DNA from: Candidatus Hodarchaeota archaeon
GTDB taxonomy: Archaea > Asgardarchaeota > Lokiarchaeia > Sigyniarchaeales > SOKP01
Length of the DNA stretch: 64,000 nt
Assembly (NCBI GenBank): GCA_048887225.1
Contig: JBHLJY010000001.1
Location: 64,001 to 128,000 of the forward strand
Direction of reading: 5' to 3'
Part shown: positions 1 to 64,000 of the stretch, in pieces
Numbering within the stretch: position 1 is the stretch's first letter
How the letters are laid out: the number at the start of each line of letters is the position of its first letter
The notes under the pieces: generated by a model
What the model saw: only the letters and a program-made list of their open reading frames with translations
The model's database searches: none
Told to the model about the DNA's origin: nothing
Made by a program: the position numbers and the translations under genes

Positions 1-1654
1 ATTCCGGAAGGCGATCATGTACATCGGTCATTCCAGCTGCTTTATTAAAATTCCTTTCTGTGTCAATTATTTGCTTTCCAAATCCAGGAACATCACCTAC
101 AGTTAAACTAATTCCTAAAACACCATTTAGTGTATCTACTATGCCTTCAAGACCTTCAGCGATATCGAGGATTGCAAAGGCTACAAAAAGACAATAACCT
201 GTTGAATCTAAGGCTGCTGTCGCTAATTGCAAATTACGAGAGACCTCAGCCTTATCAGTAGCTCTTGGGTCTAGTTGACCTCCTACACCCAAAATTTCAG
301 GAGCAATCGCGTATCCAGCAGTATGATCAGCACCCATAGGAGTTGTGGCATAAGTAACTCCAATACCTTTAATCGCTCTTGGGTCATATGCAGGAAGTCC
401 TTGACCTTTAACTGTAGGAACTCGTGTAACTCCTAATGCTTGAGCTACAAATGATGTTCCATTTGCGAGGAGTCTCCCTGTAGGTGTTTTTTTGTGGATT
501 TCATCCATGAGTTTCAATGCCTCCTTACCATCTCCAAAATTAGTTAATCCTCCCTCCATAGCTACACCAATTGTATCGCCCATTTCGATAGTATCAACAC
601 CTAAATCATTACACGCTCGATTGAGTTCTCCCACATGATCCAAATCATAAATACCGCAGTTTGGACCAAGGGCCCATACACTTTCATATTCTAATACTCC
701 AACAGGATCTTTTCCACCAGGTTTACACCATATTTCGGAACACTGAATTATACAACCAGGACTGCAAAAATGTGGGCGAACACCTCCTCTCTTCTTAATT
801 TCTTCAGCCTTTGCTTCACCAGATACTTTTGCTGAATTATCATCTTGACCTGAAGAAAAATTCCGTTGTGGCAATGCTCCTGCTTCATTTATTATATTAA
901 CTAACACACTTGTACCATATGAATTAAGTGCTCCTTCTGGTTTTGTAACGTCATGTGTATTGAGAGCCTTCGTCAGCTTTTCAATACCTTGGTTAAAGAG
1001 GTCTTCATTTGCTATTTCTACTCCTGGTGCGTCAGTTTCATCAACAACAATAAATTTTAATCCTTTTGATGCCATTACCGCTCCAAGACCTCCCCTACCA
1101 GCATATCTACTTGGTAGTCCTTCAGGATCATTAAAGCAGACTCCTGAAGCTGCTCCTAATAATTCCGCAGCAATTCCAACACTACAAATACCTACTTTAT
1201 CTCCAAATTGCTTAAAGAGATTTTTATATGTATCATATAATCCTTTTCCTGACCATTTATTCGCGTTAATAAATTCTGTTCCATCAATGGTTACTTTCAG
1301 GAGATAATAATCATCTCCTACATGTTTCCCTTCAACTATAATAGCAGCAATTCGCATTCTTCCTAACATCTGAGCAAAAATTGTTCCTGCGTTAGCCTCT
1401 TTGATACCATTCGTTAATGGTGATTTGCCCCCAACTGAAATTCGTCCAGAAGTTGGTGCATCTGTTCCAGTCACTACTCCTGGGGCTAAAACAAGTTTAT
1501 TATTTGGACCTAAAGGATGGCATGTTGGAGGAACCTCATCTGCTACGATAGTTGAGGTCAATGCACGACCTCCTAAAACTTGGTATTTTTCTGGTACATC
1601 TTCGTATTTGGTTTCAAGATTACTCATATTTACTCTTAATATTTTCTTTGGCAT
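1..1654 (-). CDS. aor: Tungsten-type aldehyde:ferredoxin oxidoreductase (runs off the left edge; missed by the ORF track)
   Basis: Manual translation from ATG at 1654: MPKKILRVNMS...GKSPLTNGIKEANAG...AGRGGLGAVMASKGLK...CSPGCIIQC...EYES...NDLGVDTIEMG...DRLPE; AGGTGA SD 4 nt upstream. Confidence 0.92.
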   Translation of the reverse strand, partial: MPKKILRVNMSNLETKYEDVPEKYQVLGGRALTSTIVADEVPPTCHPLGPNNKLVLAPGVVTGTDAPTSGRISVGGKSPLTNGIKEANAGTIFAQMLGRMRIAAIIVEGKHVGDDYYLLKVTIDGTEFINANKWSGKGLYDTYKNLFKQFGDKVGICSVGIAAELLGAASGVCFNDPEGLPSRYAGRGGLGAVMASKGLKFIVVDETDAPGVEIANEDLFNQGIEKLTKALNTHDVTKPEGALNSYGTSVLVNIINEAGALPQRNFSSGQDDNSAKVSGEAKAEEIKKRGGVRPHFCSPGCIIQCSEIWCKPGGKDPVGVLEYESVWALGPNCGIYDLDHVGELNRACNDLGVDTIEMGDTIGVAMEGGLTNFGDGKEALKLMDEIHKKTPTGRLLANGTSFVAQALGVTRVPTVKGQGLPAYDPRAIKGIGVTYATTPMGADHTAGYAIAPEILGVGGQLDPRATDKAEVSRNLQLATAALDSTGYCLFVAFAILDIAEGLEGIVDTLNGVLGISLTVGDVPGFGKQIIDTERNFNKAAGMTDVHDRLPE

Positions 1655-1752
1655 AATTTCACCTTTTTATAATTTCTTTTTTTTGACAATCTGTTGCTAA
1701 TTTAAAATTAATTCTTTTTTCATATTTAATTATATCTTTGAGTAGAACTTAT

Positions 1753-1780
1753 ATCGTTATGTATGAATGTAAATAACGCT
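1753..1780. promoter_or_regulatory. ModE-like molybdate/tungstate-responsive operator upstream of aor
   Basis: atCGTTATGTA-TGAATG-TAAATAACGct resembles the ModE box CGTTATATA-N6-TATATAACG; about 100 nt upstream of a Mo/W enzyme gene, next to a putative BRE/TATA (minus strand, about 1724-1739). Confidence 0.6.
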
Positions 1781-1826
1781 ATGTATTAATTATATCTTTC
1801 AAAAATTATGGGTGCCAAAAGAAGTA

Positions 1827-1901
1827 CAGGCTCGGAGGGATTCGAACCCTCGATCTTCGGCTTAGGAGGCCGCTGCCCTATCCTAACTAGGCCACGAGCC
1901 T
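1827..1901 (-). tRNA. tRNA-Arg(CCU), intronless, CCA not encoded
   Basis: Reverse complement AGGCTCG-TG-GCCTAGTTAGGATAGGGC-A-GCGGC-CTCCTAA-GCCGA-AGATC-GAGGG-TTCGAAT-CCCTC-CGAGCCT-G folds as a cloverleaf with anticodon CCT. Confidence 0.95.
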
Positions 1902-1926
1902 AAATTTTTGTGAAAATCAGTTTGGA

Positions 1927-2088
1927 TTAGAGGTTCAAGGTGCCCCGGTAATATGCTGCTCCACATTCACCACAAAAATATTTATTTTTTATAATAATTG
2001 CTTTTTCAAGAGGGATTTCTTTTTGGCAATTCATTACACAGCATTTCACCATTTTTTTCCCATTCTCTGTATCGTTTACTTTTGCCAT
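1927..2088 (-). CDS. Small Cys-rich zinc-finger protein (53 aa, below ORF-track cutoff)
   Basis: MAKVNDTENGKKMVKCCVMNCQKEIPLEKAIIIKNKYFCGECGAAYYRGTLNL; two Cys pairs with LIM/treble-clef-like spacing. Confidence 0.7.
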   Translation of the reverse strand: MAKVNDTENGKKMVKCCVMNCQKEIPLEKAIIIKNKYFCGECGAAYYRGTLNL

Positions 2089-2173
2089 TAAAATCGATTA
2101 TATTTTTATAACCTTTAGTGGTAATAAATAGGATTTTTTTTATTTTTTAAATTCTTTATTTTTCTTTTTCAGA

Positions 2174-2578
2174 TTAGGCAGATGGAGCTGCTAATGCTAA
2201 AATTTGGCCTACAATTGCCACTTGCGAGGCTCCTTTAATTTTACCTCCCACTATTTTTCTAAGCCATTTTCCAGTACCCCAATTTGCTGCGCTTATTAGA
2301 GTTTGCATTGTAGGAAATCTCCAGTAACCCCACCAATAGAGATTTTTCCTACTTAAATTTTCTTTTGGTTCGGTTCTTATCCCTTCGACTGTTATTTGTT
2401 CATCTTCAACTGTAATTAAAGCAGCCCATTTATTTTCTTCATTATTTAAAAGAACACGAGTGCGTATTCCTTTAATAATATCTATACATTCTTTCTTATC
2501 TTTAACAGAATTTATTATATTGTTTATAAACGCCGCAAAACCTCTGAGCTTTGGTTTTTTTGGTTTTTCGTTAGACAT
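2174..2578 (-). CDS. Hypothetical protein, possibly SCP2 lipid-binding fold
   Basis: ORF, likely start MSNEKPKK at 2578; C-terminal WLRKIVGGKIKG resembles SCP2 AFMxGKLKIxG. Confidence 0.5.
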   Translation of the reverse strand: MSNEKPKKPKLRGFAAFINNIINSVKDKKECIDIIKGIRTRVLLNNEENKWAALITVEDEQITVEGIRTEPKENLSRKNLYWWGYWRFPTMQTLISAANWGTGKWLRKIVGGKIKGASQVAIVGQILALAAPSA

Positions 2579-2819
2579 GTTAATTAATTTAAAAGAAGTG
2601 TTATTTTTAAAATTTGTATTCAATTTCTTTTATTTTAACATTTAAAGCAATTTACTTGATTTTACAATTTTCTTCTTTTTTGTTAAATCTTTAAATTAAT
2701 TACATTTTTGTATTCTTTAATAAAACTAAATCTAAATTAGATCAAAAGGTTTTAATTGCGAATTGTTTTTTAATAATTAGAATTTTTTTATTAATTTTTT
2801 TTTTTAGTGTATTTCAAAT

Positions 2820-3101
2820 ATGGAACGAAAGATTCAGCAGAAATCTCGTAGACCTATTGATTATTTAAAAGATTCGATAAATAAAGTTATTTTAATAAAG
2901 GTTAAAAGGAACCGACTGTTTAGAGGGAAATTGGAAGGATTTGATGAGCATTTAAATTTATATCTTGAGGGGACTTCCCAAATTTTTGAATATCAAGATG
3001 AAGATGGGAACATACGTGAAGAACACGAAAATTTAGGTTCAATCGTTGTGCGTGGAGATAATGTTATCTTTGTTGATCTAGCACGAAACAACATGTTTTG
3101 A
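2820..3101 (+). CDS. Sm-like (Lsm/SmAP) RNA-binding protein
   Basis: Sm1 motif RPIDYL...FRGKLEGFDEHLNLYL and Sm2 motif LGSIVVRGDNVIFV. Confidence 0.93.
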   Translation: MERKIQQKSRRPIDYLKDSINKVILIKVKRNRLFRGKLEGFDEHLNLYLEGTSQIFEYQDEDGNIREEHENLGSIVVRGDNVIFVDLARNNMF

Positions 3102-3231
3102 GGCCCTCTCCTTAAATCATCAATATGAAAGAATCTATTTAAGTTTTTATACCTCTATTCTTTTGTTATTATTAGAGTAATAGAGTATTAAGAAAAGTAG
3201 ATAAACATATAAATAAAGTTTTATAAGAGAA

Positions 3232-5337
3232 TTGAGCTATTTACATCCCATAGAAGAGATTGTAGGGAAATCATTTTTAGTTAATCCAAACTTAGGCCAT
3301 CCAATGATTCTAAGTATAGATCCTGAGCTAAAAAATGATGATTTTGAAATAAATTTGTTATATATTAGCAATATAAAAGATCCTAAAAAATTTGAGAAAC
3401 ACATTACCAAAAGAATAAAAATAATCCCTATTCTCGAGTATAAGTGGAAGCTGAAATTAATACTAGAAAAAATGAGAAAAGAAATCGATTTAAAAAAAAA
3501 AGAAAAGAAGAAAAGTTTTTGGCAAAGATGGAAGGAAAGAAGGTCTTCAAAAAAAAAGAAAAAATTAAAAACTTCAGAAACAGAGAGTAAAACGCTTGAG
3601 TCTGATTTTGTTGAAATCGAACTCGAAGACGAAAGATTAAGAAGATTAAAACCACGAGCATTTCGAGGAGATCCAATAATTCCAACAATATGGAAAGTCG
3701 AAAATGTCTCTATAACTGCGATTAATGATCTAAATTATGAGGAATATTGTAGCCCGCATGATCATTTGTTAAAACATAATATTTATGGCAATTTAGATCT
3801 TTTCTTTAGGGTAACAATTAGGTTTGATTTAACAGAAGAAGTAATAGAATTTTTAAAAAGGCGGAAATTTGTCATGTTTGATATTGTACAAAAAATAGAT
3901 AACTTTCAAAATCGAATAAATTATCATTCAATTGTTATTTCAAAACAAGATTGGGAAAATTTTACTTTCATTCATGCCACAGATTTACATATAGCTGAGA
4001 GAAATGATAAAATATACGAAATTATTAAAAAATGGACAAAAATATTCAGTGGAGATTATCTAAATGCAATTACAAAAGAAAAAGATTTTAAAATCGAAGG
4101 ATTAGAAGAAAAAGAATTACTAAAAGATGATGAAATACATAAACCTTTAAAAAAAAGATTAGTAAATCCGAATAATCAATTTAGACGGTTTATTAAATTA
4201 ATGAATAGAAAGGTTCTACAGAATGAGTTAGATTTCATAGCTTTAACAGGTGATCTTATTGATTTTTCTTTATTAAGTAAATTTCCAAAAGAATTGAAAA
4301 TGTTTGACTATAGCCACAGTAATTGGAAAACTTTTAAAGAAATAGTGTTAAATTTGCCTCAAAAAAAAAGAAAAGGTAATGTTAAAGGGGAAGAACTATT
4401 ATGCCCCATATTTACAATTCCCGGTAATCACGATTATCGCCCTTTTCATTATGATATAAGATGGGCAGGATTTTATAGAAAAATGGGTCTAAAAGCATCC
4501 GAGGCACTTGCTTTAAACGATAAGTTGTTAGCTTTACCTGTTTCTGCGATTATAAAAAGTAAAAAATCTTTAAAAGGATATTGGTTAGAGATCAATCCTT
4601 CATTAGATTATTTTCTAAAGTTTGGAAAATCTAACTTTATTTTTTTAAACACAGGTTCAGATTCCTTTAAAAATCTTAGTGATCTCGTAACAGGTCATCC
4701 TTCATTAACAGGACTTAAAAAGAAACAAATCAGTTATTTAGAAAATTTAATTAAGAATAAAATCCAACAAGGAGATAATACTTTCCTTTTTCTTCATGGA
4801 CCAGTAATTAATCCAAAAAAGAAAATGGGCATTCTTAAAAGGATCAAACATAAATTTGGGAAAAGGATTTCAACAAAAATAGATGAATTTAGAGAATCTC
4901 TGCTTAGAAAGTTTGTAAAAAAAACCTCAAAAATCCGCATTGATAAAAAATTTAACGTGAAATATGGAACTGTTTCATCAAATTGGGAAAAACTTGTTAA
5001 ATTTTGCAAAGATTATTGCGTTCTTACTATGACTGGACATACACATACTCTTAAAGAGTTTAGATTAGGAGACCCAGAACATAAAAAATCAAAAGTATTT
5101 GATGCTCCTCCGTTTAGCTTAAAAAAAATAGAAAATCCAGCAGCAATTTTTTTTGATACATATTCAGAGGTTTTTACAAATGCAAAAGATATAGAAAAAT
5201 TTGGACCATTTGTAGTTCAAACACCAGCATTAGGATTAGCTGGGTATAGGAGTCCTAGATTGGTCGGTGCATATAGAGTGATAAAAATTAAGCATGGAAA
5301 ATTATCTTCTTTCAAAGTTAAATATATCCATAGATGA
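3232..5337 (+). CDS. Calcineurin-like metallophosphoesterase with long N-terminal extension
   Basis: Motifs HATDLH, LTGDLID, PGNHD, HGP, GHTH. Confidence 0.8.
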   Translation: MSYLHPIEEIVGKSFLVNPNLGHPMILSIDPELKNDDFEINLLYISNIKDPKKFEKHITKRIKIIPILEYKWKLKLILEKMRKEIDLKKKEKKKSFWQRWKERRSSKKKKKLKTSETESKTLESDFVEIELEDERLRRLKPRAFRGDPIIPTIWKVENVSITAINDLNYEEYCSPHDHLLKHNIYGNLDLFFRVTIRFDLTEEVIEFLKRRKFVMFDIVQKIDNFQNRINYHSIVISKQDWENFTFIHATDLHIAERNDKIYEIIKKWTKIFSGDYLNAITKEKDFKIEGLEEKELLKDDEIHKPLKKRLVNPNNQFRRFIKLMNRKVLQNELDFIALTGDLIDFSLLSKFPKELKMFDYSHSNWKTFKEIVLNLPQKKRKGNVKGEELLCPIFTIPGNHDYRPFHYDIRWAGFYRKMGLKASEALALNDKLLALPVSAIIKSKKSLKGYWLEINPSLDYFLKFGKSNFIFLNTGSDSFKNLSDLVTGHPSLTGLKKKQISYLENLIKNKIQQGDNTFLFLHGPVINPKKKMGILKRIKHKFGKRISTKIDEFRESLLRKFVKKTSKIRIDKKFNVKYGTVSSNWEKLVKFCKDYCVLTMTGHTHTLKEFRLGDPEHKKSKVFDAPPFSLKKIENPAAIFFDTYSEVFTNAKDIEKFGPFVVQTPALGLAGYRSPRLVGAYRVIKIKHGKLSSFKVKYIHR

Positions 5338-5408
5338 TATATGTTTATATATCTCAAATTTTACGTTTAATTTAAAATTTTAACGAACATTATATATTTT
5401 TAGAGAAT

Positions 5409-6179
5409 ATGGAGAATATAATTTATTGTTTTTCAGGCACAGGGAATTCTTTAAAAATAAGTCGAGACCTTGCTAAAGACTTGGAAAATACAAAAATCAT
5501 TGCTATTTCAAAAGCAATTAACGAGGAAATAAATTTTCCTATTAATAAAGTTGGCTTTGTTTTTCCCGTTTATTTCGGAGCACTCCCTCCTATTGTAGCA
5601 GAATTTATTAGAAAGCTAAACGTCGATCAAATAACTTATATCTATGCTGTTGCTACGTGTAATGATTTTCCAGGGGGAACCATCAATATTATAGCAAAAA
5701 TTTTGAAAAATAAAGGGAAGAAATTAAACGCAAGCTTTGTTATTAAAATGCCGGGAAATTATATTCCGATGTATTCTCCACCATCTAAAGAGGACCAACT
5801 AAAAAGATTTAATATAGCAAATCAAAAAGTTAAAGAAATTATTAAAATCATTGAAGGGGCTAAATCAATTAAAAAAACACCTGGTTTGGGTAAATTACTC
5901 ACATTCCTTCAAAAAAGAAACGATCGTAAATTACTCTTAAAGGATACAAATTTTTGGGTTGATGAAAATTGTAATAGCTGCGAAATTTGTCAAAAAATTT
6001 GCCCTGTCCAAAATATTGAAATAATTGAAGGGAAACCCCTATGGCTTCATAAATGTCAGCAATGTTTAGCTTGTTTACATTGGTGTCCAAAAGAAGCCAT
6101 TCAATACGGGAAAAAAACAATAGGAAGGGCTCGCTATCACCATCCAGACGTCACATTAGAAGATCTAATAGATCAATAG
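5409..6179 (+). CDS. EFR1-family ferredoxin (flavodoxin domain plus 2x[4Fe-4S])
   Basis: FSGTGNS, FPVY, MPGNY, CNSCEICQKICP, CQQCLACLHWCP, RYHHP. Confidence 0.9.
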   Translation: MENIIYCFSGTGNSLKISRDLAKDLENTKIIAISKAINEEINFPINKVGFVFPVYFGALPPIVAEFIRKLNVDQITYIYAVATCNDFPGGTINIIAKILKNKGKKLNASFVIKMPGNYIPMYSPPSKEDQLKRFNIANQKVKEIIKIIEGAKSIKKTPGLGKLLTFLQKRNDRKLLLKDTNFWVDENCNSCEICQKICPVQNIEIIEGKPLWLHKCQQCLACLHWCPKEAIQYGKKTIGRARYHHPDVTLEDLIDQ

Positions 6180-6220
6180 CAACAATTCTTCTCCTTTATT
6201 TTATTAGCATCTATTTTAAT

Positions 6221-7699
6221 TTATAGATGAATTGGTCGTCCTTTTTTATGAATCGCTGTACCAATGACAGATTCTACACCCTCTAGGACCATCTCTGATA
6301 GTGTTGGATGACTATGTATTGTATCAGCAACATGTTGAACGGTTAAACCATTTTGTATTGCTAAAGCAATCTCTGCGATTAATTCAGGTGCTTCAGCACC
6401 TATACATGACGCACCAATAATTTTTTGGGATACTTTATCAGCAAGAACCATTAAAAATCCATCTTCCTTACCCATACACTTAGCCTTGCCAAGAGATTTG
6501 TATGGAAATGTACCCATTAACACGTCAATACCTTGATTTTGTGCGATTTTTCTTCTTAGCCCTACTGATCCAATAATAGGATATGTCCATATAGTAGATG
6601 GTATTACTGCATAATTTGCTTTCATTTCCTTGACTGGAAAGCCTCCGATGCTTGATAACGCATTTGCTACCGCAATTTTACCCTCATAACTACTCACATG
6701 AGCTAGCATAAGGCCACCTGTTACATCTCCTATAGCATATACTCCCTTAACATTAGTTTCTAAAGTATCTGGATTTACCTTAATTGCGCCTCGCTCAGTT
6801 TTAATTCCAAGTTCTTCAAGTCCAAGATTTTTGGATTCTTTTTTCCGACCATTTGTGACCAAGCAATATTCTGCTTCAAAGAAAGTCTTTTCAGCGGTGT
6901 TAATTTCCTCCCTAGGAACATTTGAAGAATAAGTTATAGCTTTAACTCCAGAACCTGTATTTTCAACCGATAAAACGTTCTGCGAAGTATAAAGTTCTAT
7001 TCCTTTAGAAACCAATTTCTTTTGTAATTCTTTAATAATCAAAGATTCTTCGGTAGCTATAGGTGAAGGAAAAAATTCCAATAAGGTGATCTTACTACCA
7101 AACGATGCAAAAATAGTAGCAAATTCACAACCACTAACACCAGCCCCAATTATTAATAATCGTTTTGGTACTATTGTAAAAGTTGGTTCTAAAATATCAT
7201 CAGTAGTTAAAATTCGTTTATGATCAATATTAAAATTAGGTATAATAGCTGGTGATGAGCCAGTTGCGATTATCATTCTTTTAGCGATAATAGTCTTATT
7301 ATCTTGACCTTGAATTGAAACTTTAAATCCAGTATTGATATCTCCACCTAAAATCTTACCAAAACCATAATAAACGTCGTTTTTCCACGCTTTTTCTAGG
7401 GCTTTAATACCTTCAGTTAATTCTTGAACAATTCTATTCTTTCTTTCAACAGCATTAGTAAAATTTAATTTATATTCTTTAATTTCAATTCCAAAATCTT
7501 CCGCGTTCTTAATTTTCTCAATTAGTTCCGCTGAAGTGTACAAAGCCTTTGTAGGTATACACCCTCTATTAAGACAAGTTCCTCCCAATTTATCTTTCTC
7601 AATTAAAGCAACTTTTGCACCATACTGCGCCGCTCTAATCGCTGCTTGGTAGCCTCCTGGACCGGCTCCTAATATCGCAATATCGTATTGTTCGCTCAT
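6221..7699 (-). CDS. lpdA: Dihydrolipoyl dehydrogenase
   Basis: GAGPGGY, GGTCLNRGCIPTK redox disulfide, C-terminal HPTLSE. Confidence 0.93.
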   Translation of the reverse strand: MSEQYDIAILGAGPGGYQAAIRAAQYGAKVALIEKDKLGGTCLNRGCIPTKALYTSAELIEKIKNAEDFGIEIKEYKLNFTNAVERKNRIVQELTEGIKALEKAWKNDVYYGFGKILGGDINTGFKVSIQGQDNKTIIAKRMIIATGSSPAIIPNFNIDHKRILTTDDILEPTFTIVPKRLLIIGAGVSGCEFATIFASFGSKITLLEFFPSPIATEESLIIKELQKKLVSKGIELYTSQNVLSVENTGSGVKAITYSSNVPREEINTAEKTFFEAEYCLVTNGRKKESKNLGLEELGIKTERGAIKVNPDTLETNVKGVYAIGDVTGGLMLAHVSSYEGKIAVANALSSIGGFPVKEMKANYAVIPSTIWTYPIIGSVGLRRKIAQNQGIDVLMGTFPYKSLGKAKCMGKEDGFLMVLADKVSQKIIGASCIGAEAPELIAEIALAIQNGLTVQHVADTIHSHPTLSEMVLEGVESVIGTAIHKKGRPIHL

Positions 7700-7775
7700 T
7701 TTCTAATCAATTTCAGTAAATAATATGAAATATATACTTCTAATTAATTCTATCAAATTAATAATTTGATAAAAA

Positions 7776-9194
7776 GTGATATTACTGTTTATTAAAAATT
7801 TTTCTCAGTTTTTTACAAGAAATTTGAAAGAATCCCAATTAAATTTAAGAAAAGTCGGATTGGAATCATTAGAGAAAGCACTAGATGCAGTAAAGCCTGA
7901 AAATTTAATGGCAAAATCTATCAAAATTCAAAATAATTTTTTAATCGTTCAAAAAGATAGATTTAATCTAAGTAATTATGATAAAATATATATTATTGGT
8001 GGGGGTAAGGCTACAGCGCAGATGGTTCTCTCTCTCGAGAAAATCTTGCTAGAATCTACTAACATCCAGTATGAAGGTATTGTAAATATTCCAAAGGGAC
8101 TAGACATTATTTCAAATATAACTGGAAAAATTATTTTTAATTACGCTTCACACCCAATTCCAAAGGAGAATGGATTAAGCGGAACTAAATCAATGATGGA
8201 AATTATTAAAAAAACCTCAAATAGAGATTTAGTTATTTGTTTAATATCTGGAGGAGGGTCTGCTTTATTACCTTTACCTAAAAAAGGGATAAAAATCAAC
8301 GATTTACAAGAAGTAAACTCGTTGCTTTTAGCATGTGGAGCGTCAATACACGAAATTAATACTGTTCGGAAGCATTTGTCTGATTTTAAAGGGGGTAATC
8401 TCGCTAAGAAATTGTACAACTCAAGCAGAGCTACATTAATCACTTTAATTATATCAGATGTAGTGGGAGACAATCTTGATTCAATAGCTTCTGGACCAAC
8501 TGTACCAGATAAGACTACATTCAGTGAAGCTGTAGAAATTTTTAAAAAATATAGTATCTTTGAAAGTCTTCCGACTTCCGTCAAAAATATTTTAGAGAGA
8601 GGAATAAATAATGAAGAATTAGAAAATCCAAAATCCTCTGATATTTGTTTTAATAATGTTCATAACTATTTAATAGGAAGTGTTACTTCGGCAGTTGAAG
8701 AAATAAGATTTTATTTAAGAGAACGGGATTTTGAAGTAGATTATTTTTCTAACGAAATTACGGGGGAAGCACAAGATTTTGGAAGAAAACTCTATCAAGT
8801 ACTAATTCAAAAAATAAAAGAAAAATTTAATCAAGATAAAATTGCGTTAATTGGAACGGGTGAATTAACGGTTACAATTAAAGGCAATGGGATTGGAGGA
8901 AGAAATCAAGAAATGCTTTTAGCATTTCTTGATTTTATTAAAGAAAAGAGAATTCTTAATGATTTTTTAATAATTGCTGCCAATTTAGATGGTATTGAGG
9001 GTAACAGCAAAGCAATGGGTGCTCTAGTTGATAATTTTACCTTATCTCAAACCAATAGAAAAAAAATCGATACTAAAAAATATCTAGATAACAATGACTC
9101 TAATAGCTTTTTCAAAGCTCTTAAAAGCGAAATAATTTCAGGTCCAACAGGTTGTAATGTGAACGACATTTTAATTATATTAATAGAGAAATAG
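7776..9194 (+). CDS. Glycerate 2-kinase (MOFRL family)
   Basis: GGGKA, ASHPIP, LISGGGSAL, SDVVGD, GGRNQE, TGCNVND. Confidence 0.9.
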   Translation: MILLFIKNFSQFFTRNLKESQLNLRKVGLESLEKALDAVKPENLMAKSIKIQNNFLIVQKDRFNLSNYDKIYIIGGGKATAQMVLSLEKILLESTNIQYEGIVNIPKGLDIISNITGKIIFNYASHPIPKENGLSGTKSMMEIIKKTSNRDLVICLISGGGSALLPLPKKGIKINDLQEVNSLLLACGASIHEINTVRKHLSDFKGGNLAKKLYNSSRATLITLIISDVVGDNLDSIASGPTVPDKTTFSEAVEIFKKYSIFESLPTSVKNILERGINNEELENPKSSDICFNNVHNYLIGSVTSAVEEIRFYLRERDFEVDYFSNEITGEAQDFGRKLYQVLIQKIKEKFNQDKIALIGTGELTVTIKGNGIGGRNQEMLLAFLDFIKEKRILNDFLIIAANLDGIEGNSKAMGALVDNFTLSQTNRKKIDTKKYLDNNDSNSFFKALKSEIISGPTGCNVNDILIILIEK

Positions 9195-9268
9195 AATCTG
9201 TAATAATTAATACCTAAATTTCTTTTAATTATATGAGTTAATTAAATAATAGATTAGGAGTTAAAATA

Positions 9269-9436
9269 ATGAATAAGAATTTAATAAGAACCTGTCCGGC
9301 ATGTGGGTATAGCTTTAGACCGTTTGATTCACAAAAGAAAGAAAAGATAAAGACATGTCCAATGTGCGGTTATAAATTTATTGAACCAACCATCTTGCCA
9401 GAGAAACCAAAAGATTTTAATAATAAATATATTTAA
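9269..9436 (+). CDS. Small zinc-ribbon protein (55 aa, below ORF-track cutoff)
   Basis: MNKNLIRTCPACGYSF...KTCPMCGYKF...; two CPxCG knuckles; GGAG SD upstream. Confidence 0.8.
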   Translation: MNKNLIRTCPACGYSFRPFDSQKKEKIKTCPMCGYKFIEPTILPEKPKDFNNKYI

Positions 9437-9541
9437 ATGGGATTTTTAGACAATTTTCACTTAATCTCCCCCATACAAATCACATATAAATAAAATCCTA
9501 AACAAAAGTAAAGCTCCTAAAAATGAGGACTCTACCGAAAT

Positions 9542-9976
9542 TTAAACAAAATAAGCTTTTATTTCATCCTTAAAAGGTTCAAACAAAGTTATATTTGTAA
9601 AATCTCCCCCATCGTATTTTTGACGGAAATTTTCTAAGATAGGATTTGTTTTTTTTAAAAATTTAAATACTAATTTATCTGGATTTTTTTTTTTCTTCTC
9701 AGTTAATCCGTACAAAATCAATGGTTCAGCAGATTTTGATCTTTTGGATTTCACTTCTGACATTTTGAAAATAAATAATATATTGCCACTTTCTAGATAT
9801 TCTAAATTATTATTGCTAAAGGCGGTTTCAGCAAATATACTAATTGCTGATACAAAGGCACCTCTCAAATCCTTTTTAACACCATCTTCCTTGTGAGCAG
9901 GAAGCTCTTTAAAGGTATGACTTACGATAGTAAATCCACGAAATATAAATCCAATTTCATAGATTAAATCTTTCAT
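9542..9976 (-). CDS. Longin-like domain protein (putative eukaryotic signature protein)
   Basis: 144 aa; N-terminal beta hairpin, helix DLRGAFVSAISIFAE, strands LEYLESGNILFIF and LILYGL, C-terminal F..F...I helix. Confidence 0.55.
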   Translation of the reverse strand: MKDLIYEIGFIFRGFTIVSHTFKELPAHKEDGVKKDLRGAFVSAISIFAETAFSNNNLEYLESGNILFIFKMSEVKSKRSKSAEPLILYGLTEKKKKNPDKLVFKFLKKTNPILENFRQKYDGGDFTNITLFEPFKDEIKAYFV

Positions 9977-10129
9977 TAAAATTAGTTTATAATAAAAATG
10001 TTGTTTTCTTAAGAAATTAAATAATAATTTTTCTATTTAACTTTTTAACTTTTATAAATACATTTTAAAAAAATCGAGGTTTATCTTCCTAATAATTCAA
10101 ATTCAAATTTTTGAATTAGATATAATATT

Positions 10130-10816
10130 TTAAAAGACTAAAGAGTCTCCGACATAGATATTTTTAAATTGATCAGGAAACTTATTCTTTAATAAATCTA
10201 TATGTTGTGTGCAATGGGTCGCACCTATAAAATCAATACCTTCTAAGCAACTAAATTTTCGAAATCCATGAAATCCTCCTATTATCGCCTTAATTTTACC
10301 AATAATTTTCCCCCTCGATATAATTTCGTCTAAGCCTGGATGAGAGCAACCAACAATAGCTATTAAATAGCCTTCTTCTGTTTTTAAAAATATAGCCTGT
10401 TCTTTTAAATAATTTCCTAATTGTCCTGTAGAATATATATTTTGTTCGATTAGAATTTTATCTGAAACTCCTATAACTCGTGATTTTTGATATTTTCTTT
10501 TATATGATATTAAATTCTCAGTAGGTACATATATTTCTATGTTAGAATTTTTATTATATACCCCATCTAAACCCCCAATGTGTTCATAATGATTGTGAGA
10601 AATTATAACTTTTGATATATCTGAAATGTCAATGTCAAATTGTTCTATATTATGAATTAATGCTTCACTATTACTGCCTGTATCAAATAACAAGTAGTTT
10701 TCAGTAAAATTGTTATAAATTAAAACTGAAAATCCAAAATCAGAGATAAATCTATCTTCAATCTTATTATTATCAAATGCAATTTTGATTTCGAATGAAG
10801 CTAAAACGGTTTCCAT
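10130..10816 (-). CDS. MBL-fold metallo-hydrolase
   Basis: LLFDTG, ISHNHYEHIGGL, GCSHPG, GGFH, HCT. Confidence 0.88.
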   Translation of the reverse strand: METVLASFEIKIAFDNNKIEDRFISDFGFSVLIYNNFTENYLLFDTGSNSEALIHNIEQFDIDISDISKVIISHNHYEHIGGLDGVYNKNSNIEIYVPTENLISYKRKYQKSRVIGVSDKILIEQNIYSTGQLGNYLKEQAIFLKTEEGYLIAIVGCSHPGLDEIISRGKIIGKIKAIIGGFHGFRKFSCLEGIDFIGATHCTQHIDLLKNKFPDQFKNIYVGDSLVF

Positions 10817-10990
10817 ATGTTAAAAAGTAATATAATTTTATTTATATTGTTTACATTTTCTGTAGATATTCAATATTAAATAAAAAATATTTTTAATTAA
10901 AAAGGAATTCTATATCAAGTTATCTTCTTGGAAATTCAGATTTTTTATCCATGTAAATACATTTATTTAGCTTTTCTTATTTTAGTTAAT

Positions 10991-11512
10991 ATGACTGATA
11001 TAAATGAAAAATTTGACAATAAAATTAAAGATCTAGAAGAAACTCTACCTTATCTCAAAAGAGAGGCTAATTGCTCTGTCCTAACTTTAACTTCTGTCCT
11101 TGAAATCCTTGGCATACCAGAATTACGAAGTTTTTATTTTAATAATCTTGCTGTTCCACTTGCGGGAGGTTTTGGAGGTTTTAAGTCAGAAAAAGGTTGG
11201 AAAGGACCATGTGGTGCAGTGTGTGGTGGATGTGCTGCCATAGGAATAATTATAGGAGGGAAGGAAAAACTTAAATTCAAAGATCATATGAAGGCTTATC
11301 AAAAAGCAGCAATTTACGCTCATAACTTCGAAAAAGAATTTGGAAGCGTTGCTTGTAAGGAGTTATGCGGTACTGATTTTACCGATTTAAATTCTATCAA
11401 TCAATATATGGAAAATAAAATATGGGAGAAACAGTGTTATAAATACGTCGTATTTGGCGTAGATCAAGTAAGAAAGCTGACGTCGTTAGAGTTAAAAAGG
11501 AAATGGCAATAA
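10991..11512 (+). CDS. C_GCAxxG_C_C family putative redox-active protein
   Basis: NCS, GGFGG, PCGAVCGG, FEKEFGSVACKEL, CYKYV; ATG at 10991 preferred as start. Confidence 0.85.
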   Translation: MTDINEKFDNKIKDLEETLPYLKREANCSVLTLTSVLEILGIPELRSFYFNNLAVPLAGGFGGFKSEKGWKGPCGAVCGGCAAIGIIIGGKEKLKFKDHMKAYQKAAIYAHNFEKEFGSVACKELCGTDFTDLNSINQYMENKIWEKQCYKYVVFGVDQVRKLTSLELKRKWQ

Positions 11513-11691
11513 ATCATTCTGCTTACAGATAAAGTTTTAAAACAAAAAACTAATACTTATATTTTTATTCTCTCAATAGTTTTATCAAAATTAAAAATGT
11601 GAAATTAAAAATTTTTTAAGCAAATAATATATTATAATTATAATTTTAAAATTAATAATTTTTAATTTACTAATAGTGAAGAGAAAAAACT

Positions 11692-11937
11692 ATGGAAAAG
11701 GACAATGAAAGCCGAAAATGTCCCTACTGTGGTGTTACATTACAGCGTCCCTATTGGGTACACATTCAATCTAAACATCCAGCAGAATACGCTAAAAACG
11801 AGACCTGGATACAGCTTTACAAGGATTATACAAGTATGGGGATGGATCAATCAATGTCTTTAATGGTTATATCAGAATTATTTAACCAATCAATAAAAGA
11901 CGTGAAATCTTATCTAAAAGAGAATGGCATTCTATAA
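11692..11937 (+). CDS. Small C2H2-type zinc-finger protein
   Basis: CPYCG...YWVHIQSKH followed by a helical tail. Confidence 0.7.
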   Translation: MEKDNESRKCPYCGVTLQRPYWVHIQSKHPAEYAKNETWIQLYKDYTSMGMDQSMSLMVISELFNQSIKDVKSYLKENGIL

Positions 11938-12034
11938 TTTCCTTTTTTGCTTTTTCTTTTAAGGCCGTATAATAATAAATAGAAAAAGAAAATGAATACC
12001 TAAATTTTACGCATATTAAGTTCTTTAAAAGTAG

Positions 12035-12334
12035 TTAAAATTCCTCCTCTTCCTCTTCTTTTAAGAGGCCAGATTGTTTTAACATGTCCTCTATTGAATC
12101 TCGTGTTTTTATGATTGATTCGTTCTCATGAAGGTTGAGTTTTTCTAACACATCATCTGAAAATTCCATGAATTTCTTTATAGAAGATGACGAAAAGTCT
12201 TTTATCTTTTCTTGAGTTTCTTTCACCCATTCTTTTCCACTCTCACCAAATACATTACCGACGAAGTCCACGAATGCATTATTTATTTTATCTAAAAGTT
12301 TCTCTTCTTTTTCTTCCCCTTCTTCTTCACTCAT
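12035..12334 (-). CDS. Acidic helical hypothetical protein
   Basis: 99-aa ORF with AGGTA SD-like motif and Glu-rich termini. Confidence 0.65.
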   Translation of the reverse strand: MSEEEGEEKEEKLLDKINNAFVDFVGNVFGESGKEWVKETQEKIKDFSSSSIKKFMEFSDDVLEKLNLHENESIIKTRDSIEDMLKQSGLLKEEEEEEF

Positions 12335-12502
12335 TTTTTTTACCTATTTTCTGATATTTAACTTTTGTATTTTTAAAATTAATTCGTATTTTATTAATAA
12401 TTTTTTCAATTTTTTCTTTATATTTCTTATATTATTTTTCTCTTTTTAGAAGAAATTAAGTAGTAAGAAAATTAGAAAAAAATTAATTTAAAAAATTATA
12501 TT

Positions 12503-13051
12503 TCATTCAAAGGACTTAAATTTATCCCTTTTGGCACCGCAAATTGGACACTTATCAGGTATTTCGCCTTCTAAAGTATAACCACATATTCCACAAACTT
12601 GTATAGGTCCAATTTCTACATCTTTTTTTCTTTCAACTGATTTTTTTGCTTTTTCGTAGAGTTTTTTATGTTCTTTTTCAGTAGTTAATGCCCATTCAAA
12701 TGTTTGGATTGCCCCTTTTTCTCCTTGAAATTTTGCTGTTTCTATATAAACAGGATACATTTCTGTAATTTCAAAAGATTCTCCTGCGATTCCTAAGTCT
12801 AAATTTTTTGCGGTATCACCTGGTCCAAAAGCCCCCATACTATTGGCAACGAATCCTCCATTTAGGTGTGTTAGTTCTCTATAATGATCACCAGCATGTA
12901 CATATTCGGCATGAGCTATTGCTTCAAAAAGCCGGGAAACATTATCAAATCCTTCTTTTTTTGCCATGACGGCAAAATGGAGATAACGCATGTGGGCCAT
13001 ACTCTCTCCACCAAACGCATTTAAAAGATTTTGTTCTGTCATTTGTTTCAT
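12503..13051 (-). CDS. rbr: Rubrerythrin
   Basis: NLLNAFGGESMA, AEYVH, GESFE, EKEH, rubredoxin-like CGICG...CPICG. Confidence 0.93.
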   Translation of the reverse strand: MKQMTEQNLLNAFGGESMAHMRYLHFAVMAKKEGFDNVSRLFEAIAHAEYVHAGDHYRELTHLNGGFVANSMGAFGPGDTAKNLDLGIAGESFEITEMYPVYIETAKFQGEKGAIQTFEWALTTEKEHKKLYEKAKKSVERKKDVEIGPIQVCGICGYTLEGEIPDKCPICGAKRDKFKSFE

Positions 13052-13146
13052 ATAGATTTGCCTCTGTTATTTGGATAATCATTTTATTATTTGATTAAGT
13101 TATTTTCATTTTTAAATATAATTTTTAACAATTAAAAAAGAGTGAA

Positions 13147-14568
13147 TTATGAAGCACTAATATAACTTATATTATCTTTGATATAAGAAACGAGCTTTAT
13201 TGCACTATCCGCTGCCAATTCAGTTCCAATCCCTCTAGCTTGTACATCTGCACCTACATAATAAAGACCTTTAATTGGTGAGATAGCTGATGGACGATTT
13301 TCTCCTGTTTGTTCAGGAGTTTGAGCTAATCCTATAGCGCCCCCACCGAACCTTCCAGTCCAATTAGATATATCCTTTGGTGTAGTAATTTCGACCCACA
13401 TTGCTTTATCGAATATATTGGGAAAAACTCTATTGATATTATCTTTCAGTTGCGTAATCCAAGGTTGAAAATCTATGTTTGGATCATTTGGACAAGGAGT
13501 GCCAATTGTTAATAGTTGGATTCCCGCTGGTGCCAGGTCTGGATCCAAATTTGATGGGATGGGTATGAAGAGAAACATATTTTTAGGTGGTTTACCCGCA
13601 TCTATATCTCTAAAAGATTTTTCGGAATTTTCTGGCATCACTACTATGCAAGGATGATTTGTAATTTTATCCTTTACAGCGATTTTCATACTAAGATAGC
13701 CTAGTGATTCTTTCAGATTTTTTATATAATTTACATACTCCTTAGTAAAACTTTTTTCGCCTACTAATTTTAGCACAGTTTCTTTTATGCCTGCATTACT
13801 TATAATAATTTCAGAATTAATGATATTTTCATCAACCGTCTCAACGCCAATAACTCTTTCATTCCCAACAAGAATTCGCTTTATTTGAATGTGCTTTTTT
13901 ATCTCAGCTCCATGATCGCTAGCTACTTCCATAAAAGCTTTAGATAGCGAAGAAGATCCTCCTTTGACGTAGCCAAAAGATGAATCTATAAACATATTTC
14001 TAAAGCAGTAAATAAATTCTCCAGCAGAAGCCCTGTAATAAGGTAATGCAAAATAAAGAATACAAACGCAATTTAAAAAATCGTGCATGGCAAGATTATT
14101 GGTGTAATTAGATACCCAAGATTTTAAGTCCTTAGTGTCGAAAGTTTTAATATCAGATTCGCTCGCTGAAAGTATAGCCATGAACATTTGAATCACCTTA
14201 TCTATTTCTTCGGAATCAAGAGAGTGGAAATCTAAAAATTTTCGCATATTTTCCGGTCTTGAAAAAAATAATGGCATGAGAAAGCTTTTATTAGCATATT
14301 TAATTTCTGTGGCTGGATCGTTATAAATCCACTTGAGTTTTTCCTCAGCTTTGAATTCTTTTAAAACCTGACTGAGAGGTCCATTCTCGCAGCGTGAAAA
14401 CATGTGTACTCCTGCTTCAAGGGTGAATCCATCCTTATTATAAGTAGAAGCTTTACCGCCTACAGAATTATTTTTTTCTAAAATGATCGGTTTTAAATTA
14501 GTTTTAGCTAATAAAGCACAGCAAGCAGATCCTCCTATTCCCCCGCCTACGATTATTACTGAAGAAAT
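13147..14568 (-). CDS. Phytoene desaturase-like NAD(P)/FAD-dependent oxidoreductase (N-terminus extends beyond the ORF-track start)
   Basis: In-frame upstream of 14403: SSVIIVGGGIGGSACCALLA...ILEKNNSVGGKAST...DGFTLEAGVH; C-terminal PIKGLYYVGAD; no ATG/GTG/TTG in frame, ATT at 14568 proposed. Confidence 0.8.
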   Translation of the reverse strand: MSSVIIVGGGIGGSACCALLAKTNLKPIILEKNNSVGGKASTYNKDGFTLEAGVHMFSRCENGPLSQVLKEFKAEEKLKWIYNDPATEIKYANKSFLMPLFFSRPENMRKFLDFHSLDSEEIDKVIQMFMAILSASESDIKTFDTKDLKSWVSNYTNNLAMHDFLNCVCILYFALPYYRASAGEFIYCFRNMFIDSSFGYVKGGSSSLSKAFMEVASDHGAEIKKHIQIKRILVGNERVIGVETVDENIINSEIIISNAGIKETVLKLVGEKSFTKEYVNYIKNLKESLGYLSMKIAVKDKITNHPCIVVMPENSEKSFRDIDAGKPPKNMFLFIPIPSNLDPDLAPAGIQLLTIGTPCPNDPNIDFQPWITQLKDNINRVFPNIFDKAMWVEITTPKDISNWTGRFGGGAIGLAQTPEQTGENRPSAISPIKGLYYVGADVQARGIGTELAADSAIKLVSYIKDNISYISAS

Positions 14569-14575
14569 CGTTTCA

Positions 14576-15742
14576 TCACTCCAAGATTTTTTTGAGGTAT
14601 TCCGTCAGATCTATTACATCTATATTGATACCTCGCCTCTTACTCGCTTCCTTTAAATTATGCTTACAGAAGGGACAACATGAAATTAATGTCTGGGCTC
14701 CTGTATCTTTTGCTTCTTCAAGCCTTTCAAGACCTGACCAAGTCGCAAAATCTGAATAAGCTGCTTTTACACCTGAACCAGCACCACAACACCAAGAAAA
14801 TTCTTTATTTCTCTCCATTTCGATTAATTTAACTCCAGGAATGTTACTTAGAATCTTACGTGGAGCGTTATAAATGTTCAAGTGCCTTCCTAAATGACAA
14901 GGATCATGATAGGTTATAATTTCATCTATATTTTTAAATTTAAAAGAATCTGTCAACTCAGCTAAAAACTCCACTATATGAAGAGGTTTAAAGGAGTAGC
15001 TTATTCCGAATTTTGGATAATCTTCTTTAAAAGCTCGATAACAACCTGCACACGAAAAAATTACTTTTTCGGCTCCTAAATCCTCTATGATTTTTATATT
15101 ATGTTGCATTAATTTCATTGCGAGATCTCGTTGCCCAGTTCTAAGGAGAGGGCTACCACAACACCACTCATCAAATAATACACTATATTTAATATTTAAT
15201 TTTCTTAAAATACTTGTAACAGATTCAGCAATCTCAGTAGTTCTATATGCTGTTGTACAGCCCACGAAATAGACAAGATTTTCTTTCTTATTTATTGCAC
15301 TCTTATCTTTGAGCCATTGAAACCTTTTTTCGTGTGGTTCATGGTATGGATTATTATTTTTTTCAATACTTTCTTTAAATCTAGTGTGCTCAGGGAGAGG
15401 ACCGAAGCCGTCTTTAACGATCTTTGTTTTGAGTTCCTCAAAGATCTCCAAAGGCCTTAGCTCTTTAACATAATAACATTGAGCATTACAAGCACCACAT
15501 CCTGTACAAGCGTAGAAAATGTGAAGTAATCTGTCTGTATAGTCTAAATCTCCATCGCAAATCGCCCGTGTGATTTCCATTTTCCCAGATGCATAATAGG
15601 CATCAAAATGAAAACGAGTACCACTTGGACATATGGCTGAATAGCGGGCACTTTTTACCTCAAATGGTAAAACTATCTTACAAATCGAACATTTACCACA
15701 ACGAGCGGCTTTGTCTCTATAATCCTGTAGCATATTTTTCAT
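14576..15742 (-). CDS. Fe-S oxidoreductase, GlpC/GlcF/HdrD family
   Basis: CGKCSIC, CTGCGACNAQC, two CCG domains (EWCCGSP, YHDPCHLGR, CCGAG, CPFC). Confidence 0.9.
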   Translation of the reverse strand: MKNMLQDYRDKAARCGKCSICKIVLPFEVKSARYSAICPSGTRFHFDAYYASGKMEITRAICDGDLDYTDRLLHIFYACTGCGACNAQCYYVKELRPLEIFEELKTKIVKDGFGPLPEHTRFKESIEKNNNPYHEPHEKRFQWLKDKSAINKKENLVYFVGCTTAYRTTEIAESVTSILRKLNIKYSVLFDEWCCGSPLLRTGQRDLAMKLMQHNIKIIEDLGAEKVIFSCAGCYRAFKEDYPKFGISYSFKPLHIVEFLAELTDSFKFKNIDEIITYHDPCHLGRHLNIYNAPRKILSNIPGVKLIEMERNKEFSWCCGAGSGVKAAYSDFATWSGLERLEEAKDTGAQTLISCCPFCKHNLKEASKRRGINIDVIDLTEYLKKILE

Positions 15743-15751
15743 CTTAAATTC

Positions 15752-17128
15752 TTATATTGATAACTTCTTAGGATTTATTATATTATTTGGGTCTAATTGA
15801 TTCTTAATACTTTTCAAAAAACTCTTAAACATCGGGTTTTTAGAGTAAACAATACTATCTATCCGTTTATTGGGCCTATCCACATTTCCTCCAAGATTCG
15901 ATATCAATTGATATAAATCAATATAAAGTTTTTCTACCATTTCTTTTTCGTTTGGTTTTGTAGGATCTGCGTATATATAATACTCAACGAAACAAGCACG
16001 CCCTAATTCTACTGGAGTTATAAAAGTTCCTAATTCTTCAGATGAATAATTATTTTCTCCAAGATAACTAAGTATATTAGAATTGAATTCTGATAATCTG
16101 TCTAAAGTAGTATAAAATGAAATTTTTCTGCAAATCGTTTTGTATTCAAGAATCCTTGATATTCTCTGGGGGCATAAAAACTCGTTTAGAAGATCGTCTG
16201 CAAAATTTTCCAAACTATCGATCGGAGTTAGACCAAGATCTTTAAAATCTTCTTCTTGATATTTAATCTTTTCTTCAGGTCCTGCTAAGCATAATAATAA
16301 AGTCCATTGTGGTAGTTCATTAACTAGTGATTTAAAGTCGGCTGAATTTTTACTTAACATAGCTGCCAAATTAAAATTTTTTGATAGTAAGCACTCTTCA
16401 CCAAGCTCGATCCGTTGGATTTTATATAGAACATCTACAGCATCTTCAATTTTACTAAAAGCAAGAAATAATAATTTTCGAGATTGGGGCATAGCCTTAA
16501 TTTTGATAGTTGCTTTTGCTACTATTCCCAAGTTTCCATGTGCCGCTGTAAAGACGCGAGACATATCAGGACCTCCACCAAAAGGCCAATAAAACGGTTT
16601 TTTCATGCTTTTCATAGAGGATGCCCCCGTTTTTAAGATCTCCCCTGTTGGTAAAACAACATCCATCGTTAAAATACACTGCCAACCATTTGCTAATAGT
16701 GGTTTTGGAGCTGAAAACAACGGAACTCTCTCAATATAACAATTTAAGACTGAAATTGAAGCAGGTAAGCCTAAAGGATTCATGGCCCTAAATTCATACT
16801 TATTTAGCTCTGTTTGGAGTTGTAAAAATGATACGCCAGGTTGGATTGTTATAGCTCTAGATATTTTATCTAAATCTTGAATTTTGTTCATTCTATAAAA
16901 ATCTAAAATAACATCATTAGTAATTAAATCATCTATTCCGTGATAATTATCGTCGCAAGTTTTAATATGAATGTTAAATTTTTGCTGGTTAGCAGCTTGA
17001 ATTATATTTTGGATGTCCTCTGTGTTTCCTGGTGAAACAATATAAGCTTCGGAATCTTTTTTTACATACGCATTCCCAACAATATCAACCAATTTATCTA
17101 AAACAATATCACCACTCAAAAAAATCAC
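15752..17128 (-). CDS. FAD-binding oxidoreductase (GlcD/VAO family), divergent subunit
   Basis: PGNTEDIQ, DFYRMNKI, MDVVLPTGEILKTG, GPDMSRVF, GNLGIV, LDPNNIINP. Confidence 0.82.
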   Translation of the reverse strand: MIFLSGDIVLDKLVDIVGNAYVKKDSEAYIVSPGNTEDIQNIIQAANQQKFNIHIKTCDDNYHGIDDLITNDVILDFYRMNKIQDLDKISRAITIQPGVSFLQLQTELNKYEFRAMNPLGLPASISVLNCYIERVPLFSAPKPLLANGWQCILTMDVVLPTGEILKTGASSMKSMKKPFYWPFGGGPDMSRVFTAAHGNLGIVAKATIKIKAMPQSRKLLFLAFSKIEDAVDVLYKIQRIELGEECLLSKNFNLAAMLSKNSADFKSLVNELPQWTLLLCLAGPEEKIKYQEEDFKDLGLTPIDSLENFADDLLNEFLCPQRISRILEYKTICRKISFYTTLDRLSEFNSNILSYLGENNYSSEELGTFITPVELGRACFVEYYIYADPTKPNEKEMVEKLYIDLYQLISNLGGNVDRPNKRIDSIVYSKNPMFKSFLKSIKNQLDPNNIINPKKLSI

Positions 17129-17129
17129 C

Positions 17130-18623
17130 TCATTTTGGAAGATACACTCCTGGGTTCATTATATTGTTCGGATCTATTATCTTTTTAAACTTTTTCAATA
17201 TCTTATAGTAAGAACCAAGTTCTGGACCAATAATTTCACCAGCACTGCCACAAACGGTCTCATAATAATTTAATCCCTCTCCATCTATCGTAAATGCTCT
17301 ATTAACCTCTAATAAAATCTTTTCCGCCAGCTTCCTATCGGTAGCTTGACCATGATCGTATATAATGTCCATTTCAATGAAAGCATAATGGTAATCATCT
17401 ATTGGTTGAATGTAATACGTTGTAAGATCCTCGTATCCAAATTTTTTACAAATTTCTTCAAATTTATCGAATATTTTAAATGAGTTTTCAATATCATGTA
17501 AATAGACCGTTATTCCAAATGCTCCTTTAGGTCTCATTATCCTCACTGTAATTGTCATATAATCAGCTTGACGAACTATTCCTGTTTCTGCGGGTTTAGG
17601 ATCAATACCCATTTCAGCCCCTCCAAACATCTCAACGATTTCAGCCAAATTTAAATAAGTACCTTTAGTTTCTTCGACTATTTTATTGAAAACTTGCTCT
17701 TCATATTCCACTTGCCTTTTTGTACCCTCAAAAAACGCTAATATCGTGTAAGGAGGCAATAAATTCATTACTTGCGAAGCAGTCTCGTTATTAAGCGTGA
17801 AGAAATGAGCTGCATAAGTTGCGGGCATATGAACATAACCAGATGATGCAATGCCAGTTTTTTGAATTCGATTCAGAGCTTCTAAAACTTGATCTGGTTC
17901 ATTGTACAAAACAATGTAACTATTTCTTATCTCAGGTTTTGGATAAAGTTTAACTTTAGCTTTCGTACATATTCCAAGACCTCCACTGGCCTCGAGAAAT
18001 AAGCCCAATAAATCAGGGCCAGGAGAGTTTCCAGTACATCCTGTCTGCCAACCGTTTTGATATACACAGGAGCCTAATTCCAATAAATTACCATCTGGTA
18101 AAATCCACTCAAGACCAACAATATGATTATCTCCGACACCGTATTTAACAGATGCTATGCTTGTTCCTCTCGTACCAATATAGTTTGCCATCACAGAGAC
18201 GCTCCCCGGGGCGCTTGGAACAATAATTTTTAATTCTCTTTTATAGGCTTCTGCTTGTAGCTGAGCCATTAAGACACCCGGTTCTATGGTGGCAGTCATG
18301 TTTCTCTCATCAATATCAATAATCCTATCCATCCTCTTCAAATCTATTAAAAGCCCACCTTCTGAAGATGGTATACAAAGACCCGCAACATTTACTCCAG
18401 TGGTTCGTGGAATAACTGGAATCTTAAATTTATTAGCAATTTTAACTACAGCTTGGACATCTTCTGTTGAACCAGGTAAAACGACAAATGTTGGATTTTT
18501 AGCTGGTTTAGGAGATTGATCTCTTGAATAACAAATAAGAATAGCTGGATCTGAAGAAATATATTCTGATCCTAATGCTTCTGTTAATTCTTTAAGAATG
18601 GTTTTCTTTTCTGTAGCTAACAT
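17130..18623 (-). CDS. FAD-binding oxidoreductase (GlcD/VAO family)
   Basis: VVLPGSTEDVQ, IDLKRMDRI, EPGV, GPDLLGLF, GGLGICTK, IDPNNIMNPG. Confidence 0.87.
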   Translation of the reverse strand: MLATEKKTILKELTEALGSEYISSDPAILICYSRDQSPKPAKNPTFVVLPGSTEDVQAVVKIANKFKIPVIPRTTGVNVAGLCIPSSEGGLLIDLKRMDRIIDIDERNMTATIEPGVLMAQLQAEAYKRELKIIVPSAPGSVSVMANYIGTRGTSIASVKYGVGDNHIVGLEWILPDGNLLELGSCVYQNGWQTGCTGNSPGPDLLGLFLEASGGLGICTKAKVKLYPKPEIRNSYIVLYNEPDQVLEALNRIQKTGIASSGYVHMPATYAAHFFTLNNETASQVMNLLPPYTILAFFEGTKRQVEYEEQVFNKIVEETKGTYLNLAEIVEMFGGAEMGIDPKPAETGIVRQADYMTITVRIMRPKGAFGITVYLHDIENSFKIFDKFEEICKKFGYEDLTTYYIQPIDDYHYAFIEMDIIYDHGQATDRKLAEKILLEVNRAFTIDGEGLNYYETVCGSAGEIIGPELGSYYKILKKFKKIIDPNNIMNPGVYLPK

Positions 18624-18825
18624 TAAAGATACCTAATAATATAAAATAAATAAAATTTATTATAATAATTATTATAATTAGGGAACTAAAAAAATAATAT
18701 TAATTCCTAATTGAATCCTATTAGAAAAGAAAAATTTAATAGAAAAATATAGTTATAGAAATATTCAATATTTACATAACAGATTATAAAAAAAATAATC
18801 CAATAAAAAGAGAGTTGCTTAAAAT

Positions 18826-20844
18826 ATGAGCAGTGTAAGAAAAAAACTCTGGGAACCCTCGGAAGAATGGATCAAAAACGCAGAAGCAACCCGTTTTATC
18901 GAATTTGTCAATAAAAATTACGGACAAGATTTAAAAGGAGGTAAAGACCTTTATAAATTTTCTGTTGAGAAAATAGAAGATTTTTGGGACGCAATGTGGA
19001 AATTTTCAGATATTATCGTATCCAAACCTTACGATAAAGTTGTTGAAGACTTAAGTGTATATCCAGGTACAAAATGGTTTCCTGGAGCCAAGTTAAATTT
19101 TGCTGAAAACCTCTTGAAGTTTAAGGACGAACAATTGGCTTTTGATTTCCAAGGTGAAACGAAAGTATCTAAACAAATGACATATGCCGAATTAAATAAG
19201 AGAGTTGCACGTATAGCAAAATCCCTCCGTGAAATGGGGATTAAAACTGGAGATAGAGTTGTCTCTTATATTCCGAATTTAATTGAAACACCAATAGCTA
19301 TGCTTGCTGCTACAAGTATAGGCGCAATTTGGGCATCATGTGGTGCTGAACTTCAATCCAGTGCTGTTATCGATAGATTTGGGCAAATTGAGCCAAAAGT
19401 ACTCTTTTCAGTTGATGGGTATTACTATAGGGGTAAGGCTTTTAAAATTAGTAAAAATATCAAGGAAGTAGTCGATGCAATCCCCTCGATAGAAAAAGTA
19501 ATTGTTGTTTCGTACATATCCGATGGTAAGCCAGACATTAGTGACATTCCCAAGGCAGTCCATTGGGATGATTTTATTTCTAAGGAGGAAGATCCACCAA
19601 TCGAATTCGAACAATTGCCATTCGACCATCCTGTTTATATAATGTTTTCCTCTGGGACAACTGGAAAGCCAAAATGCATGGTCCAAAGTGCGGGTGGAGT
19701 TCTTATTAATCATTTAAAAGAACTAATACTCTCAACAGATTTAAAAAGAAACGATGTAATAAACTATATCACCGCGCCCTCATGGATGATGGTATAAGAT
19801 CACCTTATTCCAGCCAAAATGTGGAACTGGCTTATCAGTGCCTTAGCTGTGGGCGCCACGATATTCTTGTACGAGGGAAATCCGCTATATCCAGATCCAT
19901 TAAGATTTTTTGAATTAATGGAAAAACATAAGATCACGATATTTGGTACAAGCGCAGCTTATATCCACTACTTAATGGGATTGGGAGTAAAACCAGCTGA
20001 AAAGTATGATTTAAGTGCGTTAAGAGAGATTTCACAGACGGCATCAACTCTCTCTCCCGAAGGATTTGAATATGTTTATAGAGAAATTAAAAAAGATCTT
20101 TACTTCAATTCAATAAGTGGGGGAACAGATATTAATGGATGCTTTGCCGGAGCAATACCAATTCTTCCAGTATATTCTGGTGAATTACAAGGTCGTGCGT
20201 TAGCTATGAAAGTTGAGTCTTATAATGAAAATGGAGAGCCTATTGAAGATGAACAAGCCGAGCTGGTATGTGAGGCACCCGCTCCCTCAATGCCTACATA
20301 TTTCTGGGCTGATGATGATAAGATGACAAAATATAATGCTGCTTATTTTGATTTTTATAAGGATAAAGGCAAAAATGTATGGAGGCATGGAGACTACATA
20401 GTAATTCATAGCGATACGGGTGGCATTACTTTTTGGGGCAGATCTGATGCGGTTTTGAAACCATCAGGAGTCCGAATTGGAACGGCAGAAATTTACAATG
20501 TGGTTGAGCAACTGCCAGAAATAGCGGATTCGTTAGTGATAGGACAAAAGATCAGTGGTGATATACGAATTGTAATGTTTGTTCTCTTAAATGAGGGTTA
20601 TGAATTGGATGATAACTTGAAAGCTAAAATTAAAAAGACACTACGGGAAAAAACCTCTCCAAGACATGTTCCTAAACTCATATTCCAAGCCCCTCCAGAT
20701 GGTATACCATATACGTTTAGTAATAAAAAGGTCGAAATAGCAGTAACTAAAATTATTCATGGAATGTCCGTTGCAAACCGAGGGGCGTTAAGAAATCCAA
20801 ACTCACTGGATTTCTATGAAGAAATCAAGAATGAGTTAAAATAA
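18826..20844 (+). CDS. Acetoacetate-CoA ligase, predicted join(18826..19788,19819..20844), 662 aa
   Basis: WFPGAKLNFAENLL, AMP-binding FSSGTTGKPK, SISGGTDI, WRHGD, GRSDAVLKPSGVRIGTAEIY; the two ORFs are in the same frame and removing 30 nt restores SWMMWNWL. Confidence 0.9.
19789..19818 (+). other. Putative archaeal bulge-helix-bulge (BHB) mRNA intron, 30 nt
   Basis: ATGGTATAAGATCACCTTATTCCAGCCAAA; in-frame TAA; outer stem CCUCA/UGUGG, central helix UGGA/GCCA, 3-nt bulges UGA and AAA, inner stem UGGUAUAAG/CUUAUUCCA; cutting after the second base of each bulge gives ATG|ATG. Confidence 0.8.
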
Positions 20845-21041
20845 GTATTATTTAATAAATTTTTTTTTTCCTTTTTTACTATATCATTTAAAACAGTCTC
20901 TTTTTCTTAGAAGACTCTCTTTATAATAAAAATAAAAAAAAAAGATAAGGTTCGATAATAATCGTAAAAATAGATTTTTACTAATTTTTTATTTACTACT
21001 TATTTATTATTATTTTTTTGGATTTATAATGATTCATAATA

Positions 21042-21305
21042 TTAAATGCGAAAACCGCCTCTACCGTATGGGCTAGGAGGGGCTTTTTCGGTAACGACTA
21101 CATTACTCGCTTGAGGTCCTTTTTGACCCTCAACAATATCAAACTCTACCTTGTCATTTTCATTAAGAGTTTTATATTCATCATCTCTGCCACTTAATGC
21201 TGTGTAATGGACAAATACATCAGTCCCCTCATTAGAACTTATAAATCCATAACCTTTTCGGCTATTAAACCATTTAACTGTTCCTTTTACCAATTTTAAA
21301 ACCAA
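21042..21305 (-). CDS. csp: Cold-shock domain protein
   Basis: [16 protein letters not shown] (RNP1), DVFVHY (RNP2), [10 protein letters not shown]. Confidence 0.93.
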
Positions 21306-21483
21306 TTTTTAAATTTTTAAAAAATGCTATTGTTCTAATAGAACTAATTAATAAAAAAATCTAAAGATAATAAACTTATTACTTTTTTGAGAAAAAACTA
21401 AGGAAGATCTATAATTATTTTTTTATTCTTATATTTATATCATTGTATTATTAGAGAAAATTCAAAATTAGGTGAACTTTAAA

Positions 21484-22737
21484 TTGGCAAAAATGACTTC
21501 ACGAGAAAGAATTAATGCTGCTATAAGCCATAAGGAACCAGATATGGTCCCCATTGACCTTGGCTCAACAGAAGCAACGGGAATATCGGCAATCGCTTAT
21601 CATAATTTAAAAAAGCTCTTAGGGATGAGAAGTGGACAAACCCGTATATACGATATTTCTCAACAACTTGCTCAACCTGAAGATGAAATTCTTGACCGTT
21701 TTAAAGTTGATACCGTTCATTTAGGACGATTCTTTAACGATAGCGAGGATGATTGGTATGATATCGAAGTAAATGGTATTCCTGCACAGTTTCCTTCATG
21801 GTTTTCACCCAGACACAATGAAGATGGCTCGATGGAGGTAGTTCATCCTGATGGAACGGTTTTAGCAAGAATGTCAGAGGCAGCATTAGTATTTGATCAA
21901 ACATTTTGGCCTTTTTATGATAAATATCCAGAGAATATAAGCGGATTTTTGCAAGCATTAACTAAATATCAAGGATTTGCATTAGTTAAAACTCCTTTTG
22001 ATAAATTAAATCAAAAAGGTTTTTGGCGAAAGTTAAGAAAAGAAACAATTGAGTATAAGAAAACAACAGATAGGGCTCTTGTTTTACATATGGGATTAAG
22101 TCTTTTTGAATTTGGGACTGGTATGCGACGAATGGATAAATTCTTAATTGATATAATTCGACGCCCAAATAAGGTTGAGAAATTTTTAGATATCGTATTA
22201 GAGTTTAATTTTGCTGCACTTTCGTTAGTTTGTAAATATCTTGGAGATCTTGTTGATGTTATTGGTATAGGTGACGATCTTGGTGAAAATAAAGGCCCTT
22301 TTATGAATCCAAGAGCATATCGCGAGATCTTTAAGCCACGTCATGAAAGTATGTGTAATTTCATTAAAAATCATTCTAATATGAAAATCTTTATGCACAG
22401 CTGTGGATCTATTGTTCCTTTTATTTACGATTTCATTGAAATTGGAATTGATATATTAAATCCGGTCCAGATTAACGCGAAAGGGATGGAACCTAAGTTT
22501 TTAAAAGAGGAATTTGGAGATGATATCACATTTTGGGGTGGTGGAGCCGATACGAGAAATGTAATTACCCGAAAATCTCCTGAGGAAGTTAAAAAGCATG
22601 TTACAGAATTACTCGAAATATTTGCTCCTGGTGGAGGTTATATTTGGAATACTGTTCATAATATCCTACCAGATGTTCCCCCTGAAAATATTGTGGCAAT
22701 GTTTGAAGCACTTCATGAATATAATGAAAAGATATAA
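21484..22737 (+). CDS. Uroporphyrinogen decarboxylase / MtaA-CmuA methyltransferase family protein
   Basis: MTSRERI, GDDLG, HSCG, LNPVQ, FWGGG, HNI.PDVPPENI; TTG start behind AGGTGA. Confidence 0.85.
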   Translation: MAKMTSRERINAAISHKEPDMVPIDLGSTEATGISAIAYHNLKKLLGMRSGQTRIYDISQQLAQPEDEILDRFKVDTVHLGRFFNDSEDDWYDIEVNGIPAQFPSWFSPRHNEDGSMEVVHPDGTVLARMSEAALVFDQTFWPFYDKYPENISGFLQALTKYQGFALVKTPFDKLNQKGFWRKLRKETIEYKKTTDRALVLHMGLSLFEFGTGMRRMDKFLIDIIRRPNKVEKFLDIVLEFNFAALSLVCKYLGDLVDVIGIGDDLGENKGPFMNPRAYREIFKPRHESMCNFIKNHSNMKIFMHSCGSIVPFIYDFIEIGIDILNPVQINAKGMEPKFLKEEFGDDITFWGGGADTRNVITRKSPEEVKKHVTELLEIFAPGGGYIWNTVHNILPDVPPENIVAMFEALHEYNEKI

Positions 22738-22763
22738 TTAATTTTTGGAAAATTAGCAACTTC

Positions 22764-25520
22764 TTAATTAAGATACGAAGTTTTAAAGAAATATTTACCG
22801 GAGTTAATCTCTAAACATAAAGTTTTATTTTCATAACTCGAGATTTTAATTTCCTTAGATTCTTGAATGGGTTTTTCATTCTCATAATTGTTTTCTACAC
22901 TTTCAGCAGGCAAATATACAGTTGCGGTTGTATTAGTTGGAATTGAGACTTCAAGATTAAAGATCCTATTCTCAATGCTCCAATTTATGATAATTTTACC
23001 ATAAATGGATTCATAACAACCTTTAGCCCAGGTTAATGGATCACCTGGCATAGGTTTGATTATAATATGTTTATATCCAGGGCGATTCTCATCATAGTTA
23101 ATACCTAAGATTACTCTAAAAATCCATTCGCCAACGGATCCAATCGAAAAATGATTAAATGAATTCATTTTTGTATCATAAAAGCCACGTCCTTTCATAA
23201 AACTATCCCAATGTTCCCACATTGTCGTAGCACCTTGGTCAATCATAAAGAACCATGACGGAAATCGTCTACTAAACATTAACTTGTATGCTTTTTCATA
23301 ATAACCAGCCTTCGTTAACTCGAGCATCAATGGAAGAGTAGAAAAAAAACCTGTTGATAATCTCCCATCATATTTCTCAATTCCCTCCACCATTTTGCGT
23401 GCTAATTTAGGACGTAGATCTTCTGGTATTAGATTAAAGTGGAGTGCTAATGCATAACCTGCTTGTGTATCTCCTGTTATTCGACCAGTTTCTTTAACAT
23501 ACCTCTTAGTAAATTTATCTCTAATTTGTTTTGCTAAATTCGAATATATAATAGAATCTTCTTTTAAACCAAGTACACTAGCCATCTTGGATAATATACT
23601 GGTGGAATTGGCAAAATAAGCTGTTGCAAATATTCGAAAAGGAATTGTTGCACCAGTTCTCGGGTAATCTTCTGAGATAATAGTATCTCCATTCAACCAA
23701 TCACCATAATGCATTCCAGTAGATCTTAGCCAGAGTAAAGACTTATTTCTTGAATGTATAAAGTCTACGAATTTTTTTGCTGAATTATAATGCATTTTAA
23801 TAATTCGCTTATCTTTATAATTTAAATATAATTTCCACGGTAAAATTAAACCACAATCCGACCAAGCAGCAGCACCAAATTGTTCATTAGTGATTTCCTT
23901 ATATACAGGTGGATATGGAACATAAATAGGAAACATTCCATCTTCTCTTTGGCAATCCCTAATATCCTGTATCCATTTTGTATAAAATGCTCCCATATCC
24001 ATATTATAAATAGATGTCTGGCAAAACACTTGAGCATCACCCATCCAACCCATTCTCTCGTCTCTTTGAGGGCAATCTGTAGGTATACTTATAAGATTAT
24101 CTCGCTGTGTCCATAATATATTGTTCCATAAGTTATTAAGAGTAGCATCGGAGCTTTCAAATTCTCCAACAATTTTACAATCAGAACTAATAACGCAACC
24201 TGTAAGGAAATTAAGATCAGGTTTTATACCCATTCTTAATCCAGTAACTTCAACATATTGAAACCCGTGATAAGTAAAATGTGGATTGAATTCCCTTGTG
24301 TTATTTCCATTAAGAATAAACTTATCAATTGCTTTAGCATCTCGTAAATTATCTACATAAAGCGTTCCATCTTCATTGAGCATTTCTGCGTGCCTTAAGG
24401 TAATTGTAGCGTCAGGCTCGCATAATGAGCTATTTACTCTAATTTTACACCAACCAGCAATATTTTGTCCCAAGTCAAATATAAAAATTCCTGGTTTTAT
24501 CTCATTTATAGAAACAGGAGTAATTTCCTTTACAATTCTAATCGGTTCATTCAACTGTGCAACAAGGTCAATATTTATTGACTCATCAACTATTACATTT
24601 GACCAATTTAAATCATTGTATCTTGGAGCATTCCATCCAGGCTTCTCTTTTCTAACATCGTAGATTTCGCCAATAAAATGATCGGACATGCGTATAGGGC
24701 TTTCTTCGGATATTTTCCAATCCGATTCTGAAAGAATTTCTTTAATAGAACCATCAGATAATTCTACTGACATTTGTAAAATTAAACGAAGATTATCTCC
24801 ATAACAAGTATGAGGAATATCACTACCAGGACCAAGATTTCCCCTATACCAACCATCTCCAAGAACTGCCCCTATTACATTTTCTCCTTTATTTATAAAA
24901 TTACTCACTTCATATGTTTGATACTGAACTCTTTTAGTGTAATCAGTCCATTCTGGTGCTAAAATGTGATCTCCAATACGTTTTCCATTTAGGAAAAGTT
25001 CATAATGCCCTAATGCGGTAACATAAATAAATGCTTTTTTAATGGGACTTTCAAGTGAGAAGGATTTGCGAATAAGTGGTGAGGTATAATATTTACGCTC
25101 TCGATCCTCAATATTTATTGGTTCCTTAATAGGGGGCAAGCCAATCCACTTTGCCTTCCAATCTGAAGCATAAAGCAAACCCATTGTCCACATTGCCGAT
25201 TGGCTCCACTCTGATGGAATCTCATTTTTATTCCATACCATTACTTTCCAATAGCAACACATCTCAGACTTGAGTGGCGTTCCATCATAGCTTATATGGT
25301 TTGTTTGGTTAGACAAAACTTTTTCAGTATCCCATAAATCTCCTTTATTTTTATCCAATAAATCCTTTTTGCTTGATACTAGAATTCGATAAGCTGTTTG
25401 ATATTGACCACGTTCATCTGAATCTATAATCCAACTTAGGCGTGGAGTCTTTACATCTATACCTAATGGATTTACTAGATATTCACACCTTAAATTATTT
25501 ATAACTAAAGAAGAGGGCAT
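22764..25520 (-). CDS. Alpha-L-rhamnosidase (GH78)
   Basis: LRCEYLVNPLGID, FDLGQNIAG, FTYHGFQYVEV, PTDCPQRDERMGWMGDA, GATTMWEHWD, MNSFNH. Confidence 0.93.
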   Translation of the reverse strand: MPSSLVINNLRCEYLVNPLGIDVKTPRLSWIIDSDERGQYQTAYRILVSSKKDLLDKNKGDLWDTEKVLSNQTNHISYDGTPLKSEMCCYWKVMVWNKNEIPSEWSQSAMWTMGLLYASDWKAKWIGLPPIKEPINIEDRERKYYTSPLIRKSFSLESPIKKAFIYVTALGHYELFLNGKRIGDHILAPEWTDYTKRVQYQTYEVSNFINKGENVIGAVLGDGWYRGNLGPGSDIPHTCYGDNLRLILQMSVELSDGSIKEILSESDWKISEESPIRMSDHFIGEIYDVRKEKPGWNAPRYNDLNWSNVIVDESINIDLVAQLNEPIRIVKEITPVSINEIKPGIFIFDLGQNIAGWCKIRVNSSLCEPDATITLRHAEMLNEDGTLYVDNLRDAKAIDKFILNGNNTREFNPHFTYHGFQYVEVTGLRMGIKPDLNFLTGCVISSDCKIVGEFESSDATLNNLWNNILWTQRDNLISIPTDCPQRDERMGWMGDAQVFCQTSIYNMDMGAFYTKWIQDIRDCQREDGMFPIYVPYPPVYKEITNEQFGAAAWSDCGLILPWKLYLNYKDKRIIKMHYNSAKKFVDFIHSRNKSLLWLRSTGMHYGDWLNGDTIISEDYPRTGATIPFRIFATAYFANSTSILSKMASVLGLKEDSIIYSNLAKQIRDKFTKRYVKETGRITGDTQAGYALALHFNLIPEDLRPKLARKMVEGIEKYDGRLSTGFFSTLPLMLELTKAGYYEKAYKLMFSRRFPSWFFMIDQGATTMWEHWDSFMKGRGFYDTKMNSFNHFSIGSVGEWIFRVILGINYDENRPGYKHIIIKPMPGDPLTWAKGCYESIYGKIIINWSIENRIFNLEVSIPTNTTATVYLPAESVENNYENEKPIQESKEIKISSYENKTLCLEINSGKYFFKTSYLN

Positions 25521-25592
25521 TTACTTCAGTTCATTTAAAATTAAAATTTAATAAAACCTACTTATACATCCACATATTTATAGTTATTTGAT

Positions 25593-26228
25593 TTAGTTTT
25601 TACGTTTCATAAAGGCATAATTTGCTAAATGCGAAATGGGTTTTCCTCTAATTTCTATTGTTTTTAATATTTCTATATTGAAGAAAGAACTAAAAAGTTC
25701 TTTTAGTTCATTTTCGGATGAAAAGTACAAAATAGTACCCAAAGGGGTTTTTCTATATTTCCTTTGGCTTCCAAAACATGGATCTTTGTCGCTAAAACTA
25801 ACAGATAGATATATCCCCTCTGGATTAAGTAAATTATATACATTTTTAATGTAAATTTCCCTTTTTTCGGGAAAAATATGGTGCAACACTTCCCAATCAT
25901 AAGCAAAATCATAGTTTTGCTTGAGTTCGTTTAAATCAGCAAGAACATCAGCAACAAGAAAATTGCATTTCACTTTTTTTTCATCGGCATTTCTTTTAGC
26001 AATTTTTATAGCAGCAGGGGAAATATCAATTCCCGTAACAGTAAATCCTTTACGTGCGAGATATATTGCATAATTACCGGTACCACAACCTAAATCAATA
26101 GTTTTACAAGGTTTTATCTTGCCACTATTAATAAGTTCAATTAAAATGGCTGGTGGAGTCTCATATATCCAAGGAATTTTTTTTAAGGGTATTTCTTTGT
26201 ATACTCTATTAATATCATCCTGCTGCAT
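25593..26228 (-). CDS. Class I SAM-dependent methyltransferase
   Basis: IDLGCGTG, VTGIDISPAAI. Confidence 0.88.
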   Translation of the reverse strand: MQQDDINRVYKEIPLKKIPWIYETPPAILIELINSGKIKPCKTIDLGCGTGNYAIYLARKGFTVTGIDISPAAIKIAKRNADEKKVKCNFLVADVLADLNELKQNYDFAYDWEVLHHIFPEKREIYIKNVYNLLNPEGIYLSVSFSDKDPCFGSQRKYRKTPLGTILYFSSENELKELFSSFFNIEILKTIEIRGKPISHLANYAFMKRKN

Positions 26229-26328
26229 TAAAAACTCTCTAATCTCAAAATTTCTTAATAATTATAAACTAAAATAAATAAAATAATCTTAATCTTTTTA
26301 GTTATTAAAATTTAATTAGAGCTTAAAA

Positions 26329-27399
26329 ATGGTAAAAAATTACAATAAAACTCCTAAAATAAAGGAAGGATGGTCGGGACCTGGTCGTCGTGATGAAGTA
26401 ATAACATCTTTCAAACCTGAATATGATGGTTTACATATTGACTTGAAAAAGAAAGGCTATTTTGAGTGGTGGTATTTTGACGCTCGTCTTGAAGGAGGTT
26501 ATACAGTAGTAGGATTTTTTCGAGCAGCTCATGAGCGAACTGGTAAAACAGCAGTCGAAATCGTAATATATAAGCCTAATGGAGAAAGAATGCAAAAATT
26601 TGTTAAATATAAACGATCAGATATGACTGTTTCTCGTGAGAAGGCGGATATGAATATAGGCCATAATTATATAAAAGTTGATTATTCAAGCGCAGATCTA
26701 CCTATTTATGAAGTTTTTTTAGACGAGGATGGTTTAGGGTTTCATTTGAAATTTGCTGCTAAAGTTCATGGTTGGATGCCTGGAAATGGAAGCACACAAT
26801 TTGGAAATAAGGGTTATTTTGCTTGGTGTGTGCCTTTTCCTAGAGCCGATGTAGAAGGAAATATTTGGATTGGCAAAAATAACATGCCTGTAAAGGGAAT
26901 TGGTTATCATGACCATAATTGGGGCAATATTAATATGCCTAGATATTTAGAGTATTGGTATTGGGGACGCTTATACTCTGAGACTTTTACAGTGGTCTAT
27001 GCATATATAAAATGCAACAAAAAAATGGATGATTATGCAATAAAAGTGCTCATGCTTGCGAAAAATGAGGAGATTATTCTCAGTACGGGTGAATATGAGC
27101 TCATACAGAAAAATTTTGCTTATGATGCTAAAGCTGCTAATAAATATCCAAAATCTTTAACATTCAAAATGGATAAGCAACTAGAGATTTATCTTCATGT
27201 CCAAGAAATTATCGATTCTGGAAATATTTTAGAACTCTTTAATATAAACTCTGTTATACGTTTTATTGTGAAATATATTTTGAGACTTAATCCTGGCTAT
27301 TTTAGATTCAATTCTAACTTCAAATTAAATGTAACTCTTGAAGGAAAGTCTTATCAAGAGCAAGGAAATATTCTCCATGAAATGGTTATTTTAAGTTAA
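26329..27399 (+). CDS. CrtC/AttH-like (lipocalin-like) hydratase/cyclase family protein
   Basis: FEWWYFDA, GIGYHDHNWG, WYWGR. Confidence 0.75.
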   Translation: MVKNYNKTPKIKEGWSGPGRRDEVITSFKPEYDGLHIDLKKKGYFEWWYFDARLEGGYTVVGFFRAAHERTGKTAVEIVIYKPNGERMQKFVKYKRSDMTVSREKADMNIGHNYIKVDYSSADLPIYEVFLDEDGLGFHLKFAAKVHGWMPGNGSTQFGNKGYFAWCVPFPRADVEGNIWIGKNNMPVKGIGYHDHNWGNINMPRYLEYWYWGRLYSETFTVVYAYIKCNKKMDDYAIKVLMLAKNEEIILSTGEYELIQKNFAYDAKAANKYPKSLTFKMDKQLEIYLHVQEIIDSGNILELFNINSVIRFIVKYILRLNPGYFRFNSNFKLNVTLEGKSYQEQGNILHEMVILS

Positions 27400-27418
27400 A
27401 AATTATCTCAATTCTTTC

Positions 27419-28633
27419 TTAGATTTTCTCAATGATAGTAGCAACACCTTGACCGCCGCCTACGCAAGCAGTAGCAAGACCATATCTTCCATCTTCAACT
27501 TGTAGAATACGTGCGAGTGTTCCAATCAATCTTACTCCAGTTGCCCCAAGAGGATGTCCAAGAGCTATTGCCCCTCCCTTTATATTAACCTTCTCATATG
27601 GAATATTAAGGATTTTACACGCGTATAAAGGAACAATTGCAAAGGCTTCATTTATTTCCCAGAAATCTATATCACCAACTTGCAATCCTCCTCTTTGAAG
27701 GGCTTTTTTGCTAGCTGGAACTGGTCCACTTCCCATAATACCTGGATTAACACCTGCCCACGCCATTGATAGGATCTTAGCTATCGGTTTGATTCCCAAT
27801 TCTTCGGCACGAGCTCTTGACATTAGAACGCAACAACCTGCTCCTGTATTTAACGGTGAACTATTTCCAGCAGTAATTTGCGGATCTTTGTTAATACTTT
27901 TCGAAACCAAACGGAGTTTGCTCATAATCTCCAATGTAGATCCAGCACGCATAGATTGATCATATTTAATAATTTTTTTAGTGCCATCTGGGAGAGCACC
28001 CTCAATTGGAAGGATTTCTTCATCAAAAAATCCTTCATCCCGCGCTTTTATTGCTCTCTCGTGAGAAATGAGGCTCCACTGATCCATATCTGTCCTTGTT
28101 ATATCTGGATTTTGCTCCCATAATTGTTGAGCTGTTTGAATCATAGAGAATCCCGTATTTAAATCATATTTGACATGATTTGGAAATTTTTCTTTATCCC
28201 CAAGTTCCGTATGGCGAATCGTTAAATCGGTTCCGCGAGGAATTCGTGTCATATGTTCCATTCCACCAGCAATAATTATTTCAGAATTTCCCGTCATTAT
28301 CTCCATTGCGCCCATATGTACGCTTGACATGCTTGATGCGCATTGTCTATCCAAGCCTATAGCTGCTATTGTTTCAGGAAGTTCTGCTAAAAATATTATA
28401 TGTCGTCCCCCATAGAGAAAATTTTCTTTAACTTGGTTAGCACACCCTATTATAATTTCGTCAATTTCAGAGGAATCGAACTTTGAACGCGCTACTATTT
28501 CTTTAATTACTATAGCTAATAATTTATCAGCAGGAATCTCGTGGAAAATATCCCGCTCAGGTTCAGCAGGTCTACTTCGGGATATTGGAGTCCGCAAATA
28601 ATCTACCATTACGACTTCTCTTAATTCTGACAT
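27419..28633 (-). CDS. Acetyl-CoA C-acyltransferase (thiolase)
   Basis: DRQCASS catalytic Cys, EINEAF, GHPLGATG, CVGGGQG. Confidence 0.93.
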   Translation of the reverse strand: MSELREVVMVDYLRTPISRSRPAEPERDIFHEIPADKLLAIVIKEIVARSKFDSSEIDEIIIGCANQVKENFLYGGRHIIFLAELPETIAAIGLDRQCASSMSSVHMGAMEIMTGNSEIIIAGGMEHMTRIPRGTDLTIRHTELGDKEKFPNHVKYDLNTGFSMIQTAQQLWEQNPDITRTDMDQWSLISHERAIKARDEGFFDEEILPIEGALPDGTKKIIKYDQSMRAGSTLEIMSKLRLVSKSINKDPQITAGNSSPLNTGAGCCVLMSRARAEELGIKPIAKILSMAWAGVNPGIMGSGPVPASKKALQRGGLQVGDIDFWEINEAFAIVPLYACKILNIPYEKVNIKGGAIALGHPLGATGVRLIGTLARILQVEDGRYGLATACVGGGQGVATIIEKI

Positions 28634-28759
28634 TTTTTGATCACATCTGTTTATTATTGATTTTAAAGGAAATTTTAACTATAATAATAATTATATTTCA
28701 TTAAAATTCTATAAATAATTGACTATTATCAAAAAACTTAGCAAAAATTTGTGTTTATT

Positions 28760-29983
28760 ATGGAAAAAGTTGCTATTATTGGGGTAGGACATACAAAATT
28801 CGGTAGATTAGATGGTAAAGATTTATTGGATTTATTATGCGATGCTTCATTAGAAGCTATTGAAAATTCAAACACAAACGATAAAGAATTTGGTTCTGTT
28901 TATGTAGGTGCTATGTGTCCCGAAATTTTAAGCCATATGACAGGAATAGCCAGTGCATTGGTGGATAGACTCAGTTTAATTCCTGCCGCTGCTGATCACA
29001 TAAAAAATGGACCTGCCAGTGGTGGTTCTGCTGTAAAAGCGGGTTTCCAAGCAATTGCCTCGGGGATGAGTGATATAGTCTTAGTTGTTGGTGGTGAGAA
29101 AATGACCCATATTAAAACTCCTGGATTTATTACCTCGACTATCGCGACTATTACTCATCACCAAGCAGAGCGTCGTCATGGAATCTCACTGCCATCCTTA
29201 GCAGGGCTTTTAACCCGCGTCTATCTTAAAAAATATAATGCAAAATTGGAGTGGCTTTCAGATATTGCTATTAAAAATCATAAGAATGGAGAATTAAACC
29301 CAAATGCACATTTTCAAAGAAGCATTCATAGTTTCATGGAAAGTGCCATTCAAAAAGGAAAGGGCCAATGGGAAAATGTCTACGAATTTCTTGAAGATAA
29401 TAAGACCAATCCAATAATAGCTGATCCATTAAGATTATTTCATGCTTGTCCCATCTCTGATGGAGCTGCGGCTCTCGTATTATCTAATGCTAATATCGCT
29501 AAAAAACATTGCGACAGTCCTGTTTTAATTTCGGGAATTGGACAAGCAACTGATACACAAATATCTTATGAACGAGACGATATTACTGTCTTAAAAGCTT
29601 TAAAGATTTGCTCTAATCAAGCTTACAAGATGGCAAAAAAGAGTCCCAATGATATTAATGTTGCGGAACTTCATGATGCATTCGAAATTCTTGAAGCTGT
29701 ACAAAGCGAAGATATTGGATTTTTCAATAAAGGAGAAGGAGCAAAAGCCGCTCATGAAGGTTTAACAGAAATAGGCGGAAAAATACCTATCAACCCTTCA
29801 GGCGGTTTAAAAGCAAGAGGTCACCCACTTGGGGCAACTGGAGTGGCTCAAGTTGTAGAATTAGTATTGCAATTACGAGGGGACGCAGGCAAACGGCAAG
29901 TCGCAGATGCAAAAACTGGTATCACCTGCAATTTTGGAGGATTTGGGAATAATATTTTATCGATTTTGGTCGAGAGGATGTGA
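28760..29983 (+). CDS. SCP-x-type thiolase-domain protein lacking the nucleophilic Cys
   Basis: GVGHTKFG, NGPASGG (normally NACASGG), PISDGAAA, ELHDAF, NPSGGLKARGHPLGATG. Confidence 0.85.
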   Translation: MEKVAIIGVGHTKFGRLDGKDLLDLLCDASLEAIENSNTNDKEFGSVYVGAMCPEILSHMTGIASALVDRLSLIPAAADHIKNGPASGGSAVKAGFQAIASGMSDIVLVVGGEKMTHIKTPGFITSTIATITHHQAERRHGISLPSLAGLLTRVYLKKYNAKLEWLSDIAIKNHKNGELNPNAHFQRSIHSFMESAIQKGKGQWENVYEFLEDNKTNPIIADPLRLFHACPISDGAAALVLSNANIAKKHCDSPVLISGIGQATDTQISYERDDITVLKALKICSNQAYKMAKKSPNDINVAELHDAFEILEAVQSEDIGFFNKGEGAKAAHEGLTEIGGKIPINPSGGLKARGHPLGATGVAQVVELVLQLRGDAGKRQVADAKTGITCNFGGFGNNILSILVERM

Positions 29984-29988
29984 GATCA

Positions 29989-30342
29989 ATGGACTATGAA
30001 GAAGAAATAGTATGGAAAAAATGTAAAAAATGTGGATTTTTACAATATCCAACACATTTAAGATGTTTAAAATGTAAAAATAGGGAATTTACTCAGTTAA
30101 AAGCCTCAGGTGTATGCAAATTATTGACTTATACTATTTTAAATGCACCTCCCGCAGAATTTAAAGAACAAAAATCACTTGCGCTAGGAATTGTAGAATT
30201 CGAAAATGGAATAAGGGCATTAGGACAAATTGCTATAAGAGATAATCTTGAAATTGGAATGAAATTAAAACCTATATATAAAAAAATTTGTGAAAATTTG
30301 GATGATAATGAAGTATATGCTCATATTTTTGAACCAATTTAA
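29989..30342 (+). CDS. DUF35 Zn-ribbon/OB-fold protein (thiolase partner)
   Basis: KCKKCG...P...CLKC, LTYT, GIVEFENG; directly follows the thiolase-like gene. Confidence 0.88.
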   Translation: MDYEEEIVWKKCKKCGFLQYPTHLRCLKCKNREFTQLKASGVCKLLTYTILNAPPAEFKEQKSLALGIVEFENGIRALGQIAIRDNLEIGMKLKPIYKKICENLDDNEVYAHIFEPI

Positions 30343-30369
30343 TAAATTAAAAAGGAGGATAAAATTGTT

Positions 30370-32046
30370 ATGTTTTCTTATGAAGAATTAAAAAAAATTA
30401 AAGGTAAACGGCAAGAATGGGAAGAAAAAATTTTGACTAAATTTATAGAGCGGGGCGAAAGAAAAGAAAAATTCGAGACCCCCTCAGGAATTCACTTAAA
30501 ACAAGTATATGGACCAGAAGATATTGATTATATCAATTATTTAGAAGATCTTGGATTTCCAGGAAATCCACCATTCACCCGAGGTGTTTATCCAAACATG
30601 TATCGCGGTAGAATTTGGACGATGAGGCAATATGGTGGCTTTGGAGATGCTACCCAAACTAATGAAAGGTTCAAATATTTAATATCACAAGGGCAAAAAG
30701 GACTCTCCATAGCATTTGATTTACCAACTCAAATGGGATATAATTCAGATAATAATATTTGTTTGGGTGAAGTAGGCAGAGTTGGAGTTACAGTTAATTC
30801 ATTAAAGGATTTTGAAAAAGTTTTTGAAGGAATTCCTTTAGATAAAGTATCAACAAGTATGACAATAAACGCGCCAACTTCTATTCTTTTAGCAATGTAC
30901 ATCGCAGTTGGAGAGACACAAGGTATTTCTCCTGAACAATTAATAGGTACAGTTCAAAATGATATTTTAAAGGAATATGTTGCTCGAGGAACTTATATAT
31001 TTCCTCCTAAACCCTCCTTAAGGTTAATGGCAGATGTTATTGAATATTGTTCGAAATATTTGCCAAGATTTAACACAATAAGTATAAGTGGATATCATAT
31101 GCGTGAAGCGGGAGCTAATGCTATTCAAGAGATTGCTTTTACGATAGCTGACGGTATTGCGTATGTTGAGGAGGTTCTTAAGCGTGGAATTGATATAGAT
31201 GATTTTGCACCGAGATTATCATTCTTTTTTACAACTCATAATTATTTTTTTGAAGAAATTGCGAAATTAAGGGCTGCAAGAAGGTTATGGGCTAAAATTA
31301 TGAGAGAGAGATTTAATGCCAAGAACCCAAATTCATTAAGATTAAGATTTCATACTCAAACCGCTGGTGTAACACTAACTGCGCAACAACCACAAGTAAA
31401 TATAATCCGTGTTGCGCTTCAAGCTTTAGCAGCAGTTCTTGGTGGTACACAATCGCTACATACTTGTGGAGCAGATGAAGCTTTAGCTATACCAACTGAA
31501 GACTCCGTTAGATTATCGCTAAGAACCCAGCAAGTTCTTGCATATGAATCAGGAGTGACTGAGGTTGTAGATCCACTTGGAGGGTCATACTTCGTGGAAT
31601 ACTTAACAACGGAATTAGAAAAAAAAACTATAGAATATATTGAAAAAATAGATAAGATGGGTGGTATGGCAATAGCCATTGAAGAGGGTTACATTCAGAA
31701 GGAAATTCAAAATAGTGCTTATTTGTACCAAAAAAGAATAGAAGATTCCGTTGAAAAAGTGATAGGTGTTAATAAATTTTGTACAGATGAAGAATGTAAA
31801 ATAAATACATTCAAACGTGATGAGAATGTTGAAAAAAAGATTATAGAATCTTTAAAATCTGTAAAAAAAGATAGAGATGAAAAATTGGTTCAAGAAAAAC
31901 TAACTGAATTGAAGAAAATTGCACAATCATCAGAAAATATAATGCCAATAATGATTGAAACTGTCAAAACCTATGCCACAATTCAAGAGATTTGCGACCT
32001 CTTAAGAGAAGCATTTGGGGAATACCGAAGCCTTCAGATTTTTTAG
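30370..32046 (+). CDS. mcmA: Methylmalonyl-CoA mutase, large (substrate-binding) subunit
   Basis: PFTRGVYPNMY, WTMRQYGGF (specificity Tyr), QNDILKEYVARGTY, ISISGYH, DPLGGSY; no B12-binding domain. Confidence 0.92.
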   Translation: MFSYEELKKIKGKRQEWEEKILTKFIERGERKEKFETPSGIHLKQVYGPEDIDYINYLEDLGFPGNPPFTRGVYPNMYRGRIWTMRQYGGFGDATQTNERFKYLISQGQKGLSIAFDLPTQMGYNSDNNICLGEVGRVGVTVNSLKDFEKVFEGIPLDKVSTSMTINAPTSILLAMYIAVGETQGISPEQLIGTVQNDILKEYVARGTYIFPPKPSLRLMADVIEYCSKYLPRFNTISISGYHMREAGANAIQEIAFTIADGIAYVEEVLKRGIDIDDFAPRLSFFFTTHNYFFEEIAKLRAARRLWAKIMRERFNAKNPNSLRLRFHTQTAGVTLTAQQPQVNIIRVALQALAAVLGGTQSLHTCGADEALAIPTEDSVRLSLRTQQVLAYESGVTEVVDPLGGSYFVEYLTTELEKKTIEYIEKIDKMGGMAIAIEEGYIQKEIQNSAYLYQKRIEDSVEKVIGVNKFCTDEECKINTFKRDENVEKKIIESLKSVKKDRDEKLVQEKLTELKKIAQSSENIMPIMIETVKTYATIQEICDLLREAFGEYRSLQIF

Positions 32047-32053
32047 TATCTCC

Positions 32054-33466
32054 TTAATTTTTTATCTTTCTCGTATATTTTGAGATTTTTACTAATAAAG
32101 GTAGAAATTCAAGCGGATCTCCAAATACGGGAACTTTTCTTTCAGATAGTTTTTTAAAAAGTCTCTCCCAATCTTCAGGACAATTAATTCGCTTTAGGAT
32201 TGGAATTAATGGTTTTCTATGTTTATGACCTAAGGTTAGAGCCTCAATCATTTCATTTTCATAGGATTGATTTAATCTAGTTCTAAAAGATAAATCGCTA
32301 TTAAAATAAAAACTCGGTAAATCTACTATCATTCCATCAATATTTCTGTCAGTTAACGCTAAATTAATAATATTATAAAAAGTTTCACTGTTGAAAACTT
32401 GAGCAGAAACATCTAAAGGATTTTTTGAGCTTGTTCCAAGCGTATAAAAAAGTGATGTTATTTGATTTTGGATGTCAGGACTGAAAGGAGGAACTATCAT
32501 ACCCGCTTTTTCAATTAGGTCAACCAATATTACTCCATAACCACCACTGCTGCTAATTACGGCTAAATTTTTTAGATCAAAAAGTCCATATAATTCTATT
32601 AAATAGGCAAAAGATATTAATTGTTCAATAGAATCTAATTCAATAACATTATATTGCGTAAAAATAGCTTTCCATATATGATTCTCTCCAGAAATAGTTG
32701 CAGTATGCGTTTTTGCGGCTATTGAACCAGTTTTAGTTTGCCCGCCTCTCACGATTGCTATAGGCTTTTTATTTTGTTTAAGAATTTTTTTTAACTCATT
32801 TGCTCTCTCTGCCTTAATTCCCTCAATATAACAGATTATAATCTTGGTCTCGGGATCGTTGCTTAAAAAATAGAGTAAATCAACAAAATCTAAATCAGCA
32901 CCGTTTCCGAAAGAAAATACTTTGCTAAAATGCATTCCTAACTGATTTCCACCATAAATTACTAAATTACATAATCCTCCAGATTGTGCTATAAATGAGA
33001 TATCACCGCTCTCAGCCGAAAATCTGGGTCTCCACGCAATACCTAATTTGGGATAATACAGACCTAATCCATTAGGACCTAGCAATCTAACTTTATTTTT
33101 AGCCCTTCTTAGTAATTTTTTCTCTAATTCTAAGCCCTCTTTTGTCCCCGAGTCTGAAAATTCTGCAGTAAAAACACTAGCTAGTTTTACGCCTTTTTCA
33201 ACGCATTCATCCATTACTTCTAAAGTTTTTGAGGGTGGAACGGCAATAAAAACAAAATCAACCTCACCAGGAATATCCCTTAATGAAGGATAAATAGAAT
33301 TTTTATCGAATTCAGGAATTTCTTTTATTAGCGGATTTACAGCATAGAGCTTTCCTTTAAAATTTTCTTGGTGATTTTTTAAAAAAAAGAATCCTCGTTT
33401 TTCTGAAGTACCGATAACGGCCATTGTTTTAATATCATTAATAAAAGAAATATCTTTTATATCCAT
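32054..33466 (-). CDS. ADP-forming acyl-CoA synthetase alpha subunit (CoA-binding protein)
   Basis: YAVNP, LLGPNGLG, AQSGG, SFGNGADL, YIEG, AAKTHT, SSSGGYG, KNPLD. Confidence 0.87.
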   Translation of the reverse strand: MDIKDISFINDIKTMAVIGTSEKRGFFFLKNHQENFKGKLYAVNPLIKEIPEFDKNSIYPSLRDIPGEVDFVFIAVPPSKTLEVMDECVEKGVKLASVFTAEFSDSGTKEGLELEKKLLRRAKNKVRLLGPNGLGLYYPKLGIAWRPRFSAESGDISFIAQSGGLCNLVIYGGNQLGMHFSKVFSFGNGADLDFVDLLYFLSNDPETKIIICYIEGIKAERANELKKILKQNKKPIAIVRGGQTKTGSIAAKTHTATISGENHIWKAIFTQYNVIELDSIEQLISFAYLIELYGLFDLKNLAVISSSGGYGVILVDLIEKAGMIVPPFSPDIQNQITSLFYTLGTSSKNPLDVSAQVFNSETFYNIINLALTDRNIDGMIVDLPSFYFNSDLSFRTRLNQSYENEMIEALTLGHKHRKPLIPILKRINCPEDWERLFKKLSERKVPVFGDPLEFLPLLVKISKYTRKIKN

Positions 33467-33708
33467 GTCAGAAGGTTCAAAATACGTAATTTAAATTAAA
33501 ATCTAAATCATTAAATAATATTTAATAAGAAAAATAGTTAAAAAAATAAAAATCCCTCAGATTTAAGAGATTTTATCTATAAAATATGATAGACTATTTA
33601 TTAATACATAAAGATTTAATTATTTAATGTGCTTAACACATTAGGGTATAATTTGACCAAATTTATATAGCTTATATTAAGTTTAAAAAAATAGAATAAG
33701 GGATTCTC

Positions 33709-34224
33709 TTGACTGAAAATGATAAAAAAATGAAAAAAAGGTCCGAAAGGATGATCAAATTATTTAATGCTGTAAGAGGAAAAAATGTAGGTGAAGTTCC
33801 TGGACCTATTCCTCCTTTTTCAAAATGGTTAAATGGTTCAATTATTTACGTAAAAAGGGGTGAAATCGAGTTAGAGTTCGAAGTTAGGGGCGAATGGGCG
33901 AATCCAACAGGATTACTTCATGGAGGTATGCAGTGTGGATTGATGGATGATACAATTGGCATGATGACGGCAACTTTAGGGTATGAAGGTTTTTTAATAA
34001 CAATCGATTTTCACGTAGATTATCTAGGAAAAGTTAAAGTTGGCGAAAAAATTCGCGTGAAAGGAAAACTCGTTCGAGAAGGTCGAAATATTATTCATAC
34101 CGCATCAGAAATATATAATATGGACGGGAAATTGATTGCTTTGGGAAATGCTAACTTATTAAAAACCAAATTCACCCCTGAGTATGTTAAAGCAATTGAT
34201 AGATTTGATGAAAAGATTTTGTGA
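33709..34224 (+). CDS. PaaI-family hot-dog thioesterase
   Basis: NPTGLLHGG...LMDDTIG. Confidence 0.9.
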   Translation: MTENDKKMKKRSERMIKLFNAVRGKNVGEVPGPIPPFSKWLNGSIIYVKRGEIELEFEVRGEWANPTGLLHGGMQCGLMDDTIGMMTATLGYEGFLITIDFHVDYLGKVKVGEKIRVKGKLVREGRNIIHTASEIYNMDGKLIALGNANLLKTKFTPEYVKAIDRFDEKIL

Positions 34225-34332
34225 AATTTGGGAAATTATCTTTACATTAATGAATTATCAAAATATTTAAAAAACTGAAGTATCTTAATTATTACGAAAC
34301 TCTAAGAAATTAAATATAAGGATTTTGAAATT

Positions 34333-35127
34333 TTGAGTTCTAACTATACTACTTATAGCGAGTCTGAAATCGTTAAAAAATTAACTTTAGGATCACATTT
34401 TTGTTATTTTTATAATAACAAATATGAATTAGTTAATTTCTTAATACCTTATTTTAAAACAGGCTTGGAAAATAATGAATTTTGCATTTGGATTATTTCA
34501 GAAGATTTAACTCCCGATTTTGCTATGAATGCCTTAAGAGAAGCTGTAATTGATTTTGACCACTATTTAGAAAAAGGGCAAATGAAGATTTTGCCTTATA
34601 CAAAATGGTATTTAAAAAGAGAAGTATTTAATCTTGAAAAAGTCATTGAAAAGGCGACATATTATCTTAATCATGCATTAACTAATGGATATAGTGGTTT
34701 AAGAGTAACAGGTGATATTCGTTGGTTAGATAAAAACGATTTAGATCGTTTCATTGATTACGAAATTTATGTAAATAATAGCATTGGAGATTATAAGATG
34801 ATAGCAATTTGTACTTATCCAATCAGTAAATTTAATAAATTTGAACTTTTAGACATTGCAAAATCTCATCAATTTGTACTTACTAAAAGCAATGGAAGTT
34901 ATAAAATAATTGAATATATTGATTCTAAAAGTATTAAAAAAGAGAAGGAGTTAATACAATCTAACATACAAAATATACAACATTTATTAAATTCAATCCA
35001 AGGATATGCTGAAGTTGCGATGATGAAAATAAAGAGAGATAATCCTACTTATAACTACTTAAAAAAAATAAATGCGTCTGCAGAATCAGCATCGGATTTA
35101 GCCAAAAAAATGCTTAGACATAAATAA
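34333..35127 (+). CDS. MEDS-domain sensor protein with C-terminal HisKA-like helices
   Basis: GSHFCYFY, GLENNEFC, GLRVTGD, ICTY, SHQFV; tail LLNSIQGYAE. Confidence 0.82.
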   Translation: MSSNYTTYSESEIVKKLTLGSHFCYFYNNKYELVNFLIPYFKTGLENNEFCIWIISEDLTPDFAMNALREAVIDFDHYLEKGQMKILPYTKWYLKREVFNLEKVIEKATYYLNHALTNGYSGLRVTGDIRWLDKNDLDRFIDYEIYVNNSIGDYKMIAICTYPISKFNKFELLDIAKSHQFVLTKSNGSYKIIEYIDSKSIKKEKELIQSNIQNIQHLLNSIQGYAEVAMMKIKRDNPTYNYLKKINASAESASDLAKKMLRHK

Positions 35128-35369
35128 ATTTGTTTATTAAAATAAACGATGTCTTCAAGCCTCATTTACAAATGTGATGATGGATTTAGATAATTAGCCA
35201 ATTTCTTTTAAATTCTGTTTAATTAATTCTATAAAAAAGACAAAATTTGTAATAAATTTAAAATATTAAGTAAAAATCTTAAAATCTTTAGTAAAATATA
35301 TTTAATAATTATAAATTACAAAGTAAAAGATTTTAATATTAAAGAACAAATAATTGAGATTTCACAAAA

Positions 35370-36356
35370 ATGTTGACAAAAGAACAAGTTGATGACATCT
35401 TAAAAAATCACTGTGTCAATCTTCGTTTTCACGCAAGAGGTGGACAAGGAGGAGTAACAGCAAGTAACCTATGTGTTGAAGCATTTATCGGTTTTGGGGT
35501 TTGTCAACCAAAATTCGGAGCTGAACGTGCGGGATCTCCAACAGAAAGTTATGTAAGACTCAGCATGAATGAAGATCTTGTTCGTAGCAATGAGCAAGTT
35601 TATGTACCTCATTTTGTTTCAGTTTTAGACCCTTCTTTATTAACAGAAGTGGATGTCGCTGCTGGTGTACCCAAAGGAGGGTGGATTATAGTTAATACAG
35701 TAATGGATCAAGTAGCTATTCAAGAAATTGTTAAAAGGAAAGATTTGAACATAGCAACTATAGACGCTACAAGGATAGCCTTGGATGTGTTAGGTAGGAA
35801 TATCACAAACACTATAATTCTTGGTTCTTTAATACGAGTTTCTCAGCTTTTTACTTTCGAAGAATTATCTGATGCGATTATGAGAAGATTTAAAGGTGAA
35901 CTAGCTGGTAAAAATATTGCGGCTATTAAGCAGGCTTATGAGGAAACATGTCTATACGAGATTGGAATTGATCCAGATTTTACTTTAGATACTAAAGTTC
36001 CATGGTATCAAGTAAAACCAGGTTTACCAGGTTTTAAGGAAGTAGATAAGGCGGGAGTTTGGTATTGTGATGAAGATGCTATAGAAGTAGGTAGTGGACA
36101 AGTAAATACTGGCTCTTGGGGAGAATGGGAAATGATTTGGGATGAGGAAAAATGTACAGATTGCGCCCAATGCTGGTTTGTATGCCCAGATTTCACCATC
36201 CTAAGAGAGAAAGGTGAAGATGGATTGTGGCATATGGCAGGAATTGATATTTATCACTGTAAATCTTGCCAGAATTGTCTAAATATCTGCCCAGTGGATG
36301 CAATAAGTAAAAAATTAAAACAAGGTCCAGCAGCTTGTGCTGCGCCAGAAGATTAA
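35370..36356 (+). CDS. porC: 2-oxoacid:ferredoxin oxidoreductase gamma-delta fusion
   Basis: RFHARGGQGGVT, FGAERAGSP, IDATRIA, NTIILG, then NTGSW and CTDCAQCWFVCPD / CKSCQNCLNICP. Confidence 0.9.
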   Translation: MLTKEQVDDILKNHCVNLRFHARGGQGGVTASNLCVEAFIGFGVCQPKFGAERAGSPTESYVRLSMNEDLVRSNEQVYVPHFVSVLDPSLLTEVDVAAGVPKGGWIIVNTVMDQVAIQEIVKRKDLNIATIDATRIALDVLGRNITNTIILGSLIRVSQLFTFEELSDAIMRRFKGELAGKNIAAIKQAYEETCLYEIGIDPDFTLDTKVPWYQVKPGLPGFKEVDKAGVWYCDEDAIEVGSGQVNTGSWGEWEMIWDEEKCTDCAQCWFVCPDFTILREKGEDGLWHMAGIDIYHCKSCQNCLNICPVDAISKKLKQGPAACAAPED

Positions 36357-36371
36357 TGGAGGGATATTAAA

Positions 36372-37598
36372 ATGAGTATTGAACCAATGAGAATATTCTT
36401 TAAGGAGATTAAAGAGCCCGTTGAAACCACAATGATTGGAAATTATGCTGTTGCTGGAGGAGTTACCCAAACAGACCCAGATGTAATTTGTGCATTCCCC
36501 ATAACCCCACAGACTCAGAGCGTAGAAGGGTTGTCCGATGTAGTACATCATGGCAGATTAAAGGCAGCTTTTGTGAATGTTGAGTCAGAATTAGCAGCAA
36601 TTAGTTATTCTACAGCAGCTTGTGCAGCTGGGGCAAGAGCGTTTACGGCCACTGCGAGCCAAGGGTATTTATTGATGACTGAAGGTCTGCCAATAACAGT
36701 AGGTTGGAGACTGCCATTAACTATGATGATCAGTGCCAGAGCTTTCAATTCCCCAAACTTGAATATTTGGAATACTTGGGAATTTACTGAAGTTAATTCT
36801 GAACTTGGTTGGAATATAATCGTCTCGGAAAATGTTCAAGAAACTTACGACGCCGCAATTCTATCGGTAATGATCTCAGAAGATTCATTGTTTCCGACTA
36901 TTTTTGTTCATGATGGATTTATAATCAGTCACTCGGTCCAAAAGCTCTGGTTAACCCCTGATGAAATTGTTAGGAGATTAACTCCAAAGAAGGCAAGACA
37001 CCATATTAATCCCGAGAAACCTGGAACGTGGGGGGGCATTGTAACTCCTGATTTTTTCATGGAAGGCCGCAAAAACTTAGATGAAGCAAAAAAACCAGTT
37101 TTAAATATCATGAAAAATTGTTTCAAGGAATATACCTCTGCGACTGGGCGTGAATATAATCTAATCGAGACTTATAATTTAGATAATTCATCTAGAACCG
37201 CATTTCTTACCATGGGTTCAATGTGTGGGAACATAATTAGTTGGATGACCAACAATAGGGATGTTGGGCTTATTAAAGTACGAGCTTATCGCCCATTCCC
37301 CTATAAGGAATTACAAAAAATTGTTCAAGACCACAACATTGAAAAACTTATAATTTTAGAAAAATCAGATTCTTTGAATGGACTTTTACCACCATTTTCA
37401 ATGACTATTGCATCAGCATTATACCCTCTCAAAACGTTATTTAGAAGTTTTATTGTTGGTTTAGGAGGTCGAGATGTGACTCGAGATGAATTAGATATAG
37501 CTAAGAAAAAAATAGAGGCGATTTCGGATATGAAAGGACCGTTATATATGTATTTAGGTGTAAGAGAAACTAAAACTAAAGTTCATGGGGTGGATTAA
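36372..37598 (+). CDS. porA: 2-oxoacid:ferredoxin oxidoreductase alpha subunit
   Basis: GNYAVA, AFPITPQT, VESE, TATASQG, DGFIISH, GLGGRDV. Confidence 0.92.
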   Translation: MSIEPMRIFFKEIKEPVETTMIGNYAVAGGVTQTDPDVICAFPITPQTQSVEGLSDVVHHGRLKAAFVNVESELAAISYSTAACAAGARAFTATASQGYLLMTEGLPITVGWRLPLTMMISARAFNSPNLNIWNTWEFTEVNSELGWNIIVSENVQETYDAAILSVMISEDSLFPTIFVHDGFIISHSVQKLWLTPDEIVRRLTPKKARHHINPEKPGTWGGIVTPDFFMEGRKNLDEAKKPVLNIMKNCFKEYTSATGREYNLIETYNLDNSSRTAFLTMGSMCGNIISWMTNNRDVGLIKVRAYRPFPYKELQKIVQDHNIEKLIILEKSDSLNGLLPPFSMTIASALYPLKTLFRSFIVGLGGRDVTRDELDIAKKKIEAISDMKGPLYMYLGVRETKTKVHGVD

Positions 37599-37602
37599 AA
37601 AA

Positions 37603-38691
37603 ATGTCAGAACCAGAGAGAAATGTTCTAAAAGTTGATGATATATTAACCAGATCAGGAAAGGCTAATGTGCTGTTCCTAAATTACGATAACGAGGCATT
37701 TATGAATACAGGTATTCAAGAAAGTGGAGGAACTCCCCCATATGCATCAACTACAACTGGGCCTGCGGGTGAAAAAATACCTGGAAAAGTAGGAGTGAAA
37801 CAGGATTTAGTAACTCCATTTGCATTTTATGGTTCAAATTCTCTATTTTTAGCAACTGTAAATCCTGCCTATCCCAACGATTTTATGGGAAAAATAATTG
37901 AGGCAATGAAAACAAATGGTTCTGCATTTATTCAAGCATATTCAGATTGTATGAGAGGTTGGCGTCATTCAGCAGAAAATGCTGCAAAAATCTCAAAATT
38001 AGCAACAGATTGTGGATATTGGCCCCTTTATACTATTCGAGTGAATGATGGAATTCCTACATTTTCTTATTATAGGGGATTAGATATTGATAAGGATAAA
38101 TTTGTAGAATATCTGAAATCTATGGGTCGATTTAGACATCTATTTAAGCCAATATTTAGAGAAAAAGAAATTGATGAGATTATTTATTTTACTGAACAAC
38201 GAAACAAGAAGTTAAAAGGTTTAATTGAACAATTTGGTGCGGAAAAACCCGTAGATATCTACAGATTAAATAGAAAAGCACTAGAACCTCAAAAACATCT
38301 ACAACAAGGTCACGGGCTATGCCCTGGTTGTGGTGCTGGAATGTTTTTAAATCAACTAGCAACAGCAGCTCAATTAGTTGCTGGGAACAACGTAATTTAT
38401 GTAAATAATACCAGTTGCACCGAAGTCTCTACTTCAAAGGATTTTGTTACCTCGTGGACGGTACCGTGGGTTCACCATCTCTTCGAATCTGGGGCAACCA
38501 TCGCAGAAGCAATAAGTACTGCTTATAAAATCCGTAAAGCAAAGGATGATTATAATGGAGAAGTTCCTTATGTAATACATATAGGCGGTGATGGCTCAAC
38601 ATATGATATCGGATTTCAATTTCTTAAAGCAGCATTAGTAAGAACGAGCACAATGGTAGAAATGCATGAATATTTAAAAGATCAGAAATAA
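37603..38691 (+). CDS. porB: 2-oxoacid:ferredoxin oxidoreductase beta subunit, circularly permuted
   Basis: All PorB motifs present, with YDNEAFMNTG...C.RGW...WPLY...GRFRHL preceding GHGLCPGCG...SC.EV...GGDG.TYDIG. Confidence 0.88.
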   Translation: MSEPERNVLKVDDILTRSGKANVLFLNYDNEAFMNTGIQESGGTPPYASTTTGPAGEKIPGKVGVKQDLVTPFAFYGSNSLFLATVNPAYPNDFMGKIIEAMKTNGSAFIQAYSDCMRGWRHSAENAAKISKLATDCGYWPLYTIRVNDGIPTFSYYRGLDIDKDKFVEYLKSMGRFRHLFKPIFREKEIDEIIYFTEQRNKKLKGLIEQFGAEKPVDIYRLNRKALEPQKHLQQGHGLCPGCGAGMFLNQLATAAQLVAGNNVIYVNNTSCTEVSTSKDFVTSWTVPWVHHLFESGATIAEAISTAYKIRKAKDDYNGEVPYVIHIGGDGSTYDIGFQFLKAALVRTSTMVEMHEYLKDQK

Positions 38692-38719
38692 TTTTTTTTT
38701 TTAACATCTTATTTTCTTT

Positions 38720-39481
38720 ATGCCTATCTATGTTGAAAAAAATTATCCAGTTTTTACCGTAATTATTGATAATCCCGATGTGAAAAATGCAGTCGATGGA
38801 CCAACAGCCCAAGAATTGGGGGATGAGTTCCGAAATTTCGAAAAAGACGAAAATGCATTAGTCGCTGTTTTATGGGGAGCTAATGGAACATTTTGTGCGG
38901 GGGCTAATTTAAAGGCTATCGCTGAAGGACACGGTAATAGGGTAGATTCTAGAGGAGATGGTCCAATGGGACCTTCTAGAATGGTTCTTTCCAAACCGGT
39001 TATTGCGGCAGTGGCAGGATATGCTGTAGCAGGAGGTTTAGAACTTGCTTTATGGTGCGATATGAGGATTGTTGAAAAAAGTGCAATTTTTGGGGTTTTT
39101 TGTCGACGTTTTGGAGTCCCTCTTATTGATGGTGGAACTGTTCGTCTTCCCAGATTAATAGGTCTGAGCAGAGCAATGGATATGATACTTACAGGACGCC
39201 CTATCTCTGCTAAAGAAGCACTCGAATGGGGTCTCGCAAATCGAGTAGTTGAAGATGGTACGTCAAGAGAAAATGCTGAAGAATTGGCTCGAAATATCGC
39301 ATCATTTCCCAAGATTTGTATGCGCAATGATAGATTGTCTGCTTATGAACAATTTGGGATGAATCTTAAGGATGCGATGGCTAATGAATTCGAATGGGGC
39401 TTAAAGACCTTGGCAAGTGGAGAATATTTGATGGGAAGCGATGCTTTTACTCAGGGAAAAGGAAAACATGGAAAATTCTAA
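38720..39481 (+). CDS. Enoyl-CoA hydratase/crotonase family protein
   Basis: FCAGANLK, KPVIAAVAGYAVAGGLELAL, GVPLIDGGT, LTGRPISA. Confidence 0.92.
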   Translation: MPIYVEKNYPVFTVIIDNPDVKNAVDGPTAQELGDEFRNFEKDENALVAVLWGANGTFCAGANLKAIAEGHGNRVDSRGDGPMGPSRMVLSKPVIAAVAGYAVAGGLELALWCDMRIVEKSAIFGVFCRRFGVPLIDGGTVRLPRLIGLSRAMDMILTGRPISAKEALEWGLANRVVEDGTSRENAEELARNIASFPKICMRNDRLSAYEQFGMNLKDAMANEFEWGLKTLASGEYLMGSDAFTQGKGKHGKF

Positions 39482-39512
39482 AAGAAAAATTTTGAAGCTA
39501 AAAGTGATTTCA

Positions 39513-41018
39513 ATGAGCGAAAAGATGAATGTATTATTAATTATATCTGATCAACACCGTGCTGATCATATGAGCTGCGCAGGCAATCCAGATGTAAAAA
39601 CTCCAAATCTTGATGCGCTTGCTAATGATTCTGTGAGATTTACAAGTGCCTTCTGTACCAATCCCATGTGTATGCCTAATAGAGCAACAATATTTACAGG
39701 GCTCTATCCTAATGCACATGGCGTTCGGTCGAATGGTATAAACCTTTCTGATCAATTTCCAACTTTTGTTGCTACTTTAAGAGACAGAGGTTATATTACT
39801 TCAAGTATCGGAAAGATACACCTGCAGTTCTTTGCCCCTCCCTTTAGAATAAGGACAAAATCAGCAGAGGCAATTCACGATTGGCTTGAGAATCCTAAGG
39901 CCATGAAAGAAAACTTCCCTAAACCGTATTATGGTCTCGATAATGTGGAAATTGTGTGCGGGCACGGTGATTTATGCACTGGACATTACACAGACTGGTT
40001 GGAGGAGCGTGCCCCAGAATATCTTGAAAAAATTAAAAGAGGATTTAATAATTTTTTTAGCCTGCCGTTTTATGATACTGATATACCAGAAGAACTATAT
40101 AATACTACATATGTTGAGGAGAGAACGATTAATTTTCTTGAAAAATATGTGAAAGGTGATTTTGGAGATAAACCATTCTTTATGCATTGTTCTTTTCCAG
40201 ATCCTCATCACCCTGTCACTCCTCCAGGAAAGTATAAAGATATGTATGATCCCGAAAAGATTTCAATACCAGAAAGCTTTTATCATAGAGATGAATTAAA
40301 AAATCATCCATATATTGGTCCGGCTTGGAAAAATCCGATTTTTAGAGGAGCATTGCTTCGCTATTCTACAGAGGGGGAGGTGAGAAAATTCCTTGCTGGT
40401 ACTTACGGGATGATTTCTATGATGGATCATAGCATTGGTAAAATCTTAGCTTCTTTAGAGGCACTAGGATTATCCAAGAACACGATTGTTGTTTATACAA
40501 GCGATCACGGAGATTTTTGTGGTGATCATGGAATGATTCTTAAAGGACCTTCACCTTTTAATGGAATATTGCAAGTTCCTATGATTTGGAAGGTGCCAGC
40601 TGTAACCAAACCTTCTACTACTGATGCTTTAATGAGTTCTGTAGACATACCAATGACAATTTTAAAATTGTTAGGAATTAAAGAAAGATATTTTCCTCCA
40701 CAAATGCAAGGTGTTGAGATAACACCCGTGTTAAATGATCCTAATATAGATGTTCGGGATTCTTGTTTAGTAGAACACGACGAAGATGTAAAATCTTCTA
40801 TAACCAGGTTAAGACATCTAATAACTAAAGACCACAAGTTAACTCTCTATCAAAATCTGGAAAGTTATGGTGATATTTATGATAGAAAAAACGATCCTCA
40901 TGAGTTGAATAATTTATGGGATAAAGATAAAGAACTTAGAAATAAGTTAATTTATAAATTATGCATGGAAAATATTAAAGCTCAGAGCCATTTACCACAG
41001 AGAGTATCTCTAACATAA
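39513..41018 (+). CDS. Formylglycine-dependent sulfatase-like hydrolase
   Basis: SDQHR, CMPNRA (CxPxR), GKIH, DPHHP, TSDHG, DPHELNNL; ATG at 39513 preferred. Confidence 0.9.
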   Translation: MSEKMNVLLIISDQHRADHMSCAGNPDVKTPNLDALANDSVRFTSAFCTNPMCMPNRATIFTGLYPNAHGVRSNGINLSDQFPTFVATLRDRGYITSSIGKIHLQFFAPPFRIRTKSAEAIHDWLENPKAMKENFPKPYYGLDNVEIVCGHGDLCTGHYTDWLEERAPEYLEKIKRGFNNFFSLPFYDTDIPEELYNTTYVEERTINFLEKYVKGDFGDKPFFMHCSFPDPHHPVTPPGKYKDMYDPEKISIPESFYHRDELKNHPYIGPAWKNPIFRGALLRYSTEGEVRKFLAGTYGMISMMDHSIGKILASLEALGLSKNTIVVYTSDHGDFCGDHGMILKGPSPFNGILQVPMIWKVPAVTKPSTTDALMSSVDIPMTILKLLGIKERYFPPQMQGVEITPVLNDPNIDVRDSCLVEHDEDVKSSITRLRHLITKDHKLTLYQNLESYGDIYDRKNDPHELNNLWDKDKELRNKLIYKLCMENIKAQSHLPQRVSLT

Positions 41019-41068
41019 TTTTTATTTTTTTTTATTTATTCTTAATTATTATAAATCAAGGTGAAATT

Positions 41069-41473
41069 ATGATAACTTTCGAAGAATTAAGAGTGAAAAC
41101 TCCAAAAAGAGAAGTTCTTGTAAATATTACTAGTGAGATTAATGATATTGTAAGAAACAATAATATTAAAGAAGGCGTTTGTCGAATTTTTGTTCCACAT
41201 ACTACCGCGGGAATTACTATCAATGAAAATGCGGACCCAGCTGTAATGAAAGATATAATAAATTATTTGAATAAATTAATACCACAGAGAGAAAGTTATT
41301 CTCATATGGAGGGAAATAGTGATGCGCATATAAAGTCTTCCTTAACTGGCCCCTCTTTAGATGTTATTGTTCACAATGGTAAATTGGTATTAGGAACTTG
41401 GCAAGGTATTATGTTTGCAGAATATGACGGCCCCCGCCATAGAAAAATATATGTACAAGTTCAAGGGGAATAA
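41069..41473 (+). CDS. yjbQ: YjbQ / UPF0047 family protein
   Basis: PHTTAGITINENADP, GNSDAHIKS, LGTWQGI..EYDGPR. Confidence 0.93.
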   Translation: MITFEELRVKTPKREVLVNITSEINDIVRNNNIKEGVCRIFVPHTTAGITINENADPAVMKDIINYLNKLIPQRESYSHMEGNSDAHIKSSLTGPSLDVIVHNGKLVLGTWQGIMFAEYDGPRHRKIYVQVQGE

Positions 41474-41478
41474 AATAA

Positions 41479-42708
41479 TTATTCTGCTAATTGAATACTA
41501 CAAGGAAAAACCGCTACCTTAGGAGAATTGCCATGGACTTTACTTAATTCACCAATTAATTTATCCCAATCATCAAATAATTTCACGGATTTTGGATAGA
41601 AATGATATAAATCAGAATTACTAATATTGGGGGAAAAAAAATAAACTTTTCTTTTCTTTACAAAAGCTCTCCATATAATCACATCACCAAAATTCTTATA
41701 TAATCTTGCACCTGTTTCAGCTATAAGACTATGATACCCACGGCCTTCATATGAGGAAGACATTAATACTATACTACCTTTTCTTTTTAGGATATTAGTA
41801 GGAGCCGTCATTAAAAGGTTAAAGCCTTTAATTGATTGATTTAATTCAGAATCTTCTGGAAATAAATTGAAGAAACAAATATTATTATCGAGAGTTATTT
41901 TGGTACTATACATCTGTTTAGCGGCTTCCATTGCTTTTCTGTGAGCGTTTCTAAAATGACCAGAAAAAATTCCTGCGATCTTTCCAGATTCATTCAATAA
42001 AATGTTAACTGAAAAATCTAAACCTACTTTTTCAGCAATTTCTTCAATATCTTTTCTTATATCTGTTATTCTCCCAATCCCCGCGCCAATTCCTCTAATT
42101 CCAGCAGAATGATTATCTTCAAGAGTACGAATCCCGCAAACTCCTGGCAATACAATTTTTGCTCCGCCTCCAAATCCTGCGAGTGGATGTGGGATAACAC
42201 CTCCTATAGCAATTTTTAAATCAGAATTACAATATGTTGTATTAACCTCTATTCTCGTACCTATTTTAGATTCTCCAAAATTCGTTGTATTTTCATAAGG
42301 ATGATGATTTTCTATTCTTATAGTATCCACTACTTCTCTTCCTAATTTAAGAATACAATCATGTCTATTCATAGGTCGGTGGGCTCCCAATGCCAGAATA
42401 ATGGTTATTTGTTCTCTTGTAATAGTTGCTTTTTCCAATTCTTCAAAAATGAATGGCAAAATTTTTGATACAGGAGTAGTCCTTGTCATATCATCCACCA
42501 CAATTACTACGTTTTCCTTTCCTTTCGCTAATTCTGATAATTTAGATGTATTTATAGGATTAAGAATTGATTCTTTAATTTTATTATCATCTATTTCAGG
42601 TCCACCTTTCATTTTACATAAACTTATGTCCCATGAGTCAGGAAATGACATTTCTAAAAATTCAGGCTCTCGCCACGCTGCCCAAGGGATTTTAAATGTC
42701 TTTACCAT
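41479..42708 (-). CDS. Lactate racemase (LarA) domain protein
   Basis: VDDMTRTTP, ALGAHR, PHPLAGFGGGAKIVLPGV. Confidence 0.87.
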   Translation of the reverse strand: MVKTFKIPWAAWREPEFLEMSFPDSWDISLCKMKGGPEIDDNKIKESILNPINTSKLSELAKGKENVVIVVDDMTRTTPVSKILPFIFEELEKATITREQITIILALGAHRPMNRHDCILKLGREVVDTIRIENHHPYENTTNFGESKIGTRIEVNTTYCNSDLKIAIGGVIPHPLAGFGGGAKIVLPGVCGIRTLEDNHSAGIRGIGAGIGRITDIRKDIEEIAEKVGLDFSVNILLNESGKIAGIFSGHFRNAHRKAMEAAKQMYSTKITLDNNICFFNLFPEDSELNQSIKGFNLLMTAPTNILKRKGSIVLMSSSYEGRGYHSLIAETGARLYKNFGDVIIWRAFVKKRKVYFFSPNISNSDLYHFYPKSVKLFDDWDKLIGELSKVHGNSPKVAVFPCSIQLAE

Positions 42709-42873
42709 GTATCTTCACTTCAATATTTTTAATTTTTATTATTATTATTATTTCAATTCTCATAATTAATTAATTTTTTAAATTTCCCTTAAAATATAAA
42801 AATCATAAAGAATGGAATATTTACTTAAACATCAAATTTCTAAGAAAATATTCCCTATTTTACATTTACTCAA

Positions 42874-43695
42874 ATGATTGATAATATAAAGATTTTTGAT
42901 TCACACATGCATTACATAGGAAAATTTAAAAAAAGGGATGAAACATTAATTGATTTTTTAGACAGATTTGGAATTGATAAAGCAGTTGTTATTACGTTAA
43001 ATAAGGCTGCCAATAAAAATTTGCTAATTAGAAACGATAAAGAATTTAGCGAGAAAGAATATGCTGAGAAAATGTTTGCGAAGACTCAATATGATCACGA
43101 GGAAATTAGAGAACTAATTAAAAAAAATTCAGATAGATTAGTAGGGGTTTATTGGTTTAATCCGAGAATAGCAGATGACGAAGATTGGAAAATATTAAAA
43201 AGGTACATTAAAGACTACAATTTTAAAGGCGTAAAAATTCAGGCCTCGCTTGATAATTTGAAAATTCCAAAAGATTTGTTTCAATTAGCAGAATTTTGTA
43301 TAGATTTCGACTTACCACTATTCTTTCATTTCGGACCATCTTTTTTTTTCCAAGAGCCATTCCACGTTAAAGATGTTTATTCCTTAGTTAAAAAATACAG
43401 AGAGCTTAAATGTGTCGTTTTACATGCAGCATACACTATGGAATATTGTGTCAATTGTTTGAGATATTTTCCTAAGTGTTCTAATGTATATTTTGAAACG
43501 AGTTTATCTGTCCCGTATGGGATAAATATTTTGATTAAAGTCATGGGGAATCACCGGGTATTATATGGTTCCGATTCACCAGCAGCAACTACACCAGACA
43601 TAGAAATTAATAAAATCAGAATTCTTAATTTAGATAATAACACATTAGAAAGTGTATTTTATAACAATATAAGCAATCTTATAGGTGAAACCTAA
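42874..43695 (+). CDS. Amidohydrolase_2 family protein
   Basis: IFDSHMH, GVKI, FHFG, LHA, YFETS, LYGSDSP. Confidence 0.87.
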   Translation: MIDNIKIFDSHMHYIGKFKKRDETLIDFLDRFGIDKAVVITLNKAANKNLLIRNDKEFSEKEYAEKMFAKTQYDHEEIRELIKKNSDRLVGVYWFNPRIADDEDWKILKRYIKDYNFKGVKIQASLDNLKIPKDLFQLAEFCIDFDLPLFFHFGPSFFFQEPFHVKDVYSLVKKYRELKCVVLHAAYTMEYCVNCLRYFPKCSNVYFETSLSVPYGINILIKVMGNHRVLYGSDSPAATTPDIEINKIRILNLDNNTLESVFYNNISNLIGET

Positions 43696-44555
43696 TAAAT
43701 CAATTTAAAATATTTGATTCACATATGCATTCTTATGGCAAGTTCTTAAGTCCTAATAAAGATGTACTAGAATACATGGATAGATATAATGTTGAAAAAG
43801 CAATAATTACAACAGTGAATAGAGTAAAATTTTTTTCAGAAGAAAATAAAGACCAAATGAAAAGAATGTTTGAGAGTAAAAATATATCGGATATTTTAGA
43901 TAATTTCAAAAAAGTTATTTTAAGAGGACAGCTCCCTCATCACGATGTAATAGATATCGCAAATAAAGCACCTGACAGAATTTTTAAACTTTTTTGGTTT
44001 AATCCTAATTTAAAACAAGAAGAGGAAGAATCAAATTATCAAATTTTAGAAAATCATTTTAAACAAGGATTCTGTGGAGTAAAAATTCACCCAATGTTTC
44101 ATATGTTTAAAATCCCTAGAGATATTTTAAAATTGGCCTCTTTTATTCAAGAATATAACAAAAATTTGATATTGTTCGTACATTCTCTACCTAAAGTCTC
44201 ACTACATAGTGGGGTTTCAAGTAAAGATATAGCAAAATTAGCAATAAAGTTTCCTGATTTGCGAATAATTGTTGGGCATGCCGCATATTCAATGGAATAT
44301 AGTATTGATGTAGCCTTTATTTTAAGAAAATTTAAGAATGTTTACTTTGAAACATCTGCTTCAGCATCATATGGGATATATAATATACTTAAAGCAGTTG
44401 GCCATAAACGCATATTATTCGGTTCTGACAGTCCAGTTGTATCTCCAGTTCAGCTTGAAATCGACAAAATATTGACATTGCCAATATCTAATATGGAAAA
44501 ACAAGAGATATTATACAACAATGTAAGTAAGCTACTTGAATTTTGTCGAAAATAA
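43695..44555 (+). CDS. Amidohydrolase_2 family protein (tandem paralog; probable ATA start)
   Basis: In-frame extension INQFKIFDSH upstream of the ORF-track ATG (43725) completes DSHMH; GVKIHP, VGHA, YFETS, FGSDSP. Confidence 0.82.
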   Translation: MNQFKIFDSHMHSYGKFLSPNKDVLEYMDRYNVEKAIITTVNRVKFFSEENKDQMKRMFESKNISDILDNFKKVILRGQLPHHDVIDIANKAPDRIFKLFWFNPNLKQEEEESNYQILENHFKQGFCGVKIHPMFHMFKIPRDILKLASFIQEYNKNLILFVHSLPKVSLHSGVSSKDIAKLAIKFPDLRIIVGHAAYSMEYSIDVAFILRKFKNVYFETSASASYGIYNILKAVGHKRILFGSDSPVVSPVQLEIDKILTLPISNMEKQEILYNNVSKLLEFCRK

Positions 44556-44713
44556 TTTTATTATTAACCAATTAATTTTTATTGGTTTTTTAATTAATTT
44601 TTGCAATCATTATTATTGATTAAACTTCTTATTTTCATTTTAATAATAAAATAATTAAAGTATGTAAATCCTTTTTATTATTAAATAATTAAAAATTATT
44701 TTATGTTGATTAA

Positions 44714-45250
44714 GTGGAATTTAATAAATCGAATCACAAGATATTAGAAATTTCTAAAGTAGACGACAAAATCATAAAAAAGTTAATCGATAATTTGAAA
44801 TTGGATTTATCTGATAACTTTTTTATTTCCTTTGAAAGTCTAATAAAGCTAGGAAAAAAGGCTGAATCTGCATTAGAAACCGTTATTCATGAAATAGACG
44901 ATCATCATCAATTTAAAAAAGAAATATTTAATCTACTTCTGAATTTTATTAAAAACAACGAAATTGAAAATCCTTTATTACTTAAATTATATCATCCTGA
45001 TTTTATTGTTCGAGCAAATGCTCTAGTGCAAATTGAAAAAAATGACGCTTTAAAAAATCTTAATTTCATTTTGCCATTAATATCAGATCCAGATGATTCT
45101 GTGCGTTGGGCAGTTATGAGATTACTAGATTCACTTAATCAATCAGAAAATCAAAATCAAATTATTTTTAAAAAATTAAAAAAGCAAGTAGAGATTGAAC
45201 CAAATCCAGTAATTCAAAAAAAAATTAAAAAGATATTAAAAATAGCATAA
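44714..45250 (+). CDS. HEAT-repeat protein
   Basis: LYHPDFIVRANALVQI, ISDPDDSVRWAVMRLL, EPNPVIQ. Confidence 0.75.
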   Translation: MEFNKSNHKILEISKVDDKIIKKLIDNLKLDLSDNFFISFESLIKLGKKAESALETVIHEIDDHHQFKKEIFNLLLNFIKNNEIENPLLLKLYHPDFIVRANALVQIEKNDALKNLNFILPLISDPDDSVRWAVMRLLDSLNQSENQNQIIFKKLKKQVEIEPNPVIQKKIKKILKIA

Positions 45251-45273
45251 GAGTTTTTAAGATATTCTTTTAT

Positions 45274-46296
45274 TTAGAAAAGATTTTCAACAAATCTAAA
45301 TGCAAATCCCTTTAGAACTGGCTTTAAATCATTAACCCAAGCAGCTCCATCTAACTCTTTTATTTTATGAATAGATCTGAATTCTGTTAACACATTTGAA
45401 ATTAATTTTTTCAAGACATCTAAAGAGCTAGGTTTTCTCATTTGTTCAGTTAATCCTGAGTTTATGTAATCTGCTAGAGATTGAATTAAAATATCCTTGA
45501 ATTCTTCATATTTATAAAATTTACCAAATCTAAAATATGAATGTAAAAATTGTGAAACAGCGTTTTCAATTTCGATTGATCTAATTTTCTTTTTATCGAA
45601 ACAATATGTTTTAATCAATCTTTCTAATAATGATCCATTAAATTCAAAGACTATTTTCTTTTTAGGAGCAAAATATTGTGTCGGCGTTAAGTCCTTCATT
45701 TGTTTTTCTTCTTTTCTAGATGATAATACTCCCTCATAATCTTTTTTAATAATTTCTGACAAGCCAGCGCGTAGTGTCATTATTTTTGTATCTATTCTCT
45801 CATTTTCTTTAAATATTGTTGGAACCTTATTCTTATGCTTTTCTAAGATTTGAGAAACATTAAAGTCCTTAGCTTCAAAAGTTGCGAAAAATATATCGTA
45901 AAGCGTACTAATCTCATATTCTTTAATATTATTTTTAAGCAATTTCCTCATATAATTATCATAATTAAGGAAAAAGAGAAATATACAATCGTCAACCGCT
46001 AAGTTAAAATTAGAATATTGTGCTCTTATAAGATATTTCTTGTATTCCAAGCGAATTTTTTGAGCTCGGATCCATTCGAATGCAAAATCAAGTATTTTTT
46101 TTTCTATTTTTCCTTTATAATGATTAAGAATACTGGCTATTTCATCTATAGATTCTCCAATTGATTGATTATTTAGGAATTTTGCAATAATCTTTAGTGG
46201 ATCTAAAAAAGAAAATTGATTTTTAATTCTTTCATAGTAATTATATAAACGTGCCTTATCAATCTTGTAAACTTGTTCAAATTTGATTTCTTCCAT
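45274..46296 (-). CDS. Hypothetical alpha-helical protein
   Basis: 340-aa ORF directly downstream of 46324..47364. Confidence 0.7.
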   Translation of the reverse strand: MEEIKFEQVYKIDKARLYNYYERIKNQFSFLDPLKIIAKFLNNQSIGESIDEIASILNHYKGKIEKKILDFAFEWIRAQKIRLEYKKYLIRAQYSNFNLAVDDCIFLFFLNYDNYMRKLLKNNIKEYEISTLYDIFFATFEAKDFNVSQILEKHKNKVPTIFKENERIDTKIMTLRAGLSEIIKKDYEGVLSSRKEEKQMKDLTPTQYFAPKKKIVFEFNGSLLERLIKTYCFDKKKIRSIEIENAVSQFLHSYFRFGKFYKYEEFKDILIQSLADYINSGLTEQMRKPSSLDVLKKLISNVLTEFRSIHKIKELDGAAWVNDLKPVLKGFAFRFVENLF

Positions 46297-46323
46297 ATCT
46301 TCTTTCTTTACAATAATCTTAAA

Positions 46324-47364
46324 TTAATCTATAATATCAAGGCATGACTTAATTTTATTTAGATCCTCATCTGAAGATGTACACCATTTTTCATTGGAGA
46401 GCCGTGGATTAAGATTATGAATTAATTCAATAGGATTTTTATGCTCGTCTAAAATAAATCTTAAATTTCTTTTATAAAATGATAAATTATTATTATTATC
46501 AGTAAACTCATTTTCAGGAATTAAAATACCTCCATAACTTTTTTTTACACTATTTTCGACTGAATATTCTTCTAAATAAATCATGTGTTTATCTTGTTGA
46601 CTTAATTTTATCGTTCTAACATTAGGATAAACTGTAGTCATGTTAAATAATTTTAAAGTCTCGTTTATTAGATTTTCATAATAATCTGGAATAATTGCAG
46701 TAATATAATAAGAAGGAGTATAAGATAAAAGTTGTTTTCTTAAAAGATCATCTTTATCAAAAGTAAAAAGATGAGAAATTTTTGACCCATCATCATTTAT
46801 TATTCTTTCTATTACTCCAACGCAATAGTACTTTTGTTGTTCTTCCCAGTACATTTTTCTTGTAGCACCTAGCGAATATTCAATTAGATTAAGTCCACGT
46901 TCCAATTCCTTTTTAATAAAATCTTTGAAATTAAAATCTCCTCCTAATAGACTCTCATTTACGATTCTACCTTGGATGATACTAGGGTGAATATATTCAA
47001 CTAATTTAGTATGTAATAATTTGACATCTTCAGTATGAGGAGAACCAATTAAAGCGGAGAGATGAGTAGGCAACCCATCTTCGGAAATAATTGTAGAATT
47101 AAGATTGAAGAAAGATTGAATAATATCAACATCCATTAATATATCTTGGTGTAAAGATAAAGTAGATTCTATAAATTCAATTTTCCAATTGGCTCCAGAG
47201 GTGCTGGCTGAAGTTAAAAATAATGGCCCTAAATATTTATATGAAGTCATTTTTAAATTTGAAATTGCATCTTCGGATAATCCCTCTGAAAATTTAATAT
47301 TGTCGAAAACTAAATTATTTTCGTCAGAAAAAAACAATCCTAGGATAAATTCTGAGTTTTTCAT
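46324..47364 (-). CDS. Hypothetical protein
   Basis: 346-aa ORF, no motif recognised. Confidence 0.7.
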   Translation of the reverse strand: MKNSEFILGLFFSDENNLVFDNIKFSEGLSEDAISNLKMTSYKYLGPLFLTSASTSGANWKIEFIESTLSLHQDILMDVDIIQSFFNLNSTIISEDGLPTHLSALIGSPHTEDVKLLHTKLVEYIHPSIIQGRIVNESLLGGDFNFKDFIKKELERGLNLIEYSLGATRKMYWEEQQKYYCVGVIERIINDDGSKISHLFTFDKDDLLRKQLLSYTPSYYITAIIPDYYENLINETLKLFNMTTVYPNVRTIKLSQQDKHMIYLEEYSVENSVKKSYGGILIPENEFTDNNNNLSFYKRNLRFILDEHKNPIELIHNLNPRLSNEKWCTSSDEDLNKIKSCLDIID

Positions 47365-47608
47365 AAGCTAGTAAGAAAGTTTTATTTTTAGCGGCATTAA
47401 GTCCGTTTATTAGACAAATCCTAGACAAATAATAAAATATAAATTTATAAGTTTTAGGTTTTCAAAAATTTTCGTTCCTTTCTGTCAAATGATAATTTTT
47501 TTTAGTTTTTTACAATAATTATTCTTTTTCACAATAAAAATTAATTCAATAGGTAATTATGAGAACTTATGAGTATTAATATTAATTGTTATAAAATGTT
47601 TTATTGCA

Positions 47609-48436
47609 ATGATTAAATTAGCTATAAATCAAAATTCGTGCAAAAATCTTTCATTGTTAAGATTTATTAAATTTTCAAAAGATTTTAAGGGAGTAGAATT
47701 AAATTTTAAAGAGATTAAAAAAGAGGTCTCTGAAAATGTTAAATTAAAAGACATTTTAGAAACCTTAGAAAGATACAATCTTAAAGTATATAGCATTTTT
47801 AGTCTAAAGGATTTTTCATTATGCTCAGAAAGAGATTTTAAAATTAAAATCCTTAGTAATTTAATCCAAATGTTTAATTTCTGTCATAAATTAGAATCAG
47901 AGTTAATAATTGTCAATCCTTCTAAACTTGAATTTTCCTTAGAATCTGACATAGTACCAAAATGGAGAGTTATTAATAAAACAAGAAAAAGACTTGAAGA
48001 AATTTTAAAAAAAGCAAATAGTGAAGATATTAATATAGGCTTTGAATTTTTATCTGATAGTTCAATATCAACCTTAAGCGATGCTAAAGAAGTTTTAGAA
48101 CCTTTTGAATCGCATGAAAATTTAGGGTATATTATAGATTTATTCCATGTAGTTAAAAGTGGATCAGATCATAATCAGCTTAAAATTATTAAAGATTTTA
48201 TCTTTTTAATTCAATTATGTGATTTAGAATACGATAAAGAAAACATAACAGATACATCCAGCTCTTTAGTAAAAAGAGTTTTCCCAGGAGAAGGTTATTA
48301 TGAATTAAAAGATTTTATAAAATTTTCTCAAAAAATAGGGTATCTCAAAACATATTCTCTAGAATTATCGAAATATGAATGTTCAGATAATTTATATAAA
48401 AAATTGCATATTTATTATCTAAACAATATTCAATAG
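47609..48436 (+). CDS. Sugar-phosphate isomerase/epimerase (xylose-isomerase-like TIM barrel)
   Basis: GVEL, GFEFL, IIDLFH, QLCD, RVFPGEG, SLEL. Confidence 0.78.
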   Translation: MIKLAINQNSCKNLSLLRFIKFSKDFKGVELNFKEIKKEVSENVKLKDILETLERYNLKVYSIFSLKDFSLCSERDFKIKILSNLIQMFNFCHKLESELIIVNPSKLEFSLESDIVPKWRVINKTRKRLEEILKKANSEDINIGFEFLSDSSISTLSDAKEVLEPFESHENLGYIIDLFHVVKSGSDHNQLKIIKDFIFLIQLCDLEYDKENITDTSSSLVKRVFPGEGYYELKDFIKFSQKIGYLKTYSLELSKYECSDNLYKKLHIYYLNNIQ

Positions 48437-48502
48437 CTTAAGATTATATTATAAAATTCCTATTATATCATAATAACCAATTAAATAGTTTTATGATCTT
48501 TA

Positions 48503-49027
48503 ATGACTACTTATGACTATACGTTTAAGATCTTGTTGTTAGGCGATGCTTCAGTGGGAAAAACTTCGTTCACTAAGAGGTATTGCTATAATGTCTTCAA
48601 TCCTAGCGAACGTTTGACGATAGGAGTCGATTTTCACGTAAAAACCATCGAGTTGCATAATAAAAAAATAAAATTACAAATTTGGGACGTTGGTGGAGAA
48701 GAGCGTTTTAGATTCCTGCTACCTACGTATTGCCTTGGCGCGAACGCGGCGTTTCTGTTGTATGATATTACGAGAGCTCCCACTTTAGATAATATACCAG
48801 AATGGACTTCTATAGTAAGGGAAAAGGGAGGCTCAATCCCTATTATGTTAGTTGGTTCAAAAGTCGATCTTGCTGAATCTCAGCGGGAAATTCCTACAGA
48901 ACATGGTGTTCAAATTGCCGAGAAAAATAATTTTTCTGATTTTGTCGAGATTTCAGCAAAAGAAAATCTTAACGTTAACAATGCCTTTAAAGATCTAACT
49001 GAGTTTACTATTCAAAATATGAAATAA
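48503..49027 (+). CDS. Rab-like small GTPase
   Basis: YDYTFKILLLGDASVGKTS, TIGVDF, KLQIWDVGGEERFR, LYDIT, GSKVD, EISAK. Confidence 0.93.
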   Translation: MTTYDYTFKILLLGDASVGKTSFTKRYCYNVFNPSERLTIGVDFHVKTIELHNKKIKLQIWDVGGEERFRFLLPTYCLGANAAFLLYDITRAPTLDNIPEWTSIVREKGGSIPIMLVGSKVDLAESQREIPTEHGVQIAEKNNFSDFVEISAKENLNVNNAFKDLTEFTIQNMK

Positions 49028-49046
49028 AAAATAAATAGATTATTCT

Positions 49047-50012
49047 ATGACCACACAAGACGAATTTATTCAAATATCGAATTTATTCAATTCATTAGGC
49101 ATAATTGAAAAAGGTATTGAACGAGTTTATCATTATTTGTTAAAAAATAAAAGAATTGATAATTTAAAAGAAGTCTGTGATCAGTATGATCTATCTTTAA
49201 AAAGAGGTTATAAAATCTGTTCTGTATTGAACGATTTAGAATTAGTTCAAATTTACGATAGACCAATGAAAGTCAATTTAACAACTCCTCTTGTCTCGAT
49301 TTGGCAAAAATTGATCAACAAGCGTATAGAAGCCTTGAAATATGAATTTGAGGACGAAAAGCAGCGATGTTCTGTTTATCTTGACGAATTTATTAAACAA
49401 TATAATTTGAAATCCTTAGAGGCTCCACAAGAGCCTGTAGAATTGCTTCTTTTCGATATTAAAAAAATCGATGAGATGTATTATCCATTTTTAACCCGCA
49501 GTGAATGTAAAATTGCGGCAGGTATTAGATACGAAAATCCATTAATTTCTTTCATCAGGACCAATTCGATAGAAGAGATCGGAAAGAACTTAAAAAAGTC
49601 TATAATAGAAAGTATGAATAAAATTAAAGAAAACCTCAGTAATATTAATATAAAAGTTGTTTTTAATAACGAGTTAATTATTGAATTGCTAACAAGTAAA
49701 GAATTTGCGGTTTTATACGAACAAATCGAACCTGTTGAATTTGAATTTAAAAGCCTTAAAGTTCATATAACAGAAGAACACTTTAGTAATTTTATTTTAA
49801 CCGATGAAGAGTTAATCCAGCCAAGTTTCGATCCTACCAACAAGCTAATGGGTTCTTTTATATCTCGCAACGAAAATATTTATCACATTTTTTATGCTAA
49901 ATTTAACGAGTTATTTGAAAAAGGAATTCCGATAAATAATTTTATCTCAATATCTGATATTTCAATTAATTCCCTATCGGAAAAACAAACATTTACCTTG
50001 TGTTTATTGTAA
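49047..50012 (+). CDS. TrmB-like winged-helix transcription regulator
   Basis: N-terminal RVYHYLL...GYKICSVLNDLELV HTH pattern, coiled coil, C-terminal effector-like domain. Confidence 0.55.
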   Translation: MTTQDEFIQISNLFNSLGIIEKGIERVYHYLLKNKRIDNLKEVCDQYDLSLKRGYKICSVLNDLELVQIYDRPMKVNLTTPLVSIWQKLINKRIEALKYEFEDEKQRCSVYLDEFIKQYNLKSLEAPQEPVELLLFDIKKIDEMYYPFLTRSECKIAAGIRYENPLISFIRTNSIEEIGKNLKKSIIESMNKIKENLSNINIKVVFNNELIIELLTSKEFAVLYEQIEPVEFEFKSLKVHITEEHFSNFILTDEELIQPSFDPTNKLMGSFISRNENIYHIFYAKFNELFEKGIPINNFISISDISINSLSEKQTFTLCLL

Positions 50013-50097
50013 AAATCATTCAATTAACTATTGTTTAAATAATAGCCCCAGCACTAATTTTTAAAAATAAAAAAGAAAGCAAAAATAGTGATAGATT

Positions 50098-50832
50098 ATG
50101 TCAGAAAAAGTATTGTATGTAGAATTAACACCTCGAGAATTTAAGGAGCGATTATTAAAGGCTCCGATTGCATATTTACCTTTAGGTACTCTTGAATGGC
50201 ATGGTAGGCATATGCCATTGGGAGCAGATGGATTGATATCTTCTGGATTTTTTATAGAACTTGCGAAGAAGGTTGGTGGAATAGTTCTTCCAATGCTCTT
50301 TTTAGGACCCGACAATTCAAGAATTGTTGATGGAAAAGAATATTATGGGATGGATATTAAAAGTTATCCTTCGCAGCACCCTCAAAAACTTTTAGGTAGT
50401 GCTTATTGGATAAATAAAAAGCTTTTTAGGGATGTCCTTATAGAAATCTTAAAACAACTTAAAAGGGCAAGTTTTAAAATTGTTGTAGCACATGGCCATG
50501 GTCCATCTACATTGGTTTTCTATAAGAGTATTAAAAAATGGAGGAAAGAATTTGGTCTTGAGCTTTTTATATGCTGGAGAGATAAAGAAACAGATGGGCT
50601 TGGAATACAAACGGATCATGCTGCTGCAAATGAAACATCCCTTATGATGGCTTTAAGACCAGATCTCGTCAAAATTGAAAATCTTTCAAAGGAAAAGGAT
50701 AAAAAACCACTTGGACTTCAGGGCAAAGATCCCCGTGAATTTGCGAGCTCTGAGAAGGGAAAGAGAATAATATCTTTACAAATAGAGCGAATAGCAGAAA
50801 TTCTTAAAGAAACATTAAATAAAATTAATTAA
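50098..50832 (+). CDS. Creatininase family protein
   Basis: PLGTLEWHGRHMPLGAD, HGHG, DHAAANETS. Confidence 0.9.
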   Translation: MSEKVLYVELTPREFKERLLKAPIAYLPLGTLEWHGRHMPLGADGLISSGFFIELAKKVGGIVLPMLFLGPDNSRIVDGKEYYGMDIKSYPSQHPQKLLGSAYWINKKLFRDVLIEILKQLKRASFKIVVAHGHGPSTLVFYKSIKKWRKEFGLELFICWRDKETDGLGIQTDHAAANETSLMMALRPDLVKIENLSKEKDKKPLGLQGKDPREFASSEKGKRIISLQIERIAEILKETLNKIN

Positions 50833-50901
50833 GAGATCATAAGTTATAGTATGATGATATTTTTGATTCTTTTAAATATTTAATTATAAAAGTATATTGT
50901 C

Positions 50902-53553
50902 ATGAAAAAAAACAGTCGGAATATTGCATTAATAATAATTTTAATTTTGGGACTTCAAATCTTCTCAATTCTTATATCTAATTTCTATAATAATGATTAT
51001 TATAGAGCCTTTAAAGAAACTGAATATATTTCCGATAAAATACCAAAAATACAAAATGGTTATCCCAAAACTCTTTTAATAGATGATATGGAAAACATAG
51101 ATGATTGGGTAAATCTTAGCTGCGAAAAATCTCTCTCAACTGACTGTACGCAAGGATCTTATTCGTTGAATATGACGGTTAATTCAACTAATGGACAACA
51201 ATCAGTTGTAAAGGATGTTAATTCTACATCATTAGGATTTAATTTTTCGCTTTATGATACTCTCGAATTTGACCTAAAAATCACAGGATCAAATTTCACA
51301 GCATTTTCAGTCGCATTAAACCAGAGGCCTCAGTTTGAATTTGTGATATGGTATCGTAGTTATCGAGATTCTCAATGGCACCATGTAGTCATCAATTTAA
51401 AAAAACCAGCAAAAGTTAATATGGCATACTTCGACTTACACGTTCTAGTACTCTCTTTATGGGGTCATGAAGATTATGAGGAAGAAATTTTTTCCATTTT
51501 AATAGATAATATGTATTTATCGTCATCGGGGATTAGATTAACACCTGATTTAGATTATAAGGATATTTCACCAGGGAATTCTGTGAACTTTGTAGTCGAA
51601 TTAGAACATATACATGGTACGGCATCTGAAGATTTTTCAATTACTCTTAATAAAAATAATCTAATTGAATTTGACGCTAATCTCAATTGTTCTATTCTTT
51701 CAATCTTACCAAACAAGAGTAAAAGTTTTACTGTAAATTTCACGGCTCCCATTCCTGCTAGTGTAGACGTATGTGAATCTGTAAATGTGTTTGTCCAATC
51801 TCAATCCCAACCAGGAAAGAATTATTCAATTACTTTAACATGTGGCGTCCAAACGAATAGAGATCGCATATACTTTATGTCTGATTATTATAATGGAAGT
51901 TATGAGTTATTCTCAATGAATCCCGATGGAACTAATGTAACGAGATTAACGTATAATAAAGATGACGAACATACAGTAGTGTGTTTATCACCTGATGGAA
52001 CATTAATAGCATTTACTCGCTCCAATGAATCTAATAATGCTAATTATAGAGAAATTTGGGTATTGAATCTTACCGATATGACAGAATGGCAAGTTACGCT
52101 TAATAATTGTTCTGATTCCCATCCTGATTTCTCCCCTGATGGAAAAGAATTATGCTTTTTTTCTAATAATCGATTTCCAGGAGATAACGCTTCAGTTTAT
52201 ATAATAAGTATTAACGGATCTAATGAACGACAATTAACTCCAGAGAATTATCTTTGTGCCGATCCATCTTGGTCAAGAAAAGGAGATAAAATTGCTTTCA
52301 ATGCATTGCCACCCGGCGGAACTAATACATGGGATTTTGAAATTTTTACTATAAATGCGACAGATGGAACTAATTTAACACAAATAACTAACGATAATTT
52401 CTGTGAGACCGATCCCTATTGGTCTAAGGACGATGAATGTATCTTATACGATCGTTATGTTGGTCCTGGCGATTGGAACGATTTAAATAATGTTTTCGCA
52501 GATTGGGAACCTTGGGAAATACTTGAGTTCAATAGAACCTCCACTTTGGAAGAAAAATTACTTGAAACCATCGGTGATAATGAGGCTAAATATGCAATCA
52601 TCCCTACTTATTCTCCCGATAATAAAAAGTATATGTATTCTCGATATATTGACGAATATGGAATTTTCCGTTGTTTTATTGACGATCGCAAAGGAAATAC
52701 AGTTGAATTAGACTTACCATATAATGTTTTATGGGCAGATTGGGGTCCTCGTAGGGATTATGTCCCTCGCCCAGACTTAGCCGTTGTAAATATTTCTTCT
52801 AATCCAGCGTATAATCCAACAAATCCGGCATGTAATGAAATAACAGCAACAATTAGAAATGTTGGAGATACTCATTTGACTTCTGCAAAAGTAATATTTA
52901 CAGATGGACATCCAAAATTTGGTGGTACCTCAATTGGAAGTGTAAAAACAATATCTAATTTGGCACCGGGTCAATCTATAGAAGTATCATCCGATTTATG
53001 GTTAAACCCAATGCTTGGAGAACATTTTGTATATGCAACTATTTTAAATTCAACTCCTCAAGAAAATAATATTTTAAACAACCGTAACTTCACAAAATTT
53101 TACTTTAAACCACCAATGAGTTTTATATTAAGCTCTAATGCAGGAGAACCACATAAAAATGGAGCTTTTATGTTAAATTGGTCAATTTCCATTGGTGCTG
53201 ATAATTATTCGGTTTATATTTACAACCGCAATATAACTATCTTAAACGATAGTATTACATTAGTACAAGAAGGAATTACTAAAATCAACTATTCAACTTT
53301 AAGATCTAACGGAAATTATTATTTTGTTGTTGTTGCGGTTAATAAAACTGGTCGCACACTATCTAATTGCATTTTAGTTTCAATTCAAATTCCATCTATC
53401 GGTGAAGGTGATGATGATGACGATGATGAAAAAGTTATTGATATGGGGGTTATTATCGTAGTCATACTTCTTGCTAGCATCGGCGGTGGTGTTGCTGTTG
53501 TTGTATTAATTAAAAAGGGAATATTTAATATCTCTAAACTGAAAAGAAAATAA
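50902..53553 (+). CDS. Membrane-anchored cell-surface protein with TolB-like (PD40) beta-propeller, CARDB and Ig/FN3-like domains
   Basis: N-terminal signal/TM, repeats SPDGTLIAF/FSPDGKELCF/WSRKGDKIAF, PDLAV...IRNVG, acidic linker, C-terminal TM and basic tail. Confidence 0.82.
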   Translation: MKKNSRNIALIIILILGLQIFSILISNFYNNDYYRAFKETEYISDKIPKIQNGYPKTLLIDDMENIDDWVNLSCEKSLSTDCTQGSYSLNMTVNSTNGQQSVVKDVNSTSLGFNFSLYDTLEFDLKITGSNFTAFSVALNQRPQFEFVIWYRSYRDSQWHHVVINLKKPAKVNMAYFDLHVLVLSLWGHEDYEEEIFSILIDNMYLSSSGIRLTPDLDYKDISPGNSVNFVVELEHIHGTASEDFSITLNKNNLIEFDANLNCSILSILPNKSKSFTVNFTAPIPASVDVCESVNVFVQSQSQPGKNYSITLTCGVQTNRDRIYFMSDYYNGSYELFSMNPDGTNVTRLTYNKDDEHTVVCLSPDGTLIAFTRSNESNNANYREIWVLNLTDMTEWQVTLNNCSDSHPDFSPDGKELCFFSNNRFPGDNASVYIISINGSNERQLTPENYLCADPSWSRKGDKIAFNALPPGGTNTWDFEIFTINATDGTNLTQITNDNFCETDPYWSKDDECILYDRYVGPGDWNDLNNVFADWEPWEILEFNRTSTLEEKLLETIGDNEAKYAIIPTYSPDNKKYMYSRYIDEYGIFRCFIDDRKGNTVELDLPYNVLWADWGPRRDYVPRPDLAVVNISSNPAYNPTNPACNEITATIRNVGDTHLTSAKVIFTDGHPKFGGTSIGSVKTISNLAPGQSIEVSSDLWLNPMLGEHFVYATILNSTPQENNILNNRNFTKFYFKPPMSFILSSNAGEPHKNGAFMLNWSISIGADNYSVYIYNRNITILNDSITLVQEGITKINYSTLRSNGNYYFVVVAVNKTGRTLSNCILVSIQIPSIGEGDDDDDDEKVIDMGVIIVVILLASIGGGVAVVVLIKKGIFNISKLKRK

Positions 53554-53782
53554 GGATAAATATAAATTTTTTATTTTTTCTTTTTTTTTAATTTTGTCTT
53601 AGATTGAATCATATATCCGTTCTAAGATATAAGATTTATCATTTTAATCATTCATAATCTTCAATATTGGATAATAATTAAATAAATAATTCATAGATGT
53701 AAATCTTATATATAGCATATGATTCTACTAGATTATATTATCATATCGTTTTTAATTATTAAAACAACTTGTACTTTAACTT

Positions 53783-54667
53783 ATGAAACGCAGATATAAA
53801 ATTATTATTGAACTTCTGCTAATTATAATTCTTGCTTATGTTGGATATTGGTTCTACTTTTATTCTGGTTTAAATCAAATCTTAATTAATTTAATTTTAT
53901 TAAATATTTTAATTTATATCGTACGCACTTTTCTTATTAATTTTGTAAACGCAATAATAAAAAATCGCATATTTAAATTCACATTTTCTCTTATTGTTAA
54001 TCTTATTTGGATTATATTTCTATTTACACTATTATTTTTCATCTCACCTACATTCACAATTTCAATTATTTCTTTCTTAATCATAGCAATCTCTTTAACA
54101 TTTCAAGATGTTATCAACAATATTGCTTCAGGCCTTATGATAATCTCGAAAGAGGATGTTGAAATTGGTGATTTAGTGGAAATTAATGGTATACAAGGAA
54201 TAATAAAGGAAATAAATCTAAATTATACAGTTATAGAAGATTTTGATGGAACTTTAACATATATTCCTAATAGAATAGTTTACAATGCGTCAGTGGTTAA
54301 ATTTACGCATAGAAGATTAAAAATAGGTAAATCAGCAGATGAAAGAAGAAAGTTAATGAGATACGTTAAGGATTTTAGCAAATTTCTTTCACGTGGAAAA
54401 AAATTAACAAACTATACTAAAATTGTTGAAATTACATCGGCTGTAAATCCTGATGAATTAGAAGCTCTATTATCCTCCGTTTTCGATAAATATCAGCCAA
54501 TCTTTGGAATAAGACCCGATTATGTAATAGAAAAAACAGCTTTGGATAGATGTGTGATAACATTACTAGTCATGTCAAAAGAGCCAATTTTGGTTATTAA
54601 ATACTTAGATAATTTCTTAAAAGATATCGTTTATAAATTATATTCTAATAAAATCGCTGGGGGATAA
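53783..54667 (+). CDS. MscS-family mechanosensitive channel
   Basis: TM helices, QDVINNIASG, IGDLVEINGIQG, YIPN. Confidence 0.85.
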   Translation: MKRRYKIIIELLLIIILAYVGYWFYFYSGLNQILINLILLNILIYIVRTFLINFVNAIIKNRIFKFTFSLIVNLIWIIFLFTLLFFISPTFTISIISFLIIAISLTFQDVINNIASGLMIISKEDVEIGDLVEINGIQGIIKEINLNYTVIEDFDGTLTYIPNRIVYNASVVKFTHRRLKIGKSADERRKLMRYVKDFSKFLSRGKKLTNYTKIVEITSAVNPDELEALLSSVFDKYQPIFGIRPDYVIEKTALDRCVITLLVMSKEPILVIKYLDNFLKDIVYKLYSNKIAGG

Positions 54668-54718
54668 CATAATTTAAAATTAGGTGATAAATTGAAAAAA
54701 AAAGAGGTTCCGTATTAA

Positions 54719-55591
54719 ATGGCACTTTTTAATTCTGATATAGAAGCAATTATATATATCATAATCATTGGCATAACTTTATTCATCATAAGTAAAACCG
54801 CAACATATCTCATGAGACATGTTAAAAAAATATCTATAAAGACAGAGAATAAAATCTCATTCATATTGAGTCTTATTTTTTTTGTAATCATAGTTTATTT
54901 AGTTATTGAAGGATTTCCTTCATTTGAGCAAATTGATCCGACATACGCAGCAATTCTTACCGGTGCCATTAGCACGGCTTTAGCATTTGCCTCTAGTGGA
55001 GTTTTCAAAAATTTGGTGGCAGGAATTGTTTTAATGTTTGTGGGGCCATTTGATATTGGAGATATTGTAAAAGTTGAAGATAATAAAGGAATCATACGGC
55101 ATATTACTCTCTCTAAAACAATATTAGAAACGTTTGATGGAAAATTTATTGAAATCTCAAATACAGAAGTTTTCTCATCTTCTATTGTAAATTATACAAA
55201 AAAGTTATATAAAGTTCGTAATTTTGAACAATTCTTGAAAAAAATTCAAACCCCTCAGGTTAAAGCAATGGCGGAATTAAAGGAATTGGACGAGACGTAT
55301 TTAAGAAAATTATTTGAAGATTGTAAAAAAATTCGTAATCCGATAATTCATAAATATACATTTAGAATGGAATATCCTATAGAACGATTTCGTAAGAAAA
55401 TGGAGGAAACTCATGAATTATGTCTAAAATATAGAGAAAATTTTGGAGCACGTCCATGGTACGATATTGTAAATTTTGGAGCTGAAATTCACGTTAAATT
55501 TACAATATTAACATTAGATTCCAATACAATTCTTGAAGATCAACCGAAATTTGCCCATGATCTCTATAAAATTATACTTCAACATAATTAA
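54719..55591 (+). CDS. MscS-family mechanosensitive channel
   Basis: ALAFAS..FKNLVAG, PFDIGDIVKV, TFDG..IEISN. Confidence 0.85.
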   Translation: MALFNSDIEAIIYIIIIGITLFIISKTATYLMRHVKKISIKTENKISFILSLIFFVIIVYLVIEGFPSFEQIDPTYAAILTGAISTALAFASSGVFKNLVAGIVLMFVGPFDIGDIVKVEDNKGIIRHITLSKTILETFDGKFIEISNTEVFSSSIVNYTKKLYKVRNFEQFLKKIQTPQVKAMAELKELDETYLRKLFEDCKKIRNPIIHKYTFRMEYPIERFRKKMEETHELCLKYRENFGARPWYDIVNFGAEIHVKFTILTLDSNTILEDQPKFAHDLYKIILQHN

Positions 55592-55759
55592 TATCCATTT
55601 CATTAATCATACTAATAACTACTTTATATTTCTCGAAATGCATAGCTTAATGAATTTCTTTGAGATCTACAGATTAATATTTTATTAAGATCAGATGTTT
55701 ATATTAATCGGCATTTATCCGTTTACAAACTAAGGAAATAATCTCTAAGGGTGAATAAA

Positions 55760-56156
55760 ATGATAAATATATGGGCAATTTTAGTTTTTATTGCGATATA
55801 TTTTATATTGGGTGCTCTTTGATACTCGCCACTTCTTTTTGGTAAAATATGGGCTAAAGCGATGAACTATAATATTGATGAGTTAGAAATGAAACTAATT
55901 AATTTTATAGGGGGCTGCGATTGCTGCTTTCGTTGCTAGGTTTTTCCTTGCTCTTCTCTTAGAAATAATTGGGACTTATAATATTTTTATAGGGATTCTT
56001 GTAGCATTAGTCGTAGGAATAGGTTTCGTTTTAACAATAGGATTTTATGACGTATCATATGAAAATAAAAATATTAAAGTATATTTAATTGATGCGGGAT
56101 ACCATATAGTAGCTCTGATAATTGCGGGATTAATTCTCGGATTTTGGCAAATTTGA
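55760..56156 (+). pseudogene. DUF1761-family membrane protein, disrupted
   Basis: MINIWAILV...LGAL*YSPLLFGKIW (TGA at 55820 replacing Trp), frameshift in G5 run 55910-55914, then ...YLIDAGYHIVALIIAGLILGFWQI. Confidence 0.78.
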
Positions 56157-56291
56157 ACTCATATCTATTGTACGAATTGTTTTTAATAGTACTAAAGCTC
56201 ATAGTTTTCAAGTTCATATAGCCATTAAAAATATAACTTATATCTCAATTTAATTAAAAATAACATAACATTTCCCTAAATTATTTTAGGC

Positions 56292-58079
56292 TTATGCTGG
56301 AATTAAAACAATAAAATTAGAACCTTTCTTATAATCATCTTTTATTCTATTGTCTATCCAGATTTTTCCATTATAACTGTCTATTAGTTGTTTTACAAGT
56401 GATAATCCAATTCCCATACCTCTGGTCGAGTTTTCATCGTTGCTTCTCCGCTGAAAAATTGCTACTTTTCTTTCATCATGTATTCCTACACCATTATCAA
56501 TAAATTCAATTTTACAATATTTTTTATTCTCTAATTGCATCTCAGAAATTCTTATTTGAATTTCTATTACTAGATTAATATTATGTCTTACTGAATTCAT
56601 TAAGATATTTTCGAAAAGATCTAAAATAAGCTCGTTCGCTATTGCATAATGATCTTCTTCAATTGCCTCTACATTTATATGGAGGTTTCGATTTTGATAA
56701 ATTTCGTCAATAAATACAATTGCATCCATTAAATTTTTATTAATGTTAACTAACTCTAATGGCATTTCAGTTTCTTCGAGTTTAGACAATTTAATAACAT
56801 TCGAAACAAGTTTTGAACCTCTGAAAACATTTTCTGTTATAGAACTTAAAAAATCCTTTTTGTCTTCGAACATTTCTGGCCTTTTTTTAGATAATTTATA
56901 CAATTCTACGGAAGATTTTATTGATTGAAGTATGTTATTCATGTCATGAGCAATTAGTTCTTTATAAAAATTCGCACGGTTATATGCCTCTCGGTATCTT
57001 TTTTCTGATTCCTTAAATTTTTGTTCCGCTTTTTTTCGCTCAGTAATATCCCTTCCAATCGCTACAATTAGAAGATTACCATCAAAACTCCTAAAAGTTT
57101 TTCCAGTATATTCAAATGGAATAGTGCGACCTTCTTTTGTAATAAGAGACATTTCAACAGTTGTTTCTCCCGTGCTTAATGCCTTTTGTGTTGCTTCTGC
57201 TGCTTTCTTTAAATCTTCCTCGCTATAATAAGAATCAGGAGCTTTCAGTGAAGCTATCTCATCATCAGTATAGCCAGCAACTTTGCGAAAAGCCTCATTC
57301 CACCTAATTGCTTTGCCAGTTTCGGGTTCAAAAACAAAAATTGTATCGATTGATGTATTTAAAATATTATCAGTAAATTCTTTTACGTTTTTTAAAGCTT
57401 CCTCTGAGATTATTCGTTCTGTGATGTCAATTCCATAAATATTTATATATTTTTCTTCTTGAATTGGTGTAATATTAAATGTATAAATTCGATCATTTAG
57501 TCCTATTTCTATAATTTTAGTAGAGTTTTTTGAAATTACACTATTAACGCCTTCCATTAATAGATATGGAATTTTTTTACCTTCGGTTATATTAAATAAT
57601 TTTTTACCAGCTTCATTGATATACAAGATTTTTTCACTATCAACTCTTAAGACGGGGTTTGGATTTTCAGAAGGAAACCTTGCAAGATCGGCAATTTTTT
57701 TTTCAGATTTTTTGCGCCCTGAGATATCTATAACCATTGAACGTGATTCAAGTACATTTCCATTATTATCTATGATTGGATTTACTGATAAACTAATCCA
57801 GATAATATCCCCATTTCTATGTTTAAATTGTAATTCTTCGTCTTTTATTTGCTTACTTTCTAAGAATCTTTTAAAAAGCCTCTTCGCTTTCTGTAAACCA
57901 TTCTCTGTGTTAGCATATAAATCAAAAACTTTCATATTTAAGAGTTCTTCTTTACTATAACCTAAAAGTCTTTCTGCTGCTTTATTACACCTTATAATTG
58001 ATTTATCAGGGCTTATAGAGAAATAGGCATTTGGAGCTTCTTCATATAGATCTTGATATTTATTCTTCGATTCTTTCAA
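56292..58079 (-). CDS. PAS-domain sensor histidine kinase (3 PAS)
   Basis: DITERK PAS ends, H-box IAHDMNN, N-box NILMNSVRH, DNGVGI, GMGIGL. Confidence 0.9.
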   Translation of the reverse strand: MKESKNKYQDLYEEAPNAYFSISPDKSIIRCNKAAERLLGYSKEELLNMKVFDLYANTENGLQKAKRLFKRFLESKQIKDEELQFKHRNGDIIWISLSVNPIIDNNGNVLESRSMVIDISGRKKSEKKIADLARFPSENPNPVLRVDSEKILYINEAGKKLFNITEGKKIPYLLMEGVNSVISKNSTKIIEIGLNDRIYTFNITPIQEEKYINIYGIDITERIISEEALKNVKEFTDNILNTSIDTIFVFEPETGKAIRWNEAFRKVAGYTDDEIASLKAPDSYYSEEDLKKAAEATQKALSTGETTVEMSLITKEGRTIPFEYTGKTFRSFDGNLLIVAIGRDITERKKAEQKFKESEKRYREAYNRANFYKELIAHDMNNILQSIKSSVELYKLSKKRPEMFEDKKDFLSSITENVFRGSKLVSNVIKLSKLEETEMPLELVNINKNLMDAIVFIDEIYQNRNLHINVEAIEEDHYAIANELILDLFENILMNSVRHNINLVIEIQIRISEMQLENKKYCKIEFIDNGVGIHDERKVAIFQRRSNDENSTRGMGIGLSLVKQLIDSYNGKIWIDNRIKDDYKKGSNFIVLIPA

Positions 58080-58486
58080 TTTTAGTTCTACCTTTTTGTG
58101 TATATCTTACTATTAAATAAAAAATTGACTTCAAGTTTTTAAGAATTGTTTTTATATTCCATAAAAACTCAATCCAAACTTAAGATTTAGAATTATTTTA
58201 AATAAAAATTATAGATATATCTTTACTTAGTTGTAAAAGAGTCTTTATATTTGATAAGTCCTCTTTTATTAATATTAATTTTATATATAGTGTTAGGATT
58301 GAGGATAAAAACATAACCTATATCTCGATAAATTTATAAATTAATTTAGCCATTTTTTATTTGTTTCTATTATACTTCATGGTATAATTATATAAGATAA
58401 ATAATAAAATCAGAAAATATTTGATTCTCATTTATTAATGAGACAGTTTTTATTTCTTATAATTTTAAAAAATAAAATGATTTAAC

Positions 58487-61400
58487 TTGAATGCTATAGA
58501 AAACCAGCTTAAGGAATTAAATAAAAAATTAATTGAATCAGAAGAGAAGTTTAGAGCTATTGCCGAACAATCAAATTTGGGTATTTGTATTCAGCAAGAT
58601 GACAGGATTAAATATATAAATCAACGATTGGCAGATTTAGTAGGATATACAATTGAAGAATTAAAAAGTTGGCAACCAAGAGAGTATGCAAAAGTAATTC
58701 ATCCAGATGATAGGGAATATGCAATAGAACAAGGAAGAAAAAAACAGTTAGGGAGCAATAATGTTGATACTAATTATCAATTTCGTTTAATTAAAAGCAC
58801 TGGTGAAATTATATGGGTTGATAATTATTCAAATGCAATTATTTACAAAGATAGCCTAGCTAATTTAGCTACTATTATTGATATTACAGAAAAAAAAAAG
58901 GCAGAGATAGAGTTGAAAGAATCCGAAGAAAAATTTAGATTAATTTCAGAAAAAGCAGATGACTTAATTTCAATTTTAGATAAAAAAATGAAATTTGAAT
59001 ATGTTAATGAACCAGTTCATTATCGATTGATGGGATATTCAAGAGAAGATCTAATTGGAAAAACTGGGTTAGAACTTATACATCCAGAAGATCGTGCAAA
59101 AGTTTTACAAGAATTTAATAAAGCTTTTAAAACCGGTGAAGCAATCGCAGAGGCAAGAATTAGAAATAAAGATGGGCAATATATCTGGACAGAAACTAAA
59201 GGTAAATCTTTTATCGATAAAAATAATGAACCAAAAGCTCTATTAATCACAAGAATTATTACAGAGCGTAAAAATGATGAAAAAAAATTAAAAGAATCCG
59301 AAGAAAAATTTAAAGCTCTTTTTAAAGGAGGACCAGTTCCTACATATGCATGGCAAAAAGTAAGAAACGATTTTAAATTAATTGATTATAACAATGCCGC
59401 CGAAGAGTTTACCTATAGAAATGTGAGAAATTATTTAGGATTAAAAGCTTCTGAGATGTATAAAGATCGACCAGATATCTTAAAAGATTTACATAGTTGC
59501 TTTGACACAAAATTCAATATTACTCGTGAGATGAAATATTACATCAACATTTTAAAAGAAGAAAAAGATCTTATAGTGAAATATAGTTTTATTCCTCCAG
59601 ATCTGGTCTTAGTTCATACAGAAGATATAACTCGTAGAAAAATAGCCGAAGAAAATTTGAAAGAATCAGAAGAAAAATATCGATTAATTATTGAAAATGC
59701 TCATGAAGGAATCTGGGCTATTGATAAAGACGCCAATATTACTTTTGTTAATCCAAGAATGGCAGAAATATTGGGTTATACTACTGATGAAATGCTTGGA
59801 AAGCATTTATTTGATTTTATGGATGAAAATCTTATAGAAATTGCTAAACAATATCTTGAACGCAGAAAAAGAGGTATAAAAGAACAACACGATTTTGAGT
59901 TTCTTCGAAAAAATGGAACAAAAATTACAACAAGCTTGAATACCTCGCCTATTATAGATAAAAACGGGAATTATGTTGGAGCTGTTGCGTTCATAACTGA
60001 TATAACTGTTCGCAGGAAAGCAGAATATGAATTAAAGGAATCCGAGGAAAAATATCGACATTTATTTGAAAACTCACCATTCATTATAGTAATACTGGAT
60101 TTAGAGGCTAATATTATAGATCTAAACTCAGCCGTCAATAATTTTCTCACTTCGCGTACGAAAAATGATTTAATCGGAAAAAATATAAGAGAAATCTTTT
60201 CTATACGTGAAGAGGAAAAACCAATAATCCCAATAATACTAGATCAAATAAAAAGAACGGTTAATGGAGAAACTACAGAACCATTTGAATTTCCTTTAAT
60301 AAGGTCAGATGAAAGTATTCAATGGATACGTTTCCAAAGTTCTTTAATAAATTTAGAAGATCAAAACTTAATACAATTTATAGGACAAGATATTACCAAG
60401 CGGAAGAAAGATAGAGATGAATTACGTTTACATAGTCAAATCATGAAAAATATGGCTGAGGGCGTGTGTCTTATTCGAGCCGACAATGAAACATTTGTCT
60501 ATATAAATCCCAGATTTAAGAAGCTATTTGGTTATGAACCTGATGAGTTGATAGGTAAGCATGTTTCAATTATAAATGCTCCAACTGCCATAAGTCCTAT
60601 GGAAACAGCAAAAAAAATAACAGATATCGTGGAAAGAACAGGAGAGTGGCATGGGGAAGTTAAAAATATCAAGAAAGATGGTACAACATTATTTTGTCAT
60701 GCTAATATCTCAACCTTTAAACATCCTGAGTATGGTAAAGTTTATGTCAACGTCATTATTGATATGACCGAAAGCAAGAAATCAGAACAAAAATTAGAAG
60801 AATCAGAAAAAAAATATCGCTATATTTTCGAGAACTCACGCAATGCTATACTTTTAATTAATCCTGATGGAATAATTATTGATTGTAATCCAAGTACAGA
60901 AAGAATAACTGGATACAAGAAAACAGAACTAATAAACAGGAATTTTAAAGATCTCTCAGTAATTCGTAAAAAATACTTAAATTTGAGTGTTAAACTTTTT
61001 AGAAAACTTTTCGATGGAGAGATTGTACATCGTGTAGATGTAGAATTTATAAAAAAAGGTGGTAGTTTGATCTGGGTGAGTATACACGCATCTATAGTTA
61101 ATATCAGCGAAGAGAAATTTATGATTGTGCTAATTTATGATATCACAGAGCGTAAAAGAGCCGAATTTCTTGTTGAAGAAGAATTAAAAAAATTGAAAGA
61201 ATTAGAGCAAATTCGAAAAAATCTAATTCTTAGAGTATCACACGAGCTTAAAACACCATTGATACCTGTATGTAGTGGAACTGAATTTCTTTTGTATAAA
61301 TATGAAAAACAATTAGAAGAAGAAGTAAGCGATATACTTAAAATGATAGAAAAAGGAGGCAAACGGTTGAAAATGCTGGTGAATAAATTACTTGATGTAT

Positions 61401-61909
61401 CTCGATTAGAATATGATATGCTTTTATTAGAAAAACAAACAAAGGATTTATGTGAAATAATAAAAGAATGTTGTAATGACATGATGCATTTAATTAAAGA
61501 CAGGGGTCTTACACTTAATCTAGATATTCCTAACAATTTTTATCTCGATATAGACGCTATGAGAGTTGAACAAGTAATTATAAATCTATTGTCAAACGCT
61601 ATAAAAAATACTCCACCTAAAGGAAAAATTTCTATTGGTTTGCGAGAAGAGAATAATTGGGCTACATTAGCTGTAACTGATACGGGAGTTGGTTTTACTA
61701 AGGAAGAAATGAGTAAAGTTTTCACTAGATTCGGTAAAATAGAAAGACTTGATAAAGGACTTGAATATATGGATATCCAAGGTTCAGGATTAGGACTATA
61801 TCTCTCTAAAGAAATTGTTGATTTACATGGAGGTAAAATCTGGGCAGCGTCTGAAGGTCGAAATAAGGGTTCTACATTTTACTTTTCTCTGCCTATCATT
61901 AAAAAATAG
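58487..61909 (+). CDS. PAS-domain sensor histidine kinase (7 PAS)
   Basis: Seven ESEEK...DIT-type repeats, VSHELKTPL, NLLSNAIK, DTGVG, GSGLGL. Confidence 0.92.
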   Translation: MNAIENQLKELNKKLIESEEKFRAIAEQSNLGICIQQDDRIKYINQRLADLVGYTIEELKSWQPREYAKVIHPDDREYAIEQGRKKQLGSNNVDTNYQFRLIKSTGEIIWVDNYSNAIIYKDSLANLATIIDITEKKKAEIELKESEEKFRLISEKADDLISILDKKMKFEYVNEPVHYRLMGYSREDLIGKTGLELIHPEDRAKVLQEFNKAFKTGEAIAEARIRNKDGQYIWTETKGKSFIDKNNEPKALLITRIITERKNDEKKLKESEEKFKALFKGGPVPTYAWQKVRNDFKLIDYNNAAEEFTYRNVRNYLGLKASEMYKDRPDILKDLHSCFDTKFNITREMKYYINILKEEKDLIVKYSFIPPDLVLVHTEDITRRKIAEENLKESEEKYRLIIENAHEGIWAIDKDANITFVNPRMAEILGYTTDEMLGKHLFDFMDENLIEIAKQYLERRKRGIKEQHDFEFLRKNGTKITTSLNTSPIIDKNGNYVGAVAFITDITVRRKAEYELKESEEKYRHLFENSPFIIVILDLEANIIDLNSAVNNFLTSRTKNDLIGKNIREIFSIREEEKPIIPIILDQIKRTVNGETTEPFEFPLIRSDESIQWIRFQSSLINLEDQNLIQFIGQDITKRKKDRDELRLHSQIMKNMAEGVCLIRADNETFVYINPRFKKLFGYEPDELIGKHVSIINAPTAISPMETAKKITDIVERTGEWHGEVKNIKKDGTTLFCHANISTFKHPEYGKVYVNVIIDMTESKKSEQKLEESEKKYRYIFENSRNAILLINPDGIIIDCNPSTERITGYKKTELINRNFKDLSVIRKKYLNLSVKLFRKLFDGEIVHRVDVEFIKKGGSLIWVSIHASIVNISEEKFMIVLIYDITERKRAEFLVEEELKKLKELEQIRKNLILRVSHELKTPLIPVCSGTEFLLYKYEKQLEEEVSDILKMIEKGGKRLKMLVNKLLDVSRLEYDMLLLEKQTKDLCEIIKECCNDMMHLIKDRGLTLNLDIPNNFYLDIDAMRVEQVIINLLSNAIKNTPPKGKISIGLREENNWATLAVTDTGVGFTKEEMSKVFTRFGKIERLDKGLEYMDIQGSGLGLYLSKEIVDLHGGKIWAASEGRNKGSTFYFSLPIIKK

Positions 61910-62019
61910 TTTTAATCTCTTTTTAGATCCTCTTAGTTTAATTTAAATATTTTTTAATTATTTCGAAGTTTATTTGCTCATAATCCAAAAAGAATTTCTA
62001 TGATTAATACTCCAATATT

Positions 62020-62469
62020 TTATTTTTTTAAATCTATTTTAACTTTATCTCTGTCCTCAAACTTAAGTTCGAGAATTATTCTACCCCATCCCCCACATTT
62101 TAATCCTATATCGAAACAACCAACTCTTTTAATACGCATTTCATTAGGATCAACACCCGCGTAAAATAGCTCTTGAGCAGCAAAAATTAACCTTTCCATC
62201 TCACTTAATGCATAAATACAAATTCGCTTAGGATTTAATTTAGTAAGAAGATTTCCAGGACCATCAAAATAAAATTTATGACCTACTTTATGTAAACTAC
62301 TACATCCATGTGATTGAACTACTTCAATAATGATCGTTTTTTGCAATAAAGCTGGCGCTTTCATAATTGCTTCCTGATTTCTCGGATTTTTCATCCAAAG
62401 CTCCATTTCTTCATCTGAATAACCTAAATGTTTTTGGATAAAACGAGCATAATTTTTTATAGATTTCAT
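62020..62469 (-). CDS. Cys-containing hypothetical protein (TIGR04076-like)
   Basis: IEVVQSHGC..HKVG..F, ICIYAL, GCFD.G..CGGWG; ATG at 62469 behind GGAG. Confidence 0.6.
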   Translation of the reverse strand: MKSIKNYARFIQKHLGYSDEEMELWMKNPRNQEAIMKAPALLQKTIIIEVVQSHGCSSLHKVGHKFYFDGPGNLLTKLNPKRICIYALSEMERLIFAAQELFYAGVDPNEMRIKRVGCFDIGLKCGGWGRIILELKFEDRDKVKIDLKK

Positions 62470-62694
62470 TTTCTCTCCATCCTTGTTTTTTTTCTTAATA
62501 TTATTTATTATTTTTTTTATTATAGATATTTTAATCAAATTATATTTTTAAGAGGAATGAATTTTACTAAATATTATATTTAGTTCAAAATATAAGATTC
62601 TCTAAGTTTTAACATACAAGAAAGCTAAAATTCAAACGATATTTTCAAACTAAAAAAGAAAGTTAGAACCTTAAATAAAAAAAAGTTGAAAAAA

Positions 62695-63069
62695 TTAGAT
62701 AAAAGCTAAAATTCCGAATATGAGCACGACTAAGGCAATGAGGAACACTATTCGACCAGCCATAATGTGCATCTTTCGCATATTTTTATCCTGCTTTTTA
62801 GACGCAATATACCCCCCAAAAATTTCGCCAATTACCCAGATAATGACAATTAATCCAAAAACTGCATGAATTAAAATTAAATTTAATCCACTCAAGACAA
62901 GAAGGCCGATTAGAGTGAGTATTATTCCAGCAACGGCAAAAATTTTATGGAATAAAAACCATTTTTCCGGTTTATGGATGGTTACTACAATGATTGAAAG
63001 TGCCAAAAGCGAGATTCCAATCAGCATGACCCAAAAATGGGGAAACGTTAAAAGGGCTGTTATAGACAT
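62695..63069 (-). CDS. Four-TM membrane protein with heme-type His spacing (cytochrome b561-like)
   Basis: PHFW, WFLFHK, IHAVFG, RKMHIMAGR. Confidence 0.65.
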   Translation of the reverse strand: MSITALLTFPHFWVMLIGISLLALSIIVVTIHKPEKWFLFHKIFAVAGIILTLIGLLVLSGLNLILIHAVFGLIVIIWVIGEIFGGYIASKKQDKNMRKMHIMAGRIVFLIALVVLIFGILAFI

Positions 63070-63202
63070 CTTTTTTATACACACTTCTTTTTAATAATTT
63101 TTTATTGATTTTTACGCATGTTCATTATTAAAATTTACTTAACTAAAGTAAAAATATAAAAAAAAAAATAATAAATAAATAATGAGTAATAACTGAGAAT
63201 TA

Positions 63203-63976
63203 ATGATCGAAAAAAAGATTTTGATTACTCGAAGTGTCGGTGGGCATTTGCACGCAGTTCATTTTTTAAGTCGCGGTGAAAAATCTTCTGAAAAAAATGA
63301 AAGATATCCATTTGTAATACTCTGCCATGGATTAACAGGTGATAAATATGAGTGGGGGCGTTTCACTAAGACTGCGAAATCTTTAAATGAAGTGGGATTT
63401 GACGCATTAATTTTTGATTTTTCTGGTTCTGGTGAGAATGAACGTGAATCCATAACATTATCTAAGCAGGTCAAGGATCTTGAAGATGTATATACATGGG
63501 CAAAAAATAAAGGTTATACAAAAATTGCTGTTATAGGGCTTTCGTTTGGTGGACTCACAGCTTTAGTGGCACACCTTCCAGGGATTAAAACATATGTATT
63601 TTGGGCTCCTGGTTTCTATGTAAAAGAAGAATTTTTTAAAATGACAGCATTACAGAAAACTCTTGAAAAAGGAGTTCTAAAATTACCTTCCTCTGGGGAT
63701 TATGAACCTATAATGATAGATAATTCGTTTTTGGAGGCTCTTGCCAATTATGAAGTTAACTCTTATCTAAAAAAATTATTGACCCCTACATTACTAATAC
63801 AAGGTACTCGTGATATGGTTGTTAAATGTAATTCTACAAAAGAAGCATTCAAACAATTGCCACAAGAGGACTCTCATAAACTCGTTGAGATTGAAAAAGC
63901 AACTCATAATTTTGACGGAGTCTATTTAACAAAATTTATTGATGTTTCTATTCATTGGTTAAAAAAATATCTCTAA
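63203..63976 (+). CDS. Alpha/beta hydrolase
   Basis: CHGLTG, FDFSGSGE, GLSFGG, QGTRD, ATHNF. Confidence 0.9.
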   Translation: MIEKKILITRSVGGHLHAVHFLSRGEKSSEKNERYPFVILCHGLTGDKYEWGRFTKTAKSLNEVGFDALIFDFSGSGENERESITLSKQVKDLEDVYTWAKNKGYTKIAVIGLSFGGLTALVAHLPGIKTYVFWAPGFYVKEEFFKMTALQKTLEKGVLKLPSSGDYEPIMIDNSFLEALANYEVNSYLKKLLTPTLLIQGTRDMVVKCNSTKEAFKQLPQEDSHKLVEIEKATHNFDGVYLTKFIDVSIHWLKKYL

Positions 63977-64000
63977 AAAAATAAATTAATGTTCCGTTAA

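What the first reader, a model, noticed from the sequence alone, without database searches (positions are those of the whole stretch)
19778..19824. Candidate bulge-helix-bulge mRNA intron in an Asgard acetoacetate-CoA ligase gene
Seen: ORFs 18826..19797 and 19819..20844 are the two halves of one acetoacetate-CoA ligase, in the same frame, and the family motif W-M-M-W-N-W is interrupted by exactly 30 extra nt containing a TAA. The junction folds as outer helix CCUCA(19778-82)/UGUGG(19820-24) with one U-U mismatch; 4-nt central helix UGGA(19783-86)/GCCA(19813-16) with 3 pairs plus A-G; 3-nt bulges UGA(19787-89) and AAA(19817-19) on opposite strands; and inner hairpin UGGUAUAAG/CUUAUUCCA (8 of 9 paired) with a 5-nt loop. 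Established: archaeal tRNA-splicing endonuclease (EndA) cuts after the second nucleotide of each bulge and RtcB ligates. Applying that rule removes 19789-19818 and gives TCA TGG ATG|ATG TGG AAC TGG (SWMMWNW), a 662-aa protein. BHB introns in protein genes are well known mainly from crenarchaeal cbf5. Inference: this Asgard archaeon splices a metabolic mRNA with the tRNA machinery, possibly as an on/off switch (the unspliced RNA stops at codon 324), conceptually like eukaryotic HAC1/XBP1 non-spliceosomal splicing. More such micro-introns may be hidden as split genes.
Basis: partly seen in the sequence, partly recalled or inferred. Interest (0 to 1): 0.95.

Follow-up and report, generated by a model that had tools for sequence, protein, structure and literature searches.

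The report
tRNA-type mini-intron in an Asgard ligase gene
A 30-base insert carrying a stop codon splits the only acetoacetate-CoA ligase gene of this Asgard archaeon; it has the shape cut by the tRNA-splicing enzyme and has been kept across many species, so the mRNA is very probably spliced, which published work confirms in archaea only for cbf5.

Summary
ORFs 18826-19797 and 19819-20844 are the two halves of one acetoacetate-CoA ligase. Exactly 30 nt with a TAA split the invariant SWMMWNW motif.

- **Real and old:** the same 30-nt insert sits at the same site in 22 loci of 21 species genomes of one Promethearchaeota family, and in 22 metagenome contigs.
- **Gene still in use:** every genomic copy gives a full reading frame once the 30 nt are removed. 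Both halves are under strong purifying selection (dN/dS 0.07 and 0.05, dS about 1.9).
- **RNA structure under selection:** the inner 9-bp stem shows compensatory changes. The strand that pairs with exon 1 and the AAA bulge are nearly invariant. Synonymous sites next to the insert are the most constrained in the whole gene, but only in insert-bearing alleles.
- **Geometry and machinery:** the layout and cut sites match candidate tRNA introns of the same genome. The genome has two EndA paralogs and RtcB.
- **A class, not a one-off:** three more inserts of 29-30 nt with the same layout lie in the acetyl-CoA synthetase paralog and in rtcB itself. They lack matching take-off and landing codons, which argues against translational bypass.

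No RNA data could be found, so splicing is inferred, not shown. The "on/off switch" idea has no support. This scan has reported similar mRNA introns before, in this genome and in others.

The parts
18826..19788 (+). Exon 1 of acetoacetate-CoA ligase (321 codons, ends ...S W M)
   Evidence: TIGR01217 profile positions 4-319. dN/dS of this half is 0.073 among intron-bearing alleles.
19774..19779 (+). 5' strand (GCGCCC) of a possible long-range closing helix; its partner is 19851-19856
   Evidence: RNAalifold on 22 sequences. The two third-codon pairs are standard pairs in 20 and 19 of 22 sequences, with G-C, A-U and U-A variants at one of them. The other four pairs are forced by the Ala-Pro and Gly-Ala codons, so support is weak.
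19778..19782 (+). Outer helix h, 5' strand (CCUCA, exon 1)
   Evidence: 77% of cells are paired across 21 distinct sequences, with no compensatory change; it is broken in G021, which uses AGU for Ser.
19783..19786 (+). Central helix H, 5' strand (UGGA, exon 1)
   Evidence: Three invariant pairs plus an A.G mismatch. The fourth pair is A-U in G090.
19787..19789 (+). 5' bulge UG|A; predicted cut after 19788
   Evidence: Same geometry as candidate canonical tRNA introns of this genome.
19789..19818 (+). The 30-nt intron
   Evidence: Exactly 30 nt in 22 genomic loci and 22 metagenome contigs. Precisely absent from 20 orthologs.
19790..19812 (+). Inner hairpin h': 9-bp stem (19790-98 with 19804-12) and 5-nt loop (19799-19803)
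   Evidence: 95.8% of cells paired; 4 of 9 pairs have changes on both sides; 0 of 500 shuffles reach the observed covariation score; slid controls pair at 29-48%; the loop varies freely.
19795..19797 (+). In-frame TAA inside the 5' arm of the hairpin
   Evidence: A stop at this codon in all 44 copies: TAA in 41, TAG in 2, TGA in 1. The variants are A-to-G changes that also keep pairing, so selection for the stop is not shown.
19813..19816 (+). Central helix H, 3' strand (GCCA, intron)
   Evidence: CCA is invariant although non-coding. The first base varies among G, A and U.
19817..19819 (+). 3' bulge AA|A; predicted cut after 19818
   Evidence: Invariant in the 22 genome loci. The three sibling introns also end in AA before the cut.
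19820..19824 (+). Outer helix h, 3' strand (UGUGG, exon 2)
19819..20844 (+). Exon 2 (341 codons plus stop, begins M W N W)
   Evidence: profile positions 319-649. dN/dS is 0.045.
19851..19856 (+). 3' strand (GGGCGC) of the possible long-range helix
   Evidence: It lies inside the stretch of exon 2 where synonymous variation is depressed in intron-bearing alleles only.

Best explanation
The 30 nt at 19789-19818 are a tRNA-type (bulge-helix-bulge) intron in the acetoacetate-CoA ligase pre-mRNA. In the transcript, the exon-1 bases UGGA pair with the intron bases GCCA. The intron forms a 9-bp hairpin stacked on that helix. This leaves two 3-nt bulges on opposite strands, in the same handedness as at tRNA anticodon-loop introns. 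The two-subunit splicing endonuclease EndA of the organism would cut after the second base of each bulge (19788|19789 and 19818|19819). RtcB would join the exons, giving an mRNA for a normal 662-aa enzyme with the SWMMWNW motif restored, plus a small, probably circular, intron. Shown here: the structure, its conservation and covariation, selection on both halves of the gene, presence of the enzymes, and sibling introns with the same layout. Inferred: the cutting and the joining themselves.
For: (1) Both halves match one family end to end.
(2) The same 30-nt insert lies at the same site in 21 of 161 class genomes, all in one family, and in 22 metagenome contigs. Removing it gives a full reading frame in all 22 genomic copies.
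(3) dN/dS is 0.073 and 0.045 for the two halves at dS about 1.9, as low as in intron-less alleles. In the 7 intron-bearing genomes it is the only copy above the family cut-off.
(4) The inner helix is 95.8% paired, and 4 of 9 pairs show compensatory changes. No shuffle of 500 reaches the covariation score. The loop is free to vary, while the intron strand of H and the AAA bulge are nearly invariant.
(5) Synonymous variation in intron-bearing alleles is lowest, out of 667 windows, exactly at the junction (0.22 against 0.49 gene-wide). The same codons are unconstrained in intron-less alleles (0.57).
(6) The cut rule applied to the structure gives one of the four frame-restoring registers. The chance of such a layout is about 0.003.
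(7) Candidate tRNA introns of this genome show the same geometry. There are two EndA catalytic-domain paralogs, as in the broad-specificity two-subunit type reported for Asgard archaea (PMC5829648). RtcB is present.
(8) Three sibling inserts share the layout. ACS intron A is 30 nt and is found in 2 species, with an exon-intron compensatory change in H. ACS intron B is 30 nt, is found in 5 species, is 89% paired, and has 4 covarying pairs. The rtcB insert is 29 nt, shifts the frame, and has a perfect UUGG/CCAA central helix.
Against: No RNA evidence: no RNA run holds the locus, and no near-identical uninterrupted product is on record (best hit 88% identity). The central helix has only 3 standard pairs in all but one lineage. 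The outer helix is weak, does not covary, and is broken in G021. The single-sequence fold is no better than shuffles. My genome-wide structure-plus-ORF scans showed no excess of the canonical geometry over a mirrored control, so no independent genome-wide count supports it. The depressed synonymous variation could also come from co-conversion of flanks if the intron moves between alleles. It is unexplained how splicing would precede translation where the two are coupled.
Confidence: 0.77

Rival explanations
1. Programmed translational bypass: the ribosome, with peptidyl-tRNA-Met on AUG 19789-91 (or 19786-88), slides over the hairpin and lands on AUG 19819-21. It makes the same 662-aa protein from an unspliced mRNA, as in phage T4 gene 60 or the mitochondrial byp elements.
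For: Identical AUG codons flank the gap. A stop codon and a hairpin follow the take-off site. The gap length is constant. Bypass would also explain intact selection on both halves.
Against: The stop is one codon after the take-off codon, not next to it. The matching AUGs come from the Met-Met motif itself. The conserved GCCA strand pairing with exon 1 and the AAA bulge have no role in this model. The sibling inserts of identical layout in ACS (A and B) and in rtcB have no matching take-off and landing codons.
Confidence: 0.06
2. A genuinely split gene: a 323-aa N-terminal and a 341-aa C-terminal polypeptide are made separately (the second from ATG 19819) and assemble into an active ligase. The hairpin would serve as a translational coupling or stability element.
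For: An ATG stands exactly at the start of the second half. Both halves are under purifying selection.
Against: By eye there is no Shine-Dalgarno-like sequence before ATG 19819. The break lies inside an invariant motif. This model does not explain the exon-intron pairing, the constant 30 nt, or the repeated precise absence in close relatives (G006 has it, G009 lacks it). In ACS the piece between introns A and B is only 25 codons and has no start codon. The rtcB insert shifts the frame in mid-motif.
Confidence: 0.07
3. The insert is removed from the RNA, but by enzymes other than EndA and RtcB. Alternatively it stays in the mRNA and the stop is read through, giving a 672-aa protein with a 10-residue insertion.
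For: No enzyme assay exists. The insert is always in frame in this gene.
Against: The structure is the known EndA substrate and matches candidate tRNA introns of the genome. The ten inserted codons vary as an RNA stem-loop would, not as a peptide would. The rtcB insert is 29 nt, so read-through cannot apply to the class.
Confidence: 0.06
4. Pseudogene, or an assembly or sequencing artefact.
For: A gene caller sees two fragments. The genome is a 49-contig assembly.
Against: The same insert occurs in 44 independent assemblies. A public run holds 19794-20037 without a difference. Both halves are intact, with dN/dS below 0.1 at saturated dS.
Confidence: 0.02

Closest known systems
BHB intron of the cbf5 pre-mRNA in Crenarchaeota (Watanabe 2002; Yokobori 2009, PMC2738675)
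   Same: A short intron inside a protein-coding gene, with a bulge-helix-bulge at the exon-intron junctions. It disrupts a conserved motif, is patchily present or absent among relatives, and is presumed to be removed by the tRNA-splicing endonuclease and ligase.
   Different: Different phylum (Promethearchaeota/Asgard) and a metabolic gene, with no sequence relation. Here it is one of several such introns in one genome. cbf5 splicing was confirmed on RNA; this one was not. PMC2738675 states that no archaeal pre-mRNA splicing other than cbf5 had been confirmed, and my searches found no later report for Asgard protein genes.
Archaeal tRNA introns cut by two-subunit EndA with the L1 loop (PMC5829648; bioRxiv 10.64898/2026.10.13.758758)
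   Same: Same motif, handedness and cut rule, and the same genome-encoded enzymes. The relaxed motif (strong inner helix, weak outer helix) is the kind this enzyme type accepts.
   Different: The host RNA is an mRNA, so there is no tRNA body to help folding or recognition. Removal must compete with translation.
HAC1/XBP1 unconventional mRNA splicing (IRE1 plus tRNA ligase/RtcB)
   Same: Spliceosome-independent endonuclease cuts in small stem-loops of an mRNA, followed by joining by the tRNA ligase. Removal changes the reading frame or the product.
   Different: IRE1 is unrelated to EndA and recognises paired 7-nt loops, not a BHB. That system is a regulated stress switch, and no regulation is shown here.
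Translational bypass elements (T4 gene 60; byp elements of Magnusiomyces mitochondria)
   Same: A short non-coding gap with a stop and a hairpin inside a coding sequence, flanked here by identical codons.
   Different: The stop does not abut the take-off codon. There is exon-intron pairing typical of a BHB. The sibling inserts lack matched codons.

Membership tests
Archaeal BHB intron (EndA substrate) | [quoted passage not shown] | tested here: met
   The central helix has 3 invariant standard pairs plus A.G (A-U in G090), so the motif is relaxed, not strict.
Archaeal BHB intron (EndA substrate) | Inner helix h' stacked on the central helix and maintained in evolution | tested here: met
   The 9-bp stem is 95.8% paired. 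Four pairs have compensatory changes, and 0 of 500 shuffles reach the covariation score. Further variants appear.
Archaeal BHB intron (EndA substrate) | Outer exon-exon helix h | tested here: inconclusive
   77% of cells paired, no covariation, broken in G021. An alternative long-range helix exists, partly forced by codons.
Archaeal BHB intron (EndA substrate) | Cuts after the second base of each bulge give a functional product | tested here: met
   Removing 19789-19818 restores SWMMWNW and a 662-codon frame.
Archaeal BHB intron (EndA substrate) | The host encodes EndA and an RtcB-type ligase | tested here: met
   Two PF01974 paralogs. RtcB is present, but its gene is itself split by a 29-nt insert.
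Archaeal BHB intron (EndA substrate) | Spliced RNA and excised (circular) intron observed; cleavage by EndA | not testable with these tools
   No RNA holder was listed. The only run is of unknown kind and is held as contigs.
Programmed translational bypass | Matching take-off and landing codons, with a stop immediately after the take-off codon | tested here: inconclusive
   AUG/AUG match here, but the stop is one codon later. Sibling inserts of the same layout have no match.
Split gene (two polypeptides) | The second half has its own start codon and ribosome-binding signal, and each piece can be translated alone | tested here: inconclusive
   An ATG is present at 19819, with no SD-like sequence seen upstream by eye. 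In the ACS sibling case the middle piece is 25 codons without a start.

The most novel reading that the evidence does not exclude
This intron is not just tolerated but used. Splicing efficiency of the ligase mRNA, and of the many sibling introns including the one in rtcB itself, would be conditional. The tRNA-splicing machinery would then act as a post-transcriptional switch for metabolism in an Asgard archaeon. The in-frame stop would make unspliced RNA yield only a truncated product.
Probability: 0.12. Interest if true: 0.88.

Novelty: new member of a known kind. Interest (0 to 1): 0.7.

Why it matters
Published work confirms endonuclease-mediated mRNA splicing in archaea for only one gene, cbf5, in another phylum. 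Here a core metabolic gene of an Asgard archaeon can be read only after a tRNA-type intron is removed. The intron has been kept for a long time and has been gained or lost at least six times within one gene family. At least three sibling introns exist in the same genome, one of them in the gene for the splicing ligase.

If RNA data confirm splicing, three things follow:
- Protein-gene introns handled by the tRNA machinery would be a regular feature of the closest prokaryotic relatives of eukaryotes.
- Gene callers would be systematically mis-annotating such genes as fragments or pseudogenes.
- Intron gain and loss, and the timing of splicing relative to translation, could be studied in a prokaryote.

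Tried and rejected
- **RNA runs:** no RNA holder was listed for 19300-20300. The one run found (X1, kind unknown, held as contigs) has a contig identical over 19794-20037 and a relative's contig ending at 19788. Neither bridges the 5' junction.
- **First genome-contig scan:** Only one relevant locus came out, L110.
- **Genome-wide census:** I tried BHB geometry plus ORF merging at several stringencies. Counts did not exceed those of a mirrored-geometry control (71 against 57, and 165 against 152) and showed no peak at 30 nt. The AT-rich sequence and ordinary gene boundaries swamp the signal, so I give no genome-wide count.
- **Other in-frame stops in the window:** of those flanked by long open frames, the two with the longest flanks were put to Pfam. 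36354 separates pyruvate:ferredoxin oxidoreductase subunit genes, and 46324 gave no match; 15752 lies at a boundary between adjacent ORFs.
- **Exact product look-up:** the product of ORF 1 is not on record.
- **Search for a spliced product:** a homolog search with the stop read through found only uninterrupted 661-668-aa relatives at 88% identity or less. None was a near-identical spliced form.
- **Rfam:** nothing relevant.
- **Single-sequence fold:** not distinguishable from shuffles.
- **Energy comparison:** I discarded the comparison between free and BHB-constrained folds, because forcing non-standard pairs makes the energies incomparable.

Full report
**Observation.** ORFs 18826-19797 and 19819-20844 share a frame. 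They match the acetoacetate-CoA ligase models end to end: TIGR01217 positions 4-319 for the first and 319-649 for the second. The frame reads S-W-M-M-V-stop-D-H-L-I-P-A-K-M-W-N-W, while uninterrupted orthologs read SWMMWNW. Removing 19789-19818 gives 321 + 341 = 662 codons. Because ATG is repeated, four cut registers give the same product. The minimum-energy fold of this one sequence recovers only the inner hairpin and is no better than shuffles (z = -0.07). The case therefore rests on comparison, not on thermodynamics.

**Is it real and old?** A family search in 60 relatives found the same gene with one in-frame TAA in seven species of four genera. A pattern search allowing inserts of 20 to 50 nt at this motif was run over all 161 genomes held for the class. 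It found 22 loci in 21 genomes, all in one family and all exactly 30 nt. The control pattern gave nothing. A metagenome scan added 22 contigs in the ligase context, again all 30 nt. After removal of the 30 nt, all 22 genomic copies give an open frame of full length or running to the contig end. Among intron-bearing alleles dN/dS is 0.073 for the first half and 0.045 for the second, at dS about 1.9. That is as low as in intron-less alleles. In the seven intron-bearing genomes, the interrupted gene is the only match above the family cut-off. Artefact and pseudogene are therefore excluded, and both halves are translated.

**RNA structure.** I aligned the 22 loci (alignment A1).
- The 9-bp inner stem is 95.8% paired. 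Four pairs change on both sides (G-C, A-U, C-G), and 0 of 500 shuffles reach the observed covariation score. Slid controls pair at 29-48%. The 5-nt loop varies freely.
- The intron bases that pair with exon 1 (CCA of GCCA) and the AAA bulge are invariant in these 22 loci although they code for nothing.
- The fourth pair of the central helix is A.G in nearly all copies and A-U in one lineage (G090). The metagenome copies add further compensated variants.
- The outer helix CCUCA/UGUGG is weak. It is 77% paired, shows no covariation, and is broken where Ser is AGU.
- Consensus folding of a longer stretch suggests a closing helix, GCGCCC 19774-79 with GGGCGC 19851-56. Four of its six pairs are forced by the codons, so I treat it as a possibility only.

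**Constraint on the exons.** Per-codon synonymous diversity among intron-bearing alleles is lowest, out of 667 sliding windows, exactly at the junction (0.22 against a gene mean of 0.49). The dip runs from about codon -3 to +13. The same codons in intron-less alleles are unconstrained (0.57). This fits exon bases taking part in the structure. It would also fit co-conversion of flanks if the intron moves between alleles. I cannot separate the two.

**Evolution.** On the protein tree, the presence of the intron needs 7 changes, and at least 6 are forced by well-supported branches. Twenty-one of the 22 intron-bearing genes fall in one clade of 29. The sister genes of G006 (intron) and G009 (no intron) differ by a precise 30-nt presence or absence. 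Repeated exact loss or gain is what is reported for cbf5 (PMC2738675). The ATG direct repeat would also allow exact deletion by slippage; that is my inference.

**Geometry and machinery.** ARAGORN finds only 32 tRNA genes in this 98% complete genome, 15 of them with introns. Some of its candidate introns (for example tRNA-Ser CGA and tRNA-Met) can be parsed into the same arrangement: anticodon stem, 4 exon bases paired to the intron, a 3-nt bulge cut after its second base, and a 3' bulge reading AA|A. The genome has two EndA catalytic-domain paralogs of about 200 aa. This fits the two-subunit, broad-specificity enzyme reported for Asgard archaea (PMC5829648; bioRxiv 10.64898/2026.10.13.758758). 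RtcB is present.

**Sibling introns.** The acetyl-CoA synthetase paralog at G000:C2:88684-90609 carries two more 30-nt inserts with in-frame TAG. One lies between GEPI and NPEAW (C2:89800-89829) and one between YWQ and TETGG (C2:89905-89934).
- Orthologs lack exactly these ten codons, or carry them: insert A in 2 species and insert B in 5.
- Both have the same layout as the ligase intron: 1 + 9 + 5 + 9 + 4 + 2 nt.
- For B, 89% of cells pair and four inner pairs covary among only five sequences.
- For A, the fourth pair of the central helix changes on both sides between the two species, one side being a synonymous exon base.
- The rtcB gene is split at profile position 47 by a 29-nt, frame-shifting insert with a perfect UUGG/CCAA central helix and an 8-bp inner stem.
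- All four introns end in AA before the 3' cut.
- None of the three siblings has matching codons at its two ends. The piece between ACS introns A and B is 25 codons long with no start codon.

These facts argue against translational bypass and against split-gene expression for the class, and by shared architecture for the ligase intron too.

**Chance.** A 30-nt layout with at least 8 of 9 inner pairs and 3 of 4 central pairs occurs at 4469 of 6.54 million positions. That is about 0.003 over the four registers allowed by the protein. It is met independently at each of the three 30-nt sites, and the 29-nt rtcB insert has the same kind of layout.

**What is missing.** No RNA run holds the locus. 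The one run available shows only that the intron-exon 2 junction exists in another data set. No near-identical uninterrupted product is on record. My structure-based genome census failed against its control. Splicing is therefore a strong inference, not an observation. Nothing supports a regulatory switch. The stop at the third intron codon is present in all 44 copies, but its variants are A-to-G changes that the stem tolerates anyway.

**Comparison and novelty.** The mechanism is that of the cbf5 pre-mRNA intron of Crenarchaeota and of tRNA introns. It resembles HAC1/XBP1 only in being spliceosome-independent and ligated by the tRNA ligase. I found no paper reporting such introns in Asgard protein genes. 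PMC2738675 states that none besides cbf5 had been confirmed. Source names of close homologs place the organism in Promethearchaeota. This scan has already noted similar introns in this genome (thiolase, iolM, uL11, csp, a sugar kinase, rtcB) and in other Asgard genomes, and the same ligase intron in other genomes. I checked the rtcB note and the recurrence of the ligase intron myself. The rest I did not test.

**Verdict.** This is a real, conserved, tRNA-type intron in a metabolic mRNA: a new member of a known but very sparsely documented kind, with confidence about 0.77.

Noticed in passing
G000:C2:89800-89829 and 89905-89934 (locus L174/L175; outside the window): The acetyl-CoA synthetase paralog carries two 30-nt inserts with in-frame TAG, with the same 1+9+5+9+4+2 BHB layout. 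Insert A is shared with G001. Insert B is shared with G001, G004, G006 and G099. Many orthologs lack them precisely.
   Followed up: yes
G000:C13:33458-33486 (locus L209/L210; outside the window): The only rtcB gene is split inside GGVGY|DINCG by a 29-nt frame-shifting insert with a perfect BHB (UUGG/CCAA, 8-bp inner stem). The ligase that would join spliced exons therefore appears to need splicing of its own mRNA.
   Followed up: partly
G000:C1:186989-187213 and G000:C3:61052-61300 (outside the window): Two EndA catalytic-domain paralogs in open frames of about 200 aa, consistent with a two-subunit splicing endonuclease.
   Followed up: partly
Whole genome G000: ARAGORN finds only 32 tRNA genes in a 98% complete genome, 15 of them with introns. 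Many tRNA genes are probably interrupted at positions that the program cannot model.
   Followed up: no
G009 compared with G006 (loci L020/L176 and L026/L177): G009, in the same genus, lacks the ligase intron and both ACS introns. Its near-identical sister G006 has the ligase intron and ACS intron B. This hints at lineage-wide intron loss in G009.
   Followed up: no
G107 (loci L166 and L173): One genome holds two intron-bearing copies of the ligase gene with identical intron sequence, on different contigs and in different clades of the gene tree.
   Followed up: no
window 19823-19842: A small hairpin in exon 2 (GG.ACUG / CAGU.CC) is predicted by consensus folding. It is almost invariant in intron-bearing alleles, and the codons partly force it.
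   Followed up: partly
window 14576-18623 (- strand) and 21472-22737 (+): Neighbouring genes: two FAD-binding oxidase genes and a CCG/Fe-S protein (a glycolate-oxidase-like set) upstream on the other strand, and a URO-D family protein downstream. No obvious ketone-body operon surrounds the ligase.
   Followed up: partly
window 19788 and 19794 (run X1): In the one public run that holds the locus, one contig ends at 19788 (the predicted 5' cut) and another starts at 19794 inside the hairpin. This may reflect an assembly-graph branch between intron-bearing and intron-less strains.
   Followed up: no
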